Shown piece by piece: positions 1 through 64,000 of a DNA stretch of 64,000 nucleotides. This DNA is from a virus. Its lineage: Duplodnaviria; Caudoviricetes. The first letter of the stretch is position 1. Every line of letters starts with the position of its first letter. The stretch spans positions 128,001-192,000 of the IMG/VR virus record IMGVR_UViG_3300002835_000001, one strand, 5' to 3'. A program made the translations under genes and the position numbers. The notes beneath the pieces were generated by a model, which saw only the letters and a program-made list of their open reading frames with translations, made no database searches and was not told where the DNA came from.

Positions 1-340
1 CTTTAAGTTTTTCTAACGATTCTTTCTTAAATAATTCTTGTAATTCTTTTACTTTTTGTTGGAATAACTTTTGTTTTTCCTCTTCATCTCTATTGATTTG
101 CAAAATCTCTAAAGCACATGCAAATACAACGTCGTAACCATCTTGGGTTCCGTTAGAAATTAAAGACAATAATGTAAACTTTTCGTTCTTATCTTGTATT
201 TTAATTTTGATTGAACGATATGGTTTTATGATGTCTTCATATCTCCACGTCAATGGTAATTTTATATCCAAACTAACATTCCCTTCAATCTCTCTTAAAG
301 AATGAAAATGAGGTCTTAATGATTTTATACTTTGAAACAC
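1..340 (-). CDS. Hypothetical protein, partial (runs off left edge; GTG start at 340; C-terminal coiled coil)
   Basis: Manual translation from GTG at 340: MFQSIKSLRPHFHSLREIEGNVSLDIKLPLTW...EEEKQKLFQQKVKELQELFKKESLEKLK, open to position 1; not in the ORF track. Confidence 0.7.
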   Translation of the reverse strand, partial: MFQSIKSLRPHFHSLREIEGNVSLDIKLPLTWRYEDIIKPYRSIKIKIQDKNEKFTLLSLISNGTQDGYDVVFACALEILQINRDEEEKQKLFQQKVKELQELFKKESLEKLK

Positions 341-344
341 GTTT

Positions 345-524
345 TTAAATTAATATATAGGTTATGATATATGATATCGATAGTAATAGTGAAATGTTTT
401 CCACCTTACCTAACGTCATAGGTTGCGGATTGTCCTGAGTAAGTTTCATCACAAACTCTAAAATTACTCTTAACGAGTAAAGTATACTCAATACAAATAA
501 AAATAATTTAATTTGCTCCATCAT
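345..524 (-). CDS. Small 59-aa two-helix membrane protein
   Basis: Manual translation MMEQIKLFLFVLSILYSLRVILEFVMKLTQDNPQPMTLGKVENISLLLSISYIITYILI*; fills the gap between neighbours, start overlaps end of upstream gene; two hydrophobic stretches. Confidence 0.7.
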   Translation of the reverse strand: MMEQIKLFLFVLSILYSLRVILEFVMKLTQDNPQPMTLGKVENISLLLSISYIITYILI

Positions 525-696
525 GTTTTTTCATTTCATCTAGTATGTCCTTACGATACACCGCAATAAGGAGTTTTATTTCTTGTGCATATTTTCTTGC
601 TCTAATTGATGCACTTCGATTTCCTTTATCGTATACTTTTTGAGTATCGACTGACATTTTCTCAACTAGATCTTTAATTTTAGTTAAAGTCTGCAT
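508..696 (-). CDS. Histone H1-like (Hc1-family) nucleoid protein; start revised to ATG at 696
   Basis: KGNRSASIRARKYAQEIK...YRK resembles the KGNKAAGxRARK core of Hc1/Bacteroidota histone-H1-like proteins; promoter-like CGTATATTG just upstream of 696. Confidence 0.7.
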   Translation of the reverse strand: MQTLTKIKDLVEKMSVDTQKVYDKGNRSASIRARKYAQEIKLLIAVYRKDILDEMKKHDGAN

Positions 697-735
697 AATA
701 ATTTCAGTTTTTAATATCAATATACGGGAAAAAAT

Positions 736-1191
736 CTACTTTTTCAAGTTTTGTTCAAATAATTTATAAATTTCGGTTAACATATCCAATTCAGATCTGG
801 TCTTCCTATATCTGAAGTTGAATAACTTATCAAAATACTCATAAATTCTAACGGGATGTTCATCTAATTTATTAAAATAGTATGCTTCAAGGAAGAAATT
901 CCAAAAATATTCATAATAATTACCCCTCTCTTTGAAGTATATTTTCTCTTTATTGAAACTATCTATTGTTCTGTCCCAACACCATGTGAAGTGGTTTCTT
1001 TGGTCTTGCTCTAATTCTGTAACGTCGGCTCCCATGAATGTTTGGTCAACTAACACGTATAAAGACACAAGAAAGTCGTGAAAAAGTTCTGTTTTCTCAC
1101 GACTTATATTGTAGGCTCGGTGCCAAATATCTATTTGATGTTTATAACTCTCAGATGAGACAAACTCTAAATAACCTTCTCTATTCTCCAT
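736..1191 (-). CDS. Hypothetical protein (151 aa, aromatic-rich)
   Basis: ORF track; fits strand and spacing; no recognisable motif. Confidence 0.75.
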   Translation of the reverse strand: MENREGYLEFVSSESYKHQIDIWHRAYNISREKTELFHDFLVSLYVLVDQTFMGADVTELEQDQRNHFTWCWDRTIDSFNKEKIYFKERGNYYEYFWNFFLEAYYFNKLDEHPVRIYEYFDKLFNFRYRKTRSELDMLTEIYKLFEQNLKK

Positions 1192-1240
1192 AATCCTAAC
1201 TTATTAAAATATAAGGATAAAAGAAAATAAAACGAAGATA

Positions 1241-2389
1241 TTATTGAGTTTTTTCGTTATAATTTGTAAGTTTTTTCATTTTTCTCATTTCCTCTAAAAG
1301 GATTGGATCAATACTTACTTTAGACTCGTTAACAGATTTAACTGGTTGCGGTTCTTTCTTATACAACGGTTCAGCTTTTTTATCTTCTGATTTTCTTTTA
1401 ACTTCCTTTTCTAATTTTTTTGGTAAATCTGTTTTAACAACATTTGCAACATCATCACTACTATTACCCATTAATCTGTCACCATCTAATGACATTTTCA
1501 ATCTTTTCTTGAATTGTTCAGATGGTTCGTTATCGTATTCTAAATTCTCTAATCCACGTCCTCTTTGGTCTGCAACAAATTCGTCTTCTTTTTCTGTGTT
1601 GTTTACTTTAACACTTTCACCTTCTTTGTTTTGTTCAGGAAATTTGTTGTTATTGTTACCAGGGATTGATAAGTAATCTTTCATTTTCTTATCGACATCT
1701 GATAAATATGAATTATTTTCTACCCCACTTTCTTTACGTGATTTTTTAGCCGCATCTAAACCTGGAACTGATTCATTAACCATTTTAGCGATTAGGTTGA
1801 TTAGTTCAGATTCAGTTAAACGTAATGTTTTCTTTTTAGATTCGTACATTCCTGAACCACATTCACATATCTCTTTACCACATTCTTCACATGTTCCTTC
1901 GTCAACATCTTCCATAGTTGGTCCATCACATCCTTCACATTGTTCTTCTTCTCTCATTTCTTCTTCTTCCATTTGACTCCAACATTCCTCAACATCATGT
2001 TCTTCTCCGTCAACCGTAAATGATTTTTCACCTTTTTCTTTGGCATCTAACATTGCTTTAACGAATGCGTTACCTTCCATTGGTTCTTGATTTTTCATAT
2101 TTGTATTTTCTTTTTCTTCTAATTCTTGTCCCATTTGGTCTAATTTTTCAATCATATCCGCATGAGATTCGTATACTTTTTTATCAATTAACAATTCCTT
2201 TTTAGAATCATTGTTATCTTGTATATATTTTTCAGCTTCTTCCTGTGTGTCAAAAGAATCTATAGGTTCTCCTTCACATGTTACGTGATATACTTCCTTT
2301 TTATCGCCTAATGATTCCCTAATAATGGTTTTTCTTACCTCTTGGGAAACCACACTTTCTATAATTTGTGTTAGTTCGCTTATTCTCAT
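1241..2389 (-). CDS. Acidic Glu-rich protein, candidate head-internal/scaffold protein
   Basis: 382 aa, very E/K-rich, many (I/L/V)-x-E motifs (IIES, IRES, LTES, VNES), Cys cluster CEGCDG..CEECGKEICEC; late-type motif GATATTTAT upstream. Confidence 0.6.
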   Translation of the reverse strand: MRISELTQIIESVVSQEVRKTIIRESLGDKKEVYHVTCEGEPIDSFDTQEEAEKYIQDNNDSKKELLIDKKVYESHADMIEKLDQMGQELEEKENTNMKNQEPMEGNAFVKAMLDAKEKGEKSFTVDGEEHDVEECWSQMEEEEMREEEQCEGCDGPTMEDVDEGTCEECGKEICECGSGMYESKKKTLRLTESELINLIAKMVNESVPGLDAAKKSRKESGVENNSYLSDVDKKMKDYLSIPGNNNNKFPEQNKEGESVKVNNTEKEDEFVADQRGRGLENLEYDNEPSEQFKKRLKMSLDGDRLMGNSSDDVANVVKTDLPKKLEKEVKRKSEDKKAEPLYKKEPQPVKSVNESKVSIDPILLEEMRKMKKLTNYNEKTQ

Positions 2390-2390
2390 A

Positions 2391-3329
2391 CTAAATAAAT
2401 ATCTTAGTTATCTCATTTAATACAATTTTTTCCATTTCCTTGTATGGAATACCGAATTTTTTTGATGTTTCGGTAATTGCATGTTTTATTTCTTGGTCTT
2501 CTTTAATGAATTCTAATGCTCCTGTGTTCCCTTGGTTACAATATGGGAACTTTTTACACTTATCTTTAACCTTTACAAACACACTATCAGGTCCTCCCCA
2601 CTTTGGAAAATTCTTATCTTTTACCGCCCTACCTTTATAGATACTATCGGGACCATCGATTTTTAATGGGTTTTTACGTCCACCCTTGGTTGTTTTACCA
2701 AAAGCCGGTACATCATATGAACCAGATGAACTAGCGTCGGTAGCCTCTTTAAACTCGATATCCTGCTCTTCAGTTAATTTAGCGTTGTTTATTTTATGTA
2801 TTTCTCTTTTAATCATTGGACTAAACGCATTTCCTTCGTATGAACCAGATGATGACGCTCCTGTTTGTTCTTTCGTTTCCTTTTTTGGTTCGATACCTTT
2901 AATAACTTCCTCAGTTATATCCTCACCAATTTCACCTATAAAAACCTTAGGATTAACACCCATTGCCGCCGCAGTACATAATCTTGTGTTACCAGCAATA
3001 AGAATATATCTTTCACCCATTTTTAGAATTAATGGTCGATTATATTCACCTGATTTTATTGCCCTTATTAACTTCTTTGGGTTTGTCTTTTTATACATTT
3101 TTGCAATATCATTAACTGCCTCAAAGTCACCCTTCTCTATTTCGTTTGATTCTGTATTCTCCAATTTAAGCCAAACATCATCTGTAAGTGTCTGTTCCTT
3201 CAACCCATCGAAAGAGCTCACGAGTTCCTCCACAGAAATATCGATTTTCTCCTTTCTTCTTAAATCTTGTGATGTTCTTTGAAACTCCTCCATTTCACCC
3301 CCAATATCAGGTTTAATTACTTTTTCCAT
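2391..3329 (-). CDS. ParB/Sulfiredoxin-like domain protein with acidic C-terminal region
   Basis: RPLILKMGERYILIAGNTRLCTAAAMG matches the ParB/Srx pattern P-I-x-V...Y-x-I-x-x-G-x-x-R; duplicated ASSSGSY motif downstream. Confidence 0.6.
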   Translation of the reverse strand: MEKVIKPDIGGEMEEFQRTSQDLRRKEKIDISVEELVSSFDGLKEQTLTDDVWLKLENTESNEIEKGDFEAVNDIAKMYKKTNPKKLIRAIKSGEYNRPLILKMGERYILIAGNTRLCTAAAMGVNPKVFIGEIGEDITEEVIKGIEPKKETKEQTGASSSGSYEGNAFSPMIKREIHKINNAKLTEEQDIEFKEATDASSSGSYDVPAFGKTTKGGRKNPLKIDGPDSIYKGRAVKDKNFPKWGGPDSVFVKVKDKCKKFPYCNQGNTGALEFIKEDQEIKHAITETSKKFGIPYKEMEKIVLNEITKIFI

Positions 3330-3571
3330 TATCTACTAACGTTTTTTAATGCACCTTCCCAAAATGACTTTCTTTGCCATAATGTTTTAAATAACTCAAC
3401 AACGACTTTAGTTGATAAATCGATTATCTTATCATCAATCTTTTTTGTTCCCAACTCATCTTGAATGGTTTTTATAACCATTTTATGGATTTGAGTACTA
3501 TTCATAAAATCTCTAATCTCTTTTTTAGTGATTTTTTCGATTTCTCTTTTATCTTGTTCACTAAGTGCCAT
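3329..3571 (-). CDS. Hypothetical protein (80 aa)
   Basis: ORF track; TAATG stop/start overlaps with both neighbours. Confidence 0.75.
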   Translation of the reverse strand: MALSEQDKREIEKITKKEIRDFMNSTQIHKMVIKTIQDELGTKKIDDKIIDLSTKVVVELFKTLWQRKSFWEGALKNVSR

Positions 3572-4077
3572 TATATATTATTATCTCTTTGTGTTATCAT
3601 TGGTTCCATGGTGGTTTTGTAAGTTTCTTCAAACTTTACTAATTTCTCCATAACGACCAAAGTCTCAGCTTCAATTTTTAACATTTCAGCATTTACATAA
3701 ACACCACTCTCTTCACCCGCAATGAACACAAAACTAATATCTCCATCAGTTAATTTACCATCCAATCTAATTTGTCTTTCACTTATTGTCATTCCCGGAT
3801 CAAATTCAACAATTTGAGAAACTTGTTGTCTAAAATTATCAATTAAACCAGATATTGCAGTTTTTTGTTCGTCTTGTAGTCCCATATCCGACTCATCAGT
3901 TGATAACATTTTAACGTCAACATCATTGATTACAATAACATCATCGTTAATTTCACGTTCTTGTTCAGGTGTTTGTGGTTCTTCCTGTTCTCTTAGAGTT
4001 CTACTTAATGTCTTAGCCTCACTAATATTTCTAATAGTGTTTAACATCTTCTTGGTAAAATCGTAATCATTTCTCAT
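3571..4077 (-). CDS. Hypothetical acidic protein (168 aa)
   Basis: ORF track; coupled to neighbours; LREQEE motif. Confidence 0.75.
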   Translation of the reverse strand: MRNDYDFTKKMLNTIRNISEAKTLSRTLREQEEPQTPEQEREINDDVIVINDVDVKMLSTDESDMGLQDEQKTAISGLIDNFRQQVSQIVEFDPGMTISERQIRLDGKLTDGDISFVFIAGEESGVYVNAEMLKIEAETLVVMEKLVKFEETYKTTMEPMITQRDNNI

Positions 4078-4681
4078 TTTCGTGTGTATTGTTAAAAAAG
4101 ACCCTAAAATTAAATGAAGGGTTTATATCTGTATAAATACTTGAAAAGTTGGATTTACATATAATTCCCTTGAAATTTGATATATTTTCTAAGTATCCTT
4201 GTGATGGTACGGTTTGTTTGAATATCCCATGTTCGTCACATAATTTTTCACATAATTTTGCAACAGCTTTCATCTGGTCTTCTCCGTATTTGTCCCAAAA
4301 ATAATAATTCCTCCAATTACGAATGTATGGTTCGGACCTATATGGGTCGCCAATCCAATTATTAAGGATGCCAGTGATAGTATTTTTAGAAAGCCAACCC
4401 AAGTTCTCGATTGCAATTTTAATCATCTTATTGTCAATCTTTGGGTTTCCAAAAGTTTCGGATGATTGGTTAGTATCGAATAATTGATAAACATCACCCA
4501 TCTTAGAAACAACAAAATGGGGTATATCTTCATACATCCCATTTTTACGATACTTTATCATATTGATAAAATCGTCAACTCTTCTTTGTGTGTCGTATAG
4601 TAATATTTGTGTTTTCTTAGACTTTCTTCGACTGACGTTTAGATTTTTATTATTAATAGTTTCAATTTCATATATCGACAT
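4067..4681 (-). CDS. N-acetylmuramoyl-L-alanine amidase (Amidase_2/PGRP)-fold protein, probably non-catalytic
   Basis: Pattern QILLYDT...PHFVVSKMGDVYQL...IAIENLG...EDQMKAVAKLCEKLCDEHGI...TDINP follows the amidase_2 layout; expected Zn-ligand histidines absent. Confidence 0.65.
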   Translation of the reverse strand: MSIYEIETINNKNLNVSRRKSKKTQILLYDTQRRVDDFINMIKYRKNGMYEDIPHFVVSKMGDVYQLFDTNQSSETFGNPKIDNKMIKIAIENLGWLSKNTITGILNNWIGDPYRSEPYIRNWRNYYFWDKYGEDQMKAVAKLCEKLCDEHGIFKQTVPSQGYLENISNFKGIICKSNFSSIYTDINPSFNFRVFFNNTHENEK

Positions 4682-4691
4682 TGTTCCACAT

Positions 4692-4946
4692 TTAATTAGT
4701 GTTATTGTTTACCTCATCGTCTGAATTTGGTATAATAACTTTATTATTTTCCAAATCGTAAATCACTTGATTTGGGTTTATTTCATCCTTTTCCAAATAT
4801 AATTCCTCATCATATTGTTTAATATTCTTTCTTTTATTCGGTCCGTGTCCGTAATAAAAAGGAATATGTGTTCCTATATTTGAAAACCCAAGGTTACTCG
4901 ATGATTGGGTTAAATTTAATTCCTGTGTTTGGGGTTCTGATTCTAC
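4692..4946 (-). other. 84-codon -1-frame extension of the upstream membrane-protein gene (frameshift product or homopolymer error)
   Basis: After GAA AAA AAA AAG TAG the -1 frame is open from GTA (4946) to TAA (4694-4692), contains no ATG and is closed by TGA codons just before the A10 run. Confidence 0.6.
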
Positions 4947-6400
4947 TTTTTTTTTTCATCATCAGAATCAGATGATGTGTTTTGGTCAATTGCGTCGTTA
5001 ACCACTTTTAACATTACATCAATCTCTTTAATTTCTGACTGATAAACAGGTTCGTCGGTTGACTCTTCGGGTGTCACAGATGGGTTGGGTACTTGTTCTT
5101 CCCAATAACGTTTTTCCATTTCTTCATCCCATCCATCTTCTATCGATTCTTGATTAAACTCATTAATTGCCTCGGTTAAATAATTCTCATTTTGGAAAAT
5201 ATTCTCCGTATTTGGTGTTATAGTGGAAAAATTTTCCTGAATTTCTTCTTCTGTTGGTTCTTCTTGTAAAATTTTCTCTACTTCTTCTTCAGTAAAGAAT
5301 GGTTCCTCATCCTCTAATCCGTCCATTAATGTTCCGTCCCAATGAGAGATATCATCGTCCAAATCATACCTCTCTCCAAATGGTGCGACTGACTCCATTT
5401 CTTTTTTAAACGCATATTCAACCTCTTTAATTAATTCGTCATCAAATGGTTCATCATATAATCCCAACTCTTGGTCGTTCTTCATAATTTCAGATAATAA
5501 CTCTCCCCTTCGTTTATATTCCTCAGCTGCCGATTTTAATTTTTCGTTTGGTTCCGTTTTGTTTAGTAACGCATCTTCTAATATTTTTAAATCATTTTCT
5601 GATAAATGCACTCTTGTGGTTTCATCAACAAAGTTTTTTAAATCTTCGGGTGTTGATTCATCATCTTTACCTCTCATAACCAATTGATTAAATGCGATAA
5701 TCAGAGCAATTGCCAATGGGTCAAATACAATTACAATTAAAATGATAAAAAATTTAACGACACTGTTTAATTCAACACCAAACGCCTCAGCAACAAATCT
5801 AAACCCCCCAACTTCCTTTTCAAGTCCTAAGTTTTCAGTTTTAATTTTATTAATCTCATCATTTTCTTTTGCGTTATCTTGTTGTAATAAAGATATGTTG
5901 TCATTAAGTTTTGCAATTTGTTTATCTCTATTATCTATTGAACGGAGTAAACGTGAATTAACTTTACCACCATCAATAATCTTACCTTGATTAGAATTAA
6001 ATTCCGTAATTTGTGTTGATAGTTGTTTTATTTGTGCTTCGTTCTGTTGAATCTTTGTTGTGTGAATTAATAATTCTCTATCGACTTGTTGTAATGCAAG
6101 ATTTTGTTGTTGAAACGCATTTGAAAGATATCCAAAAATCCCCGCCGATGTGATTAACATTAAAATTCCCACAGAAAATGATAGGTACCATTTATTGAAT
6201 CCTTTTATCTCATTCCATTTTTGTTTTAAATAAGTTGCCGAAACAATTTTCGCCAATTCTAAAGAACTTGCCATAACCATAACTGCAACCGCAGCACCAC
6301 TAAATAGTACCCCCAATCCAGTTACTGAAAAATATGCAGCACTACCCGCAATTAAAATTGCCGATAATGCCACTAAGTATTTTAACCAATTTTTTTCCAT
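4943..6400 (-). CDS. Multi-pass membrane protein with periplasmic coiled coil and long acidic tail
   Basis: N-terminal hydrophobic helices (aa ~5-95), Q/N/K-rich coiled coil, hydrophobic FFIILIVIVFDPLAIALIIA, then D/E-rich tail. Confidence 0.8.
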   Translation of the reverse strand: MEKNWLKYLVALSAILIAGSAAYFSVTGLGVLFSGAAVAVMVMASSLELAKIVSATYLKQKWNEIKGFNKWYLSFSVGILMLITSAGIFGYLSNAFQQQNLALQQVDRELLIHTTKIQQNEAQIKQLSTQITEFNSNQGKIIDGGKVNSRLLRSIDNRDKQIAKLNDNISLLQQDNAKENDEINKIKTENLGLEKEVGGFRFVAEAFGVELNSVVKFFIILIVIVFDPLAIALIIAFNQLVMRGKDDESTPEDLKNFVDETTRVHLSENDLKILEDALLNKTEPNEKLKSAAEEYKRRGELLSEIMKNDQELGLYDEPFDDELIKEVEYAFKKEMESVAPFGERYDLDDDISHWDGTLMDGLEDEEPFFTEEEVEKILQEEPTEEEIQENFSTITPNTENIFQNENYLTEAINEFNQESIEDGWDEEMEKRYWEEQVPNPSVTPEESTDEPVYQSEIKEIDVMLKVVNDAIDQNTSSDSDDEKKK

Positions 6401-6401
6401 A

Positions 6402-7211
6402 TTACAAATAATTTAAGAGACTAAAGCTCTCGTTTCTTAATTTTTTAATTGCCTTATCACGTAGTTGTCTAATACGTTCTTTAGTACAACCAAACTCCTC
6501 ACCTAAATCTTCTAAGTTAGACTCAATTCCTGTTAATCCATAATATCTTTCAATAATTACTTTCTCTCTGTCATCTAACACACTTAACATCGCAGCAACC
6601 TTTTTCTTAATTTCTTCCGGTGTATTCATTAACTCTTCTGGATTCAACGCGTCTTTGTTTGGGATTACGTCAATTAGTTGGTCTCCCTCATCATTAATTT
6701 GTTTATAAAGACCAACACAATATGGTAGGTTAGAAATGGGTTCATCTCCCGTAGAAATAAAAAACTTATCTTCATTTCTAGATCCTTCCTCTTTTCTTGC
6801 CTTTTGAGCTTCTTGGATTAAATTAGATGGAATACGAATTGTTCTTGAATTCTCGTTAAGAGATGCCATGATAGATTGTCTAATCCACCACACAGCATAT
6901 GATATAAATCTCAACCCACTTGTTGGGTCAAATCGTTCAGCTGCTTTAATTAAACCAATATTACCTTCCGAAATTAAATCAAGTAAATCCATACCTTGAT
7001 TTTGAAACATCTTCGCAGATGAAATAACAAACCTTAAATTACTTACAACAAGTTCGTCATATAATTTTGTTTTCTCCTCTTTGGTAATTTTTTTATTCTT
7101 TAATAACTCAAAGATTTCATCTTGTCTTTCGTGTGTCATAACAGGAATCTTACGGATGTCCTTGATGTAACTTTGAATTTCGTCGGGATTTAGAATGATA
7201 GACTTTTTCAT
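6402..7211 (-). CDS. Phage-encoded sigma-70 family RNA polymerase sigma factor (RpoD/RpoH-like, regions 1.2-4); start revised to ATG at 7211
   Basis: LVVSNLRFVIS, DLISEGNIGLIKAAERFD, RFISYAVWWIRQSI (region 2) and LEDLGEEFGCTKERIRQLRDKAIKKLR (region 4 HTH). Confidence 0.95.
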   Translation of the reverse strand: MKKSIILNPDEIQSYIKDIRKIPVMTHERQDEIFELLKNKKITKEEKTKLYDELVVSNLRFVISSAKMFQNQGMDLLDLISEGNIGLIKAAERFDPTSGLRFISYAVWWIRQSIMASLNENSRTIRIPSNLIQEAQKARKEEGSRNEDKFFISTGDEPISNLPYCVGLYKQINDEGDQLIDVIPNKDALNPEELMNTPEEIKKKVAAMLSVLDDREKVIIERYYGLTGIESNLEDLGEEFGCTKERIRQLRDKAIKKLRNESFSLLNYL

Positions 7212-7260
7212 ACTTGTTGGTTTAAATGGTGATTTGTATGTTAAAGATAAGTAAAATATT

Positions 7261-7713
7261 CTATTTCTCAAAATTATCTAAGAAATTTTTTTCTTCGGGG
7301 GTTAAACTATCAATACCCATCTGTTCTATTTTTTCAAGTAAGTCATCCAAATCCATTGATGGTGACTCAATTCTATTACGATCGTAGTTAATTGTCATGA
7401 TTCCACCCTCTTTGTCCATGGGTTTAAAAATAAATTCTTTCACTTCTTTTGGTAGATGTGCGGTAACTAAACTATCTCTATCGAATATAAAATAAAACTT
7501 GACTTGGTCTACGGATAAAATTGAAAATAACTCAGTTGATATAGTTTTATAATCACTATCTGAGTCAAATATAACAATAATATTTTGTGAATTTTCTATA
7601 ACGTATCTAACACTATCGATTATTGGATTATCACCCAAAACGTCTGAACAAAAATATTCAACATCTTCATGATCGTCGAACATACCAAAAACAAAAAGAA
7701 TATATGTTTTCAT
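7261..7713 (-). CDS. Hypothetical protein with C-terminal DUF6576-like helical motif
   Basis: C-terminus LDDLLEKIEQMGIDSLTPEEKNFLD resembles the D-x-ILDKI...G..SLT-x-EEK-x-x-L motif. Confidence 0.65.
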   Translation of the reverse strand: MKTYILFVFGMFDDHEDVEYFCSDVLGDNPIIDSVRYVIENSQNIIVIFDSDSDYKTISTELFSILSVDQVKFYFIFDRDSLVTAHLPKEVKEFIFKPMDKEGGIMTINYDRNRIESPSMDLDDLLEKIEQMGIDSLTPEEKNFLDNFEK

Positions 7714-7735
7714 ATTGAATAAACTAATATATTGA

Positions 7736-8377
7736 TTATTTTTTTAATTTAAGTTTCCAATAAACCCCTCCATCAACATATGGTGTAAATGTACCACTTG
7801 TTCCATCTAACACTCTATTTGCAACACCCACTCCAACATGAAATATCTTGTCATCTTTTGTTTTAAACAAAATACCTGTACCAATGTGTGATACCACATT
7901 CTCTTTATTAAATCCACCATCTAACCCAAAAAATAGTTGATTCTTCTTAGGTTCTTTAGTGTATATAGTATCTTTCACAATCATACGTTTTACATCGGCA
8001 ATAAATTGTCTATTAACAATACTATTTTTAGATATAGTATCTATAAGTGTAACTGTTCCTTGATTGTTTGGTAATGTTAAAACTTCTTTGTGTTGTACCT
8101 TTGCAAAATGTATTTTTAATATTTCCATGGTGTCTATCTTTTGATAAACAGGAACCTCAACTATTTTTTCAACCTCAACTTCGATAGGTACTTCAACTTC
8201 TACTTCTACTTCAACTAACGAATCAACCGAAATGGTATCATGAACAGCGTAAGGTATTGAATCTACCTTTACTGTTGTTCTGTTAGGCATTATACCCTTT
8301 GGGTTAATAAATTCAATAATCACTATCAATATTAGTAATAGAATTATTGCGTTTGGTATGTTGAATATTTTTTTCAT
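7736..8377 (-). CDS. N-terminally membrane-anchored envelope protein with beta-rich C-terminus (candidate lysis/spanin-like)
   Basis: TM AIILLLILIVIIEFI, VEVEVEVPIEVEVEKIVEVPV stalk, alternating beta-strands ending GGVYWKLKLKK. Confidence 0.6.
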   Translation of the reverse strand: MKKIFNIPNAIILLLILIVIIEFINPKGIMPNRTTVKVDSIPYAVHDTISVDSLVEVEVEVEVPIEVEVEKIVEVPVYQKIDTMEILKIHFAKVQHKEVLTLPNNQGTVTLIDTISKNSIVNRQFIADVKRMIVKDTIYTKEPKKNQLFFGLDGGFNKENVVSHIGTGILFKTKDDKIFHVGVGVANRVLDGTSGTFTPYVDGGVYWKLKLKK

Positions 8378-8803
8378 TTATCTTAATAAAAGTATGGATG
8401 TTGCAATAATCCCAACAAAAGAACCAACTTTATAAAAGAACGTTTTAGTTCTTTGTCCTTTCAATTCTTTTAATAGACTTTCCGATTTTTGTCTTTCTAA
8501 ACCAAATTGTTCATCTTTTTTGTTGATTATCAATTCGAGATTAGAAATCTTTTGGTCTTTAAGTGTGTCTTTTTGTTTAAATAAATTAATTTGTTGGTCT
8601 TTTAAACCAATAACGTTTTTTAATTCAACAATCTCTAATTTTAATCCATCATAACGAAATAAATCTTGAGTGATTAATATTGCTGTTTTTTTTGATATGA
8701 TAACTTTATCAGGATCTGATACTGTAATTTTAGTTGTATCTGTTTGTGAGTAACTGCTCAAGCTCAACATTACCAATAGTGGTAATAGAATTAACTTTTT
8801 CAT
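8378..8803 (-). CDS. Signal-peptide protein with coiled coil and C-terminal hydrophobic helix (candidate Rz1-position spanin-like)
   Basis: MKKLILLPLLVMLSLSSYSQ signal peptide without lipobox Cys; C-terminal VGSFVGIIATSILLLR; overlaps upstream gene by 74 nt in another frame. Confidence 0.6.
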   Translation of the reverse strand: MKKLILLPLLVMLSLSSYSQTDTTKITVSDPDKVIISKKTAILITQDLFRYDGLKLEIVELKNVIGLKDQQINLFKQKDTLKDQKISNLELIINKKDEQFGLERQKSESLLKELKGQRTKTFFYKVGSFVGIIATSILLLR

Positions 8804-9065
8804 CTGTGTTGTTTTTAATAATAGTTATGTTTTTTGTTACATTGTCGATTTGTTTATCAACATTAACAATGTGATTATCGACCTTTTCGATTTGATTGTC
8901 TATTTCTTTATTTGCGGTATAAACAGAATCTATCTCTTTTTGTAAGGATTCAATTTTAGCATTATATCCAGCAACGTCAGTTTTTATACCTTGATTTTGA
9001 AATATGGTATAAGCGGCTAAACAAGCAATCAAAACTAATAGGACGTTTGTTTTATCAATCTTCAT
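8730..9065 (-). CDS. Type II membrane coiled-coil protein (candidate i-spanin/Rz-like)
   Basis: N-terminal TM VLLVLIACLAAYTIF followed by heptad coiled coil; late-type motif TATTTATA upstream. Confidence 0.6.
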   Translation of the reverse strand: MKIDKTNVLLVLIACLAAYTIFQNQGIKTDVAGYNAKIESLQKEIDSVYTANKEIDNQIEKVDNHIVNVDKQIDNVTKNITIIKNNTDEKVNSITTIGNVELEQLLTNRYN

Positions 9066-9092
9066 ATTATATGTTTTATTATAAATATGAAG

Positions 9093-9114
9093 AAAGGGGA
9101 CTTTCGTCCCCTTT
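9093..9114 (-). terminator. Rho-independent terminator after clpP
   Basis: Minus strand AAAGGGGAC-GAAA-GTCCCCTTT followed by CTT; perfect 9-bp stem. Confidence 0.85.
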
Positions 9115-9119
9115 TAATG

Positions 9120-9794
9120 TTATTTCTTCTTCTTCACGATTTCATCGATAATTCCGTAGGATAGTGCTTCGTCCGCCCCTAACCATAAGTCTCGGGACGC
9201 GTCAGATTTAACCTGTTCTGCGGACTTCCCACAATAACCACCCAATAACTCAAATAAGGTGTCGTTAACCTTTTCCCACTCTTGAAATGTGATACGAGCG
9301 TCTTGAATATTTCCACCCGCCCCTCCTGAGGATTGGTGTAACATGGTACGTGAGAACCTCAAGGAACCACGTTTACCTTTAGTACCAGCTCCAAGTAGGA
9401 CTGAACCCATTGAAGCCGCCATGCCCGTATTAATGGTACGAATATCTGAATTGATGTAATCCATAACGTCTACCATAGATAACCCCGACTTAACACTTCC
9501 ACCAGGACTGTCGATGTGCATAGTAATATCCAAGTTATCCAAACTATCCAAAAACATCAATTGTGCCTGTACAATTGTTGACATGTGGTCGTTTACTTCG
9601 CCAGCAACCCAAATAATACGTTCCATCATTAAACGTGAAAATACGTCCATAATTGTCACATTCATTTGTCTTTCTTCCAAAATATATGGAGTTAAGCTGT
9701 TTTCAACTTGTTGATTGTAACGATGTAAGTCTAATGAACTCACTCCATGGTCTTTAGCATATAGACCGAAACCTTGATAATCTTTTGGTGTCAT
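9120..9794 (-). CDS. clpP: ATP-dependent Clp protease proteolytic subunit
   Basis: DVFSRLMMERII, HIDSPGGSV, AASMGS (catalytic Ser), MLHQ (His), RDLW (Asp). Confidence 0.97.
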   Translation of the reverse strand: MTPKDYQGFGLYAKDHGVSSLDLHRYNQQVENSLTPYILEERQMNVTIMDVFSRLMMERIIWVAGEVNDHMSTIVQAQLMFLDSLDNLDITMHIDSPGGSVKSGLSMVDVMDYINSDIRTINTGMAASMGSVLLGAGTKGKRGSLRFSRTMLHQSSGGAGGNIQDARITFQEWEKVNDTLFELLGGYCGKSAEQVKSDASRDLWLGADEALSYGIIDEIVKKKK

Positions 9795-9816
9795 ATATTA
9801 TATATTTTGTTATAGT

Positions 9817-9832
9817 ACAAATATATGTAAAA
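9817..9832 (-). promoter_or_regulatory. Class A (Bacteroidota sigma70-like) promoter upstream of clpP
   Basis: TTTTACATATATTTGT contains TAnnTTTG; identical 16-mer at 17058-17073 upstream of primase. Confidence 0.7.
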
Positions 9833-9861
9833 ATCTCTGAAATAAAAAACAAATAATCAAA

Positions 9862-9870
9862 GATATTTAT
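9862..9870 (+). promoter_or_regulatory. Class B (late-type) motif GATATTTAT upstream of the + strand exonuclease
   Basis: Same motif precedes at least 11 other, mostly structural, genes at 4-20 nt from the start codon. Confidence 0.6.
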
Positions 9871-9874
9871 TAAC

Positions 9875-10678
9875 ATGATTAAAATGACAGATATTATTAA
9901 AGAAGGTAATTTGGAAATACCTAGTACAAATTTACTAAGATGGTTTTTACAACGTAAAAATTCTACGTTTGTTATGTTCGATACCGAAACCACGGGGTTA
10001 AGTAAAGGTAGAACTGATCAAATAACTCAATTAGCAGCAATTGCTGCCAAATTCGATTTAAGACAATTAAAATTTGTTGAGGTTGATAGATTTCACGAAA
10101 AAATTAAACTTAATGATTATATTAAAGATATTGTTGATAAGTCTGAGGATGTTCCTGATGACAAGGATAGTCCAGAGTTTACATCACAACTACATGGTAA
10201 TAACGTCAAGGCGGTTTTGAAATTTAACCATTATGACCTTGCCAACTCTGATGAGTTTGAGGATGAAAGAGAATCCTTAGAGAGATTCGATTCATTTTTA
10301 GACAAACATAGTAACGTAGTTTTAATGGCACATAACGCACCATTTGACTTGAGTATGATTCAGGTTCACGAAATTTTTAAAACTAAAGACAGAGAAGTAT
10401 TTGACACCATCAGTTTCTTCAATAAAGTATTCTTTCCAGCATTAGAATCACTATCAACTGAAAATGAACATTTTAAATCGATAAATGATAAGTTTGCGTC
10501 GAGTGCAAGAACGGGAAAAAAATCAAGTGCGATGGGTAGTCTTATTAGTGGATTTTTTCCAGACCCAATGGAAAAAGCTGTATTATTAGGAAAATCTCAT
10601 GACGCACTTGTTGATTGTGAGAACACATTAAATGTAATTGAACGTGGCCTGAAAATTGTTTCAAGCCACATTCGTTAA
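9875..10678 (+). CDS. DEDDh-family 3'-5' exonuclease (DnaQ/epsilon-like)
   Basis: ExoI FDTETTG, ExoII AHNAPFD, ExoIII HDALVD; only credible + strand gene. Confidence 0.9.
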   Translation: MIKMTDIIKEGNLEIPSTNLLRWFLQRKNSTFVMFDTETTGLSKGRTDQITQLAAIAAKFDLRQLKFVEVDRFHEKIKLNDYIKDIVDKSEDVPDDKDSPEFTSQLHGNNVKAVLKFNHYDLANSDEFEDERESLERFDSFLDKHSNVVLMAHNAPFDLSMIQVHEIFKTKDREVFDTISFFNKVFFPALESLSTENEHFKSINDKFASSARTGKKSSAMGSLISGFFPDPMEKAVLLGKSHDALVDCENTLNVIERGLKIVSSHIR

Positions 10679-13008
10679 GATATTTTAGTTGTAATAAAAT
10701 CTATTGAGGACACATTCTCCTCTTTTTTAATCATAATAATATTATCCGACCAGTTACGGATTAAAGAATTATGTGATATTACTAATATATGGTCAAAATA
10801 GCTTTTAATTTTCTTAAAAAATTCACCCACCATTTCAAGGTTTTCATCTGCAATTTTACCAAAGACTTCATCCATTACAACGATGTTAGGCTTTGGTAGT
10901 GATGATATTTTAGTTAAGACACTACGTAACGCTAATGAGGATATCGTTCTTTCGTAACCAGAACCCGAATTAAGGGGTTTAGCAACACGAGTCTCAGTAT
11001 CTATCATAATAAATTCAACCTCATTCTTATCGGTTACATTCAATTCTAATATGAAATGACAACTATCAACAAGTAACCTATATAATTCTTGGTTAATCAA
11101 CGGAATCATATTTTTCATGATTACTTTAGATATACCATTTTTACCATAGATTGTTAAGTAAATTTTAAATACCGCAAGTAATTCCTGTTCTGATTTAATC
11201 TTACCAATCAAATCATTATTAATACCAATTTTATCATTCATGTTACTAATATTGTTTTTGTGTTTTTCAATATTTGTACCAGTAACACGAATATCGGCAT
11301 TTGCTGTTTCAATTTGAGTCCTTAAAGCGGTAACTAATGAATCAATTCTTTGGTTATCCTCTAACTTCTTTTTATTATCGTCATATCTATCCAAACGTAA
11401 TTGTTTGGCGTCAATCTCAAGTTGTTTTTGTTCGACCTCCAATTCATATCTCTCTTTACGAAGTTTGTTTCTTTCGTAAGTGTCAAATTCGGTTCTCAGC
11501 GTATCAAATCGTTCCGATTGTTCTTTTAATAAATCAAATTGAATCTGATTTAGTTCCATCTCTTTAATGATGTCCTCGATTTCTTTTTTAATCTTTTCAA
11601 TTTCTTCAGTATGGTCAACCTCATCTAAAGCTCTATTGCAAGTTGGGCAGACAGTGCCTTCTTCAAATTGTTTAATCAATTTTTCCCTATCTCCCTTTTC
11701 ATATTTGTATGCAACATCGATTCCTTGAAGATTTGCCATCTCGCCTCTTAATTCCTTGTGTTCGTCTTCGTGGTAATATTTTGAAGGTTCAACTACATTG
11801 ACGTTATCGGCATTAGTTTGACTCGCTGTTTTTAATTTATTTAAATCAACAATTTCTTTTTCAAGTAAAGTTGGGTTGGTATTAATTAATTCTCTGTCAA
11901 CATCATTGTTTCTTGAAGATAATGCACCATCTCTTTCACCTTCTAAACGTTTAAGTGTTTTGCTATATTCGGCTAATTGATTATCTAAAGTAATTAGTTG
12001 TTCTTCGGAATTAGTTATACTATCGTTATACGTTCCATTATCAATCTCTAATTGGGTAATGTTATACGTGTTAGAAATTAATTTTTTACTCCAATCGTTA
12101 TAAATCTCCTTAGCAAATTCTTCTTTAAGTTTAAGACTCTCCAATCCCATAAATTTTGTTAGGATTTGTCCACGAGCCGTTGGTTTAGATTCAATTAACT
12201 CTTCGAGATTATAACCAGTTGTTAGAATTGTAGAAAGAAAATCCTCCTCCGTACCGATTGCTGAAGAAATGAACGCCTCTGTTTCTCTACGTTGTTCACC
12301 AGATAAATTTTCAATCGTTCCGTCTTCTTTTTTCTTATAGAATTCTAATTCGTTTTTAATCGTATATTCTCCCGACTTACTCATTTTACGAGAAGTCTTT
12401 CTCTCAATTACATAATCATCTCCATCGATACTAATCTCACCACGAACACTAACATCATTCTTATCTGTAAATCTATTAAAGATTTCAGCATTAGTTTTTG
12501 TCTTTGTTGTTGCATTAAAAAATAAAAACATTAAAAGGTCAACTGATGATGTTGACTTACCTCCAAAGTTTTTAGGTGTAGATTCAATTACTGTAATACC
12601 TTCGAGATCGACAAAGTTAATAATATTGTTATCACCGAAAGATAAAAAATTAGAAAACTCAATTCTTTTAATAAACCATTTGTTGTATCTGACTTTGTTT
12701 TCATTTAACTTATCTATTTGTGAATTTACTCTATTATCTAATCTGTCAACCAATTCCCATTTAATATCAATACTATTATCCTTAATAAAATCCTTCATTA
12801 AGTTTTTTTGGTGCTGGTGGTCAAGTATATTGTCACTAACCTCTAAAGATTCTAAACGTGTTCTATTAACGTTTAATAAATTCTTTGTAATTACTGAAAT
12901 ATTTTTTGATTTATACTTCTCCTGAAAATAAGATTTCACCCTTCTGATTTTCTCAGGGGTGAAATTCTCCGGTACGTCTTCCCACGTTACTTTTATGAAT
13001 GGATTCAT
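10675..13008 (-). CDS. sbcC: SbcC/Rad50/T4 gp46-like recombination ATPase
   Basis: Walker A NFGGKST, long coiled coil, zinc hook CPTC, signature NSGSGYE, Walker B VVMDEVFG, H-loop VISH. Confidence 0.93.
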   Translation of the reverse strand: MNPFIKVTWEDVPENFTPEKIRRVKSYFQEKYKSKNISVITKNLLNVNRTRLESLEVSDNILDHQHQKNLMKDFIKDNSIDIKWELVDRLDNRVNSQIDKLNENKVRYNKWFIKRIEFSNFLSFGDNNIINFVDLEGITVIESTPKNFGGKSTSSVDLLMFLFFNATTKTKTNAEIFNRFTDKNDVSVRGEISIDGDDYVIERKTSRKMSKSGEYTIKNELEFYKKKEDGTIENLSGEQRRETEAFISSAIGTEEDFLSTILTTGYNLEELIESKPTARGQILTKFMGLESLKLKEEFAKEIYNDWSKKLISNTYNITQLEIDNGTYNDSITNSEEQLITLDNQLAEYSKTLKRLEGERDGALSSRNNDVDRELINTNPTLLEKEIVDLNKLKTASQTNADNVNVVEPSKYYHEDEHKELRGEMANLQGIDVAYKYEKGDREKLIKQFEEGTVCPTCNRALDEVDHTEEIEKIKKEIEDIIKEMELNQIQFDLLKEQSERFDTLRTEFDTYERNKLRKERYELEVEQKQLEIDAKQLRLDRYDDNKKKLEDNQRIDSLVTALRTQIETANADIRVTGTNIEKHKNNISNMNDKIGINNDLIGKIKSEQELLAVFKIYLTIYGKNGISKVIMKNMIPLINQELYRLLVDSCHFILELNVTDKNEVEFIMIDTETRVAKPLNSGSGYERTISSLALRSVLTKISSLPKPNIVVMDEVFGKIADENLEMVGEFFKKIKSYFDHILVISHNSLIRNWSDNIIMIKKEENVSSIDFITTKIS

Positions 13009-13637
13009 TATTTACTAAAAATTTTATTTGCAACTTCTGCAACTCTTTGTCTTTTTTCTTCCTCAGTTAAACCACAATATGGTCCATTTAAAACCCATTT
13101 ACCATCTCGTTGTTTATTATAAGTAAAACAAAACTCTTGTGGTATACATATCCAATCCTCAGCTTTATATGAGTTATTAACTTTACGATCAAATGCAAAT
13201 TTAATTTTAGTAAAATCTCTAATCGTATCGCTATATACAACAATTAATTGGTCCATTTCTGCGTTGAACCTATAATAAATATTTTTTTCAAATCCCACAT
13301 GTGAAATAATATGATATTGAAATGTGTTCTTTTCAGACAATTCACCTAATCCAAAATAAAACCATTTTCTATTTGGCATATTGAGTGTGTTGATGCCCAA
13401 TCCAAATCTATCCCTTTGGTTGCTCACCCATCTATCTCCGCTCCATAATGCATTTTCTCCTTCCGCACCATAAGTACCATCTTCAAATAAATTATCAATA
13501 CCCTTTTCGGTTCCATGTATAAATTTTTTACCTAAAACTTCTTCCGCGAATTTAATCCACGTATCCCTCATTTTTTTGTCATTATAGTTATCTTTTTTTA
13601 CTCCGTCTTCAATTCTTTCGTATATGAAATTTCCCAT
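13008..13637 (-). CDS. Hypothetical protein, possible PD-(D/E)XK-like nuclease fold
   Basis: ORF track; KGIDNLF...GAEGEN weakly resembles D-x(n)-E-x-E/K; TAATG-coupled to sbcC. Confidence 0.55.
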   Translation of the reverse strand: MGNFIYERIEDGVKKDNYNDKKMRDTWIKFAEEVLGKKFIHGTEKGIDNLFEDGTYGAEGENALWSGDRWVSNQRDRFGLGINTLNMPNRKWFYFGLGELSEKNTFQYHIISHVGFEKNIYYRFNAEMDQLIVVYSDTIRDFTKIKFAFDRKVNNSYKAEDWICIPQEFCFTYNKQRDGKWVLNGPYCGLTEEEKRQRVAEVANKIFSK

Positions 13638-13648
13638 ATTATTTTTTA

Positions 13649-13960
13649 TTATTTAATTCTATTTTCTTCAAAAAACTCGATTATGGCATTAATTGCCCAA
13701 ACTGATCCTGCAGTAAACATTCCATCAAAAAATACATAGAATAACCACGGACTTTCAAAATAATGATTTGTTAATCCACCCAAAACAAGAGACATAAAAA
13801 ATCCAACCCAAGTAGAGGTACAAAGTGTACAACTAATTAAGTCACCGAAAAATTTAGAATGTTTCTTTATCCAATCTCTTTGATTGTCAAAAATTTTACC
13901 CCATACGAGAATCGATGTCATCCCGTATGCCGCTAATACCCAAAAAACTAATAGTGTCAT
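13649..13960 (-). CDS. Small membrane protein with CxxC (DUF1360-like)
   Basis: Three hydrophobic segments and GDLISCTLCTSTWVG (L-x-x-C-x-x-C-x-x-x-W). Confidence 0.7.
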   Translation of the reverse strand: MTLLVFWVLAAYGMTSILVWGKIFDNQRDWIKKHSKFFGDLISCTLCTSTWVGFFMSLVLGGLTNHYFESPWLFYVFFDGMFTAGSVWAINAIIEFFEENRIK

Positions 13961-14010
13961 AATATTTTATTTATTTAAAAAATATAACAAAATAAATTCA
14001 TAAAACAAAA

Positions 14011-14472
14011 TTATTCGTCATATAATGATTTATTCTCGGTATTTTTAATTTGTCTATTTTTATTTAAACTTTCTAATGATGTTGTTATTTTATTGAGTTC
14101 TTCTTTTAGTCTATTGTTTTCAATTGTTAATCTATCGACTTCTTGTGTATCAATTATTTCTTTAACTACTTCATTAACAATAGTCTCACCTTGGAGTGTG
14201 ACTTCTTTAATAATTTCTACAGGAACCTCAACTCTCACTTCCTTAATGACTTCGTATGGTACCCTAATTTCTCGATCAACAATTACTTCTTTCTCAACGA
14301 TCACTTCTTTAATAATTGAACCTCCCATTGGTGTTTCACCATACTTCAATAAAGAAAACCCTCTATTGAAGGTTTCCTGTGCAGTTTTATTAATGTCTTT
14401 TATATTGTTTAATTCACAATATTGAATAAACTCATTATCCAAGATTAACGTGCTCTTCGGTTTCATTTTCAA
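14011..14472 (-). CDS. Hypothetical protein with VPV/EVIKEV repeats and coiled coil
   Basis: IIKEVIVEKEVIVDREIRVPYEVIKEVRVEVPVEIIKEV. Confidence 0.7.
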   Translation of the reverse strand: MKMKPKSTLILDNEFIQYCELNNIKDINKTAQETFNRGFSLLKYGETPMGGSIIKEVIVEKEVIVDREIRVPYEVIKEVRVEVPVEIIKEVTLQGETIVNEVVKEIIDTQEVDRLTIENNRLKEELNKITTSLESLNKNRQIKNTENKSLYDE

Positions 14473-15259
14473 TGTCTTTGATATCGTTTATTCTAAAGTG
14501 TAGGAATGGTTGTTCATTTGGTAAATCGTGAAATGTATATTCATCTGTTTGTACATCATATATTCCATACCCATGATGTTTAACCGTTTCACCAAAGTTC
14601 TGTTGTATAAGACTACCAACCATAATCGCTTTCCCTCCGTTTGGTAATGTGAATTGTTGTCTTTTGTGAATGTCTCCACATAGTAGTAAATCTAAATCAT
14701 TAAAATTTAGTCTATCGTACGCATCTTCAAATTCAAATCCTAAATCAGTTGACAATCCCATGATAGGTCCATGGAACAGTCCAACCGTTAATAAACCTTC
14801 TTGTTTTGTAAATTCAGGTCTTACGTTGTGTTGATATAATGAATAAACAACCCATTGAACGCTACCATCGGTATCAACATAATCACCACTATCTTTTAGG
14901 TATGTGATGTGTTGATTGTCTAATAATTGAACGACTGGTGTTATACTATCCATACGTTGCGTATTATTCTCCAAGAAATCGTGATTACCCGGTATGATTA
15001 CAACCTTACCAAAACGAGTTAACTCTTTTAAAAACCAACTCGTTAATAATAATTGTTCATTTGAGATATTAATTTTTTGATGTGCAATATCACCCGCAAT
15101 AACAATTCTAATTTCGTTATGCGATATATTTTCATCCGCCCATTCTAAGAATTTTACACTTAATTCATTTAATAATGTTTCGAATTGTTCTCTATACAAA
15201 TCGTGCATTTGAATTGTACGAATATGTAAGTCGGCAATATGTATAATTTTTTTTACCAT
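14435..15259 (-). CDS. sbcD: SbcD/Mre11/T4 gp47-like metallophosphoesterase nuclease
   Basis: HIADLH, AGDIAH, PGNHD, LFHG, GDIHK phosphoesterase motifs; SbcC-like gene nearby. Confidence 0.92.
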   Translation of the reverse strand: MVKKIIHIADLHIRTIQMHDLYREQFETLLNELSVKFLEWADENISHNEIRIVIAGDIAHQKINISNEQLLLTSWFLKELTRFGKVVIIPGNHDFLENNTQRMDSITPVVQLLDNQHITYLKDSGDYVDTDGSVQWVVYSLYQHNVRPEFTKQEGLLTVGLFHGPIMGLSTDLGFEFEDAYDRLNFNDLDLLLCGDIHKRQQFTLPNGGKAIMVGSLIQQNFGETVKHHGYGIYDVQTDEYTFHDLPNEQPFLHFRINDIKDIENETEEHVNLG

Positions 15260-16122
15260 CTTTTAATATAATTTGATAAGTCCATCGTTAAAATTGCATT
15301 ATTGATTTGTGGTGGAACTTTATATTCGTTAAATGTACCATCTTCTTTTAATAAAACAATAACATTTCCCAATATCTTTGTATCTTCAAACTTGGTACCC
15401 TTTAACATTTTTAATAATAACCTACCATATAATGGTAATTGTAAGAAATAATGACCTAATGCATTATCATGGTAATTGTTAAATGGTGGATATAATTTAC
15501 CCGTATAATGTTGAACCTCAAAGTTCTTTGGTTGATTTGTTTTCCAATCTGTGGTAACGAATCCAAAGTTGGTTTTCTCTTTGTTCATCATTAACCACAC
15601 TTTATCTGGTTGACCAGTATATTGTTCTTCAGGGTCCCCCAATACAATCTCAGTATCCAATAATACTCCACCTCGTTCTAACATTAAATCAAGGAATTGT
15701 TTTCCCGCAATAATCATATTATCACTCTTACGTTGTTGTTCCTCATTAATGTTAAAGATTGGTTCTCTAACTGATTTGTAATTCCCGAATCGAGAAATCG
15801 TATCACTTTCTAATTCAAAGTGAACACGACTACCCATATTGGTTGATAGGTCACCTGCTCGTTTCCATTCCGCAAGCAATTCTGCTTGCCCCTCAGGGTC
15901 ACCTTTAGACATTTTTAATGCCATACCTTCAGCATCAAATGCTTTATGAAATTTCTTTATAATCTTAGATACTGACGGGAAATTTTTCTTCACCACACCA
16001 TCCACATCTTTCATAAAATAGATGTGTTCTTCCTCAATAAAAGTCAATTCAATTTCTTTTCTTCTTTGTTCTAATAAATCCTTAATCTCTAATGAGATGT
16101 CGTTTAAATTCATATTAATCAA
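15253..16122 (-). CDS. PD-(D/E)XK exonuclease-like protein
   Basis: PSVSKII, GSRVHFELE, TGQPD...TDWKT, QLPLY (RecB-like nuclease motifs). Confidence 0.85.
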   Translation of the reverse strand: MINMNLNDISLEIKDLLEQRRKEIELTFIEEEHIYFMKDVDGVVKKNFPSVSKIIKKFHKAFDAEGMALKMSKGDPEGQAELLAEWKRAGDLSTNMGSRVHFELESDTISRFGNYKSVREPIFNINEEQQRKSDNMIIAGKQFLDLMLERGGVLLDTEIVLGDPEEQYTGQPDKVWLMMNKEKTNFGFVTTDWKTNQPKNFEVQHYTGKLYPPFNNYHDNALGHYFLQLPLYGRLLLKMLKGTKFEDTKILGNVIVLLKEDGTFNEYKVPPQINNAILTMDLSNYIKRW

Positions 16123-17053
16123 GTTGTTTTAATTTATAATCGGTAAGGTCTCCCTGTAAATCAGCAATATCCTTATCTCCCTCTAATTTTACAATCCAAA
16201 CCTTTCCCATTAATTTACCACAATTAAGTTTGTGATATAACTTTTCTGCATCTGCCCATGCGTCTGGGTCCAACACTATTACTATTTTTTTTGCTTTCTC
16301 GTATAAAACACTAAACAAATATTCACTCATAAACTTACCTAACATGGGTATTGAGTTTGGTATGAATATACTATCGAACGCACCCTCAACCAAATAAATT
16401 GTTTCATCCCAATTAACTAAGTATTCATTAAAGATGAGTATTTCTTTTTGTGCTTCAGGATTCTTATATTTCATTCTAGGGTTATACAAGTATGAACGTG
16501 CCACAAAATAATTTATGTTATGATTTAAATCATATGATGGTATAATGATTCTATTTTCATACTCACCACTATAACAAAATCCAATACTATACATTTGTAA
16601 CATCATATCGGTGATGTTTCTTTTTTTAATGTATTGAAAAGCTTGTCGATATTGTGGTGTCATTTTAAGACCATTACTGGCGTCCTTAAATGCAACAAAC
16701 TCTTTGGGTAATTTTACAGGTTTATATACTCTTTTATTATCCTCATCATCTTCGGGTTTTAATAAAAGATAATTTTTTAATTGTTTCTTATTACCCCATT
16801 TTTTAATCAACTTATATATTGACCCGTGAGTTTCATGTGTTTCGGCACAAACCCAACACTTATATACACCATATTTGTAGTTAACTTCTAAATTACCTTT
16901 ACCATCCCCATGCTCTAATCCCTTAATATCGTGAGAACAGATTGGGCAGTCAAACGATATTTGACCTTTATAGTCACTATGTGATTTGTAATCCCCCAAA
17001 ATATCTTCGAGGATTTCAACAACAGCGGAATAATCTACTTCATTTTCGGTCAT
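16115..17053 (-). CDS. dnaG: DNA primase (Zn finger + TOPRIM); start revised to ATG at 17053
   Basis: CPIC...CWVC zinc finger, RIIIPSYD, LVEGAFD, VLDPDA, KDIAD; ORF-track start at 17122 runs through a terminator. Confidence 0.92.
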   Translation of the reverse strand: MTENEVDYSAVVEILEDILGDYKSHSDYKGQISFDCPICSHDIKGLEHGDGKGNLEVNYKYGVYKCWVCAETHETHGSIYKLIKKWGNKKQLKNYLLLKPEDDEDNKRVYKPVKLPKEFVAFKDASNGLKMTPQYRQAFQYIKKRNITDMMLQMYSIGFCYSGEYENRIIIPSYDLNHNINYFVARSYLYNPRMKYKNPEAQKEILIFNEYLVNWDETIYLVEGAFDSIFIPNSIPMLGKFMSEYLFSVLYEKAKKIVIVLDPDAWADAEKLYHKLNCGKLMGKVWIVKLEGDKDIADLQGDLTDYKLKQLD

Positions 17054-17057
17054 ACTC

Positions 17058-17073
17058 ACAAATATATGTAAAA
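17058..17073 (-). promoter_or_regulatory. Class A promoter upstream of primase
   Basis: TTTTACATATATTTGT, identical to clpP site, ends 4 nt before ATG. Confidence 0.7.
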
Positions 17074-17081
17074 TAAGTGAT

Positions 17082-17116
17082 AAAAAAAAATCCCCCGGAA
17101 CACCACCTCCGAGGGA
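17082..17116 (-). terminator. Rho-independent terminator between ruvC-like gene and primase
   Basis: 9-bp GC-rich stem with one G-U, then 9 T. Confidence 0.85.
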
Positions 17117-17157
17117 AACCAACCAAAAGTGTATTTCTACACTTCCCGTCTATCTTT
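17082..17157 (-). ncRNA. Candidate ~75-nt structured small RNA (two hairpins, intrinsic terminator)
   Basis: Starts right after TATTTATA (17157-17164); AAGTGTA-GAAA-TACACTT hairpin; TCCCTCGGA-GGTGGTGT-TCCGGGGGA hairpin followed by T9; no ATG. Confidence 0.5.
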
Positions 17158-17192
17158 ATAAATATAACCTAAACTATCCGTAAATAAAAATT

Positions 17193-17810
17193 TTAGTTGC
17201 CGGATTTTTCTAATTTATTCATATTAACATAACCAATCACACAACATGCGGCATCCGCCATGTCATAATTTTCTTTTTTCAAATTACCATTAGTACCATA
17301 TAACCAATTTATATCTGGACACACATCATTAACGTGTTCCCAAATCACATGTTTCTTATCAATATCTTTTGGGTATCCTCCAAATAAAACATTACGACCT
17401 TTATCATTTGGTCCAACTAAATCGGGGAACGCAAATTTTCTTGAATTATATGTTGAAATAAATGTCGGTAATACTCCCAACACGTCGTAACAATTCTTTA
17501 AAATTAAAGTATTGTATCGTAACAAAGTTCCAATTGTGTAAACGTTATTTGATTGTAATAATGGTTCCTCAATAATAACACGGGTAATACCTATATTTTT
17601 ATATCCCTCCAAATGTTTTTTGAAGGTGTCCGCTTTTTTGATTAATTCCTCAATCTTATCTTCCGGTAGTGGTTTAATTTTTGGTGAAAAGTGTGTTAAC
17701 TCCAATAACTTAGAACCCGATATATCGAACAACGCAAACCCAATGGTTTTAGTTGAGATATCTAAACCAAGAATTTTAGGTTTGTTTTTAAATTTTACGT
17801 CTATACTCAT
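17193..17810 (-). CDS. ruvC: RuvC-like Holliday junction resolvase
   Basis: ILGLDISTKTIG, VIIEE, DMADA acidic RNase H-fold motifs. Confidence 0.85.
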   Translation of the reverse strand: MSIDVKFKNKPKILGLDISTKTIGFALFDISGSKLLELTHFSPKIKPLPEDKIEELIKKADTFKKHLEGYKNIGITRVIIEEPLLQSNNVYTIGTLLRYNTLILKNCYDVLGVLPTFISTYNSRKFAFPDLVGPNDKGRNVLFGGYPKDIDKKHVIWEHVNDVCPDINWLYGTNGNLKKENYDMADAACCVIGYVNMNKLEKSGN

Positions 17811-17846
17811 ATTAAAAGTTAATTTAAAAATGACAAAATGTAAAGC

Positions 17847-19445
17847 TTAGAAATCTATTTTTACTTGAATAACTTGTGAACCTAATCTTTCTAGTGGGGT
17901 TACTAATTTACCAAATACCAAAGCTTCTTTATTTGAATTTAATAAAGCAACTTCTGTAATTCTTGGGTTACCCGCCTTAGTTGGGTTTTGTGATGTTACA
18001 AATTTACCTGTTGGTAAATTGGCGTTAAATATCATTTCAGCAATATCAGTTGATCTTACAACACTTACATTGCCTGGAAATGTTCTTTGATTACCAAAAT
18101 ATGGTGTAACACTTGTTGATGTGTAATCTGTACCTGTAACATAATCTGATAATACAAAGGTAGTTGCCGCATTATAAGCCGCTTGGGTAATTGTATATGT
18201 ATAACCTGACGATAAATGACTAGTAAATGATGTTCCATTATCTGTGGTAAAATCCATTAATTTCCAAGATTCAGGATTAGGTTTAGTACCATTATTTACT
18301 ATTTGTGCTAAAATGTGAAATTCATTTGCCGTGTATCCGTTATTTAAATTTGTAAAATCATTACTATTAAATTTAACTGCAATACTATGTGGTATTGTTT
18401 GTCCGGTGACTTTCATAAAGTAATTACATGGTAAACCATTTAAGGTGGAGCCAGTTCCATTTGATAACATATATGTTACATATATTGTTTTACCTGTTGT
18501 CAAATCCATTAACGGACTGTTAGTTACTACCGCATTTACTTTTGGTGCCGTTAATGTATAATTTCTTTTTGAGTTAACATCTAAAGCTGCAACAATTTCT
18601 TCATCGTCGAATACTATTGTTTTGTGATTATAAAATATCTTTCCTACTCTATTTGCAGTTGTTCCTGTACCATCAACTAAGTCTCTGTAATCAATTGTGA
18701 ATCTTGAATGATAGTTAGATACCATCTGTTTAGTTGTTCCGCTCATGTAGAATGTTGCTCCGGCACTTGATGAGTGGTTTCTATGATACATTAATGTTGG
18801 TATTGTTACCTTAAAATAATCTTTATCTGATAATGAATTTGGATTTGGTGAGGTGTTTCCTGTGATTTGTGTACTTATATAATCGTCGTATTTAAAAAAT
18901 CTATATGGATCGGCAGTAATACCACTTTGTGTGTAGTGTAATAGTGCAATACATTTTTGTTCTTCGGGGGTTATTGTTACAATTTCATTCATTGTATTAA
19001 CAATAGTTGTTCCCGTATTTTGTGTTTGACCTAATGAAGAGTTGTAACCTAAGAATTCTTTAGTTCCAGTATGTACATTACTAGTGTAACCAGTTAAGGC
19101 TCTTGAGTTTGTTGGTAAACCAATTGGTTTTTGGTCCCATACAACATTTACCGTCCACCCACTATCTGGGTCCATCACATTTCTACACGGTTGTAAAAAT
19201 GACGATTGTACCGGAACACCATATAATGTTGACCCACTATTTGTATACCACAGTGGATATTTTACATTGACGTCTTTATCAAATGGTGCATATACGCTTT
19301 GAGTCGTTATTCCACTATAATTGTATTCTGAATCACCCACAGCAAAATAACTTATTACAAAATTACCTTTTGAAATAGCATCTCTACCTTTCTGTGTTAA
19401 TCTTGCACCTACTGTTGCTGAAAAATTTGTATTTAAGAAACTCAT
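17847..19445 (-). CDS. Baseplate/tail-collar structural protein
   Basis: N-term RLTQKGR...YFAVGD and C-term ITEVALLN...LVFGKL..P resemble tail-collar/fibre-attachment domains; late-type motif upstream. Confidence 0.65.
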   Translation of the reverse strand: MSFLNTNFSATVGARLTQKGRDAISKGNFVISYFAVGDSEYNYSGITTQSVYAPFDKDVNVKYPLWYTNSGSTLYGVPVQSSFLQPCRNVMDPDSGWTVNVVWDQKPIGLPTNSRALTGYTSNVHTGTKEFLGYNSSLGQTQNTGTTIVNTMNEIVTITPEEQKCIALLHYTQSGITADPYRFFKYDDYISTQITGNTSPNPNSLSDKDYFKVTIPTLMYHRNHSSSAGATFYMSGTTKQMVSNYHSRFTIDYRDLVDGTGTTANRVGKIFYNHKTIVFDDEEIVAALDVNSKRNYTLTAPKVNAVVTNSPLMDLTTGKTIYVTYMLSNGTGSTLNGLPCNYFMKVTGQTIPHSIAVKFNSNDFTNLNNGYTANEFHILAQIVNNGTKPNPESWKLMDFTTDNGTSFTSHLSSGYTYTITQAAYNAATTFVLSDYVTGTDYTSTSVTPYFGNQRTFPGNVSVVRSTDIAEMIFNANLPTGKFVTSQNPTKAGNPRITEVALLNSNKEALVFGKLVTPLERLGSQVIQVKIDF

Positions 19446-19480
19446 ATTTTATAAATATTTTATTATTTTTTTTATGTTAA

Positions 19481-22480
19481 TTATCCAGCCGTATAACAAT
19501 CGGCATTACCTTGACAAGGTCCGTTTGGTCCTGTTCTTGATATTCCTTGAGCGGTACCAATACTTTGATGTGTTGGCCAAGATGATGTGTCAAGTAATGT
19601 TGGTTCTAATTCAGTACACACAGAATATGCATAAACACCTTCGGAAACTTGTACTGATGGTATTCCATTAAATTGAGAGTATGAATCCTCGAATGTTCCA
19701 ACCGCTCTATATCTTACACCATAATTGGTGTCACTAGCATACGCAAGTTCAAGAGTATATGTATAACATTGACCCAGTCCCGTTGTTGGGGTTGGAGTTG
19801 GTGTAGGTGTACTAGTTGTTGTTGGTGTTGGGGTAGCGGTAGGTGGTACCAGTGTCGATGTTGGCGTTGGGGTAGCGGTAGGTGGTACCACAGTTGCTGT
19901 TGGTGTTGGTGTTGCAGTAGGTGGTACCAGCGTTGCTGTTGGTGTTGGTGTTGCAGTAGGTGGTACCAGCGTTGCTGTTGGTGTTGGTGTACTAGTTGGA
20001 CTAGTTGTAGGTGTTGGCGTTGGGGTTGGTGTTGGTGTACTAGTTGATGTTGGTGTTGGTGTGGGCTCAATCACAAGACAATTATATAAATCACTACTAT
20101 AAGACCCTAATGTAAATACACCATATCTTGGATTCAAATGAGCGTATTTACATCGGTTAAAAATATTGTTACCAACTAAATTACCTCCCAACCATAAAGT
20201 TGTTGCAGGTATAAATTGTTCAATAACCTGTACCCAATATGGACTCATCTTATTGATAAATTCATTAACTGAAGCAAAATTGTATGGTATAAAATTTGTA
20301 TTTGTTATATAATCATTGAAAACTTTTTCTAATGGAAAATATGATTTGTTGTATTTTGAAGTATGAGATTCGGTAATTAATTGATTTAACACGTCATCCA
20401 AATATTCTGCAAATGTTAATTCTATTTGTGGTTGTAGTTGTCCACCAAAAGTCAATGATAAATTTCTTGATTGTCTATAAACATCAAAATTAATACCTTG
20501 TGATGGGGATAGATGAACATTTATATTTTTTCTATTTAATGTTAATTTTGATTCATTCTCATTTAAAACTACACTTCCTTTTAAATTGTCTATTCTTGTT
20601 TCTAAATTGAAACCATAATCCAAACCATCTAACGTTCTAAAACTATCAAAATAATCTTCACCATATGTATAATCTTTTGGTTTGGTTTTAATTATTTTTG
20701 TGTTACCAGTTAAAACTGACAATTCAGTATTAATAATGTTTGAAGACCTGTGGTCCAATGTTAAATCATACCAACCCGCTCCTTTTTGGAAATATATGTC
20801 AGAGTTTAAGTTTATTACTTTTCTTGGTAGTCCATTTGAATCTATTGGATATTCTTCTCGACTTAATCTTGTTGTGCCGGTTGTTATTCCTGTTGCAAAA
20901 GTGTAACCAGTTTTTGTGCCTCCTCCCGCAATATTATATGTAATTCCACTTGTTGTGAAACCTGTGATAATATTATTTATTTTAGTTCCTCTAATTACCT
21001 CATCAATATCATCTTCAAAATCTTGTTGTGGTAATCCTGTTACATCATAAACATATTCATCAATTTTTATTAATGGTTCAGGTGCTCCTAAAAATTTTAA
21101 AAAGAATTGTATTGCCGAACGTGTTCCTTTTGATTTATATAATTGAGCTAAGTTTGTTAATATTCTTCTATAAAATTCATATTCAGCTTCAACCAAAGTT
21201 TTACCCAAAGATAATCCAAGGTATTCCGCTTGTTGTCTTGAATATAACGTATCTTGTAATGATTTTTCATCAAACAGATTAACAGTTGATAAACCTAATG
21301 TTTGTGATAAATTCTTTAACAATAAATCAGGTACGTTGTTTATACTATCATAACTTACATTTCTCATGTAAGCAATGTTATCTATATATTTTTTTACCTT
21401 ATCAAAATTTTGACCATATAATTGAAATATTGATTCGGCTTTTTTATCTTCACTATCAAATTCAAATAATTGTGGTGCAGTTAAAAACCTCACAATTAAA
21501 TTTGATTTGTAACCATCTATTTCTTCACCTAAGCTACTTAATTTTTCAATGTAATCATTAAAGTTTACACCAACTATTTGAATGTTCCAATTATCTTTTG
21601 AGACAGGCCAACTGATGTCCACGTTTACAATATTTGTGGATGTTTGGTCAAAACTATCTCTAGGTACTTTAAATGTTGCGGTATACTTTGGTGTTGTTTC
21701 TCTATTAACTAACGTATCTTCTAACTCATCTAAGTTAGTGTAGAACTCTTCAGTAATTGCATCGTTTGGTCTAATTAGAAAACTTTTTGTGATTCCTGTT
21801 GTACCATTAAAAATATTCCCTTCAACTCTAAGTTTTACATTACCATCTGAATTAGTTTCCGTGTAACCAACAATATTGTATGTGTTACCACTAAAATCAA
21901 TTACATACTTTACATAAGATGAATAAAAACTTCTAATAATATTATCCGTTGAGGGTGTAGTATTACTTTTTGGTTTCGTTATTAATATATCAAATGGATT
22001 AAAAAATATAGAAGATGGTGTGTAAAATTGTGTAGTATTGGTAATTGGATTATATGTCGATTGATATGCGGTATAATCGGTAAGATTATATAATGAATTT
22101 TCATCAACTAGTATTGCTGCGGGAAATTTATTTATAATTTTGGAAACTGATACCGACAATCTTTGTTTTAAAGAACCAAATAATGATTTACTTGAGTCAT
22201 CTAAATTTGCTTTAAATTTTATTTTCTCTTTCTTTGCATTGCCACTTTGTGTTGTTGGTGCGTCTTTTTCCTCTTTTAATGTATCTAAAGTAATATATTC
22301 AGAAAATGGTATGGTTTTAAAATCTCTACTATCTTTTTCGGGAATGACTTTATCAATGGCAAAGTTCGTATTAGTCAATTGACTGCTACCATCGGTAGTT
22401 TGTCTACCAACTAAATTGTCACTAAACGTTTCCGCACCTGACGCAGCTTGACTCGGAACTTTGTATCTTGTTACTGCCAT
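19481..22480 (-). CDS. Baseplate wedge-like protein (gp7/gpI-like motif) with Pro-Thr linker and Cys-containing C-terminal domain
   Basis: LYKSKGTRSAIQFFLKFLG motif; PT tract near C-terminus. Confidence 0.65.
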   Translation of the reverse strand: MAVTRYKVPSQAASGAETFSDNLVGRQTTDGSSQLTNTNFAIDKVIPEKDSRDFKTIPFSEYITLDTLKEEKDAPTTQSGNAKKEKIKFKANLDDSSKSLFGSLKQRLSVSVSKIINKFPAAILVDENSLYNLTDYTAYQSTYNPITNTTQFYTPSSIFFNPFDILITKPKSNTTPSTDNIIRSFYSSYVKYVIDFSGNTYNIVGYTETNSDGNVKLRVEGNIFNGTTGITKSFLIRPNDAITEEFYTNLDELEDTLVNRETTPKYTATFKVPRDSFDQTSTNIVNVDISWPVSKDNWNIQIVGVNFNDYIEKLSSLGEEIDGYKSNLIVRFLTAPQLFEFDSEDKKAESIFQLYGQNFDKVKKYIDNIAYMRNVSYDSINNVPDLLLKNLSQTLGLSTVNLFDEKSLQDTLYSRQQAEYLGLSLGKTLVEAEYEFYRRILTNLAQLYKSKGTRSAIQFFLKFLGAPEPLIKIDEYVYDVTGLPQQDFEDDIDEVIRGTKINNIITGFTTSGITYNIAGGGTKTGYTFATGITTGTTRLSREEYPIDSNGLPRKVINLNSDIYFQKGAGWYDLTLDHRSSNIINTELSVLTGNTKIIKTKPKDYTYGEDYFDSFRTLDGLDYGFNLETRIDNLKGSVVLNENESKLTLNRKNINVHLSPSQGINFDVYRQSRNLSLTFGGQLQPQIELTFAEYLDDVLNQLITESHTSKYNKSYFPLEKVFNDYITNTNFIPYNFASVNEFINKMSPYWVQVIEQFIPATTLWLGGNLVGNNIFNRCKYAHLNPRYGVFTLGSYSSDLYNCLVIEPTPTPTSTSTPTPTPTPTPTTSPTSTPTPTATLVPPTATPTPTATLVPPTATPTPTATVVPPTATPTPTSTLVPPTATPTPTTTSTPTPTPTPTTGLGQCYTYTLELAYASDTNYGVRYRAVGTFEDSYSQFNGIPSVQVSEGVYAYSVCTELEPTLLDTSSWPTHQSIGTAQGISRTGPNGPCQGNADCYTAG
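19785..20070 (-). repeat. Pro-Thr low-complexity tract with 39-nt period [13 protein letters not shown] units
   Basis: Four (L/V)[10 protein letters not shown] units visible in DNA and protein. Confidence 0.9.
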
Positions 22481-23400
22481 TATTCTGTAATATTACCTAA
22501 ATTTAAAGTTTCGTCAATACTTTCTCTTTCCTCACGAACCTCATATAGTGTTTCATTAAATTCGTCCTTAACTTCGTATAGGTTGTATTGTTTATAGATA
22601 TTTTTATTGTTATCGTAGATTGTGTAGATACCTGGAGTAATCGCCTTAGTTTGGTCACCATAAAGTGCGTGTGCCAATGTAGACGCATCATGTTCTACCA
22701 TTTCAACCTCAACGGTTGTTGGATTAAAGAATGTATTTGTTAATATAATCTTTTGTCCTGGGTCACCAATAAACGGAATAACGTTTGGTCTACTTGATGG
22801 TGCGGATGATGGTGTCACTGTTACAAATATAAATGATGTTGCTTGGTCTGTGTATTGGTATCTAACCGCCTTATCAGATGAGTTACTTAAATTCGATGTT
22901 ACAGGTGAACAATAAAACGAAGATGTTACCATTCTATAAAAGTTAGGTATTTTTGTTTTATTATCAGATGCGTTTACGTATTCAACTCTATATCCTACCA
23001 ATCCTTGTGGTGTAAATTTACCTCTATCTGCGGTAGGAACGTTTGAAGTATTAATAACCAATCCTCTTACTGATGGTAATGATGCTAACACACCACAATC
23101 CGCAATAGTTGTTCTAATTTGTTTTGGTCTAATGTGTAGTGTATAAATTCCCAATTTCGAGAAATCACTTGCCTCAAGTTTTAAATTATACAAGCCACCT
23201 AATATTTCATTATTGGGTGCACTTGAATCATTTGTAGTATTTGCATTATGAAAAACCGGTGTTAAAACCTTTTCAGATACTAATTTTTTTAATTCAACCG
23301 GTGCGGTTGCCGCCCTACCCGATGTGAAATGATAGAAAATATCCACATCTGCGGGAGAAACGTCCGCCGGTCTAACTATACCATAACTTCCAACTGCCAT
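22480..23400 (-). CDS. Virion structural protein (306 aa)
   Basis: ORF track; inside structural block; late-type motif at 23413-23419; TAATG coupling. Confidence 0.65.
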   Translation of the reverse strand: MAVGSYGIVRPADVSPADVDIFYHFTSGRAATAPVELKKLVSEKVLTPVFHNANTTNDSSAPNNEILGGLYNLKLEASDFSKLGIYTLHIRPKQIRTTIADCGVLASLPSVRGLVINTSNVPTADRGKFTPQGLVGYRVEYVNASDNKTKIPNFYRMVTSSFYCSPVTSNLSNSSDKAVRYQYTDQATSFIFVTVTPSSAPSSRPNVIPFIGDPGQKIILTNTFFNPTTVEVEMVEHDASTLAHALYGDQTKAITPGIYTIYDNNKNIYKQYNLYEVKDEFNETLYEVREERESIDETLNLGNITE

Positions 23401-23425
23401 ATTATTTTATTAATAAATATAAATC

Positions 23426-24058
23426 TTATTGTTTTTTAACGTTAAAAAATCCATTTCCATAGACACTTAATTCACCCATGTTATCAATTTCACCTAATCT
23501 AAAGTTCATTTCCATTACTCCCTGTTTACCTCTCTCCACAAAAACGTCAGAATAAACCCTTGGTTGTTCAATAAATCCAAGAAAATGTTCGTTTCTTGTC
23601 AACATATTATTAATTATAAACTCCGTAGCAAATTCTGTTGTGTTACCAGTTACGTAATTTGGATTTTGAAATGCGATCGATCCGGAAGAAAAATAATTGG
23701 GTATGCTGCCGGTAATCATGGTATAATTAGTTGGAAAATCCATATAGTATAGACTATTAAGGGTATATCCAGTGAAATACGATCCACTATATAAAGATCC
23801 AGTATCTAAATTTTGTGTATATCCTGTTAATCCATATTTTTTTAATTCAGTCAATCTACTGGTCCCAATAGCCATAAATGTAAATTTTTTATGTGTACCC
23901 ATCTTTTGAGGGAGTACCCCTCCTTTTAAATCTTCAATAGACCCACTAATAAAGTCTAAATTTTCACCATACGACTGTCCTCCACCTGGTAGGGTGTCAG
24001 ACGAAATATTCGTATAAGGTAAAGTGAATCCAGTTAAAGTTCCAAAGTAGGTTGCCAT
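23426..24058 (-). CDS. Virion structural protein (210 aa), TGxT-rich
   Basis: ORF track; GATATTTAC motif upstream. Confidence 0.6.
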   Translation of the reverse strand: MATYFGTLTGFTLPYTNISSDTLPGGGQSYGENLDFISGSIEDLKGGVLPQKMGTHKKFTFMAIGTSRLTELKKYGLTGYTQNLDTGSLYSGSYFTGYTLNSLYYMDFPTNYTMITGSIPNYFSSGSIAFQNPNYVTGNTTEFATEFIINNMLTRNEHFLGFIEQPRVYSDVFVERGKQGVMEMNFRLGEIDNMGELSVYGNGFFNVKKQ

Positions 24059-24142
24059 ACACTAGTAAATATCTTTAGATATTTTTTACTAAAATATAAC
24101 TAATAAAATACCATAAATAAAGGTTAAACAACCCAACTAAAA

Positions 24143-27100
24143 TTAAGCAATTTCTTCCAAATCACTACAATCCATTAAACCTAACGATGCACACGGTGAA
24201 GTGTAATCACTACAAAATCCACCAGGTTCAGCTTTACATGAATAAGTAGTGCCACCACCACCTCCGCCACCAGTTGGTGGTACATAAGGGTCGTTACCTC
24301 CACACCATTGGCTATTATCACATTTTCCACCTATTCCAACTACCATTCCAACATCTTCAACAAATTGGTATCCAGAAACACCATATCTATATGATGGTGA
24401 TATGGTACTACAAATGTTAATTATTATACCTCCACCTGGACCAACAGCTTGTTCGAAATCACCATAAGGTCGAGTAACGTATGTATTATCAGTTTTTCTA
24501 TATTCAATATATAAGTCTTGACCATTATTCGTTAACATACTTGTTGGGATGTAAATACTATAACAATTTCCTATACAAGCAGTAGTACTAACCACACCAC
24601 TAGTTGTAACACAACCATTAGCATCGGTAACTTCAAGACAGTACCCATATTCATCAATAGATGTGACAGATTGTGATGGTGAACCAGAAGTAACATTTGT
24701 ATATGTTGCAACTAATGTACCTCCACAAGTATTATAAGGTGCTGACGTGTCAGCATATAATCTATATGTTTTAGGGAATGCTCCACCAGTTGATGACAAT
24801 GTAATTGCACCGTCCGCACCACCATTACAAGATGCATATGTATCAACTGTAATAGTTGCGGTTTGTTCTGCAGGTTGAGTAATTACTATTGTTGTAATAA
24901 CATTTACACAACCAGCTCCGTCTTTAACGTATATTGAATATGTCCCGATACTTAAATTACTGAACAAACCGCTTGATTGGTAATTTTCTCCGTCTCTTGA
25001 ATAGGTATATCCAGAACCACTTCCGCCTGATGGACTTGATACGGTAATTGAACCGTTAGATCCACCATAACAACTTACATTAGCGGCTAATGTATTTGCG
25101 GTAGGTGCTGATTTAGTAATATTAACGTTTATTGTTGAAGATTCACAACCATTTGTGTCTCTCGCTTGTAGATTGTAGGATGTTGAACCTAAACTACTAA
25201 ATGTTCCGCTTGATTGCCAAGAACCACTGTTTATTCTAAATTGGTAATCTCCATTACCACCTCCAGCTGTTACGGTAATACTACCATTACCACCATTCCA
25301 ACAAGTTGGAGCCGACGATGAAGATAATGAAATAGTAACCACAGCTGGTTGAGTTATTACAATGGAATACGTTCTTTCGCAATTGGCACTATCTTTTACA
25401 TATAATGTATATGTTCCTGCAGATAATGATGAGTAAGATCTAGATGTTGTTAAAACTTGGTATGTACCACCCGCATTTATTTTTGTAGAATATGGACCAC
25501 CTTGACCACCTGAAGGTGAACTAACAACTATATCACCATTACTATCACCATTACATGTAACATTTGTTTGTGTGTATGTTGCGGTTACTTGTGTTCTATC
25601 TAGACCAGTTGTGTTTGTTCTAACGCAACCATCACTGTCTTTAACATATATGGTGTAAGTACCACTGCCTAGATTACTAAATGTTGTTCCGGCTTGATAA
25701 TTTGTACCATCTTTTGAATATGTGTAAGAACCGCTACCACCACTGGCACTAACAACTATACTACCATTAGTATCCCCAAAACAAGTTGGATTAGTTGTAG
25801 ATAATGTTGAACTAACAATTGTAGGTTGTGTTACTGAAACAGATGTACTTCCAACTTCACCGTAAGAATCTTTAGCATAAATTGTGTATGAACCAGCTGT
25901 TAAGCTACCAAACACATTTGATACTTGATAATTTGTACCATCTTTAGAATATGTGTAATTTGCTGTACCTCCGACAACACCAGAAACTGTTATAGCACCA
26001 TTTGTTCCGCCGTTACATGTAACATTTGTAGTTGCAGATGCCGTTACTGATATTGTAACATCGGTAATACTAATTGTTATAGTTTTATCAAATGTTAAAC
26101 CTGTACTATCGGTTACTCGTACTCTAATTGAGTATGATGATTTGGCTTCAAAGTTAAACACAACCGCACTTTTTAATACTCCCGATGCAATTGAGAAACT
26201 ACTGTTATCGGGATAAGTTGCAGTATCATGTAATGCAAATGTCATTGCACCACCTTCTTGGTCTGTAGCGGAGAATGTGCCTATTGTTGTTCCTGTTGGT
26301 ACATTCTCTGATATTGAGGCTGAACTTAATGAGATGTCTGTTGGCGCCTCATTTACGTTTGTTATTGTAATTGTAAACGTTCCTTCATAATATAATCCAC
26401 CAGCATCTGTTGTTCTTACTCTAATTGAATATGAATTTTTAACTTCACGATTAAACACAGATCCATTTCTTAAATTTGCACCACTAATATTAAATGATGC
26501 ATTATCTGTATCACCCGTACCCGCAACTAAACTATATGTAAAAGTATCTCCACTATCAACATCGGATGTTGAGAATGTTCCTATTGTTGTATTTGCTGTT
26601 GTATTTTCATCTTGTGATGCATTACTTAATGATAACGCGTATGGTGTTTCATTTACGTTATTAACATTAATTGTGAAAATTTTCGTAAATGTTTGACCTG
26701 CACCGTCGCTAGTTCTAACTCTAATTGAATATGAAGTTTTCACTTCATAATTAGGTATTGTTGCATTTTTTAATATTCCTCCACTTGTTAAAGTAAAGCT
26801 AGCGTTGTCAGTATCACCAGACCCCGTAACTAAACTAAATGTATGTGTATCACTTTCATCAAGTGTAACAGCACTAAATGTTCCTATTGTTGTACCCGTT
26901 GCGGTATTTTCATTTATTGAATCATTACTTAATAAGATATCTGTTGGTGCAAAATTAGTTGTTGGACTCGGTGTTGGTGTAGGAGTAGGAGTTGCCGTTA
27001 CGATATTTAAATCGATTTCAAAAGTACAATCACCCGTTACAGTTGGTGTAGGAGTAGGAGTTGCCGTTACGATATTTAAATCGATTTCAAATCTACAATC

Positions 27101-27892
27101 ATTTGTTGGTGTAGGAGTTGGTGTTGGTGTACTACTTGGTGTTGGAGTAGGAGTAGGGCTCGGGCTTGGTGTAGGGGTTGGAGTAGGAGTAGGGCTCGGG
27201 CTTGGTGTTGGGGTTGGTGTACTACTCGCTGTTGGTGTAGGTGTTGCAGTTACAATATTAGTATCTATCTCAAAATTACAATCACCGGTAGGTGTTGGAG
27301 TAGGAGTAGGTGTTGCAGTTACTACACTCAAATCAACACCAAAGTTACAATCTGGTGTAGGTGTTGGTGTTGGAGTTGGCGTTGCAGTTACAATTCCTAA
27401 GTCCACTTCAAAGTTACAATCTGGTGTAGGTGTTGGTGTTGGAGTAGGAGTCGCGGTTACAATTCCTAAATCAACATCGAAATTACAATCAGCTGTAGGT
27501 GTTGGTGTTGGAGTTGGAGTTGCGGTAATAAAAATTAATTCAATATCGAAATCACAATCCGGTGTAGGGGTTGGTGTTGCTGTTGCTGTTGGTGTAGGTG
27601 TTGCGGTTGGTACAGGAACTGGTAAGGAGTTAACTCTTATATCGTTTTCAATACCAACAGAACAAAAATTACCAGCAGCGTCGTATAGATAAATTCTTTC
27701 GGTGGTGTTTGGTACCTCAACTAAAACTCCGGTTCCCGTTGTTAATTGAGTGTATGTTAATCCAGTGGCAACTAATGTGCTACCTATTGGGTCAAACAAT
27801 AATGCAAGATTTCCCGCAGGTGGTAACGTAGAGTATATGCTATATATACTATTCGAAAATCCCACATCAATCCTTACATAAAAATATCTCAT
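24143..27892 (-). CDS. Adhesin-like fibre protein: N-terminal domain, PT/C-x-F repeats, 3 cadherin-like domains, 6 SprB-like repeats, Cys-rich tip
   Basis: Cadherin-type PTDIxLS..[13 protein letters not shown]..D.D..YSIRVR.TD..VNE x3; SprB-type TCxGGxNGSIxVxxxGG..[15 protein letters not shown] x6. Confidence 0.85.
24590..26055 (-). repeat. Six SprB-like Ig repeats
   Basis: Units beginning TCNGG, TCFGD, TCNGD, TCWNGG, SCYGG, SCNGG. Confidence 0.85.
26058..26955 (-). repeat. Three cadherin-like domains
   Basis: ~100-aa units with ENxxxGTTIGT, DNxSF, YSIRVR and NVNE linkers. Confidence 0.85.
26960..27615 (-). repeat. Pro-Thr tract with seven DCxFxVDLxIV units
   Basis: [77 protein letters not shown], each followed by TATPTPTPT. 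Confidence 0.92.
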
Positions 27893-27904
27893 TTACTATA
27901 CCTA

Positions 27905-28120
27905 TTAGGAATTTTGTTTTATCCAATCATAACACTCGTTTATTGTGTGAAAAACATCACTATTATAACTGTTTTCATCATCAAATATGCAAACCATATA
28001 ATCCTCGGATTCCGCGGCTTTAAATATGTTATATTCTTTATTTTCGATATTTTCAATTTCAATACTATTAGCCACATCGATTGTGTTATATAGTATATTT
28101 GTCATTTCTTTTTGGTTCAT
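27905..28120 (-). CDS. Small acidic hypothetical protein (71 aa); start revised to ATG at 28120
   Basis: ATG follows the stop of the upstream gene; fills the gap exactly. Confidence 0.6.
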   Translation of the reverse strand: MNQKEMTNILYNTIDVANSIEIENIENKEYNIFKAAESEDYMVCIFDDENSYNSDVFHTINECYDWIKQNS

Positions 28121-28121
28121 A

Positions 28122-31100
28122 TTATACTGAAGGTGTTGTTGTATCACTATTATTAAATGTACCCGTATTTGTTGTTAAGTTGTAGGTTAAAGTTGCAACT
28201 CTTTGTCCCGAAGTGCCCGAATTTGTTGTTTTTAGTGTTACTACTTTAGATACAGAATTAATTTGTTCTTTGGAAGTAAATGTTGTGTTATTAAACACAT
28301 AATTTGAAGGACCCGTCATGGTACCTCCTTTATATAATGTAGCAGCAACATTTACTGGATTAGTTCCCACAGTTACATACCAGAACGCTCTTAAGTCAAT
28401 AACAATAGAAGTTTCGTTTGGATAGTCTTGTCTAAATTTAATTAAATTAACTAAAACCGATTCATAACCTGTTCCCTTATTATCTCCACCCCATCTTAAT
28501 ATTGCCGTTCCTGTTTCTGGCCATTGGAATTTCCTACCAAAACCGATATATGTTGATTGGGTTGTTTGGCCGATATTCGGAGTTACTACTCTGGTTCTCG
28601 TATCTAAATCGTTACCATTTGTAAATTGATACGTTAACGCAATATAATCTGCATCAAATGTAAATGTATTTTGACCTGTTGTAACTGTACCTGTTTTTGT
28701 ACAATTATTAGCGTCGGTTACAGTAACAGTATAAACGGTGGCTGCCGTCAATCCACTTATTGTGTGTGTTGCGGAAGATATACCAGTATATGTTGTACCA
28801 GGTGATGGTGACCAAGCATATGTATATGGTCCAGTACCATTTGCAACAGTAACCGTTGCGGTTCCATTATTACCACTTGTTGGATTGGTTGATGTAAATG
28901 CTAATGTTAAATTACATGTTTGTGTAATCGTACATGTTGATCCAGTACCGATAACATATGTGATTTTATTTTTTGGGTTTTCGGATGTTATAGAATCTAA
29001 AACTAAACTCGTAATAGGTTCATTAAAATTAACTTGACTACCGAAAGGTATAAACGTTTTTGTTTCGGTTGCTGAAGACGTTACATTAAATGTTCCTGTT
29101 AACACATTACTAGTTGTATATGCTTTAACTACCATACTTACAGGGTTATGTAATGCGGTATCGTTACCACTAGACTTACCAATAATATAAAACCCTCTAG
29201 TGGCACTTGAAGTTTGGTAACCACAAAATTCACTAAGATTAATTGTTATTGTTTCTGATCTTTGATAATAAAATGTATCTGTCTCTATCCAATCAATTAA
29301 TGGTCTATACCAACCCGTTGCCGCCTCACTATATGAGGTTGTTGTAAAACCTGTGTATAGTTGGAAATCGTTTAATGTAGTTGGGGTTTTTATAAATCCT
29401 TTTTTAAGTGATGTATTAGTATACAAACTATTTGGGTCAAACCCTTTTGTGTCTTCAATTGTATTGGTATAAATGTCAATAGAATTTTTATCAATTCCAG
29501 TTATATACCAATTACTTGAATAATCTAAATTTGTTGTTACGATTGGTTGACTTGTTGTTGTGGTTGTACTATTTGAATTTTGCATTAAATAAATTCCATC
29601 TATAGTACCATTTGTTGTGTGATAAAAAGTGCGATATGTTGATGTTCCCGATATTGCGTAATAACCATCTAATACTTTTTGACAACCATAATCGTCATAA
29701 TAAAGTTTTTTACCTATTGCGGCTCCTCCAGTTCTTGCATCATATAATACTGAAACATTTGTTGGGTTGGTTTCCACTTTTAATTCATGTGTAAAATTAG
29801 AATCTAATACTCCCACATTATTTTCACTAAATGGTGTACAATATCTACCCGCGTTTTGTGCGTATGTAACCAAAGAACTAAGTTTTTTAGTTGCTTTAGC
29901 GTTTGCGTCGTTTTGACTTATACAACTAAATTCACTTCCAGACTCCACAGTTAGAACCGTAGATTGTCCAGTTTCTAAATCACAACAACTATTATTAACT
30001 GTTTGTGTTAATGTTGTATCATTATAATAAATTGTTCCGTTACCACAATATGGTAATGGTTTACCACTTGTATATGATAGAATTACTAATTTATTGAAAT
30101 TTGTAACTAAAGTTGGGTCGTCCGCTTTTACTGAATATTGAAATTCAAATGTAATTGGGTCATCGTTTACGATTGCATTTGTATATGATAATTCTTTAGA
30201 TGTTATTTTACCTCCACTTTGTTGGTAGTAATAAACTCCATCGCAATAATATCCATTATTAATAGTTGATAAAGTAATATCTCTATAAAGGATGGTATCA
30301 TTTCCTGTTGCACTTATTTCAATGTATGGTTTATTTGTAAAATGATGTAAAAATTTCTTACATGGTTCTCTAAATGTTGTTGTTCTATTTGAAAAGATTA
30401 ATAAAAGAATGGCTGTAATTAAAATTGCGGCCGCTAAGTAAGGTATCGCCACGTTTAAAAATGCAGTTGCTTTACCACCTAATATTAACCACTTTGGTAC
30501 TAAATTTCCAATTAAATAATCAAAATAATGAGCAACAACTTGACCTATAGTAGCGTATGTTGCAGTTGATGAGGGTAATAACATTCCAATACCTAAAACA
30601 CTTGTACCTAACGCCCACTCATTTAATTTCCATTCTGTGTTATAGCCACTCACAATACCATATAATGTTTTTGATAAAGCGTGTGTGGCACCAACAATTG
30701 GGTTTGATGTTTTTGTTGCTTTACTGTATTGTGTAAAAACACTATCATTTGACAATACTTTATTTGTTTGATTAAATCCCAAATAATAACGATATTGTTG
30801 TGGTTGTGATAATGCCGATGTATTAAATATTTCTCTTAGTTTACCAACCCCCTCCATAAATGGAACGGTACACGCGTCAGATGTTTGGTCGTTAGAATAA
30901 AAAAATGATGTGGGACCTATTGTCTCTTCGGTTGCTTTTGCCTTACCAAAAAGTTTCTTTTTTACTGTGACTTGGGTTTGTGTTCCATAAGATCTATCGA
31001 ATGGTCCACCAACTTTATAAACTTTAGTACCATAACCATAATAATATGGTAATGCGGGATTTTCAAAATATGGACCACCCCATATTGGTGTGTCTGTTGT

Positions 31101-31667
31101 CCAATTTTCAATCGATATTATTGAATATAATTTTGTTTTTAATTTCGATGTGGCAGCAATCGCATCATAAGGTGAATAAACGTGTAATCCAGTTTCATAT
31201 TGATATAGTGATGTTGTACAATCATAAGACAATGTGATACTTGACGTACTGGGAGGAGTGTTGTATTTCCCTATCGCCATATTAATATTTAAAACGGACG
31301 ATTTATTTGTTTGGTCTCCATTTACGATTACATAAAATGTTTTTGTTCCACTTGTTTTATCATTTAAAATAATATTTTCAAGTGGTGCATCAAATCTAGA
31401 CATTTTATATAATGAATTTTGATCTGTTGAAACCGAAACATATCCTTTATTTGGGTCGGAAAAATTTATTGAGACATAATCAATAACACCAGTATATGAA
31501 ACTTCAAATTTTAAATAACCATAATTTTTATTACCTAATTGTAACGATTTAGTTATGTTGGCAAATTTCATATTACTAGGAAATGACCCAACATCACTAT
31601 ATGATGGTTTGTTCGAAGTAAAATCTGTCGATACAAAATTTGTTGTTACTGTATTACTATATGGCAT
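28122..31667 (-). CDS. Large virion protein with internal hydrophobic segment, DUF5977-like unit, SprB-like repeat and YfaP/DUF2135-like C-terminal domain
   Basis: Hydrophobic WALGTSVLGIGMLL...YLAAAILITAILLLIFS; SCISQNDANAKA; NGTATVTVANGTGPYTYAW..YTVTVTDANNC; DLDTRT...WGGDNKGTGYESV. Confidence 0.65.
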   Translation of the reverse strand: MPYSNTVTTNFVSTDFTSNKPSYSDVGSFPSNMKFANITKSLQLGNKNYGYLKFEVSYTGVIDYVSINFSDPNKGYVSVSTDQNSLYKMSRFDAPLENIILNDKTSGTKTFYVIVNGDQTNKSSVLNINMAIGKYNTPPSTSSITLSYDCTTSLYQYETGLHVYSPYDAIAATSKLKTKLYSIISIENWTTDTPIWGGPYFENPALPYYYGYGTKVYKVGGPFDRSYGTQTQVTVKKKLFGKAKATEETIGPTSFFYSNDQTSDACTVPFMEGVGKLREIFNTSALSQPQQYRYYLGFNQTNKVLSNDSVFTQYSKATKTSNPIVGATHALSKTLYGIVSGYNTEWKLNEWALGTSVLGIGMLLPSSTATYATIGQVVAHYFDYLIGNLVPKWLILGGKATAFLNVAIPYLAAAILITAILLLIFSNRTTTFREPCKKFLHHFTNKPYIEISATGNDTILYRDITLSTINNGYYCDGVYYYQQSGGKITSKELSYTNAIVNDDPITFEFQYSVKADDPTLVTNFNKLVILSYTSGKPLPYCGNGTIYYNDTTLTQTVNNSCCDLETGQSTVLTVESGSEFSCISQNDANAKATKKLSSLVTYAQNAGRYCTPFSENNVGVLDSNFTHELKVETNPTNVSVLYDARTGGAAIGKKLYYDDYGCQKVLDGYYAISGTSTYRTFYHTTNGTIDGIYLMQNSNSTTTTTSQPIVTTNLDYSSNWYITGIDKNSIDIYTNTIEDTKGFDPNSLYTNTSLKKGFIKTPTTLNDFQLYTGFTTTSYSEAATGWYRPLIDWIETDTFYYQRSETITINLSEFCGYQTSSATRGFYIIGKSSGNDTALHNPVSMVVKAYTTSNVLTGTFNVTSSATETKTFIPFGSQVNFNEPITSLVLDSITSENPKNKITYVIGTGSTCTITQTCNLTLAFTSTNPTSGNNGTATVTVANGTGPYTYAWSPSPGTTYTGISSATHTISGLTAATVYTVTVTDANNCTKTGTVTTGQNTFTFDADYIALTYQFTNGNDLDTRTRVVTPNIGQTTQSTYIGFGRKFQWPETGTAILRWGGDNKGTGYESVLVNLIKFRQDYPNETSIVIDLRAFWYVTVGTNPVNVAATLYKGGTMTGPSNYVFNNTTFTSKEQINSVSKVVTLKTTNSGTSGQRVATLTYNLTTNTGTFNNSDTTTPSV

Positions 31668-31699
31668 CTATTATAAATATTATTTTCATTTTTTTATCA

Positions 31700-33883
31700 T
31701 TAACAATATATAAATCCGGCGGGTCCACATAAACCGTATTTGGTTGCTGCTCCTGACGTTAATTGGTAAATTATTGGTGTTACTACATTACTTTCCGATT
31801 CTTTATAGAATCCGTTATCTGCAGGTATTGTTAGATTTTCATCTTGATACCACGTGATTGATTCAAATCCATCATTTATATAATCTGTCGAATTAAAGTA
31901 TACCTTTCTTGTTGATAAACATGCTAAACAAATATCATTTAAATCACTATTTTCAGGATAATAACAGAAGTCTTTAGTTATCACATTATTTTTCTTAATT
32001 ATTGCATAGTACGTTGTGTTACCAATAGGTACATGTGATAGTATTGGGTTGGTCTGTATTAAATTACCCTCTCCTCTTACACTACTCCAACCAATGAATG
32101 TGGTGTCGTTTGTTGTTACTCCGGTAATTGTTATTGAAGAGTCAATTAAAACTTTTTTAGTTAAACTTTGAGCATTTGTTGTTCCGTCGGTAACATAACC
32201 TGTTGCGGTTGAATTAACTTTGTATATTTCATATGTAACAGTAGTATTAAATGGATCATTTACCTCAGTTATTGTGAATGAGCTAATACACTCAACTGCT
32301 GTAGGTGTAGGAGTTGGTGTAGGTGTACTTGTTGGTGTAGGAGTAGGCGTACTACTTGCTGTTGGTGTAGGAGTAGGCGTACTACTTGCTGTAGGTGTAG
32401 GCGTTGCCGTTACCACACCTAAGTCTACATCAAATTCACAATTATTAGTTGAGGTAGGTGTAGGAGTTGGTGTTGCCGTTACCACACCTAAGTCTACATC
32501 AAATTCACAATTATTAGTTGCGGTAGGTGTTGGGGTAGATGTAGGGGTACTTGTTGGTGTAGGTGTAGGTGTACTTGTTGGTGTTGAGGTAGGTGTCGGA
32601 GTAGGTGTTGCCGTTACCACACCTAAGTCTACATCAAATTCACAATTATTAGTTGCGGTAGGTGTCGGAGTTGGGGTTGCAGTAACCACACCTAAGTCTA
32701 CATCAAATTCACAATTTGGTGTTGGGGTTGGGGTTGGCGTTGGTGTTGCCGTTACCACACCTAAGTCTACATCAAAGTTACAATTTGGTGTTGGTGTAGG
32801 AGTAGGTGTTGGGGTTGCTGTTACAACATTTAGATCCACTCCAAATTCACAATTATTAGTTGGTGTAGGGGTCGGTGTAGGCGTTGCGGTAACTACATTC
32901 AAATCAACACCGAATTCACAATTATTGGTAGGTGTCGGAGTTGGTGTTGGGGTTGCGGTTACAACATTCAAGTCCACATCAAATTCACAAACAGGTGTAG
33001 GAGTTGGTGTTGGTGTTGGTGTTGCTGTTACAATTCCTAAATCAACGTCAAACGCACAATCACCTGTAGGTGTTGGTGTAGGACTTGTGGTCGGTGTAGG
33101 AGTTGGGGTCCCTGTTGGCGTAGGTGTTGGCGTCCTTGTCGGTGTAGGGGTTGGGGTTGACGTAGGACTTGTGGTCGGTGTAGGGGTTGCAGTAGGTGTT
33201 GCAGTAGGTGTTGGAGTTGGGGTCTTTGTTGGTGTCGGGGTTGGGGTCTTTGTTGGTGTTGGGGTTGGCGTTACAAATGCCTCACAATTAACAGTTATAA
33301 TTTTAGTTACTTGTTCAGTTGTCCATGGTGATACTAATTTTACAATAACAGTTCTATCTCCATTGCTTGTGTATTGTTTTGTTGCTTGTCCATTAACCGG
33401 TAAATTTGAAGATGTACCATCTCCCCAATAGACCGTAAACACCGCAGTTTCCATTGGTTTTAATTTACCTACATTTGTTGTGTTATATACAATTAAATCA
33501 AATGTACTTGAGCCACATATACCACTATATGAGAAATTAGCACTAAATTTATCATCATTGATGTTACCATCAAATTCAACCATTGGTCCATATTCATCAA
33601 CTTTTGCATTTAAATAAAGTGGTAATTGATAGTCTCCATAAACTTTAGTTGGGTCAATAAAATTCCATATATTTGGGGTTGGTGTACCCCACACATAATG
33701 TCCATCTGTAACTGTACTTCCTGTTATATTATAAACAGTTGTACCTGTAAGTAACGTTGTGTTTGATAAAGTATTCCAAAAAATAATGTTACCATCATAG
33801 TCATACCAAGCTTGGTCTGTTAATGAAACCAATTTTACTTGTAGTATACTCTTCCTTTGTATGGTATGTTTTATTCTTTTCAC
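31700..33883 (-). CDS. Virion fibre/decoration protein: PKD-like domain, PT tract with nine C-x-F-x-V-D-L units, C-terminal domains
   Basis: GTG start after TATTTATA; [20 protein letters not shown] (PKD-like); repeat tract. Confidence 0.8.
32300..33270 (-). repeat. Pro-Thr tract with nine (N/P/G)xCxFxVDLxVV units; three identical 49-nt DNA copies at 32403, 32472, 32607
   Basis: GTTGCCGTTACCACACCTAAGTCTACATCAAATTCACAATTATTAGTTG repeated exactly three times on + strand. Confidence 0.92.
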
Positions 33884-33966
33884 CTACTATAAATAACATA
33901 AATTAACTTTTCATCATTATAATCAATTTTAAAATTTTAAAATGGCTAATAAACCAAAATAAACAA

Positions 33967-33992
33967 AAAACCCCTTATAATAAAGGGGTTTT
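33967..33992 (-). terminator. Rho-independent terminator (possibly bidirectional)
   Basis: AAAACCCCTT-ATAATA-AAGGGGTTTT. Confidence 0.8.
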
Positions 33993-34014
33993 AATATTGA
34001 ATAGTTTTGATTGT

Positions 34015-34587
34015 TTAAACGCTAGCACCGGAATTAATTGATAATGCAACATAGTCAGTTCCACTACTAATGCCAATTGTATGTGTGTATGATGTTGCAC
34101 TACCACTTTGTGTTGGACATGTTGATGAACCTACTCCTGACATTGGGTATGTGTCTACACTTTCAATTACCACAACATCTCCAAGTTCCAAATTGTTAAT
34201 TGTATAAAGTAAACCACAATTCGATGGTAGTGGTTCAAGGTTGTTTAAAGTGGTAGGTGAACTACCATTTACTGTAAATGTTATGATAGCATTCTGAGGT
34301 GTAGCGTCTTCGTCTTTACCATAAACCTGTAAACTAACTGTTACAGGTTCAGGTTCTGAAATCTGCCAACTTCTTGTCGTTGTACATGTTCCTGTACTAG
34401 CAATTGTACCACCTGTTAAAGTTTCGTAAATTGTATCTACTGCATGTCCGGCGGTTAATTGTGTTTTAGTAACCCCTGTGGCCAACCAATAGGTTGTTCC
34501 CGCACTTGTTGTTCCAGAAATGTTAAAGGGACCAGCAACGTATGTTGTTCCTGTATATGCCGATTGTAATGTGAATGTTAATCTCAT
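34015..34587 (-). CDS. Small two-domain virion protein
   Basis: N-terminal LATGVTKTQLTAG motif shared with the 27892 protein; GATATTTATA upstream. Confidence 0.65.
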   Translation of the reverse strand: MRLTFTLQSAYTGTTYVAGPFNISGTTSAGTTYWLATGVTKTQLTAGHAVDTIYETLTGGTIASTGTCTTTRSWQISEPEPVTVSLQVYGKDEDATPQNAIITFTVNGSSPTTLNNLEPLPSNCGLLYTINNLELGDVVVIESVDTYPMSGVGSSTCPTQSGSATSYTHTIGISSGTDYVALSINSGASV

Positions 34588-34668
34588 CGTTTGTTGTTTT
34601 TATATAAATATCTGTTTATTTTGTTTTTTTATTATGTTCCTAAAGTATAATTTATTAAAAGAACGTTA

Positions 34669-36594
34669 TTAATCGGATGTACATGTTGGGCAATCGGTAT
34701 AGGTTGAACTTACGTAGTAAATTTGTGGATGCATATTACCGATATAACCTCCTAAATATGGTATGGATTTAAGTGGGAACACATCTGTGACTTTTCTACA
34801 AACTCCATCATTGGCATTTGTTTTAATTACAGAATCAATTGCTGGTTTTGTTGTTGACCATATTGGGTAACCAATTAAATCGGTCAAATCTCCGTCACAC
34901 CTTACAGTTGTAATATTCCAATGTGGAATACATTCAGTACAATCATTAATTTCACCACCTCCAGTTAATATTGGTCCTACTGGAACTGAATAAGTTGATC
35001 CTTCTATTCCTCCAGGTAATGGTACTACAACTTTAGGTCCAACAAACTCTCCAATATACCCCGTAATTTCTACACAGCTATTACCAGGATTTACTAATGT
35101 ACCATTTGCATCATACTCATGATATAAATATAATTGACCTATTTGTGGACTTATAGAATTCAACACATAAGGTGAAATATCATAAACAATGATTTCATCC
35201 TCACCACACGTTACACCTGAATAAGTATAATATGTAAATCCTGTAAATGGTGGTTGACAATCAAAACATGGATTTGCACCTTCTTCTTTTGTTTTACCGT
35301 CCATATTAATTGTCCATGTTGGTGGTTCAGAATTAAGTTCAATTATTGAATAACATGTTCCACTTATTGTATAAACATCCCCTTCCGTTAATTGAGTTGA
35401 ACTTCTTGCGTTATATGTCCCTGTATATCCTGTACCAAAACCACATGGGTTAGATGTATCAAAATAATAAGCAGTATGTGCTGGGTCGGAATAATCCATT
35501 GCACTTGGTAACCCACACAAACCAGGAATTGTGATAATACCAAAACCAGTATTGGTTACTTGAGTATATGTATATCTCATATCATTACAATCACCTAATG
35601 CATACCAATAATATGTTGTTGGGTCAGTTGTTGCAGTAGGAGTTGGTGTTGCGGTTGATGTTGCAGTTGGTGTTGGTGTTGAAGTACTACTTGGTGTTGG
35701 CGTTGAAGTACTACTTGGTGTTGGCGTTGGGGTCTTTGTTGGCGTTGGTGTAGGTGTAGCTGTTGGTACAGGAATACCATTTCTTTCATAAAATTTTATT
35801 GAGTCGACACTTTCACCGACCCTATCTCCAGTTGTTCCCGTGTATCTAAAGTATTGATACGAATAATCGGTTCTATCAATAACAAGTTTATAATACATGT
35901 CATTCGCCTCGTTTATTTCAACGTTACTATAAATTGGTCTATTAACAAAATCTAATATTGTACCATCATTTGCATTAAAAAACTTAGTGGTCATCCAAAA
36001 TGTATCACCACTTAAAACCGTTTCAGATAAAACACTTTCATCCTGAAACCAAAATAAGTACATATTCTCTTTGTTTCTATAATTTGACCCCATAAAAACA
36101 GGGAAGAATATGTCCTCATTTATATTATTTCCCGTATAAAAATATTTTTCACCTAAGGGTAAAGATAGATTTTTTGCAAATGATAATTTTCTATTTACTC
36201 TTGTTGGTGGTTCATAAGTTGTTCCTGAAATATGTGGTGTTTTATAAAACTCTAACCTAAAGAAACTTTGGGTTGCTTGTTTTAACATTTTTGCATTTTC
36301 GTGAGTATCTATACCAACAATATTATAATCTTGGGTATATGATGTTCCACTAACAAAATAAAAATTATACCATATATCTGTTTGGCTAAATGTTAATCCG
36401 CTAACAGTTGTATTATATGGCTTGTGGATATATCTAACTGTTTCATAATTCTCAATAGGATTAATGATTGTACTTAACACTTCATCCTCGAACTGAATCA
36501 TATTTTCTTGCCAACCTAAATCATTTAGAAAATCCTGTTCCTTATTTATGATAAGGTTTTGGTTTTCATCTTTTCTTAATATTTCCATTAGCAA
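34669..36594 (-). CDS. Virion protein with PT linker and tandem Cys-rich C-terminal modules
   Basis: PT tract ~35625-35770; modules ending CFDC, NDCTEC, TDCPTC. Confidence 0.7.
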   Translation of the reverse strand: MLMEILRKDENQNLIINKEQDFLNDLGWQENMIQFEDEVLSTIINPIENYETVRYIHKPYNTTVSGLTFSQTDIWYNFYFVSGTSYTQDYNIVGIDTHENAKMLKQATQSFFRLEFYKTPHISGTTYEPPTRVNRKLSFAKNLSLPLGEKYFYTGNNINEDIFFPVFMGSNYRNKENMYLFWFQDESVLSETVLSGDTFWMTTKFFNANDGTILDFVNRPIYSNVEINEANDMYYKLVIDRTDYSYQYFRYTGTTGDRVGESVDSIKFYERNGIPVPTATPTPTPTKTPTPTPSSTSTPTPSSTSTPTPTATSTATPTPTATTDPTTYYWYALGDCNDMRYTYTQVTNTGFGIITIPGLCGLPSAMDYSDPAHTAYYFDTSNPCGFGTGYTGTYNARSSTQLTEGDVYTISGTCYSIIELNSEPPTWTINMDGKTKEEGANPCFDCQPPFTGFTYYTYSGVTCGEDEIIVYDISPYVLNSISPQIGQLYLYHEYDANGTLVNPGNSCVEITGYIGEFVGPKVVVPLPGGIEGSTYSVPVGPILTGGGEINDCTECIPHWNITTVRCDGDLTDLIGYPIWSTTKPAIDSVIKTNANDGVCRKVTDVFPLKSIPYLGGYIGNMHPQIYYVSSTYTDCPTCTSD

Positions 36595-38384
36595 TCAAAA
36601 TTAGGTGGAGTCAATCCAAGAGGTTTATTGTTATATTGTCTCTCATTTCTTAAATATAAGTTGATGTCTGTTCTAACATAATGTGTACCGTTTGTGAATG
36701 GAAACTTAGTTCCATTACCATCCACATCTATATATCCGTGGTCATATAGGTCTCTCCATCTCCAAACCTTTTCATTTGTGTCGAACGTAACATTTTCAGG
36801 TAAATTATAGATATCGTTTGTTGCCGCACTTTCTAAATAAGGTGACAATTGTCTTAGTTTAACTCTGTGAAATGGTTGATAATACAATCCAATTGGATTG
36901 TTTGCGGTCGCACCTGAGTATAAAGGTCCATTTGGGTCACTATTATCTTGATTGTGATTAAATCGTGTTATTGGTGCTGTAAATTTATGATACGACTCAC
37001 TAATTATTCTTTCTTTAAGTTCAATTGAATTATATTCAACGAATGCACCTGTAAGACCTGTTGTACCAATAGGTATAACATCTCCGGGTGTGAATCCTGA
37101 AACTCCTGACCTGCTAGTGAATGTTGTACCTGTCGGTATTTTAGTTTCTGTGTTCCCCGTTGTACTACCACTAAAATGTTCATCTATCCAACTATTATGA
37201 AAATTAAATTTATGTCCTACTTTTGGTGGGTAATTAAAATAACCTTGCCCATTTTTATAAATGGTGGTTACATATACTTCTGTTGGTGTGTATCCTAAAT
37301 TATTCGTTAAACCTGTTAATATAAAAGGTTCTTTGAAATCAAATAAAACAGATTCCATTCTATTTCTTTCAACTAAAACATCATTCTCTCCTGAGAAATT
37401 TTCAAATATTAATTTCTTTTCATCTTCCCATATTGGTGTTTCAAATCCAACCTTATCCAAAATATATGAGTTCGCATCTGTTAGTGTTTTATGTTTATGT
37501 ACATAATATTTAGATGTTGACCCGTTTATATTATTTCTATCTAAAACTCTTTTTCCCACCATAACATTTGTAAAAGTGGTTCCCGATTTTAATTGATTTT
37601 TTAAAATATTAATGACGTAATTTTGTGAATTATGAAATTCATTTCCTATGGTATTAATATAAAATGTTCTACCTGTTGTTGTTCCTGTTAAAGTAGTTCC
37701 TGAGAGTGTAATATATTCACCCGCCTTCATCCCATGTTCAACAGGACTTGTTAATTCGTACATTGTACCTCCACTATATGAAACCCTAAATGGAATTCCA
37801 TCACCCGCTTTAAAATTTCGTATAATATTAGTTCCTTCTGTTTTTGTTGCTCCTGATAGTGTATACGTCATTGTATACCCCGAATCACTACCATAAACAT
37901 AACTTAAATAAACGTTCCAATTTTGATATGGTGCCGTTATTGGTGTTACAATCGTGTGTCCCGTTGGTCCTACTAATTTAAAATGTGCTTGCGTATATCC
38001 TGTTAATGTTGTACCTGTTTGTGGTTCATTATATTCTCTAACAACATCTCTTCTTAATAATGCAAATTCATCGTAAGGTAAAAATCCTGTGTGGTCTGTT
38101 GTTGTTCCATTACCAACCAAATATAATCTATCTTTTAAATAAGTGTAATCCGTGTTACCACTATACATGTTACGGAAAACCATTTTTATTTTACCAAAAA
38201 TTTTATATTTTTTACTTTCGTTTCTTTCCTTGTCGTATAATTTATCAATATCTAAAATAATATCTCTATCACCGATTCTCATTAATGATTCGGTTGTTTC
38301 AAGATTTAATCTTAAATCTAATTCTTCTGTATCCGCTTTTTTAAATCTCTTACTTGGTAAGAGTATTTTTTTATTCTCTTCCAT
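36588..38384 (-). CDS. Virion structural protein (598 aa), highly [ST]GxT-rich
   Basis: ORF track; structural block; coupled to neighbours. Confidence 0.65.
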   Translation of the reverse strand: MEENKKILLPSKRFKKADTEELDLRLNLETTESLMRIGDRDIILDIDKLYDKERNESKKYKIFGKIKMVFRNMYSGNTDYTYLKDRLYLVGNGTTTDHTGFLPYDEFALLRRDVVREYNEPQTGTTLTGYTQAHFKLVGPTGHTIVTPITAPYQNWNVYLSYVYGSDSGYTMTYTLSGATKTEGTNIIRNFKAGDGIPFRVSYSGGTMYELTSPVEHGMKAGEYITLSGTTLTGTTTGRTFYINTIGNEFHNSQNYVINILKNQLKSGTTFTNVMVGKRVLDRNNINGSTSKYYVHKHKTLTDANSYILDKVGFETPIWEDEKKLIFENFSGENDVLVERNRMESVLFDFKEPFILTGLTNNLGYTPTEVYVTTIYKNGQGYFNYPPKVGHKFNFHNSWIDEHFSGSTTGNTETKIPTGTTFTSRSGVSGFTPGDVIPIGTTGLTGAFVEYNSIELKERIISESYHKFTAPITRFNHNQDNSDPNGPLYSGATANNPIGLYYQPFHRVKLRQLSPYLESAATNDIYNLPENVTFDTNEKVWRWRDLYDHGYIDVDGNGTKFPFTNGTHYVRTDINLYLRNERQYNNKPLGLTPPNFDC

Positions 38385-41300
38385 TATTCAGCTGATGGGA
38401 AGGCTCCTTTTGGCCCATAATATTTTATTAATGCATCTAATGATGTCTTATCGGGTCTCAATCCAAAGTAAAATAAGAATGGTGTTGATAATACTTGTTT
38501 TCTTCCATCATAATTTGTTTGTGTTTGAAATAGAAAAGTTTCTCTATAATCTTTAACGTACTTGTCGGGTTGTTCGACCCACGTTTTATTTACCACAACA
38601 TATGTTGTACCACTAGCCGGATTTTTTACCCATACCGATGTGTCAATTGTAAATCCAGATTGTACGTGTAACCAAATATCGCCCTCAACATTCGTATATT
38701 GAGCAGCATTTGCTGTAGTATTTGGTGCATTTAAACTAATATTTTCAAATCTTTCCAACATATCTGTTGTATTACCCGTAAATGAATATTGTGGGTGAGT
38801 TATTGTCATTGGTTTTAATAAGTATTCTTCTTCACCATCTGCCATTAAATAATTTGTTTCAGTTGCGGTAGCACCACTTATTGAAAACATTCTTTGTAAT
38901 TTCATTGATGCAATTGATGTTCTATCCCATTGTTGATCATCTTCATCGGTACTATAACTACCAAATCCTGTTCCCTTTTTATCCCACAAATAGAATGGCA
39001 CCTTTTGTGAATAATCACCCAATCTAAAATTTAAACATTGTCTTATAAATGAACCATTTGTATCTAATTTTAAATCTATTGGTGTTGGTCCAAATGTTCC
39101 TGTCGGTTTGAAAAAAGATGAAAAATAATCATCTTCCGGATCCATTAATTCACCATTATAAATAAAATAATGTGGACTATCTAAATCAAACCCTTCAATA
39201 CCTGCCTCACAATTTATTGACATTAATTGGGTTATGTCTCCGTCAAATCCCCCAACATTGGAACCCATTCCAGCTCCACTAAAGAAATCACCAACATCAA
39301 ATTTGCCACCATTTATATCTAATCTATAATTTATTGCATATTCTACAATATTTGCAGGGTCTTGATATGAAGTTGTATTAACATCTCTAATTACAGAACA
39401 CGTTGGGTCAATTCTTGGATCTTGACATATTTCATATAAAAATTCATCTCTAACCCCCACGTCATAAAATGTTGTTGGGTGTAATATTTCTTTATAGACA
39501 CTATTTGAATTTGGTTTTTGTCCGATGAATCCACCTGTGGTTCCGGTTATTGGAACGTATGGTGTTGCCCTATAATAAAATTGTTGGTCAAGTATATTAT
39601 AAAAAACTAACTCTCTTGGGTATTTTGAACCTCTTTGATTTAAATCTAAAACATTTACATCGTCCCATTTTATTCTCTTATCAAATTTAAAAAAGTATAG
39701 TACACCATTTAACCAGTTATCAATGAACGAATAATTTGTTACTCCACCACAAAAGAAAACACCAACTCTTTTTCTTCGATACCATTCCTTTATTACTGAT
39801 TGATTTTTAGATGTACCGTTAATAACAGGAACAATTGTAACGACACCATCTCTAATTTCAGTTAATCCTGATTTTGTTTTTTTAGAATATGTATTATCTC
39901 CACCCTCTAAATCTGCAACATTCGGTAGTCTCCTTGTGGTTGTGTCACCAGCAATGGCGGCCACTAAAGTATAATTCGAACCAGGACTTGTTAACGATTC
40001 ACTATATGCTGAATTAGTATAAAATGGTTTTCCCAATTGGTGAAATGAGTTAACCGTTCTACCCTCATCATATGTTACACGTTTTGTTGCTTTGTACCAT
40101 TGGGTCCCATTAGTATTACCCGCGTTTGATACATCAGTTGCGGTACCATATCCTCCAGATGATGACCATAGATATGTTAATACATTAGTTTCATCATAAA
40201 ATTTATCATACTTTGCACATCCTTGTTCAATTACTAGTTGACCTAACGCCCCCGTTGTTTTCAAACTTCCCTTATCATAAAGTCTAACAACGGCATATAA
40301 GTCCCTTATTCCATCAATACCTCCACTAGAATAATCTACACCGGCATATGTTGACCATTGATCATAGGATATCTTAATTGCTGGTCGGTTTTCATATGAT
40401 ACTCCTCCACCTGTATTATATGGTCTATATGTGTCCGGTGTAATTGAACTAACTCTTTCATAACTTTCTAGTTGTGTAGAACCTCCTCCACAATCTATTA
40501 ATTGTAATGTTGAATTAGTGCTACCTGTTTGTCCACTATAAATTGTTACCGTTTGTGTTCTATATGTATAATCACAATTATTTCTAATTAAAAGTTCAAC
40601 TTCAATATCTTCCGTTGCGGGAATTGCTCCTCCCGCTACGTCAACGTATTCAGCATAAACACTTTGATTAGGAATAACCGTAATTTTTACAGAGTTACCC
40701 GTATTTGTTGGTGATGTTACGTTAACTAATTGAAAATATGAATTTAATTGTCCGTCTACAAATGCGGAATTAAATTCTGTAAACATATCATTAAATGTGT
40801 CTGTGGATGGGTCAGTACCAGCTAGCGGATAAATTCCACCAACAAATCTTCTTTCTGATGTTGCGTTTGGATTTGAGTATGTATGTAATAATGTAATCTG
40901 ACTTTCGGTTATTCCAGTTGCACTAGTTTCTTTTGCCGACTCACCAGCATATAATTCAGTTAAAAATGTTGTACCTGTTGTTGTACTTGTATTTAAATAG
41001 TTTGGTGTTTGTCCTGACAAATAAACCAAATAAATATATCCTTCATATGGTACAACTATAGTTTTAATCTCCGCACTTCTATTATATAAACTAAGATTAC
41101 CACCACCAGAATTTTGAGTTGCACTATCAACATCGGTTGTACATTCCTCACAATCGGGGTATGTTGTTAATGGTAATATTGTTTGACCCCCCTCTTTTAC
41201 CCTCATTGCAAATTCCCTTAATCCCACACCAATTCCCATTAAATAGTGTTTACCCAAAAATTTAAATGCCATGGCCGCACCACCCACATTCCACATAACT

Positions 41301-42973
41301 CTACCTATAGTCTCAAAAACAAATATCTGTACAATTGTAAAAATATATTGTACGAATAGTAAAACTTCAGATAATATCAGTCCAAATTTTATTCTATTTC
41401 TAAATGCAAAATTGGTTGGGAAATAATTAGCTTTACTTGTACAATCATCTTCTGTATTTGGTCTAATTTCTTTTAAACCTAAAAATGCATCTCTTCTTGA
41501 AAGTCCTAAAAATGATTCTCCCGCAGATACTTCGTAGTGTGTTCCCTGAAAAGATGAAACCGTATAGACTTTACCAAAAATAAATTTATAAAAAACATCT
41601 TGTGGAACACCTAAATCACAACCAGTACACGTACCCAACATAAATGATTTTTTGTCATTTTGATATGTTGTTGACATTGTTGAACCAGTTGTTCCCTCAG
41701 GCCAAGCAATTTTTAAATAATCTTCGAACACGTCAGAAAATTGGTATGTTGTTAATAAGTCTTCATTATACTCACCTAAATCATTCTGACCATATGTGTT
41801 TGAGTTGTATTCTCTAATTTGTGGTACTAAATAATTTGCGGTTCCCGTTTTTTCATTGTTACCATCAAGTGAAAATTTAAATCTAGCAATTGTAGTTGTT
41901 GGTATACCTTTGTTTGTGTCGTTGGTGATTTCTTGTTCGCCAAATTCATTTGTAAAAACATATTCCAAGTTCATTGGTAATACAACCATTGCCGCACCAT
42001 CTTCATCAATAGTTTCAGATGGATTAAAATATTCTAATTGAGGGTATAATGTGGTCCCGTTTGAACCATAAACTTTTTTACCTGTGTATCTAACTGCGGA
42101 AATTTTACCTTCGGTAGTTTGTAGATTACATTTGTAACCAGTATTTCTTCTGATAACCCCATTTCTTTTTACGGCATCTCCATTATCGTCTGTAATTGTA
42201 GATGTTAAAATTAATGATATAGGTTCGATTCTAATACCACTTTGTGATATGTCATAATCAACCCTTGATATACCTATTTCACATAAATCAAGATTTCCCC
42301 AAAACGGGAAAACTTCAATAGTTCTATCGTATTTGATAATTTGTGGTAACCCATCTATATCTGAACTTGATTTAAATTCATAGTATCTTTCAAACTTCTC
42401 AATACCTTCTCCTCTTTTAATAAAGTCATAAGGTCTTAATGAGAAACAACCAATATCAGATAAATCTAAGTCGACATGTAATGTTTGTTTACCCACCGGC
42501 ACACCCCAAATCATGAAGTCACCCGATTCGTTAGTCTTAACGGTGTATCTATAATAATTTTCGTATACTTCTAATACTTCCTCTCTTGTTAAAATATCCG
42601 ATTGATCTGGAAAGGTTCCTGTTGGTTTGTGTCCACCATGTTGTTTTCTTGCTGGTAACAAATTATATCTATAATTGTCATCATTTTTATCTGAAACTTC
42701 GGTGTAAGGATATAACGCAGAAATTATGGGGTCGGTTGAATCTGCTTCGGTTTGAGGTACAAATATTGATACTCTAACATTAGGTATTCCAAATCCGTCA
42801 TTCGCGGTAATTCTACCACAAACCACCCCATAGTCCGCACAAAGTGATGTATAAACATCTGTTTGTGAGAATTTTAAGGATAAAATTTCCAGTTGGTCGT
42901 AGTCTTGTTTTAATTCGACAGTGACCTTCTGTTCTTTACCGATATTTGTTGAAATTCTATGTTTTTGCATCAT
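38384..42973 (-). CDS. Large baseplate-associated protein (1529 aa) with N-terminal carboxypeptidase-regulatory-like domain
   Basis: VVCGRITANDGFGIPNVRVSI and VKTNESGDFMIWGVPVGKQTLHV; late-type motif upstream; adjacent to gp6/gp25-like genes. Confidence 0.65.
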   Translation of the reverse strand: MMQKHRISTNIGKEQKVTVELKQDYDQLEILSLKFSQTDVYTSLCADYGVVCGRITANDGFGIPNVRVSIFVPQTEADSTDPIISALYPYTEVSDKNDDNYRYNLLPARKQHGGHKPTGTFPDQSDILTREEVLEVYENYYRYTVKTNESGDFMIWGVPVGKQTLHVDLDLSDIGCFSLRPYDFIKRGEGIEKFERYYEFKSSSDIDGLPQIIKYDRTIEVFPFWGNLDLCEIGISRVDYDISQSGIRIEPISLILTSTITDDNGDAVKRNGVIRRNTGYKCNLQTTEGKISAVRYTGKKVYGSNGTTLYPQLEYFNPSETIDEDGAAMVVLPMNLEYVFTNEFGEQEITNDTNKGIPTTTIARFKFSLDGNNEKTGTANYLVPQIREYNSNTYGQNDLGEYNEDLLTTYQFSDVFEDYLKIAWPEGTTGSTMSTTYQNDKKSFMLGTCTGCDLGVPQDVFYKFIFGKVYTVSSFQGTHYEVSAGESFLGLSRRDAFLGLKEIRPNTEDDCTSKANYFPTNFAFRNRIKFGLILSEVLLFVQYIFTIVQIFVFETIGRVMWNVGGAAMAFKFLGKHYLMGIGVGLREFAMRVKEGGQTILPLTTYPDCEECTTDVDSATQNSGGGNLSLYNRSAEIKTIVVPYEGYIYLVYLSGQTPNYLNTSTTTGTTFLTELYAGESAKETSATGITESQITLLHTYSNPNATSERRFVGGIYPLAGTDPSTDTFNDMFTEFNSAFVDGQLNSYFQLVNVTSPTNTGNSVKITVIPNQSVYAEYVDVAGGAIPATEDIEVELLIRNNCDYTYRTQTVTIYSGQTGSTNSTLQLIDCGGGSTQLESYERVSSITPDTYRPYNTGGGVSYENRPAIKISYDQWSTYAGVDYSSGGIDGIRDLYAVVRLYDKGSLKTTGALGQLVIEQGCAKYDKFYDETNVLTYLWSSSGGYGTATDVSNAGNTNGTQWYKATKRVTYDEGRTVNSFHQLGKPFYTNSAYSESLTSPGSNYTLVAAIAGDTTTRRLPNVADLEGGDNTYSKKTKSGLTEIRDGVVTIVPVINGTSKNQSVIKEWYRRKRVGVFFCGGVTNYSFIDNWLNGVLYFFKFDKRIKWDDVNVLDLNQRGSKYPRELVFYNILDQQFYYRATPYVPITGTTGGFIGQKPNSNSVYKEILHPTTFYDVGVRDEFLYEICQDPRIDPTCSVIRDVNTTSYQDPANIVEYAINYRLDINGGKFDVGDFFSGAGMGSNVGGFDGDITQLMSINCEAGIEGFDLDSPHYFIYNGELMDPEDDYFSSFFKPTGTFGPTPIDLKLDTNGSFIRQCLNFRLGDYSQKVPFYLWDKKGTGFGSYSTDEDDQQWDRTSIASMKLQRMFSISGATATETNYLMADGEEEYLLKPMTITHPQYSFTGNTTDMLERFENISLNAPNTTANAAQYTNVEGDIWLHVQSGFTIDTSVWVKNPASGTTYVVVNKTWVEQPDKYVKDYRETFLFQTQTNYDGRKQVLSTPFLFYFGLRPDKTSLDALIKYYGPKGAFPSAE

Positions 42974-43027
42974 TCTCTTAATAAATAGAAAGCATGTGAT
43001 TTTCTACTATTATAAAGAAAAAACATT

Positions 43028-44860
43028 TTAGTATGTAGTCGTTCCTGAAGGTTTAGTTGCCACCCTTATATCACTATTTGGGAATCTGATTTGGAATATT
43101 TGATTTGACTGCATAAAGACCGTCGTATCAATTTGTTGTATTTCTTTAGTTGTTGTATCTATATATGATTGTGATACTTCAGATGATGAGTATTTACCAC
43201 CAATTTTATTAAATACCTTAATTCCCACTACGTTAACAACACCATAAATTGAACCAATTTCTCGAATTAAATCTCCCACAAATAATGGGTCACCCATTTT
43301 ACGTTTGTCAATGGCGAAGAACATTATTGATGTTTGAATTACTTGTTTAATAACGTCCGTTGGGTTTTCGTTTTTATTAATTACCAAATTAATATCTAAT
43401 CCTAAGTCAATAACTTGCCCATTTGCAACTTCAATATAATCATTAATCATTCTATATTCTGAAAGATAATTTAATATATTGTTTTTCAATGTATTAGATA
43501 TTACATCGGTTAGATTACCTTGGTCATCATAAGATAATAATTTTACTCTAACCTTATTATCTTCCTCCATTACATTAACTTTAGCGGGTGCTCCGTATGT
43601 GGATGGCATTGTCTCAATTAATGACTTATAATCATTTAATGTTACCGCTCTATTTTGTGCTGCAAAATTATAAGAAACCATGTTTCTAATTTCTTCGATT
43701 GTAGGTTGGTCTGCACCACCTACAGCTGCCGTTACATTATTAACTCTTAAAGATAATTCAACTTGTGAATTAATTGCGTTATTAGGACCATTTATGTTAA
43801 ATTCAACACTATCTACACTTGTAATGATATTAACCCCTAAATTCGAATCTTTACCCCCACCAATACGATATTTCACAAACAATGTGGTGTTTGCTTTAGG
43901 TATTGACCCTAATGACATATTGTTTAAATAATTAGCCAAGTTAACTTTTAATTGACCTGTCATGTAATTGTCTAAATTCTCTAGTGGGTCAACGGAACCA
44001 CTACCAAAAGTTAATGAAAAATAACTTTCAGGTGTATATTCTGTATAGAATTTACTATTAACTTGTAAGTAAGTTCCTGCCCTAAAATTGTCTTTATCGG
44101 ATACTGAAGTTGGGTCTTCTATGAATACTTTATCTTGTATTAACGACTTAACTTCGTACCATTTATTTGTTGATGCGTTAAATTCAGAAGCTGTTGGGTT
44201 GGTCCCAAAAGATGTTCCTTCTTTGTGTATCACTCCTACCACACCTAAAACATTTTGTTCAGGTAAGAAAAGTCTTAAAAAAGGTTTTTGGTCTAATTCA
44301 CTTATTACTCTTCGGTATATTCTTGTTACTCCATTAACCACAGGTTCTCTCTTTGTGATTGTATAAGAAACTAAAATATCATTACCATCGAAGTTTGGTA
44401 TTTTTAATCTATTTGGTTCTCCCTTATTGTTAAATGGACTTGAGAAATCGATATCATTAATTGTTTCAAATATTTGTCCTCCTCCTGAAACTTGAGCACC
44501 AATCCTTAATGTTCCCAAATATCTTTCATCTTCCTTATCACCTCTAACAGGTACATTTATTGAAAAATCACACAGCGCTACCGATGGTCTTGTTCCAGGA
44601 ATTTTTATACCATATGTTTTGGCAATATTAAATAATGATTGTCTTTGTTGTGCAAAATCCAACATAGTTTCTTGCCAAACCCTATCAATGTGAAAGTGTA
44701 AGTTATCTGCAACCGCAGCATTTAAATCTAATAAAACGGAGAATATTGACGCATCATTGGTATTTTTAACCAAATCAGGATAATATTCTTTTGTTAGATT
44801 TACTAATTCTTGTCTTAGTCCTGCAAAATCTCTAGTTGCGTATGATATTTTCTTAGCCAT
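43028..44860 (-). CDS. Baseplate wedge protein (T4 gp6/Baseplate J-like)
   Basis: YATRDFAGLRQEL N-terminus; GGADQPTIEEIR...AQNRAVTLNDY. Confidence 0.9.
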   Translation of the reverse strand: MAKKISYATRDFAGLRQELVNLTKEYYPDLVKNTNDASIFSVLLDLNAAVADNLHFHIDRVWQETMLDFAQQRQSLFNIAKTYGIKIPGTRPSVALCDFSINVPVRGDKEDERYLGTLRIGAQVSGGGQIFETINDIDFSSPFNNKGEPNRLKIPNFDGNDILVSYTITKREPVVNGVTRIYRRVISELDQKPFLRLFLPEQNVLGVVGVIHKEGTSFGTNPTASEFNASTNKWYEVKSLIQDKVFIEDPTSVSDKDNFRAGTYLQVNSKFYTEYTPESYFSLTFGSGSVDPLENLDNYMTGQLKVNLANYLNNMSLGSIPKANTTLFVKYRIGGGKDSNLGVNIITSVDSVEFNINGPNNAINSQVELSLRVNNVTAAVGGADQPTIEEIRNMVSYNFAAQNRAVTLNDYKSLIETMPSTYGAPAKVNVMEEDNKVRVKLLSYDDQGNLTDVISNTLKNNILNYLSEYRMINDYIEVANGQVIDLGLDINLVINKNENPTDVIKQVIQTSIMFFAIDKRKMGDPLFVGDLIREIGSIYGVVNVVGIKVFNKIGGKYSSSEVSQSYIDTTTKEIQQIDTTVFMQSNQIFQIRFPNSDIRVATKPSGTTTY

Positions 44861-44861
44861 T

Positions 44862-45314
44862 TTAAATGTTTAGTATTATAAAGTCCGAAGATGAAAATGC
44901 TCCGTTATTAACCGTATATTCAATTTTCACTACTGCGGTGTGTGGTTTAGTTGTATTGTCAGAAACCCTAAATAATCTCTCATCTTCATCTTGACTAAAT
45001 GTTCTAACAGTATCAGGGTCATCTTCTGCAGACATAACATCTAATTTTGTTATATCTAAATTTGGAATGTATTTTTTAACGGATTCTCTTATTTCATCTT
45101 CAATTAAATCGAATGTAACACTATCGTTTTGGTCAAAGATATATAGGTATAATCTTGAACCAAAATCGGGTAAGAAATAACGACTACCTCTTCTTGTCAA
45201 TAAAAGATGTATAAGATTCGCTCGTACTTCTCTTTCGGGTGTTGTTGTTAATTTAACATAATCACCCTTTAAACTATCTCTAAATGGGAAATCAATTCCA
45301 TATGTTATCGCCAT
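44862..45314 (-). CDS. Baseplate wedge subunit, T4 gp25/GpW-like
   Basis: GIDFPF, VRANLIHLLLTRRGSRYFLPDFGS, IRESVKKYIP. Confidence 0.92.
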   Translation of the reverse strand: MAITYGIDFPFRDSLKGDYVKLTTTPEREVRANLIHLLLTRRGSRYFLPDFGSRLYLYIFDQNDSVTFDLIEDEIRESVKKYIPNLDITKLDVMSAEDDPDTVRTFSQDEDERLFRVSDNTTKPHTAVVKIEYTVNNGAFSSSDFIILNI

Positions 45315-45354
45315 GATTATAAATATAAACTAATCTAAAATGGTAATAAATAAA

Positions 45355-45376
45355 AAATCCAACCTAAGTTGGATTT
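45355..45376 (-). terminator. Rho-independent terminator after nrdA
   Basis: AAATCCAAC-TTAG-GTTGGATTT followed by T-run on minus strand. Confidence 0.8.
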
Positions 45377-45405
45377 AATATTGTTTTGACATTTAAACGT
45401 TATTT

Positions 45406-47847
45406 TTATGAACCACATCCCTCACAATCAAATGGTGAGTCTATTGGTCTTTCGATTGTCATTTGTAATTCTGGTGTATTTTCACTAATAATTGGATTAC
45501 TTTTTGGTGTAGTAGGATATACCGCAGTTTGTTGTCCTGTTGGTTGTTCCACCAATTTTGGTGTTGATGTATCGACACCTAATCCCTTTAACGCATCTAC
45601 CGCCGCTCTTGTTCTTAAGTAATACATACCCGTTTTTAATCCCAATTTCCAACCAAATAAGTGTGCCGCCAATAATTTAGGTTTAGTTGCGTTATCAATA
45701 AATAAATTTAATGATTGTGATTGGTCAATAAACACACTTCTATTTGCTGCCATTTGTAAAATTCTCTTTTGTGACATTTCCCAAACAGTCTTATAAATCT
45801 CTTTTAAATCTGTTGGTAATTCTGGAATATTTTGAACCGAACCATTTTCCATGATTAGTTTGTTTTTGATTCCTTCGTTCCACATTCCAAGATTTAATAA
45901 ATCTTTTACCAAATGTTTATTAATCATAACAAACTCACCACTTAATGTACGACGAGAATATAAATTAGTTGTAAATGGTTCAAACGCTTCATTGTTACCT
46001 AAAATCTGTGCGGTAGATGCTGTTGGCATCGGTGCCACCAATAATGAGTTTCTAACTCCAAATTTGATGACATCTTTTCTTAATGATTTCCAATCCCAAC
46101 GACCAGATAAATCAGAATCTACTTTATTCCACATTTGATATTGAAAGATTCCTTTTTCAATTGGGGAACCAACGATTGTTTCATATGCTCCGAATTCTTT
46201 AGCTAAATCTTTTGAGGACGTCATTGCCGCAAAATATATTGTTTCAAAAATATCAGTTTGTAGTGTATCTGCCTTATCAGATTCGAATGGTAAATGTAAC
46301 ATACATAATACATCCGCCAATCCTTGAATACCCAAACCAACAGGACGATGTCTGAAATTTGAACGTTTTGTTTCTTCAGTTGGATAAAAATTTAAATCGA
46401 TTACGTTGTTCAAGTTTTTTACAACTTGGTAGGTATATTCATATAACATATCGTGATTAAATTCACCGTTAACGATATACTTAGGTAATGCGATTGAAGC
46501 CAAATTACAAACAGCTTGTTCTGTTGGTGATGAGTATTCAATAATTTCGGTACATAAATTTGATGATTTAATCGTACCTAAATTCTTTTGATTTGATTTA
46601 TAATTGGCAGGATCTTTATATAACATATAAGGTGTTCCTGTTTCAATTTGTGCGGTTAAAATTGCATCCATTAATTTTCTTGCTTTAACCACTTTTCTAC
46701 CTAACCCTTGTTGTTCGTAAGATTCGTACAACATGGTAAATGTTTTTTCTTCAGGTGTATCGTAAGCATCAGATAATCCTGGCGCTTCATCAGGTGAGAA
46801 CAATGTCCAATCACCGTCTTCCTCAACACGTTTCATAAATAAATCTGGTGTCCACATTGCTAAAAACAAATCCCTTGCCCTCATTTCTTCTTTACCATGA
46901 TTCTTTCTTAAATCAATAAATTCATAAATGTCAGCGTGCCATGGTTCAAGATAAATAGCAAATGAACCCTTACGTTTACCACCTTGATTAATCCAACGAG
47001 CAACCTCATTATACGTCTTCATCATTGGTAACAGACCATCAGATTCTCCACCAGTTCCTTTAATATATGATCCCTTAGCACGAACATCGTGTACGTGTAA
47101 TCCAATACCACCAGCCCACTTAGAAATCTTTGCAACGTCAGAAATTGTATCAAACAATCCATCAATATCATCTCCTTTATTTCCAATTAAGAAACAAGAT
47201 GACATTTGTGCTCTTTTAGTACCAGCATTAAATAATGTGGGTGTTGCGTGTGTATAAAAATGTTGTGATAGGTCATCATAAATTCTTAACGCCATATTGA
47301 CGTCTCCTTTACAAATACCAACTGCAACTCTCATATAAAGATATTGAGGTCTTTCAACAATACGAGTACCAATTTTTAATAGATAAGAACGTTCTAAAGT
47401 TTTAATTCCAAAATAATCAAAATCTAAATCACGATCTTGATTGATAGCTCCATCTAAGATTTCTTTGTTTGCTAAAACAAATTGATATACATTATCATCA
47501 ATTAATGAAGATTCTTTACCTGTTTTTGGTTCAATAAAGGAATATAATTCTTTCATTGATTGTGAAAACTTTTTAGGTGTTGTTTTATGTAAATTAGAAA
47601 CAGCCAATCTTCCCGCCAGTTTTGCATAATCAGGATGTGTGGTAACCATGGCTGCTGCGGTCTCCGCAGCTAATACATCTAATTCAGTTGTTGAAATTCC
47701 ATCGTAAATCCCCGAAGTTACTTTTAGGGTAACAAACGTTGGGTCAATATATTCCATATTTAAATCATGACAAAGAACACTAATACGTTTAGTGATCTTG
47801 TCATATCTCATCTCCTCCAATTCACCATTTCTTTTTTTTACTTTCAT
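45406..47847 (-). CDS. nrdA: Ribonucleotide reductase class Ia alpha subunit with ATP cone
   Basis: VKKRNG ATP cone, ATPTLFNAG, QMSSCFL, SSNLCTEI, VCNLAS, APMPTAST, KTGMYYLR, C-terminal CEGC. Confidence 0.98.
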   Translation of the reverse strand: MKVKKRNGELEEMRYDKITKRISVLCHDLNMEYIDPTFVTLKVTSGIYDGISTTELDVLAAETAAAMVTTHPDYAKLAGRLAVSNLHKTTPKKFSQSMKELYSFIEPKTGKESSLIDDNVYQFVLANKEILDGAINQDRDLDFDYFGIKTLERSYLLKIGTRIVERPQYLYMRVAVGICKGDVNMALRIYDDLSQHFYTHATPTLFNAGTKRAQMSSCFLIGNKGDDIDGLFDTISDVAKISKWAGGIGLHVHDVRAKGSYIKGTGGESDGLLPMMKTYNEVARWINQGGKRKGSFAIYLEPWHADIYEFIDLRKNHGKEEMRARDLFLAMWTPDLFMKRVEEDGDWTLFSPDEAPGLSDAYDTPEEKTFTMLYESYEQQGLGRKVVKARKLMDAILTAQIETGTPYMLYKDPANYKSNQKNLGTIKSSNLCTEIIEYSSPTEQAVCNLASIALPKYIVNGEFNHDMLYEYTYQVVKNLNNVIDLNFYPTEETKRSNFRHRPVGLGIQGLADVLCMLHLPFESDKADTLQTDIFETIYFAAMTSSKDLAKEFGAYETIVGSPIEKGIFQYQMWNKVDSDLSGRWDWKSLRKDVIKFGVRNSLLVAPMPTASTAQILGNNEAFEPFTTNLYSRRTLSGEFVMINKHLVKDLLNLGMWNEGIKNKLIMENGSVQNIPELPTDLKEIYKTVWEMSQKRILQMAANRSVFIDQSQSLNLFIDNATKPKLLAAHLFGWKLGLKTGMYYLRTRAAVDALKGLGVDTSTPKLVEQPTGQQTAVYPTTPKSNPIISENTPELQMTIERPIDSPFDCEGCGS

Positions 47848-47867
47848 TTTATTAAGTCTTTTTTAAA

Positions 47868-48839
47868 TTAAAAATCCACATCACCAAACGCAGAATCTAA
47901 ATCTTCTGATACATTATTAACTCCCGCCTTTTGATATTCAGCGACTCTTTTTTCAAAGAAATTTGTTTTACCTTGTAATGCAATGTTCTGCATAAAATCA
48001 AACGGGTTTTCTGAATTATAAACCTTAGGTACACCTAATGCAACTAATAATCTGTCAGTTACAAATTCAAGGTATTGTGCCATTAAATCTGAATTCATAC
48101 CAATTAAACGTACAGGTAATGCTTCTAAAATAAATTCTTTTTCAATCTCTAAAGCTCCACAAATAATTTCTTTAATTCTCTCTTGTGAGATTTTATTTTG
48201 AATATGATTGTTATATAAATGACAAGCAAAATCGCAATGCATACCCTCGTCTCTTGAGATTAATTCATTTGAAAATGTTAATCCTGGCAATAAACCTCTT
48301 TTCTTTAACCAAAAAATTGAACAGAATGAACCTGAAAAGAAGATACCTTCAACTGCAGCAAATGCCAATAATCTATCAACAAAAGATTCAGAGCTAATCC
48401 ACTTAAGAGCCCAATCCGCTTTCTTTTTAATTGCCGGTATGGTTTCAATTGCATTAAATAATTTGTGTTGTTCTTCTTTATCTTTAACTAAGGTATCAAT
48501 TAACAATGAATACGTTTCACTATGGATATTTTCCATCATAATTTGAAAACCATAGAAAAATTTAGCTTCGGTATATTGAACTTCGTTAACAAAATTCATC
48601 GCTAAATTCTCATTAACAATACCATCAGAAGCTGCAAAAAATGCTAAAACGTGTTTAACAAAATGTTGTTCATCATCATTTAACTTATTCTCCCAATCAG
48701 ATACGTCTTGACCTAAATCAATTTCCTCTGCAGTCCAAAATGACGCCTCAGATTGTTTATAGAACTTCCATAAGTCATGGTGTTCGATTGGAAAAAGGAC
48801 AAACTTTCCTGGATTGTCTTGTAATATTTTTTCTGTCAT
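47868..48839 (-). CDS. nrdB: Ribonucleotide reductase class Ia beta subunit
   Basis: [46 protein letters not shown]. Confidence 0.98.
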
Positions 48840-48848
48840 TTTTTTATT

Positions 48849-50222
48849 TTATTTAGTTGCTAATTCTTGTCTTCTTTTAAACGCTTCAGCCGCACGGTTA
48901 GCATTGATTTGTGTTTTTTGTTCCTCGTGACCTAATAAGGTATTTTGTGATTCTGTATCAATTTCCAAAAACTCATTGTTAAATTTACAATTTTGAAATA
49001 CGACACCATCTTTACCGATACGAGATTTAAGTAATGTTAAGGTTGCTAAGTTATGTTCTTTTTGTTCTAATGTTTTACCAATAGATAAAATAACGTGAGC
49101 AATTTGTGCCTTTTTAATTGATCCACCCATTTGGTCTCCTGTAACCACTTCACTAGAAATTGATTCTCTATTACCTTGTGTTGCCGTCCATATTGCCATT
49201 TCAAATTCACCCGTCATAGATTCTAAACTTCTCATTACTGAACCCTCACCTTTCCATTCATCACCATTAGTCGATTTATCCGATGAAATACAATCCACGT
49301 AATCTAAAACTAATAAATCAATTTTGGTTCCGTCTGAATTCATTTTTCTGATTTTGTTTTTAATTTCAGAAACGGTTACATTATCACTAGCCAATTTTAA
49401 TAATTTAATACTACCTTTTGAACGTTGTTGAGCCTCCTCGATTTTAATCTTAACTTCCTCAACATTATCAGGTTGTGAATCAGGTGCAATACCTGTCCAA
49501 ATCGTATAGTGTTTTCTTTTAATATTACCCGGATTATCCTCAAAAAATATTTGTACGACATTATAACCTAAGTTATATGCGGTATTTGCAAACTTTGTAA
49601 GTAAGGTAGTCTTACCAGTACCCGTAGGAGCTAATACAATACCCAATTCTCCTATTCCTAATCCACCTTTAAGTAAGTTGTCGATTCCAACAATACCTGT
49701 CGGTAATGGGTGTCTAAAGTCCTTCTCTAACGCCTCATCAATACCATGAAAAACATCGGTCGCGTCATCGTTTGAAATTCCAACTTGAAGTGCCTTTTGA
49801 ATAATTTGTTCAATCTTATTGTAAGATTCGAAATCCCCATTATCAATAATACTTTGTACTCCTTTTAATTCTTTTTTTAAGTTTTGTTGTTTACAAAAGT
49901 TAAGTGCCGTGTCTTTAACGTAATCAACTTGTTGTTCGTTGTTTTTAATTGCATCTAACGTATCTGCGTGTGATTTAGATGAGGTGTTATTACCACCTTC
50001 AGCCATAATTTTCTGTGCAATTGTGTTGTAATCGGGTATTTTATTATAATTTTTATATAACTCCTTCATGTTTTCCATGATGAATTTAAATGAGTTATTA
50101 TCAAAAAACTTACTATCTAATACGTCAATAATTGTTTCTCCATATTTTTTATCTTCAATAATCGCCTTCAATAAAGATTGTTGAAACGAAAATCCTAAAT
50201 GCCCAAAATTTCTCTCTTCCAT
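48849..50222 (-). CDS. dnaB: Replicative DNA helicase (DnaB/T4 gp41-like)
   Basis: LPTGIVGIDNLLKGG, Walker A APTGTGKT, LVLDYVD, WTATQGNR, LKSRIG. Confidence 0.93.
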   Translation of the reverse strand: MEERNFGHLGFSFQQSLLKAIIEDKKYGETIIDVLDSKFFDNNSFKFIMENMKELYKNYNKIPDYNTIAQKIMAEGGNNTSSKSHADTLDAIKNNEQQVDYVKDTALNFCKQQNLKKELKGVQSIIDNGDFESYNKIEQIIQKALQVGISNDDATDVFHGIDEALEKDFRHPLPTGIVGIDNLLKGGLGIGELGIVLAPTGTGKTTLLTKFANTAYNLGYNVVQIFFEDNPGNIKRKHYTIWTGIAPDSQPDNVEEVKIKIEEAQQRSKGSIKLLKLASDNVTVSEIKNKIRKMNSDGTKIDLLVLDYVDCISSDKSTNGDEWKGEGSVMRSLESMTGEFEMAIWTATQGNRESISSEVVTGDQMGGSIKKAQIAHVILSIGKTLEQKEHNLATLTLLKSRIGKDGVVFQNCKFNNEFLEIDTESQNTLLGHEEQKTQINANRAAEAFKRRQELATK

Positions 50223-50249
50223 GTGTTTATTTTATAATGTGTGTTTAAA

Positions 50250-50705
50250 TTACAATTGATAATTCAAGTATGTGGTTTCCAATTCTTCTGAAGACAGGAT
50301 GTCAGTTAAGTCTGACAAGATACGCTTCAAATTTGGACGGATATCGACAGTATACCTAACCTTTGGATGATAGTAATATGCTGGGAATATTCTTTGAATA
50401 AATACATCTTCATTCAATTTAATTTCCAATAAAAAGTGTTCTCTATCCTTCTCGGGAGCGTCTTCCACATAGTCCGAAGATAGGAAATAATTTTGATTTT
50501 CGCACAAATAATCAGAACTTTTTATTTTTAAATCTTCAGAAATATCCTCACAAATATTTCTTAGATAATAATGAAGGTCCATAGATCGTCTCGAATTTTC
50601 CACATGATCCTTTACATTAAAGAATCTTTGACAAATAATGTTTCCCTCTAATGTTAATAGGAATTCAAATTTTGTAATGTCCGGTTGTTGTTGGTAGTTA
50701 CTCAT
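50250..50705 (-). CDS. Hypothetical protein in replication operon (151 aa)
   Basis: ORF track; between 5'-3' exonuclease and helicase. Confidence 0.75.
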   Translation of the reverse strand: MSNYQQQPDITKFEFLLTLEGNIICQRFFNVKDHVENSRRSMDLHYYLRNICEDISEDLKIKSSDYLCENQNYFLSSDYVEDAPEKDREHFLLEIKLNEDVFIQRIFPAYYYHPKVRYTVDIRPNLKRILSDLTDILSSEELETTYLNYQL

Positions 50706-51720
50706 AACTTTTGATTTTAATTATTTTTTTTTTATTTTTTTCTTTTGTTGTTAATCGAAGGAATGGGTTTAAGAATTTAACAAATCCATCATCTGATTTT
50801 GGTAATAGATTAAAAATTCCATCGTCCCTCATCATTCTCATGGCGTTTTTGTAAGACCTACCTTCTTGATCTAAGTTTTCATTTATTAGTAAATCTATGT
50901 TTTCTTTAGCCTCGTCGGTTAAAAAAGGTTCTTCCAAACTTACGATACGATTGTTTATATCAAAAAACTCCTCACCTAATACACCATGTTTGGTAACACC
51001 TGTTAGTAAATTCGCAATAAGTTTGTTGTGTTTGTCTTGTTGAAAGATTTCCTCACATTTGTTCTTAACTTGTTCAACAGAAATTTGTTGTGTTTTTAGT
51101 TCGGGAAAAACCGATAAAAATCGTTTTACGCCCATCCCTCTTATGCCGGCAATGTTGTCTGAGGAGTCACCACACATCATCTTAACCAATTTAACATTTT
51201 CAATTAAGATTTCCTCGTGGTTATAAACAATTGTATCGTTTTGTTTGTAAAGTTTTCCGTGTGACGGATTGTAGATTTGTGTATTTTTTGAAACCAATTG
51301 TGTTAGGTCTCCGTCTGAAGAATAAACTATTTTATTTTCTTTGGGTGAATTCTGAGTATAGTATGCAATGTTGTCATCAGTCTCACAATACTCATATTCT
51401 CCCTGTCTTACGAATAACTCTTCAAGATATTGTTTTACTCTATCTCTTTGGTAACCGTAAGAGTTAACTTCTTCTTCAGAACGAAGTCGTGATCTTCTGT
51501 TTTCTTTGTAAGGTGCGTAAATTTTCTTACGAGTTTGGGACCCTTCTAATCCATCCCAAAATACAACTATCTTGTCTAAATTGTACGTCTCAAATGTTCT
51601 TCTAAGAGTATTAAGAAAATGATACATTCCCCCAATGTGTTCTCCATTATGAAAGGCATTTTTAACGCCATAGAAACCAATCGTAAGTAAATTGTCGCCA
51701 TCTACTAATAAAACAGACAT
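50698..51720 (-). CDS. 5'-3' exonuclease / flap endonuclease (T4 RNase H, PolA N-terminal-like)
   Basis: LLVDGDNL, VVFWDG, YKENR, ETDDNIA, SSDGDLTQL, GDSSDNIAGIRGMG. Confidence 0.93.
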   Translation of the reverse strand: MSVLLVDGDNLLTIGFYGVKNAFHNGEHIGGMYHFLNTLRRTFETYNLDKIVVFWDGLEGSQTRKKIYAPYKENRRSRLRSEEEVNSYGYQRDRVKQYLEELFVRQGEYEYCETDDNIAYYTQNSPKENKIVYSSDGDLTQLVSKNTQIYNPSHGKLYKQNDTIVYNHEEILIENVKLVKMMCGDSSDNIAGIRGMGVKRFLSVFPELKTQQISVEQVKNKCEEIFQQDKHNKLIANLLTGVTKHGVLGEEFFDINNRIVSLEEPFLTDEAKENIDLLINENLDQEGRSYKNAMRMMRDDGIFNLLPKSDDGFVKFLNPFLRLTTKEKNKKKIIKIKSYE

Positions 51721-51732
51721 TAAATAAATTTA

Positions 51733-52713
51733 TTATAAATCACTTTCCTCTGTTACAACTTCCACGTCTGTGATGTCTGTAACATTAACACCTAACATCT
51801 TACCGATGTAATCACCCTGTTCTTTTTTATAATCCTCAATTGATTTCTTCTCTTCTGAATCTTCTTTTGCTGACATAAATCCGTGGGCGGTAACTAAGAT
51901 ACGTCCGTCTTCATAACCTGAACCATTGATATGATTTTTCATTATGGAAATTTTTGTTCTTGTTGCTATTTTAATTTTTCTCTTATCTTTTGTGATGGAG
52001 ATTTTAGTTGTACCCGCACCTTTTTGATTACCAAATAAGAATACAATACTTGAGTTTAACCAAATCGCTTCTCCACCTTTTGCTTTAATCTTAGGTTGTC
52101 CGAAAGGATTATCAGGTAATTCTACCCAAGGTTGGTTAACAATGATTAATGTGTTTGTGTAAGGTTTATCTGTCCTTCTTGACCCTGAAATACGTTGGTT
52201 GATACCCATTCCAATTTTGTCAGCTAATACCGACGCGTTGTGCTGTTTACCACCTTTACCATCGTAAGTCATTTTACAAGGGACTGAACCTACAGAATCC
52301 CAAAGGATTAATAAATCGTGAGGTAAGTCTCCCTTTTCTTGAGCATCTAATAATTCATTGATGTACTCAGTAATTTGTTCGATATACTCAAAATCACTAT
52401 TGAAAAGATAATCTCCGTTCTTATCAAATCCCATTAACTCCGCGTGTTCCCAACTCCATTTTTGTTCTGTAATAACGAACACAGGAACAACTCCTTTCTT
52501 TTGTGCATCTACCGCTGACTTTACAAGTGCGGTTGTTTTACCTGTATCACTGTGACCTAATAACATATTGATGTGTCCCATCGCTGGACCTGGAAGCCCT
52601 GTGGCGTCCAAGAAAGCATCTCCTAAATCGAAGAAACGGTCAGCCTTGTATTCAGCTTCTTTCGAGAATTTCTTCTTGATTGCTGAAAAATCTGTTTTTT
52701 TAATACCTGCCAT
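51733..52713 (-). CDS. recA: RecA/UvsX-like recombinase
   Basis: Walker A GHSDTGKT, ILWDSVGS, IIVNQ, KAKGGEA, KNHING. Confidence 0.9.
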   Translation of the reverse strand: MAGIKKTDFSAIKKKFSKEAEYKADRFFDLGDAFLDATGLPGPAMGHINMLLGHSDTGKTTALVKSAVDAQKKGVVPVFVITEQKWSWEHAELMGFDKNGDYLFNSDFEYIEQITEYINELLDAQEKGDLPHDLLILWDSVGSVPCKMTYDGKGGKQHNASVLADKIGMGINQRISGSRRTDKPYTNTLIIVNQPWVELPDNPFGQPKIKAKGGEAIWLNSSIVFLFGNQKGAGTTKISITKDKRKIKIATRTKISIMKNHINGSGYEDGRILVTAHGFMSAKEDSEEKKSIEDYKKEQGDYIGKMLGVNVTDITDVEVVTEESDL

Positions 52714-52731
52714 TGTTTTGTGTTTAAAAAT

Positions 52732-52753
52732 GGGGTGGATGTTTCACCACCCC
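52732..52753 (-). terminator. Terminator/attenuator hairpin between ssb and recA
   Basis: GGGGTGG-TGAAACAT-CCACCCC followed by ATTTTT on minus strand. Confidence 0.75.
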
Positions 52754-52762
52754 GTGAAATAA

Positions 52763-53608
52763 TTAGAATGGTAATTCTGAATCTACATCCTCATCTTCTT
52801 GTGGGTCAACCACAGGAGTTGATGGGGTTTTCGGTGTTGAAATTACTTCTTCCGATGTTGAATTGGATGCCCATTTGTTGCTGTTTGAATCCCAACGTGG
52901 AACCTCACCTTTAGCGACCATTTCTAAGTAATCCTCAGGTTTTTTAGAATAAACATCTGACCAAGTTAATTCGTTATCTACCCAAGTTTTTGCGACGTTT
53001 GCGTCTGTGTGTAACTGACCCGCGTCTTCAGGAATAACTGAATTGATGGTTGTGTATTCTTTACCTGTACCTGCCTTAGTTAAGGCTAAAGACAAGATTA
53101 AATCACGACCATTTTCAATATTGGTGATATCACCTTTGTTACGGAAAATTGGGAAGATTTTATCTAAAATACCATCACCTTTGTGATTGTGTTTAAATCT
53201 CCAAAATTTAGGTCCGTCTTGTTCGTTATCGCGATCGACAACTTTAACAATGTAGAACTTACGAGAACGATAATTACGAGCCAATTCTTTATCAGAATCA
53301 ACACCCGTCATCATCAAACCCTCATAAACTTCATGTAATGGGGAACGTTTTCCCTCTTGTTTTGGGTCATATAGTTTAACCCATTTTCCATCGACTTGAA
53401 CTTCGTGGAAGTAAACCTCAACAAATGGTGATGAACCATCTTTTGTTGGTAGAATACGAATACGTCTTTCTTCTCCCTTAGAACCCTTAGGTAATACTGT
53501 AGTGAAATAACGTTTCAATCTGTCCTCTGAGGACATTTTGTTTGCGGTGCCACTTGTGGCGTTTTTGCTTTTCTCGTACTGAGCGAGTACTGCATCAAAT
53601 GTTGACAT
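52763..53608 (-). CDS. Single-stranded DNA-binding protein (T4 gp32-like)
   Basis: IRILP..SPFVEVYFH, RKFYIVKVVDRD, GRDLIL, acidic C-terminal tail ending ELPF. Confidence 0.85.
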   Translation of the reverse strand: MSTFDAVLAQYEKSKNATSGTANKMSSEDRLKRYFTTVLPKGSKGEERRIRILPTKDGSSPFVEVYFHEVQVDGKWVKLYDPKQEGKRSPLHEVYEGLMMTGVDSDKELARNYRSRKFYIVKVVDRDNEQDGPKFWRFKHNHKGDGILDKIFPIFRNKGDITNIENGRDLILSLALTKAGTGKEYTTINSVIPEDAGQLHTDANVAKTWVDNELTWSDVYSKKPEDYLEMVAKGEVPRWDSNSNKWASNSTSEEVISTPKTPSTPVVDPQEDEDVDSELPF

Positions 53609-53634
53609 GTTGTTAAATTTTAATTATTTAAATT

Positions 53635-53658
53635 GTTATAGTAAAATATACATAAAAA
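53635..53658 (-). promoter_or_regulatory. Class A promoter upstream of ssb
   Basis: TTTTTATGTATATTTTACTATAAC closely matches clpP site TTTTTACATATATTTGTACTATAAC. Confidence 0.6.
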
Positions 53659-53682
53659 AACCCAGACTTGGAAATCTGGGTT
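53659..53682 (-). terminator. Rho-independent terminator after ferritin-like gene
   Basis: AACCCAGA-TTTCCAAG-TCTGGGTT followed by T-run. Confidence 0.85.
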
Positions 53683-53713
53683 AAAGTTTTTTAATATTTT
53701 TTTTGGGTTTGTG

Positions 53714-54085
53714 TTATTCCATCGTAAATAGATACGCATATTTGTTTACCAATCCTAAAAATTCATCTCTTAGGTTTAATAAATCGGTGTCTGAAGGGTC
53801 AAGTTGTTCTGTAAATTGTACCAACGCCTCTCTAGTCGTATTAACTAAACCTTTAATATCTATTTCAGATAAATTTGATAATTCTATAGTTTTTGTTTCT
53901 TCATCCAAAACAAATCTACCATACTTACCCATTGCCTGTTCAATATACTTGTCAATTAATGGAGTTAAGTCGTCGTAGAAATTACCAAATGCCTCATGTC
54001 TTGCAATACCTTTGGTTTGCCAATGACATATTTTCATTTGATTTTGTAAACCTAAAAAAAAGTTTACATTAGAACTTATATTCAT
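53714..54085 (-). CDS. Ferritin/Dps-like four-helix protein (DUF5856-like)
   Basis: ICHWQTKGIARHEAFGNFYDDL..LIDKYIE matches H-W...H..F..Y...D...E of Dps-like proteins. Confidence 0.75.
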   Translation of the reverse strand: MNISSNVNFFLGLQNQMKICHWQTKGIARHEAFGNFYDDLTPLIDKYIEQAMGKYGRFVLDEETKTIELSNLSEIDIKGLVNTTREALVQFTEQLDPSDTDLLNLRDEFLGLVNKYAYLFTME

Positions 54086-54704
54086 CTTCCTCTTCGCTTG
54101 GGTTAAATGATGTTTTTATATTTTCAACTGGATAATTTTCAACCTCGTCTTTGGTTAAAATGTATTCATTCTTACCACTTGCTCTCATCTCACCTTGTTT
54201 GTGTGCGAAGAATTCTTGTGGTTTCTCATTAAATGGATATGAATCCAAAGAACGCATTTCAAGTCTTTCAACTTCAGTTTTTGGTTTGTTGGCCTCAACG
54301 GTTGCACCTAATTGGTCAATCTTACTCATTACTTGGTCCATTTGAGCTAATTTTTGTTCTAAATCAGTTAGCTTTGTAAACACGTCGTCCATCTTAGTTA
54401 TCACCTCGTTGTTTGATCCCGTACTATCTTCTTGGTCTTTCTTAACACTTTTAACCATGTTAACCAAATCGGTAATATCTACTTCTTCTGTATTGTCCAT
54501 TTCAGGAGCGGGTGCTGCGTCCATAGGTGGTGCGTCAGCAGTAGGTAATGCGTTTGGATCTGGTGCCATATCTGCAGGTGCTCCTAAAGCTGGGTCCAAT
54601 GCTGGATCGGCAGGAGGTGCGTCTTGTTCCATTATCATCGTCTTACCATATTTATTTATGGCTTTATAACGATTTAATTCTTCTTGTAGTTTTTTCTCTA
54701 ACAT
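54069..54704 (-). CDS. Acidic protein with Pro/Ala linker and coiled coil, candidate head-internal protein
   Basis: LQEELNRYKAINKY, IMEQDAPPADPALDPALGAPAD. Confidence 0.6.
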   Translation of the reverse strand: MLEKKLQEELNRYKAINKYGKTMIMEQDAPPADPALDPALGAPADMAPDPNALPTADAPPMDAAPAPEMDNTEEVDITDLVNMVKSVKKDQEDSTGSNNEVITKMDDVFTKLTDLEQKLAQMDQVMSKIDQLGATVEANKPKTEVERLEMRSLDSYPFNEKPQEFFAHKQGEMRASGKNEYILTKDEVENYPVENIKTSFNPSEEEDEYKF

Positions 54705-54707
54705 GGC

Positions 54708-54911
54708 TTAATCTTGTAATAATTGTCTACCGTCGTTTGTAACGTATTTTTTATTTATTCTTTCAACAATTCCGTCTTTTTCTCTGATTGTGTAACATTC
54801 TCCCGTTACCATATCACACTCTTCTCTTTCCATTTCATCATTTGATGTTCTTTTAGTCTGTTTAGGACTTAAGAACTGATCCATGGTGTTGTTTAATTTA
54901 TTATTTTCCAT
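54708..54911 (-). CDS. Hypothetical protein (67 aa)
   Basis: ORF track; GATATTTATA at 54928-54937. Confidence 0.7.
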   Translation of the reverse strand: MENNKLNNTMDQFLSPKQTKRTSNDEMEREECDMVTGECYTIREKDGIVERINKKYVTNDGRQLLQD

Positions 54912-54927
54912 AATTTTCTGTTATATG

Positions 54928-54937
54928 TATAAATATC
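54928..54937 (-). promoter_or_regulatory. Class B (late-type) motif GATATTTATA; representative of sites at 2395, 9080, 17157, 19450, 23413, 24065, 31672, 33888, 34603, 42981, 45318
   Basis: Positionally conserved TATTTA(T/C) upstream of start codons of structural/late genes. Confidence 0.65.
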
Positions 54938-54955
54938 CCAAATTTGTTAATATTC

Positions 54956-57900
54956 TTAAATGATTTCAAAATATACAACATCCCCATCTTGTACTTTTAA
55001 ATCTTTCATTAATTGTTTAGATAGTGCCAATCCAGATTTAACCCCTGTTGGTCCTGCATTAATTGGTCCTGTTATGTTATTAACGTTAATTTGTCCCGAA
55101 CCAACTGGTGGTACGGTTATTGGGGTTTTTACATCCTTTGGGTTATAAAACTTAGTGGTTCCTTTGATAATTAAATTTGGTTTAGCTACATCAAAATCAA
55201 ATTTTGTCGAATAGAAGTATCTTGTTGAACTTGATAAATCTTTCCAAGTAATTGGGTTGGGTTCTATTGTATGTTCCGTTTGTCTCGAAATAATATTCAT
55301 AGATATTGTTTCTTTTATCTCATAATTTGGTCCACCCATAGTAATAACTTGAGCCCTTAAATAATCTTTTCCATTGAAACTAACTTTTTGAATGTACTTT
55401 TCTTCGTTATATCCATTATATGGTACACCATATTGTGTAACCCCTTGTTCTAATAATATTTTTTCTCCGTTAATAGCTTGTTTACTATCTCCCATATCTG
55501 ATAAGAATGTTTTACCATCACTTGTTGTGTGTGTTTGTTCATTCTTTGTTGACCCTGTTGTTGTGGAATTTTCTTGTTCTTTAGTTTTAGCAATTGCCGC
55601 TCTAGTTATCTTGTCAAATAAAACCCTATAACTTGATAGGAATGAATCCTTAGGGTCAGGTAATGATGCATAAGGAATTCTTGTACCTTTAAATGTGGTT
55701 ATTATATTATTATTCCTAATACTATGTGAAACTTCAGTTATCCAATATGACCCCCTAAACATAGGCACATTTTTTAAATAAAAATACATTGTTGGTTGAA
55801 TCATAACATTACCCATACATGTTACGTCACAAGTATATGATGCCTGTCTGTATATGTCAAATAAACTTATGTCTATTTGATTTGCAGCCGCACCACTTTC
55901 AGAACGACCCAAATTTTCAATAACATTAAATGATTCTGTGGTGTTCCTTATTGATGATTGGTCAAGTTGTACACTCTTAAAAATACCTTGGTTTTGGTCA
56001 CCAACACTTACTTCAAACGCAACCACTTTATTAGATTTTGCATAATCTCCTTGACTAAACACCTGTGGTGTTGTTATAACTAATGGACTACCTACTCCAC
56101 TAAATAAGTTACCACTATCGTTTTTAAATTTATATTTTTCGTTAATGTCAGCCAACTCTAGATGTTTAGATGTTGGTCCCGTATATTGAATAAGAATTTT
56201 AGGTGAAGAATCTTGATAGTCCACATCTAAAAATGTTCCAAATAAATTTTCAGCAATTTTCTTAGATGGTGTTATTCTAGATTTAGTTGAGTTGTTTGTT
56301 CCGTAGAAATTAACGTATGCTGGTAATCCCCTCATATCAAATCCCGTTCCTTGTATTAACATTGATATTACACTATAAAGATTCGCCTTACTATTTTTTG
56401 TATCTTCTAATGGTAATAATTTTTCAAGTGAAAGGTACGCTTGGTCTCCTATGTCTTTATTTGCTTTATCTAAGAATAAAAATTCTTCCATTAAAGTCCT
56501 TTGTCCTAATGAATTTCCTGCAACCCATTTATCATTAAACGATTTAAAGTAATTATATAATTCTAATTTTAATGGAATGTCATTATATCCATTTACAATC
56601 GTAACCTCATTTTTACTATCTTTAACTGTTAAAGTTGATAACTTAGGTAATAATTGTGTAAAATATTGTCCAAGTCTTAATTCAGGTCCTCTCAATATTT
56701 TTGTTTTTATATAATCTTGGAAATCTGCCTTTGTTGGGGTGTATGCTAATCCTTTACTTTCGACCCATCCAGCAAATATTAGAATCAATGGTCTAAATAT
56801 TAATACATTTTCTTCACTTAATTCTACATTATTAGTTACGAAGAAATTTTTATAACAATCTGTTGATGGTTCTCCTCCCACATATAAATCAATATACATT
56901 TTATTAGAACTATATTGTGATGAATTGTACTCATTATATGAAAACCTATTTACGTCATCTATTTGAGCAAAACCATTCCATACATTTGGTACAATTTCTT
57001 TTGGGTTACCAATCGTTACTTTTAATAAATTATCAGTTCCTAATATTTGTTGAGTTATTGATTCTAATTTTTTTAATTGTTTTTCTTTTAATGTTGTTAT
57101 AATTGCATTAACATCTGTGTTGTCATTATTATCGTCTTTATCTATGGTAACTAAAGCCTTTAATAAATCTTGAAATTTATCATATTTTACAGAATGACTT
57201 TCAATTGTTTTAGTTTCACCGCTAACAATTCCTGTTACGTTATAGTCTGGAAATACTTTATATGGTATTTCTTCTTCTAATTTTTCTGTTGCAAAATCTA
57301 AAAAATATTCTTCAAATTTATCTAAAATTTGAGGACTAAATGTTGCAATTAAATCGTATATCTTTCTTTTTTCAGATGTTACTAATGAATACTTTGCATC
57401 TTCATCTTTGTTTAAATCGGTGAAAAATGGACCAGAATAATCGACCATATTAAAAAACAAAGTTCCAACATCATATGATTTATTATATTCATCATAATCA
57501 AAGAATTCTTTACCGTCATAATAATCCGTTACTGATTCATTATCATAACACCATAAAATTTTAAAATTTTTCTGTTCGTTACCACTAGCGGTAAGTCCAT
57601 TAGTAAAACCATTCTTAGACCCCCCAACTGAAGGTAATAATGTAAAATATTTGTCTGAAGATACTATTTTTGAGTTGTCAATAAAACTTGTGAAATACAA
57701 ACCATTATCACCAATAGGTTCTTGTACTACATTGATGGTCTTATTAGTAAATGCAGTATCAAATGATATGGTGTCACCAGTTGAAAATAAGAAATGTGAA
57801 TACCCATTTACAATTTGATGAAATACAGAATCATATAATGGATGTAAACCGATTACATTTTGTGATGTATAATTTACGTTTTGTCCAATATTAAATGTTA

Positions 57901-60730
57901 AATTGTTACCATCATCAAAGAATGTTTTTCCACTAATTGCTGTTGTGGTTGTTCCACTTAAAAATCCAGATAATATATCTTTATTTTCTAATATTTTCTT
58001 TTTATATCTATGATAAATTGACCCCCATTTGATTATTAAATGATAGGGTACATAATGTGATGCACTTATCTCTCTAAAAACCGTAGATAACCTTGTTTTA
58101 CCAAAGAATTCATCTTCTAAATCAATAAATGGTAATGAGTTCAATAAAAGATATGCGGAACCTGCATACTTTCCATATGATTGCTTACCGAAATCAGATT
58201 CTAATTGTTTATGAAAATATGGTGTGTTTAAAATACTCGCGGAACTACTCGGTCCAATTTTTATTTTTTCATCGAATAAGTTAGAGTATTTATCTGTCCA
58301 ATATGTTGGTAGTGCAGGTGCAGATATTAATCCTTCTTTGGTATTAACTTGAAATATTTGTTTTAAATTTAAATCTGCTAAACTAAATGATTCTTCACCC
58401 AAATAGTTTAAATAGCTATCCGAATTAAATGGATATATGTTTAATCTATAAGTTTCAGACTCATATGTGAAATCATTTAAATTTTCTTTTAATTTATTAA
58501 AAACACCAGTATCTTCAAAATTCTTATTACCACTATAACTTGTTTCAATTGAGAATGGAGTATTTTCAATTGTTTTTAAATAAGGTGTTGTTGGTAACTT
58601 ATCTTCAAAATAGGGATACCTATCAAATGGTGAAAACGATAATAAATTTTCTGTTAGTGTTGTAATGTTTGTCATTGTTTTTAACATTCCAACAACATCA
58701 GGGTCTTCACCAAACATTTTTTGTATATTATCAAATTCTCTATCCGCTAATTCATTAATTGTGTTTAATGAGAAATCGTCGGATAATGTTGCATATCTAC
58801 CTCTCTCATGTATTTCATATATTATAGAAGATATTGACTTGTTAATATATGGTGTACCAATTGCTAATTGAAACAATGTCGCTATTTTGTGTAAATCACC
58901 ATCTGTATTTGAATTATCAAATACGAAATCAATTTTACTTGCAGAACCTTCGTTACCTGTTAATGAGTCTTGTCTTTTTGTGCCTACAGCTTGATAGTTT
59001 TCTAAAAAATCAATTTCAGGCCACAGAAACTTATCGTATGACCTTAATTTTTGTTGTAACTCAGGATCTCCAGGATATGCAATTACTTTTTGTTTGTTTG
59101 AACTTTGTTTCTTTACTTCAGGCCAAGGATAAATTGAATCATTACCTTTTGACTCATCACTAAACCCTTTTAATATTTGTCTTCTTATTGTGGAAACCTC
59201 AAATGATTTACTATGTACTTCTTTTAGTAACCTAATATAAACTTCGGCATTTGCTAAAATTACCGCAAATATATTACGTATTGTTGGGTCAAATCCAATT
59301 CCTTTATCTTTATCTTTAACGATTTCATTCATTTTTCTTTCAACAAGGTCTTGTAATTTATTTCTTTGTTGAACGAATAATTGTTGCATATCATAGATGT
59401 CTTTTAAAACACCTTGAACAGAGACCACATAACCGCTAGCTATTAATTTTACATAAGAGTCAATCGGTTTTATTTTGTTTGAATAACTAAATGTTTCTTT
59501 CTTAAAATCATTTGCAGATTGTTTTAAAAACGTTTCTGTAAATATTTTAGTCTGTTTTAAATCTAAAGGATAATTTGTTATAATACTTTCTAATGTACCA
59601 TTAACAGTACTTCCTTTTATTTTTATATCTGTTATAGTTCTATCCACCATTCTATTATAAATGGCACCATCTACTTCCACAGTTTCGGCACTTACAAATC
59701 TTTTACTCCAATTTTTAACTGCCGATTCAAATTCTGTTAATTTTTTTTCAAAATCTTTAACACCGACGAATAGTTTCATATCAACCAATCCACCGAATAT
59801 TTCTTTTTCTAATATTTTATCTAAACTTCTAGCAATAACGATTACTTCTCTTAACGTTTTTGTTGGAAAGTTCTTATCAATTAAACCTTTTTGTTTATAT
59901 TCATCATAAACAGATTTTAACATTACATAACCTTTTGAAGATTTTTTAATCTGTTTTTCTTTTGTTCCTTTTTTCTCGTTGAATTTTGCTGGTAAATCGG
60001 GATCCGATTCAACCATATACATGTATGGTGCGTTTAATATACCATCAAGTGGTATGTCATTTAAAAACGCATAAGTTGACCCAACAAATGTTGTGGCAAT
60101 TTCAAAATTACCATTTGATTCATTGTATTTTGAACTGAACTTAGTTAAATGTAATCTATATTTAATTGCTTTACCATAATACCCTTTTATTGTTAAATAA
60201 AAGATCGGCCAAGGTAAATGAAAGAACGCACCATATGGTGAATTTTGGGGTGATTCAAACAGAGTTTTACCTCTAACGTCAATAAAGTTAATGTTAACTT
60301 GTGGTATAAAGTTAGCACCCTTAATATTAATGTTAATACTGTCAATACCAAAAGATTGTGCAGTTGAGTCGTTTTGGTAGTTATATTTATTTCCGTCATT
60401 GTCTACTCCATCTTTTACATTTACAAACTCTTCTGTCCACGCGGTATCAAAATCTTTACCATTTTTACCTTTATTTTGTGTAAAACTTAAGGTTCCTTTA
60501 GCTATGGACGATAATGTTCCTTTCGATGTACTATCGCCAGATGCTGTTAATACGCTTCGTGGTATTAAATCTGCCTCAAGATTGACAAACATTACTAAAT
60601 TTTCTTGTTTTATTCCTCTTGGTTCTACTTGGTCACCATTTTGCACACTATTGGGATCAACAAAAACTAAGTTATTAACATCAACTTTTACTAAAATATT
60701 TTCACTCTGACTAATTTTGTTATTCCCCAT
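54956..60730 (-). CDS. Giant baseplate hub-like protein (gp27/GpD-like termini, ~1.9 kaa)
   Basis: FGIDSININ..IPQVNINFIDVRG N-terminal; YTCDVTCMGNVMIQPTMYF...GSYWITEVSHSI...TTFKGTR C-terminal hub motif. Confidence 0.7.
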   Translation of the reverse strand: MGNNKISQSENILVKVDVNNLVFVDPNSVQNGDQVEPRGIKQENLVMFVNLEADLIPRSVLTASGDSTSKGTLSSIAKGTLSFTQNKGKNGKDFDTAWTEEFVNVKDGVDNDGNKYNYQNDSTAQSFGIDSININIKGANFIPQVNINFIDVRGKTLFESPQNSPYGAFFHLPWPIFYLTIKGYYGKAIKYRLHLTKFSSKYNESNGNFEIATTFVGSTYAFLNDIPLDGILNAPYMYMVESDPDLPAKFNEKKGTKEKQIKKSSKGYVMLKSVYDEYKQKGLIDKNFPTKTLREVIVIARSLDKILEKEIFGGLVDMKLFVGVKDFEKKLTEFESAVKNWSKRFVSAETVEVDGAIYNRMVDRTITDIKIKGSTVNGTLESIITNYPLDLKQTKIFTETFLKQSANDFKKETFSYSNKIKPIDSYVKLIASGYVVSVQGVLKDIYDMQQLFVQQRNKLQDLVERKMNEIVKDKDKGIGFDPTIRNIFAVILANAEVYIRLLKEVHSKSFEVSTIRRQILKGFSDESKGNDSIYPWPEVKKQSSNKQKVIAYPGDPELQQKLRSYDKFLWPEIDFLENYQAVGTKRQDSLTGNEGSASKIDFVFDNSNTDGDLHKIATLFQLAIGTPYINKSISSIIYEIHERGRYATLSDDFSLNTINELADREFDNIQKMFGEDPDVVGMLKTMTNITTLTENLLSFSPFDRYPYFEDKLPTTPYLKTIENTPFSIETSYSGNKNFEDTGVFNKLKENLNDFTYESETYRLNIYPFNSDSYLNYLGEESFSLADLNLKQIFQVNTKEGLISAPALPTYWTDKYSNLFDEKIKIGPSSSASILNTPYFHKQLESDFGKQSYGKYAGSAYLLLNSLPFIDLEDEFFGKTRLSTVFREISASHYVPYHLIIKWGSIYHRYKKKILENKDILSGFLSGTTTTAISGKTFFDDGNNLTFNIGQNVNYTSQNVIGLHPLYDSVFHQIVNGYSHFLFSTGDTISFDTAFTNKTINVVQEPIGDNGLYFTSFIDNSKIVSSDKYFTLLPSVGGSKNGFTNGLTASGNEQKNFKILWCYDNESVTDYYDGKEFFDYDEYNKSYDVGTLFFNMVDYSGPFFTDLNKDEDAKYSLVTSEKRKIYDLIATFSPQILDKFEEYFLDFATEKLEEEIPYKVFPDYNVTGIVSGETKTIESHSVKYDKFQDLLKALVTIDKDDNNDNTDVNAIITTLKEKQLKKLESITQQILGTDNLLKVTIGNPKEIVPNVWNGFAQIDDVNRFSYNEYNSSQYSSNKMYIDLYVGGEPSTDCYKNFFVTNNVELSEENVLIFRPLILIFAGWVESKGLAYTPTKADFQDYIKTKILRGPELRLGQYFTQLLPKLSTLTVKDSKNEVTIVNGYNDIPLKLELYNYFKSFNDKWVAGNSLGQRTLMEEFLFLDKANKDIGDQAYLSLEKLLPLEDTKNSKANLYSVISMLIQGTGFDMRGLPAYVNFYGTNNSTKSRITPSKKIAENLFGTFLDVDYQDSSPKILIQYTGPTSKHLELADINEKYKFKNDSGNLFSGVGSPLVITTPQVFSQGDYAKSNKVVAFEVSVGDQNQGIFKSVQLDQSSIRNTTESFNVIENLGRSESGAAANQIDISLFDIYRQASYTCDVTCMGNVMIQPTMYFYLKNVPMFRGSYWITEVSHSIRNNNIITTFKGTRIPYASLPDPKDSFLSSYRVLFDKITRAAIAKTKEQENSTTTGSTKNEQTHTTSDGKTFLSDMGDSKQAINGEKILLEQGVTQYGVPYNGYNEEKYIQKVSFNGKDYLRAQVITMGGPNYEIKETISMNIISRQTEHTIEPNPITWKDLSSSTRYFYSTKFDFDVAKPNLIIKGTTKFYNPKDVKTPITVPPVGSGQINVNNITGPINAGPTGVKSGLALSKQLMKDLKVQDGDVVYFEII

Positions 60731-61043
60731 AATATAAGTTATACAATTCTACACCACTTTTATAATCTTGTAAAGAGTCGATTAGCGGATATGGTATCCT
60801 TATATAATAATTGTTAGGTATTTCAAATTCTAAACTACCTGCAGCGGGGTTTGCTAATAAAATCAACCAACCATATAATGGTGAATTGTAATATTCTTGT
60901 GATAGTTTATCTAATCTATCTTTACCTTTTTTATATTGTTGGTACTTGTCTGTTCCTTTTATTGGTATTTCGATTCCTGGAACAACTCTAAATTCTCCAT
61001 CATTTATATAAAATTGGTACCTATTAAAATATTCTCTACTCAT
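60720..61043 (-). CDS. LysM-like baseplate protein (T4 gp53/tail X-like)
   Basis: KDRLDKLSQEYYNSPLYGWLILLANP...IRIP. Confidence 0.8.
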   Translation of the reverse strand: MSREYFNRYQFYINDGEFRVVPGIEIPIKGTDKYQQYKKGKDRLDKLSQEYYNSPLYGWLILLANPAAGSLEFEIPNNYYIRIPYPLIDSLQDYKSGVELYNLYYGE

Positions 61044-61045
61044 GA

Positions 61046-64000
61046 TTATATTAATTTAAAAGTTTCTGTACCAAATTTAACTTGTTCAGCATTGTGAAGG
61101 TCCATTAAACTTTGTTTTATTTCATCAAGAACAATGTAATCTGTTACATCCACATCATATTCTATCTTACTACCACCCTTTTTAATTGGGAATTTACCCA
61201 TTCTAAAATTCTTTTCTTTCGGTGTCTCTATTAATTTGTCCACAATTTCACCAATTTTATCTGATGTTTCTTTTGTTGAAATTTCTTCATAAAGTTTAGT
61301 TATTGTCTCTCTCTTTCCTTGTAATAATATTGAAATTAGTTCTACAAAAATATTGTCGTTTAATACACCAGTAGCAAAATCAAAACTTATATCTAAGTCT
61401 TCATTAAACTCATCATGTTTGTTTTTAAAATAATCAACAATATTTGAATATTGGTTATATAAGGTTGAACCGGTAAAACCTGATAATGTTGTTGAGATAA
61501 ATTGTACTCCATCAACTTTTCCGTCAAATTCATTTTTAACTAAAAAATTAGCTTTTTCAAATAATTTAATTACTTTATTTCTAGAATCTTCTAATTTCTT
61601 TAGTGAACTACTTTCAGGCATTTCCCCTATTTTTTCGTTAATGATTGATTTTAACGTTTCTCTTAATTTTTCGTTAGACCAATCCATTCCTTCACTTGTT
61701 ACTGCTTTATTAAAACCCAATAAGGTGGTTACGTCATTGTTATTAATATAACTATTTAAATCTGTGGTAAGTTTTGTACTATAAAAGTTTACATTGGCAT
61801 CTTTATTAGATGCTCCAAGTAAAGGTAATATATCTGTTGTTGTTGCACTTGTGTTAATTGTTAATCCAGTTACAGTTTTGTATCTATTGTGAAAAAATAT
61901 ACTTGATACTTTTTTACCATATTTTTTAACAACTTCGTTATATGATGATTTATATAAATTAATATACGAATCTGTACCGCTAAAAATTGTATCAATAAAA
62001 CTAGTATAATCTATTTTAATATAATCAAGACCAGAATTAAGAATTCCCGTTCCAATATATAATCCTTGACTAACTTTTGGTTTATTATCTTTATCACCCT
62101 CTAACTGAAATTCTGGTTTCTTTTGTAATTCAGCAATGAATTCTTTAGTAAATTGGTCCGCTGGTTTACCATCAATTAAAGTTGCGGTTGATTGTGCTCT
62201 TTCATCATAAATTTCTGTGTTTGCAAAAAAGTTAGATGATAAAGCATTTTGTAATTTTTCAACCGGTCTTTCCAGTCCTTGTCCACCTATGAAACTAACT
62301 TGTAACGTTATATTAGCAATCATTGGTTGTACTCCAATACCTTCTGGATTTAAATCCCATGTTGAATCGTCATACGTTATGTTAATGTCTCTTATAACAA
62401 TTTTAGAGTGATAAAAATCACCAATTCTTATAACACATATTGGTGGTGGACCAAAAGAAGTATTTCGTGCATTTAAATCATTAACATCAGCAATTCCTTT
62501 TATTGGTATTGTATTTCCAGGTCTTACACATTGTAATAAGAACGTTAATCTTGAGTTCAATCCTTCAGGTGTTGTTGAGTGGAAAGCTGGATGAAAATAT
62601 TTTAATTTTTCCTTTAAAGATGTAAACGCTAACGGTGAATCTTCCTCCAATTTTTTAAAGTAGTAACATTCAGATAGTGTTTTAGTAATTATTCTTTTCA
62701 TTACATCAATAGGTGGCTTTGGTGTATATGTAATTTCAGGTTCACCAGGCTCCTTTGTAATTTTCGGTATTTTAATTTTTTGTGTCGATGGTGGTTTTTG
62801 TACGCTAAGTGTTTTAGCGGAAAACTTAACACTTGTTTGTCTACAATAAAATGCGTTTGGTGTCGTTATTTTTAAACCATATTTTGTTTGAATAACAGTC
62901 TTACAATCTAATCTACCATCTGGATCAACATTCGTTAATCCTTTAGCGTTTTCACCTTCAGTAGAAAAGTTTATAATTAACTTACCTACATTACCTTTAT
63001 ATCCTAACTTTTCAAAAGTAAATGTTAACTTTTGGTCATTTAAACCATCTTTAGCATTCTTTTTAACTTCCTGCTCTGATGGCCAGTTAAAGTCGGGTAT
63101 TTTATCTACATCTCCTTTTAATTTAGTAAGAATATCCAATACTAAAGAATGTGCTCTTCTCATTCCTAATAGGAAATTGTAATCATCATTTGCAACTTCG
63201 GATGCGCTTGAAAGTATTTTAAATTCAGCAAGTTCAATTGTATTTCCACTTACCGCCTTTTTAAGGTCGGCGATTTTTGTATTAAATTCCGTATAATTTG
63301 TATTTAATTTTTCAAATCCTGTGTTTAACTTATCCAATTGTAAACTAATTGCTTTAGGAAAATCTGTTATTTTTGATTTTTCTAATTTAAAAATTGTCTT
63401 TATGTCTTGGATTGCATCTCCACTTGTGTCTCCACTTAATCTTGTAAAATCAGCTAAAGCATCTGCGTTTAGTGAGGATTTTTGTGCATAATATGAAGGT
63501 TGTATTGTGCTATATATTTCTCCTTTTGTGGTGTTATTAGCATCTTTAGCAGGAATATCATTTGGAAAAAATAAAGCTAATGAAAAAGGTTCGGGTGCCT
63601 TTGTTGGGGTTTCACCCGTCTCTGGTTTAACCTCCTCAACTTCTTCTGATGAATATTTATATTTCTTAATGGTGGACATTTCTTTTCCAGCATTAAGATA
63701 TTCATTAATTCTTTTTATATCGTCCGTATCTAAGTTAGTATATTTTCTTACTAAATCATAAAAGTCAATTTCCTCACATCCAGCAAAGAATGCATTAATA
63801 TAGTTGTCCGCCTCTTCATCTGACATACCTTTGAAATGTTCTCTCACCAATAGATTTAAAATACTTGGGTGGTCAACGACAACCTTAAATGATATTGTAC
63901 CACTTCTTGATGTATTTTGATAAGTGTATATTGGTTCTGGTCTACCTAAAAAACTATTCTCTTCCCATTTAGCACTATTTTGTTCTGATACTTTTAAATC
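61046..64000 (-). CDS. Large tail-tube-initiator/baseplate-like protein with OmpA-like domain, partial (continues beyond right edge)
   Basis: Frame is open from 64000 (DLKVSEQNSAKWEENSFLGRPEPIYTYQNTSRSGTISF..., tube-protein-like motif); OmpA-like YNFLLGMRRAHS; second tube-like motif PPICVIRIGDFYHSKIVIRDINITY. Confidence 0.7.
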   Translation of the reverse strand, partial: DLKVSEQNSAKWEENSFLGRPEPIYTYQNTSRSGTISFKVVVDHPSILNLLVREHFKGMSDEEADNYINAFFAGCEEIDFYDLVRKYTNLDTDDIKRINEYLNAGKEMSTIKKYKYSSEEVEEVKPETGETPTKAPEPFSLALFFPNDIPAKDANNTTKGEIYSTIQPSYYAQKSSLNADALADFTRLSGDTSGDAIQDIKTIFKLEKSKITDFPKAISLQLDKLNTGFEKLNTNYTEFNTKIADLKKAVSGNTIELAEFKILSSASEVANDDYNFLLGMRRAHSLVLDILTKLKGDVDKIPDFNWPSEQEVKKNAKDGLNDQKLTFTFEKLGYKGNVGKLIINFSTEGENAKGLTNVDPDGRLDCKTVIQTKYGLKITTPNAFYCRQTSVKFSAKTLSVQKPPSTQKIKIPKITKEPGEPEITYTPKPPIDVMKRIITKTLSECYYFKKLEEDSPLAFTSLKEKLKYFHPAFHSTTPEGLNSRLTFLLQCVRPGNTIPIKGIADVNDLNARNTSFGPPPICVIRIGDFYHSKIVIRDINITYDDSTWDLNPEGIGVQPMIANITLQVSFIGGQGLERPVEKLQNALSSNFFANTEIYDERAQSTATLIDGKPADQFTKEFIAELQKKPEFQLEGDKDNKPKVSQGLYIGTGILNSGLDYIKIDYTSFIDTIFSGTDSYINLYKSSYNEVVKKYGKKVSSIFFHNRYKTVTGLTINTSATTTDILPLLGASNKDANVNFYSTKLTTDLNSYINNNDVTTLLGFNKAVTSEGMDWSNEKLRETLKSIINEKIGEMPESSSLKKLEDSRNKVIKLFEKANFLVKNEFDGKVDGVQFISTTLSGFTGSTLYNQYSNIVDYFKNKHDEFNEDLDISFDFATGVLNDNIFVELISILLQGKRETITKLYEEISTKETSDKIGEIVDKLIETPKEKNFRMGKFPIKKGGSKIEYDVDVTDYIVLDEIKQSLMDLHNAEQVKFGTETFKLI

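Follow-up and report, generated by a model that had tools for sequence, protein, structure and literature searches.

Directly behind a run of ten A's, the gene for a predicted 485-aa membrane protein in this viral genome meets its stop codon, and at the same run a second reading frame opens that continues to the edge of the next gene. The question raised by this arrangement is whether the gene encodes one protein or two and, if two, how the longer one is reached. We examined the site in the window (i.e., the whole stretch of 64,000 nucleotides that was analysed) and in its relatives.

Layout of the locus

All genes around the A10 site lie on the minus strand (Table 1), and their order (i.e., orf150, sigma factor, membrane protein, amidase, orf168, and orf80) is conserved in all relatives. 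Re-reading of the open reading frames (ORFs) bore out what the earlier note had described here. The 485-aa ORF ends GAT GAT GAA AAA AAA AAG TAG. The -1 frame is closed by a TGA at 4958-4956, immediately 5' of the A-run, and then reads AAA AAA AAA GTA GAA... until a TAA at 4694-4692. As that note also had it, this frame lacks any ATG in the window (the first TTG is codon 54, within the conserved motif described below) and fills the gap to the next gene, its stop falling just short of the amidase start. Following KKK, 84 of its 87 codons specify new residues, and the long isoform would measure 569 aa. For this base composition (about 0.083 stops per codon), the chance of 87 open codons is about 5e-4; an open -1 frame from chance alone is unlikely. 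Homopolymer runs of at least 10 bases number 2 in the window, against 3.9 expected under a first-order Markov model.

Table 1. Features of the locus, with positions in the window
Feature	Position	Strand	Remarks
Sigma-70-type factor gene, upstream	6402..7271	-	Stop 1 nt before the membrane-protein ATG
Zero-frame membrane-protein gene (short isoform)	4943..6400	-	ORF of 485 aa; C-terminus EKKK-TAG
RNA hairpin	4957..4977	-	CATCATC-tgattct-GATGATG on the coding strand; 3' arm ends at the G preceding the A-run
A10 run (putative slip site)	4947..4956	-	Exactly 10 A; phase GA AAA AAA AA
Zero-frame TAG stop	4943..4945	-	Directly 3' of the slip site; terminates the short isoform
-1-frame ORF	4692..4955	-	87 codons plus TAA; KKK, weakly constrained linker, conserved C-terminal motif
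Conserved extension motif	4713..4802	-	Residues 52-81 of the -1-frame ORF
Amidase_2 gene, endolysin-like, downstream	4067..4681	-	204 aa; start 10 nt past the extension stop

The TAG stop had been singled out as unusual. This is roughly right for the window, where the minus-strand ORFs of at least 100 aa end in TAA (40), TAG (4), or TGA (1). Its value as a signal did not survive comparison, and we rejected it: all three stop codons occur at this place in relatives.

The N-terminal 250 residues of the 485-aa protein comprise membrane helices and a long coiled coil. The C-terminal part is acidic and mostly disordered, contains a TacA1/DUF1778-like stretch just above the Pfam threshold, and is probably cytoplasmic according to the positive-inside rule. 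An AlphaFold2 (AF2) model, which shows a helical membrane/coiled-coil N-terminal part and a mostly disordered tail, was too poor for a fold search (mean pLDDT, 50.7). The N-terminal membrane domain alone has weak matches, to hypothetical proteins of cultured large phages. GenBank phages contain nothing that matches the locus in DNA, and none of their proteins matches the acidic tail or the extension; PHROGs returned nothing for the 485-aa protein or the extension. Any functional link to the adjacent sigma factor or amidase is a matter for speculation.

Among public runs, 17 contain half or more of the sampled words of the locus. One DNA contig, from a 2024 lake run, covers the whole site with A10 and shows no indel; it may be the source assembly itself. 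Contigs from RNA libraries (three runs) cover parts of the locus, including one at 4685-4897 in the extension; none of them bridges 4947-4956.

Conservation of the A-run across relatives

Scanning IMG/VR and metagenome contigs with the protein yielded 85 loci, most of which come from lake water. With tblastn, the homologue of the extension fell in the -1 frame of the main ORF at nearly all of these loci. The listed identities of the relatives reach down to about 45%, and more divergent loci share the -1 layout, including L059 at 35% identity. A site-by-site census of the 44 distinct out-of-frame sequences found GAA AAA AAA AAN in every one, in one phase throughout, followed by a zero-frame stop 0 to 2 codons past the AAN codon (44/44). 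The stretch that is open in both frames mostly measures only 13 to 28 nt. AAN ends in T in 28 sequences, in C in 11, and in G in 5. Runs of A10 (34 sequences) and of A11 (10 sequences) need the same -1 shift. The A-run and the open frame behind it, the pair that the earlier note had proposed to look for in relatives, are thus kept together in all 44. That note had also allowed for relatives with 11 A's and a continuous ORF; we found that the great majority need the -1 shift and that the minority with the extension in frame retains the run.

The protein family has 6049 database matches at an E value of <=1e-10, and we surveyed the frame in the 120 best-scoring cluster representatives (90% identity) of these matches. 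The protein ends at the run (i.e., E/D-K-K-K/N plus 0 to 3 residues) in 104 of the 120. Of the other 16, the extension is in frame in 9 and the third frame is read in 3; 2 more end four residues past the run, and the remaining 2 fit none of these groups. One of these last two is clearly cut short.

Codon usage accounts for only part of this conservation. In these genes, about 20% of Lys codons are AAG and about 20% of Glu codons are GAG, and KK pairs at other places are AAA-AAA in only half of the cases. GAA AAA AAA would be expected from codon usage alone in 51% of cases per lineage, and it is observed in every lineage. By this comparison, the run is kept at the nucleotide level beyond coding need.

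The extension as coding sequence

In 15 of 18 pairs of out-of-frame relatives, omega in the extension frame is 0.04 to 0.28, while the shifted frames give values of about 1. The constraint is uneven along the extension, with a pN/pS of 0.57 in the linker (i.e., weak constraint) and of 0.08 in the C-terminal motif (i.e., strong purifying selection). The consensus of this motif in the -1-frame extension is LY[L/W]EKD..NPNQVIYDLENNK.IIP.S.DE. Across 35 sequences, E55 and P61 are invariant, and L52, Y53, Y66, D67, L68, and I75 are nearly so. The extension aligns with the C-terminus of the L006 clade, in which the motif is part of one continuous ORF. An AF2 model of the extension (mean pLDDT, 64) is ordered only at residues ~60-85, and the motif block is predicted as two short strands and a helix (pLDDT, 74 to 86). 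A predicted complex of the extension with the amidase scored 0.00, which is no evidence either way.

The borders of the extension are also conserved. Relative to the amidase start, its stop falls between -38 and +21 nt in 44/44 relatives, its length varies from 60 to 116 residues without a stop, and the gap between the zero-frame stop and the amidase start measures 184 to 292 nt. We considered an independent start inside the -1-frame ORF and rejected it, given that most relatives lack an ATG and that the first TTG or GTG occurs anywhere from codon 4 to codon 78 and is not conserved. Since no conserved start precedes the motif, the extension is reachable only by a change of frame. The claim of the earlier note that the A-run leads into a hidden -1-frame C-terminal extension, and hence to two isoforms, is strongly supported by these comparisons.

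They also bear on the idea that the frame break is a homopolymer assembly error or that the extension is the decaying tail of a pseudogene, the real gene being continuous in the first case and ending at the TAG in the second. Homopolymers are error-prone in some sequencing chemistries, and L046 and L048 do carry additional frame breaks elsewhere. However, the contigs stem from many JGI, ENA, NCBI, and Logan samples and assemblies, which agree with one another, so that a shared homopolymer error is not credible. Runs of both lengths need one and the same shift. Purifying selection, the 60 to 116 stop-free codons, and a tail that fills the gap in every relative speak against these accounts as well. 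We regard the chance that either account is correct as close to negligible.

A hairpin directly in front of the run

The window hairpin folds to -7.8 kcal/mol and has a spacer of 0 nt to the A-run. Within its own gene, it ranks among the best 0.5% of positions in a strict hairpin search and among the best 2.7% of 32-nt windows in RNAfold. A covariance model of the hairpin site has a single match in the 64-kb window. An upstream hairpin ending 0 to 5 nt before the run is present in 38/38 distinct out-of-frame sequences and abuts the run in 26 of them; their median energy, -4.7 kcal/mol, compares with about -1.8 for the background. These hairpins are weak (-3 to -10 kcal/mol) and AT-rich, and about a third of them lie outside the common register. 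In L037, L058, and L059, the stems are unrelated to the common one.

In a plain MAFFT alignment, 70% of the cells are paired, compared with 61.5% in shuffles (0/500 reach the observed level), and the covariation score is 0.256 against 0.139 in shuffles (0/500). Every slid control scored lower, and a model-based alignment of 42 sites gave the same picture of pairing and covariation (70 to 71% of cells paired across the two alignments). These shuffle statistics overstate significance because the sequences are not independent of one another, and the structural model itself comes from this set. In the main helix, both partners are substituted in five of the seven pairs. The stem CATCATC/GATGATG of the window corresponds to CGTCATC/GATGACG in L008, both changes being synonymous, and compensated stems also occur in L015 (CATCTTCA/TGAAGATG) and L065 (CATCACC/GGTGATG). 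Judging from these substitutions, the hairpin is kept in relatives through compensatory change.

The first hint of this hairpin came from a terminator-like call on the opposite strand (+ strand, 4957-4977). As an antisense terminator, this candidate was rejected: it is the reverse complement of the hairpin, and its T-rich tail is not conserved in relatives.

No comparable element was found on the other side of the run. In the window, the 70 nt downstream fold to -6.5 kcal/mol (z = 0.03), and across 46 relatives the downstream structures have a mean z of -0.73 with no common position or shape. No Shine-Dalgarno (SD)-like element (GGAGG or AGGA) is conserved among relatives in the 36 nt upstream. 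Scattered GAGGA strings upstream of the run derive from Glu codons.

These observations weigh on ribosomal -1 frameshifting, or ribosomal sliding on poly-A, as the main route to the extension. By that route, the mRNA would stay A10, and tRNA-Lys would re-pair one base back. The site offers much that such a ribosome would use: the heptamer A_AAA_AAA stands in the zero-frame phase in 44/44 relatives, A_AAA_AAG is also present in the window, and a zero-frame stop follows within 0 to 2 codons. A_AAA_AAG is the shift site of Escherichia coli dnaX (PMC5009743), and ribosomes slide on iterated AAA codons (PMC4363877). Still, a heptamer would require only seven of the ten conserved A's, its Z base can be any of T, C, G, and A, and the relatives have neither a conserved 3' stem-loop or pseudoknot nor a 5' SD-like element. 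The conserved element is instead a hairpin directly 5' of the site. Hairpins just upstream of a shift site attenuate -1 programmed ribosomal frameshifting, as the coronavirus attenuator hairpins do. The emphasis that had been placed on a classic dnaX A-AAA-AAG heptamer is therefore not sustained, the last base of AAG being variable and neither dnaX-type stimulator being conserved. We consider it rather unlikely that the ribosome provides the main route.

Lineages with the extension in frame

The A10-A11 run is retained even where the extension is in frame (i.e., L086, L087, L088, L090, and L006). L086 and L090 are in frame by one more A (G-A11) and keep the hairpin (-6.7 and -9.0 kcal/mol), and L087 is in frame by an extra T after an unchanged A10 (hairpin, -7.4 kcal/mol). 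In L088 and the L006 clade, TT replaces the G before an unchanged A10. These TT-A10 lineages are without the hairpin (L088, 0.0; L006, -1.3; and L007, -0.5 kcal/mol) or, in L050, have a weak one (-3.4 kcal/mol). The absence of the hairpin from in-frame TT-A10 lineages may be a hint of its role in slippage. If an in-frame genome lost one A, a stop would follow immediately or one codon later. The persistence of the run whatever the frame fits a site kept for producing both forms, and the in-frame lineages that retain it would argue that both forms are wanted.

Comparison between lineages indicates that the length of the run does change in DNA over time. L086 (A11) and its out-of-frame sister L035 (A10) share 91% nucleotide identity, and this 9% divergence makes them separate lineages rather than variants of one population. 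L089 has A10 and reads the third frame, while its sister L004 has A11. Run-length differences were seen only between lineages differing by at least 9%, in contigs, which drop rare variants.

Because the run changes length in DNA, a contingency locus stays a minor rival explanation. Replication slippage would toggle the run, only in-frame genomes would make the long protein, and assemblies would report the majority off-state. The pairs just described (including in-frame G-A11 in L086 and L090 versus out-of-frame A10 in L035 and the window), together with the 9/120 in-frame and 3/120 third-frame representatives among the best-scoring 120, count in favour of such toggling. Yet 87% of the same 120 representatives are in one out-of-frame state, and the extension is under purifying selection between out-of-frame genomes at dS values of 0.2 to 0.35. 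In two of the in-frame solutions (L087; L088/L006), the frame is restored by a base that lies outside an unchanged A10, and replication slippage has no need of a covarying hairpin. The lack of an indel in the one DNA contig counts weakly in the same direction. On balance, we judge a contingency locus to be very improbable.

A proposed programmed recoding site

We propose that the locus carries a programmed recoding site that would give two length variants of the membrane protein through hairpin-stimulated slippage of RNA polymerase (RNAP), which adds one A; we put the probability of this reading at roughly 0.6. Unslipped expression would give the 485-aa form ending EKKK. When RNAP reaches the end of the T10 template, the RNA-DNA hybrid would consist entirely of rA:dT pairs, and the nascent hairpin would form directly behind it, much as in a terminator but with A's in place of the U's. 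The transcript could then realign, and one extra A would be added to give an A11 mRNA. Ordinary translation of this mRNA would yield the 569-aa form, with its flexible linker and conserved motif of ~30 residues, and would end 10 nt before the amidase start codon. Ten A's match the 9-10 bp of the RNA-DNA hybrid, and the hairpin could presumably reach the hybrid when it is all rA:dT. Ribosomal -1 slipping on A_AAA_AAA/G may contribute, and it would yield the same junction peptide (...EKKKVESE...) as the insertion of an A.

Both transcriptional and dnaX-type slippage had been offered for this site in the earlier note. The former fits better and is favoured here because the hairpin and the ten A's are conserved while the G, a downstream structure, and an SD-like element are not. 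It also has precedents. A run of 9 A's or T's suffices for efficient slippage of bacterial RNAP in vivo (PMC5009743), and a 5'-adjacent nascent hairpin stimulates RNAP slippage in the Roseiflexus IS630 element, according to the account in PMC5009743. Two published observations point the other way: in that same account, the Roseiflexus hairpin promotes deletion, whereas an insertion is needed here, and A runs are less prone than T runs to slippage by E. coli RNAP (PMC6260861). The comparisons establish the site, its conservation at the nucleotide level, the conserved hairpin, purifying selection on the extension, and the lack of an independent start; from these we infer that the frame changes during transcription and by insertion, that both forms would be needed, and what they would do.

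A bolder reading takes the hairpin-A10 unit as a tunable terminator-like switch that would set a short:long isoform ratio, be regulated in infection, and possibly gate translation of the amidase. Such gating is suggested because the long frame ends at the amidase start in every relative. Within this reading, one may speculate about regulators such as nucleotide pools, the adjacent sigma factor, or a phage NusG homologue. We hold the switch to be quite unlikely.

Comparison with known systems

The closest known case to the proposed transcriptional slippage is the type VI secretion gene tssM (tssM1 of Citrobacter rodentium and tssM of Yersinia pseudotuberculosis), in which, according to the abstract of PMC4256274, frameshifting is transcriptional and occurs at A11. 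RNAP adds A's to produce truncated and full-length variants, both of which are required and the ratio of which matters, as that abstract states. There, as here, a gene for an inner-membrane protein is interrupted just after a poly-A run. The differences are that tssM is a bacterial secretion gene of few strains and that the abstract mentions no upstream hairpin. In the large phage family described here, by contrast, the out-of-frame state is the rule (104/120 best-scoring representatives). Slippage was shown experimentally for tssM and is proposed from sequence here.

The nearest parallel to the hairpin is Roseiflexus IS630 (Penno et al. 2015, via PMC5009743), in which a stem-loop is described directly 5' of the slip motif in the geometry of an intrinsic terminator. 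That system, as summarized there, combines a U5C5 motif with a GC-rich hairpin and yields a one-base deletion in a transposase gene. The present site has a pure A10, weak AT-rich hairpins, and a requirement for insertion, and its dependence on the hairpin is putative.

With E. coli dnaX, the site shares A_AAA_AAG (also present in the window) and the prospect of two products with a common N-terminus. However, frameshifting in dnaX depends on an SD-like element upstream and a stem-loop downstream, and the shifted dnaX frame stops at once; here, neither stimulator nor the G is conserved, and the shifted frame adds 60 to 116 residues. The phage lambda G/GT-type tail assembly chaperones resemble the proposed pair in having a short and a longer -1 product, made at a fixed ratio, but there ribosomes shift frame at a heptamer, not at a long homopolymer, and the tail genes concerned have known functions.

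Homopolymers of ~9 bases also give mixed mRNAs in Thermus thermophilus dnaX and in Shigella spa13/spa32, spa33, and mxiA (PMC5009743), which are cellular or plasmid genes of other families. In Shigella, the spa13 extension terminates across the start of the following gene and influences how that gene is expressed (PMC5009743); by analogy, the extension described here could be coupled to the amidase. Paramyxovirus P/V editing likewise has a conserved slip site, and its lineages differ in which product comes from the faithful copy and which from the edited one (PMC8204654), a parallel to the out-of-frame and in-frame lineages described here. It is an unrelated system in which an RNA virus polymerase inserts G at another motif (PMC8204654).

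A literature search returned nothing specific on this gene family or on poly-A slip sites in membrane-protein genes of phages. The site most likely yields a short form and a form that is 84 residues longer, an arrangement of a known kind that has not yet been described for this family. New here are the compensated hairpin, the census of relatives, the flips into frame, and the constant position of the extension's end at the start of the amidase gene.

Implications for the phage family

The family spans thousands of database proteins from lake phages and some marine phages. Gene callers truncate the gene in most metagenomes and leave a false "gap" of ~200-290 nt behind it; annotations of this phage group are therefore systematically wrong at this locus. 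With its many naturally occurring sequence variants, the family would also lend itself to deriving the rules of slippage. If confirmed, the site would be the second natural case of hairpin-assisted RNAP slippage; for a plain homopolymer, and for a phage, it would be the first. Should the switch also gate the amidase, lysis-related expression would be timed by RNAP slippage. If the proposed recoding is confirmed, these phages would represent a large natural family in which one gene gives two products via a poly-A slip site.

Extension terminus and its junction with the amidase gene

Approximately half of the relatives have an extra basic C-terminal tail (..RNV.N.RRR..R) on the -1 ORF (i.e., the extension entered by a frame change at the A10 run that ends the 485-aa membrane protein gene); these include the related loci L015, L020, L023, L035, L037, L056, L058, and L059, among others. 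The tail runs 29 to 38 nt past the start of the downstream amidase gene. The clade of the window has lost this tail, and its -1 ORF terminates in an acidic, Asn-rich stretch. The junction in the window contains an additional ATG (see the table), whose frame reads ATG TGG AAC AAT GTC GAT ATA TGA and overlaps the start of the amidase gene in a different reading frame. This ATG could be relevant to any coupling between the extension and the amidase.

Features in the window
Feature	Positions	Strand	Remarks
Additional ATG	4679-4694	-	Between the TAA of the extension and the amidase ATG
TacA1/DUF1778-antitoxin-like stretch	5513-5638	-	PF08681 match; covers residues 255-296 of the membrane protein (485 aa)
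A10 on the coding strand	50724-50733	-	Sole further run of 10 within the window

Members off the usual frame and the second A10 run

A few database members (L089 [protein P0077], P0094, and P0160) read a third, nonhomologous frame after the run, and their tails are junk of ~30 residues. L089 does so because its run has one A fewer than those of its sister contigs. Two other contigs, L046 (coverage of ~9x, according to its record name) and L048, contain further frame breaks 5' of the run, which are probably assembly errors or reflect defective genomes.

The second A10 run of the window belongs to a frame of 343 codons (50698..51729), whose stop comes 9 codons later; the run lies shortly 5' of the ATG of the following gene.

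Plasticity of the membrane protein family

The TacA1/DUF1778-like stretch lies in the acidic tail of the membrane protein. It was found in the window and in relatives, including the L006 clade (in which the extension is in frame as one continuous ORF), and it matches profile positions 38 to 79 of PF08681 with 21.8 to 25.3 bits (cutoff, 21). The L006 clade carries a different N-terminal membrane domain. The central part of the protein varies greatly across the family (members P0008 to P0033 and L059), with Pro/Thr-rich inserts and duplicated acidic modules. Despite this plasticity, the neighboring sigma and amidase genes remain 57 to 80% identical.
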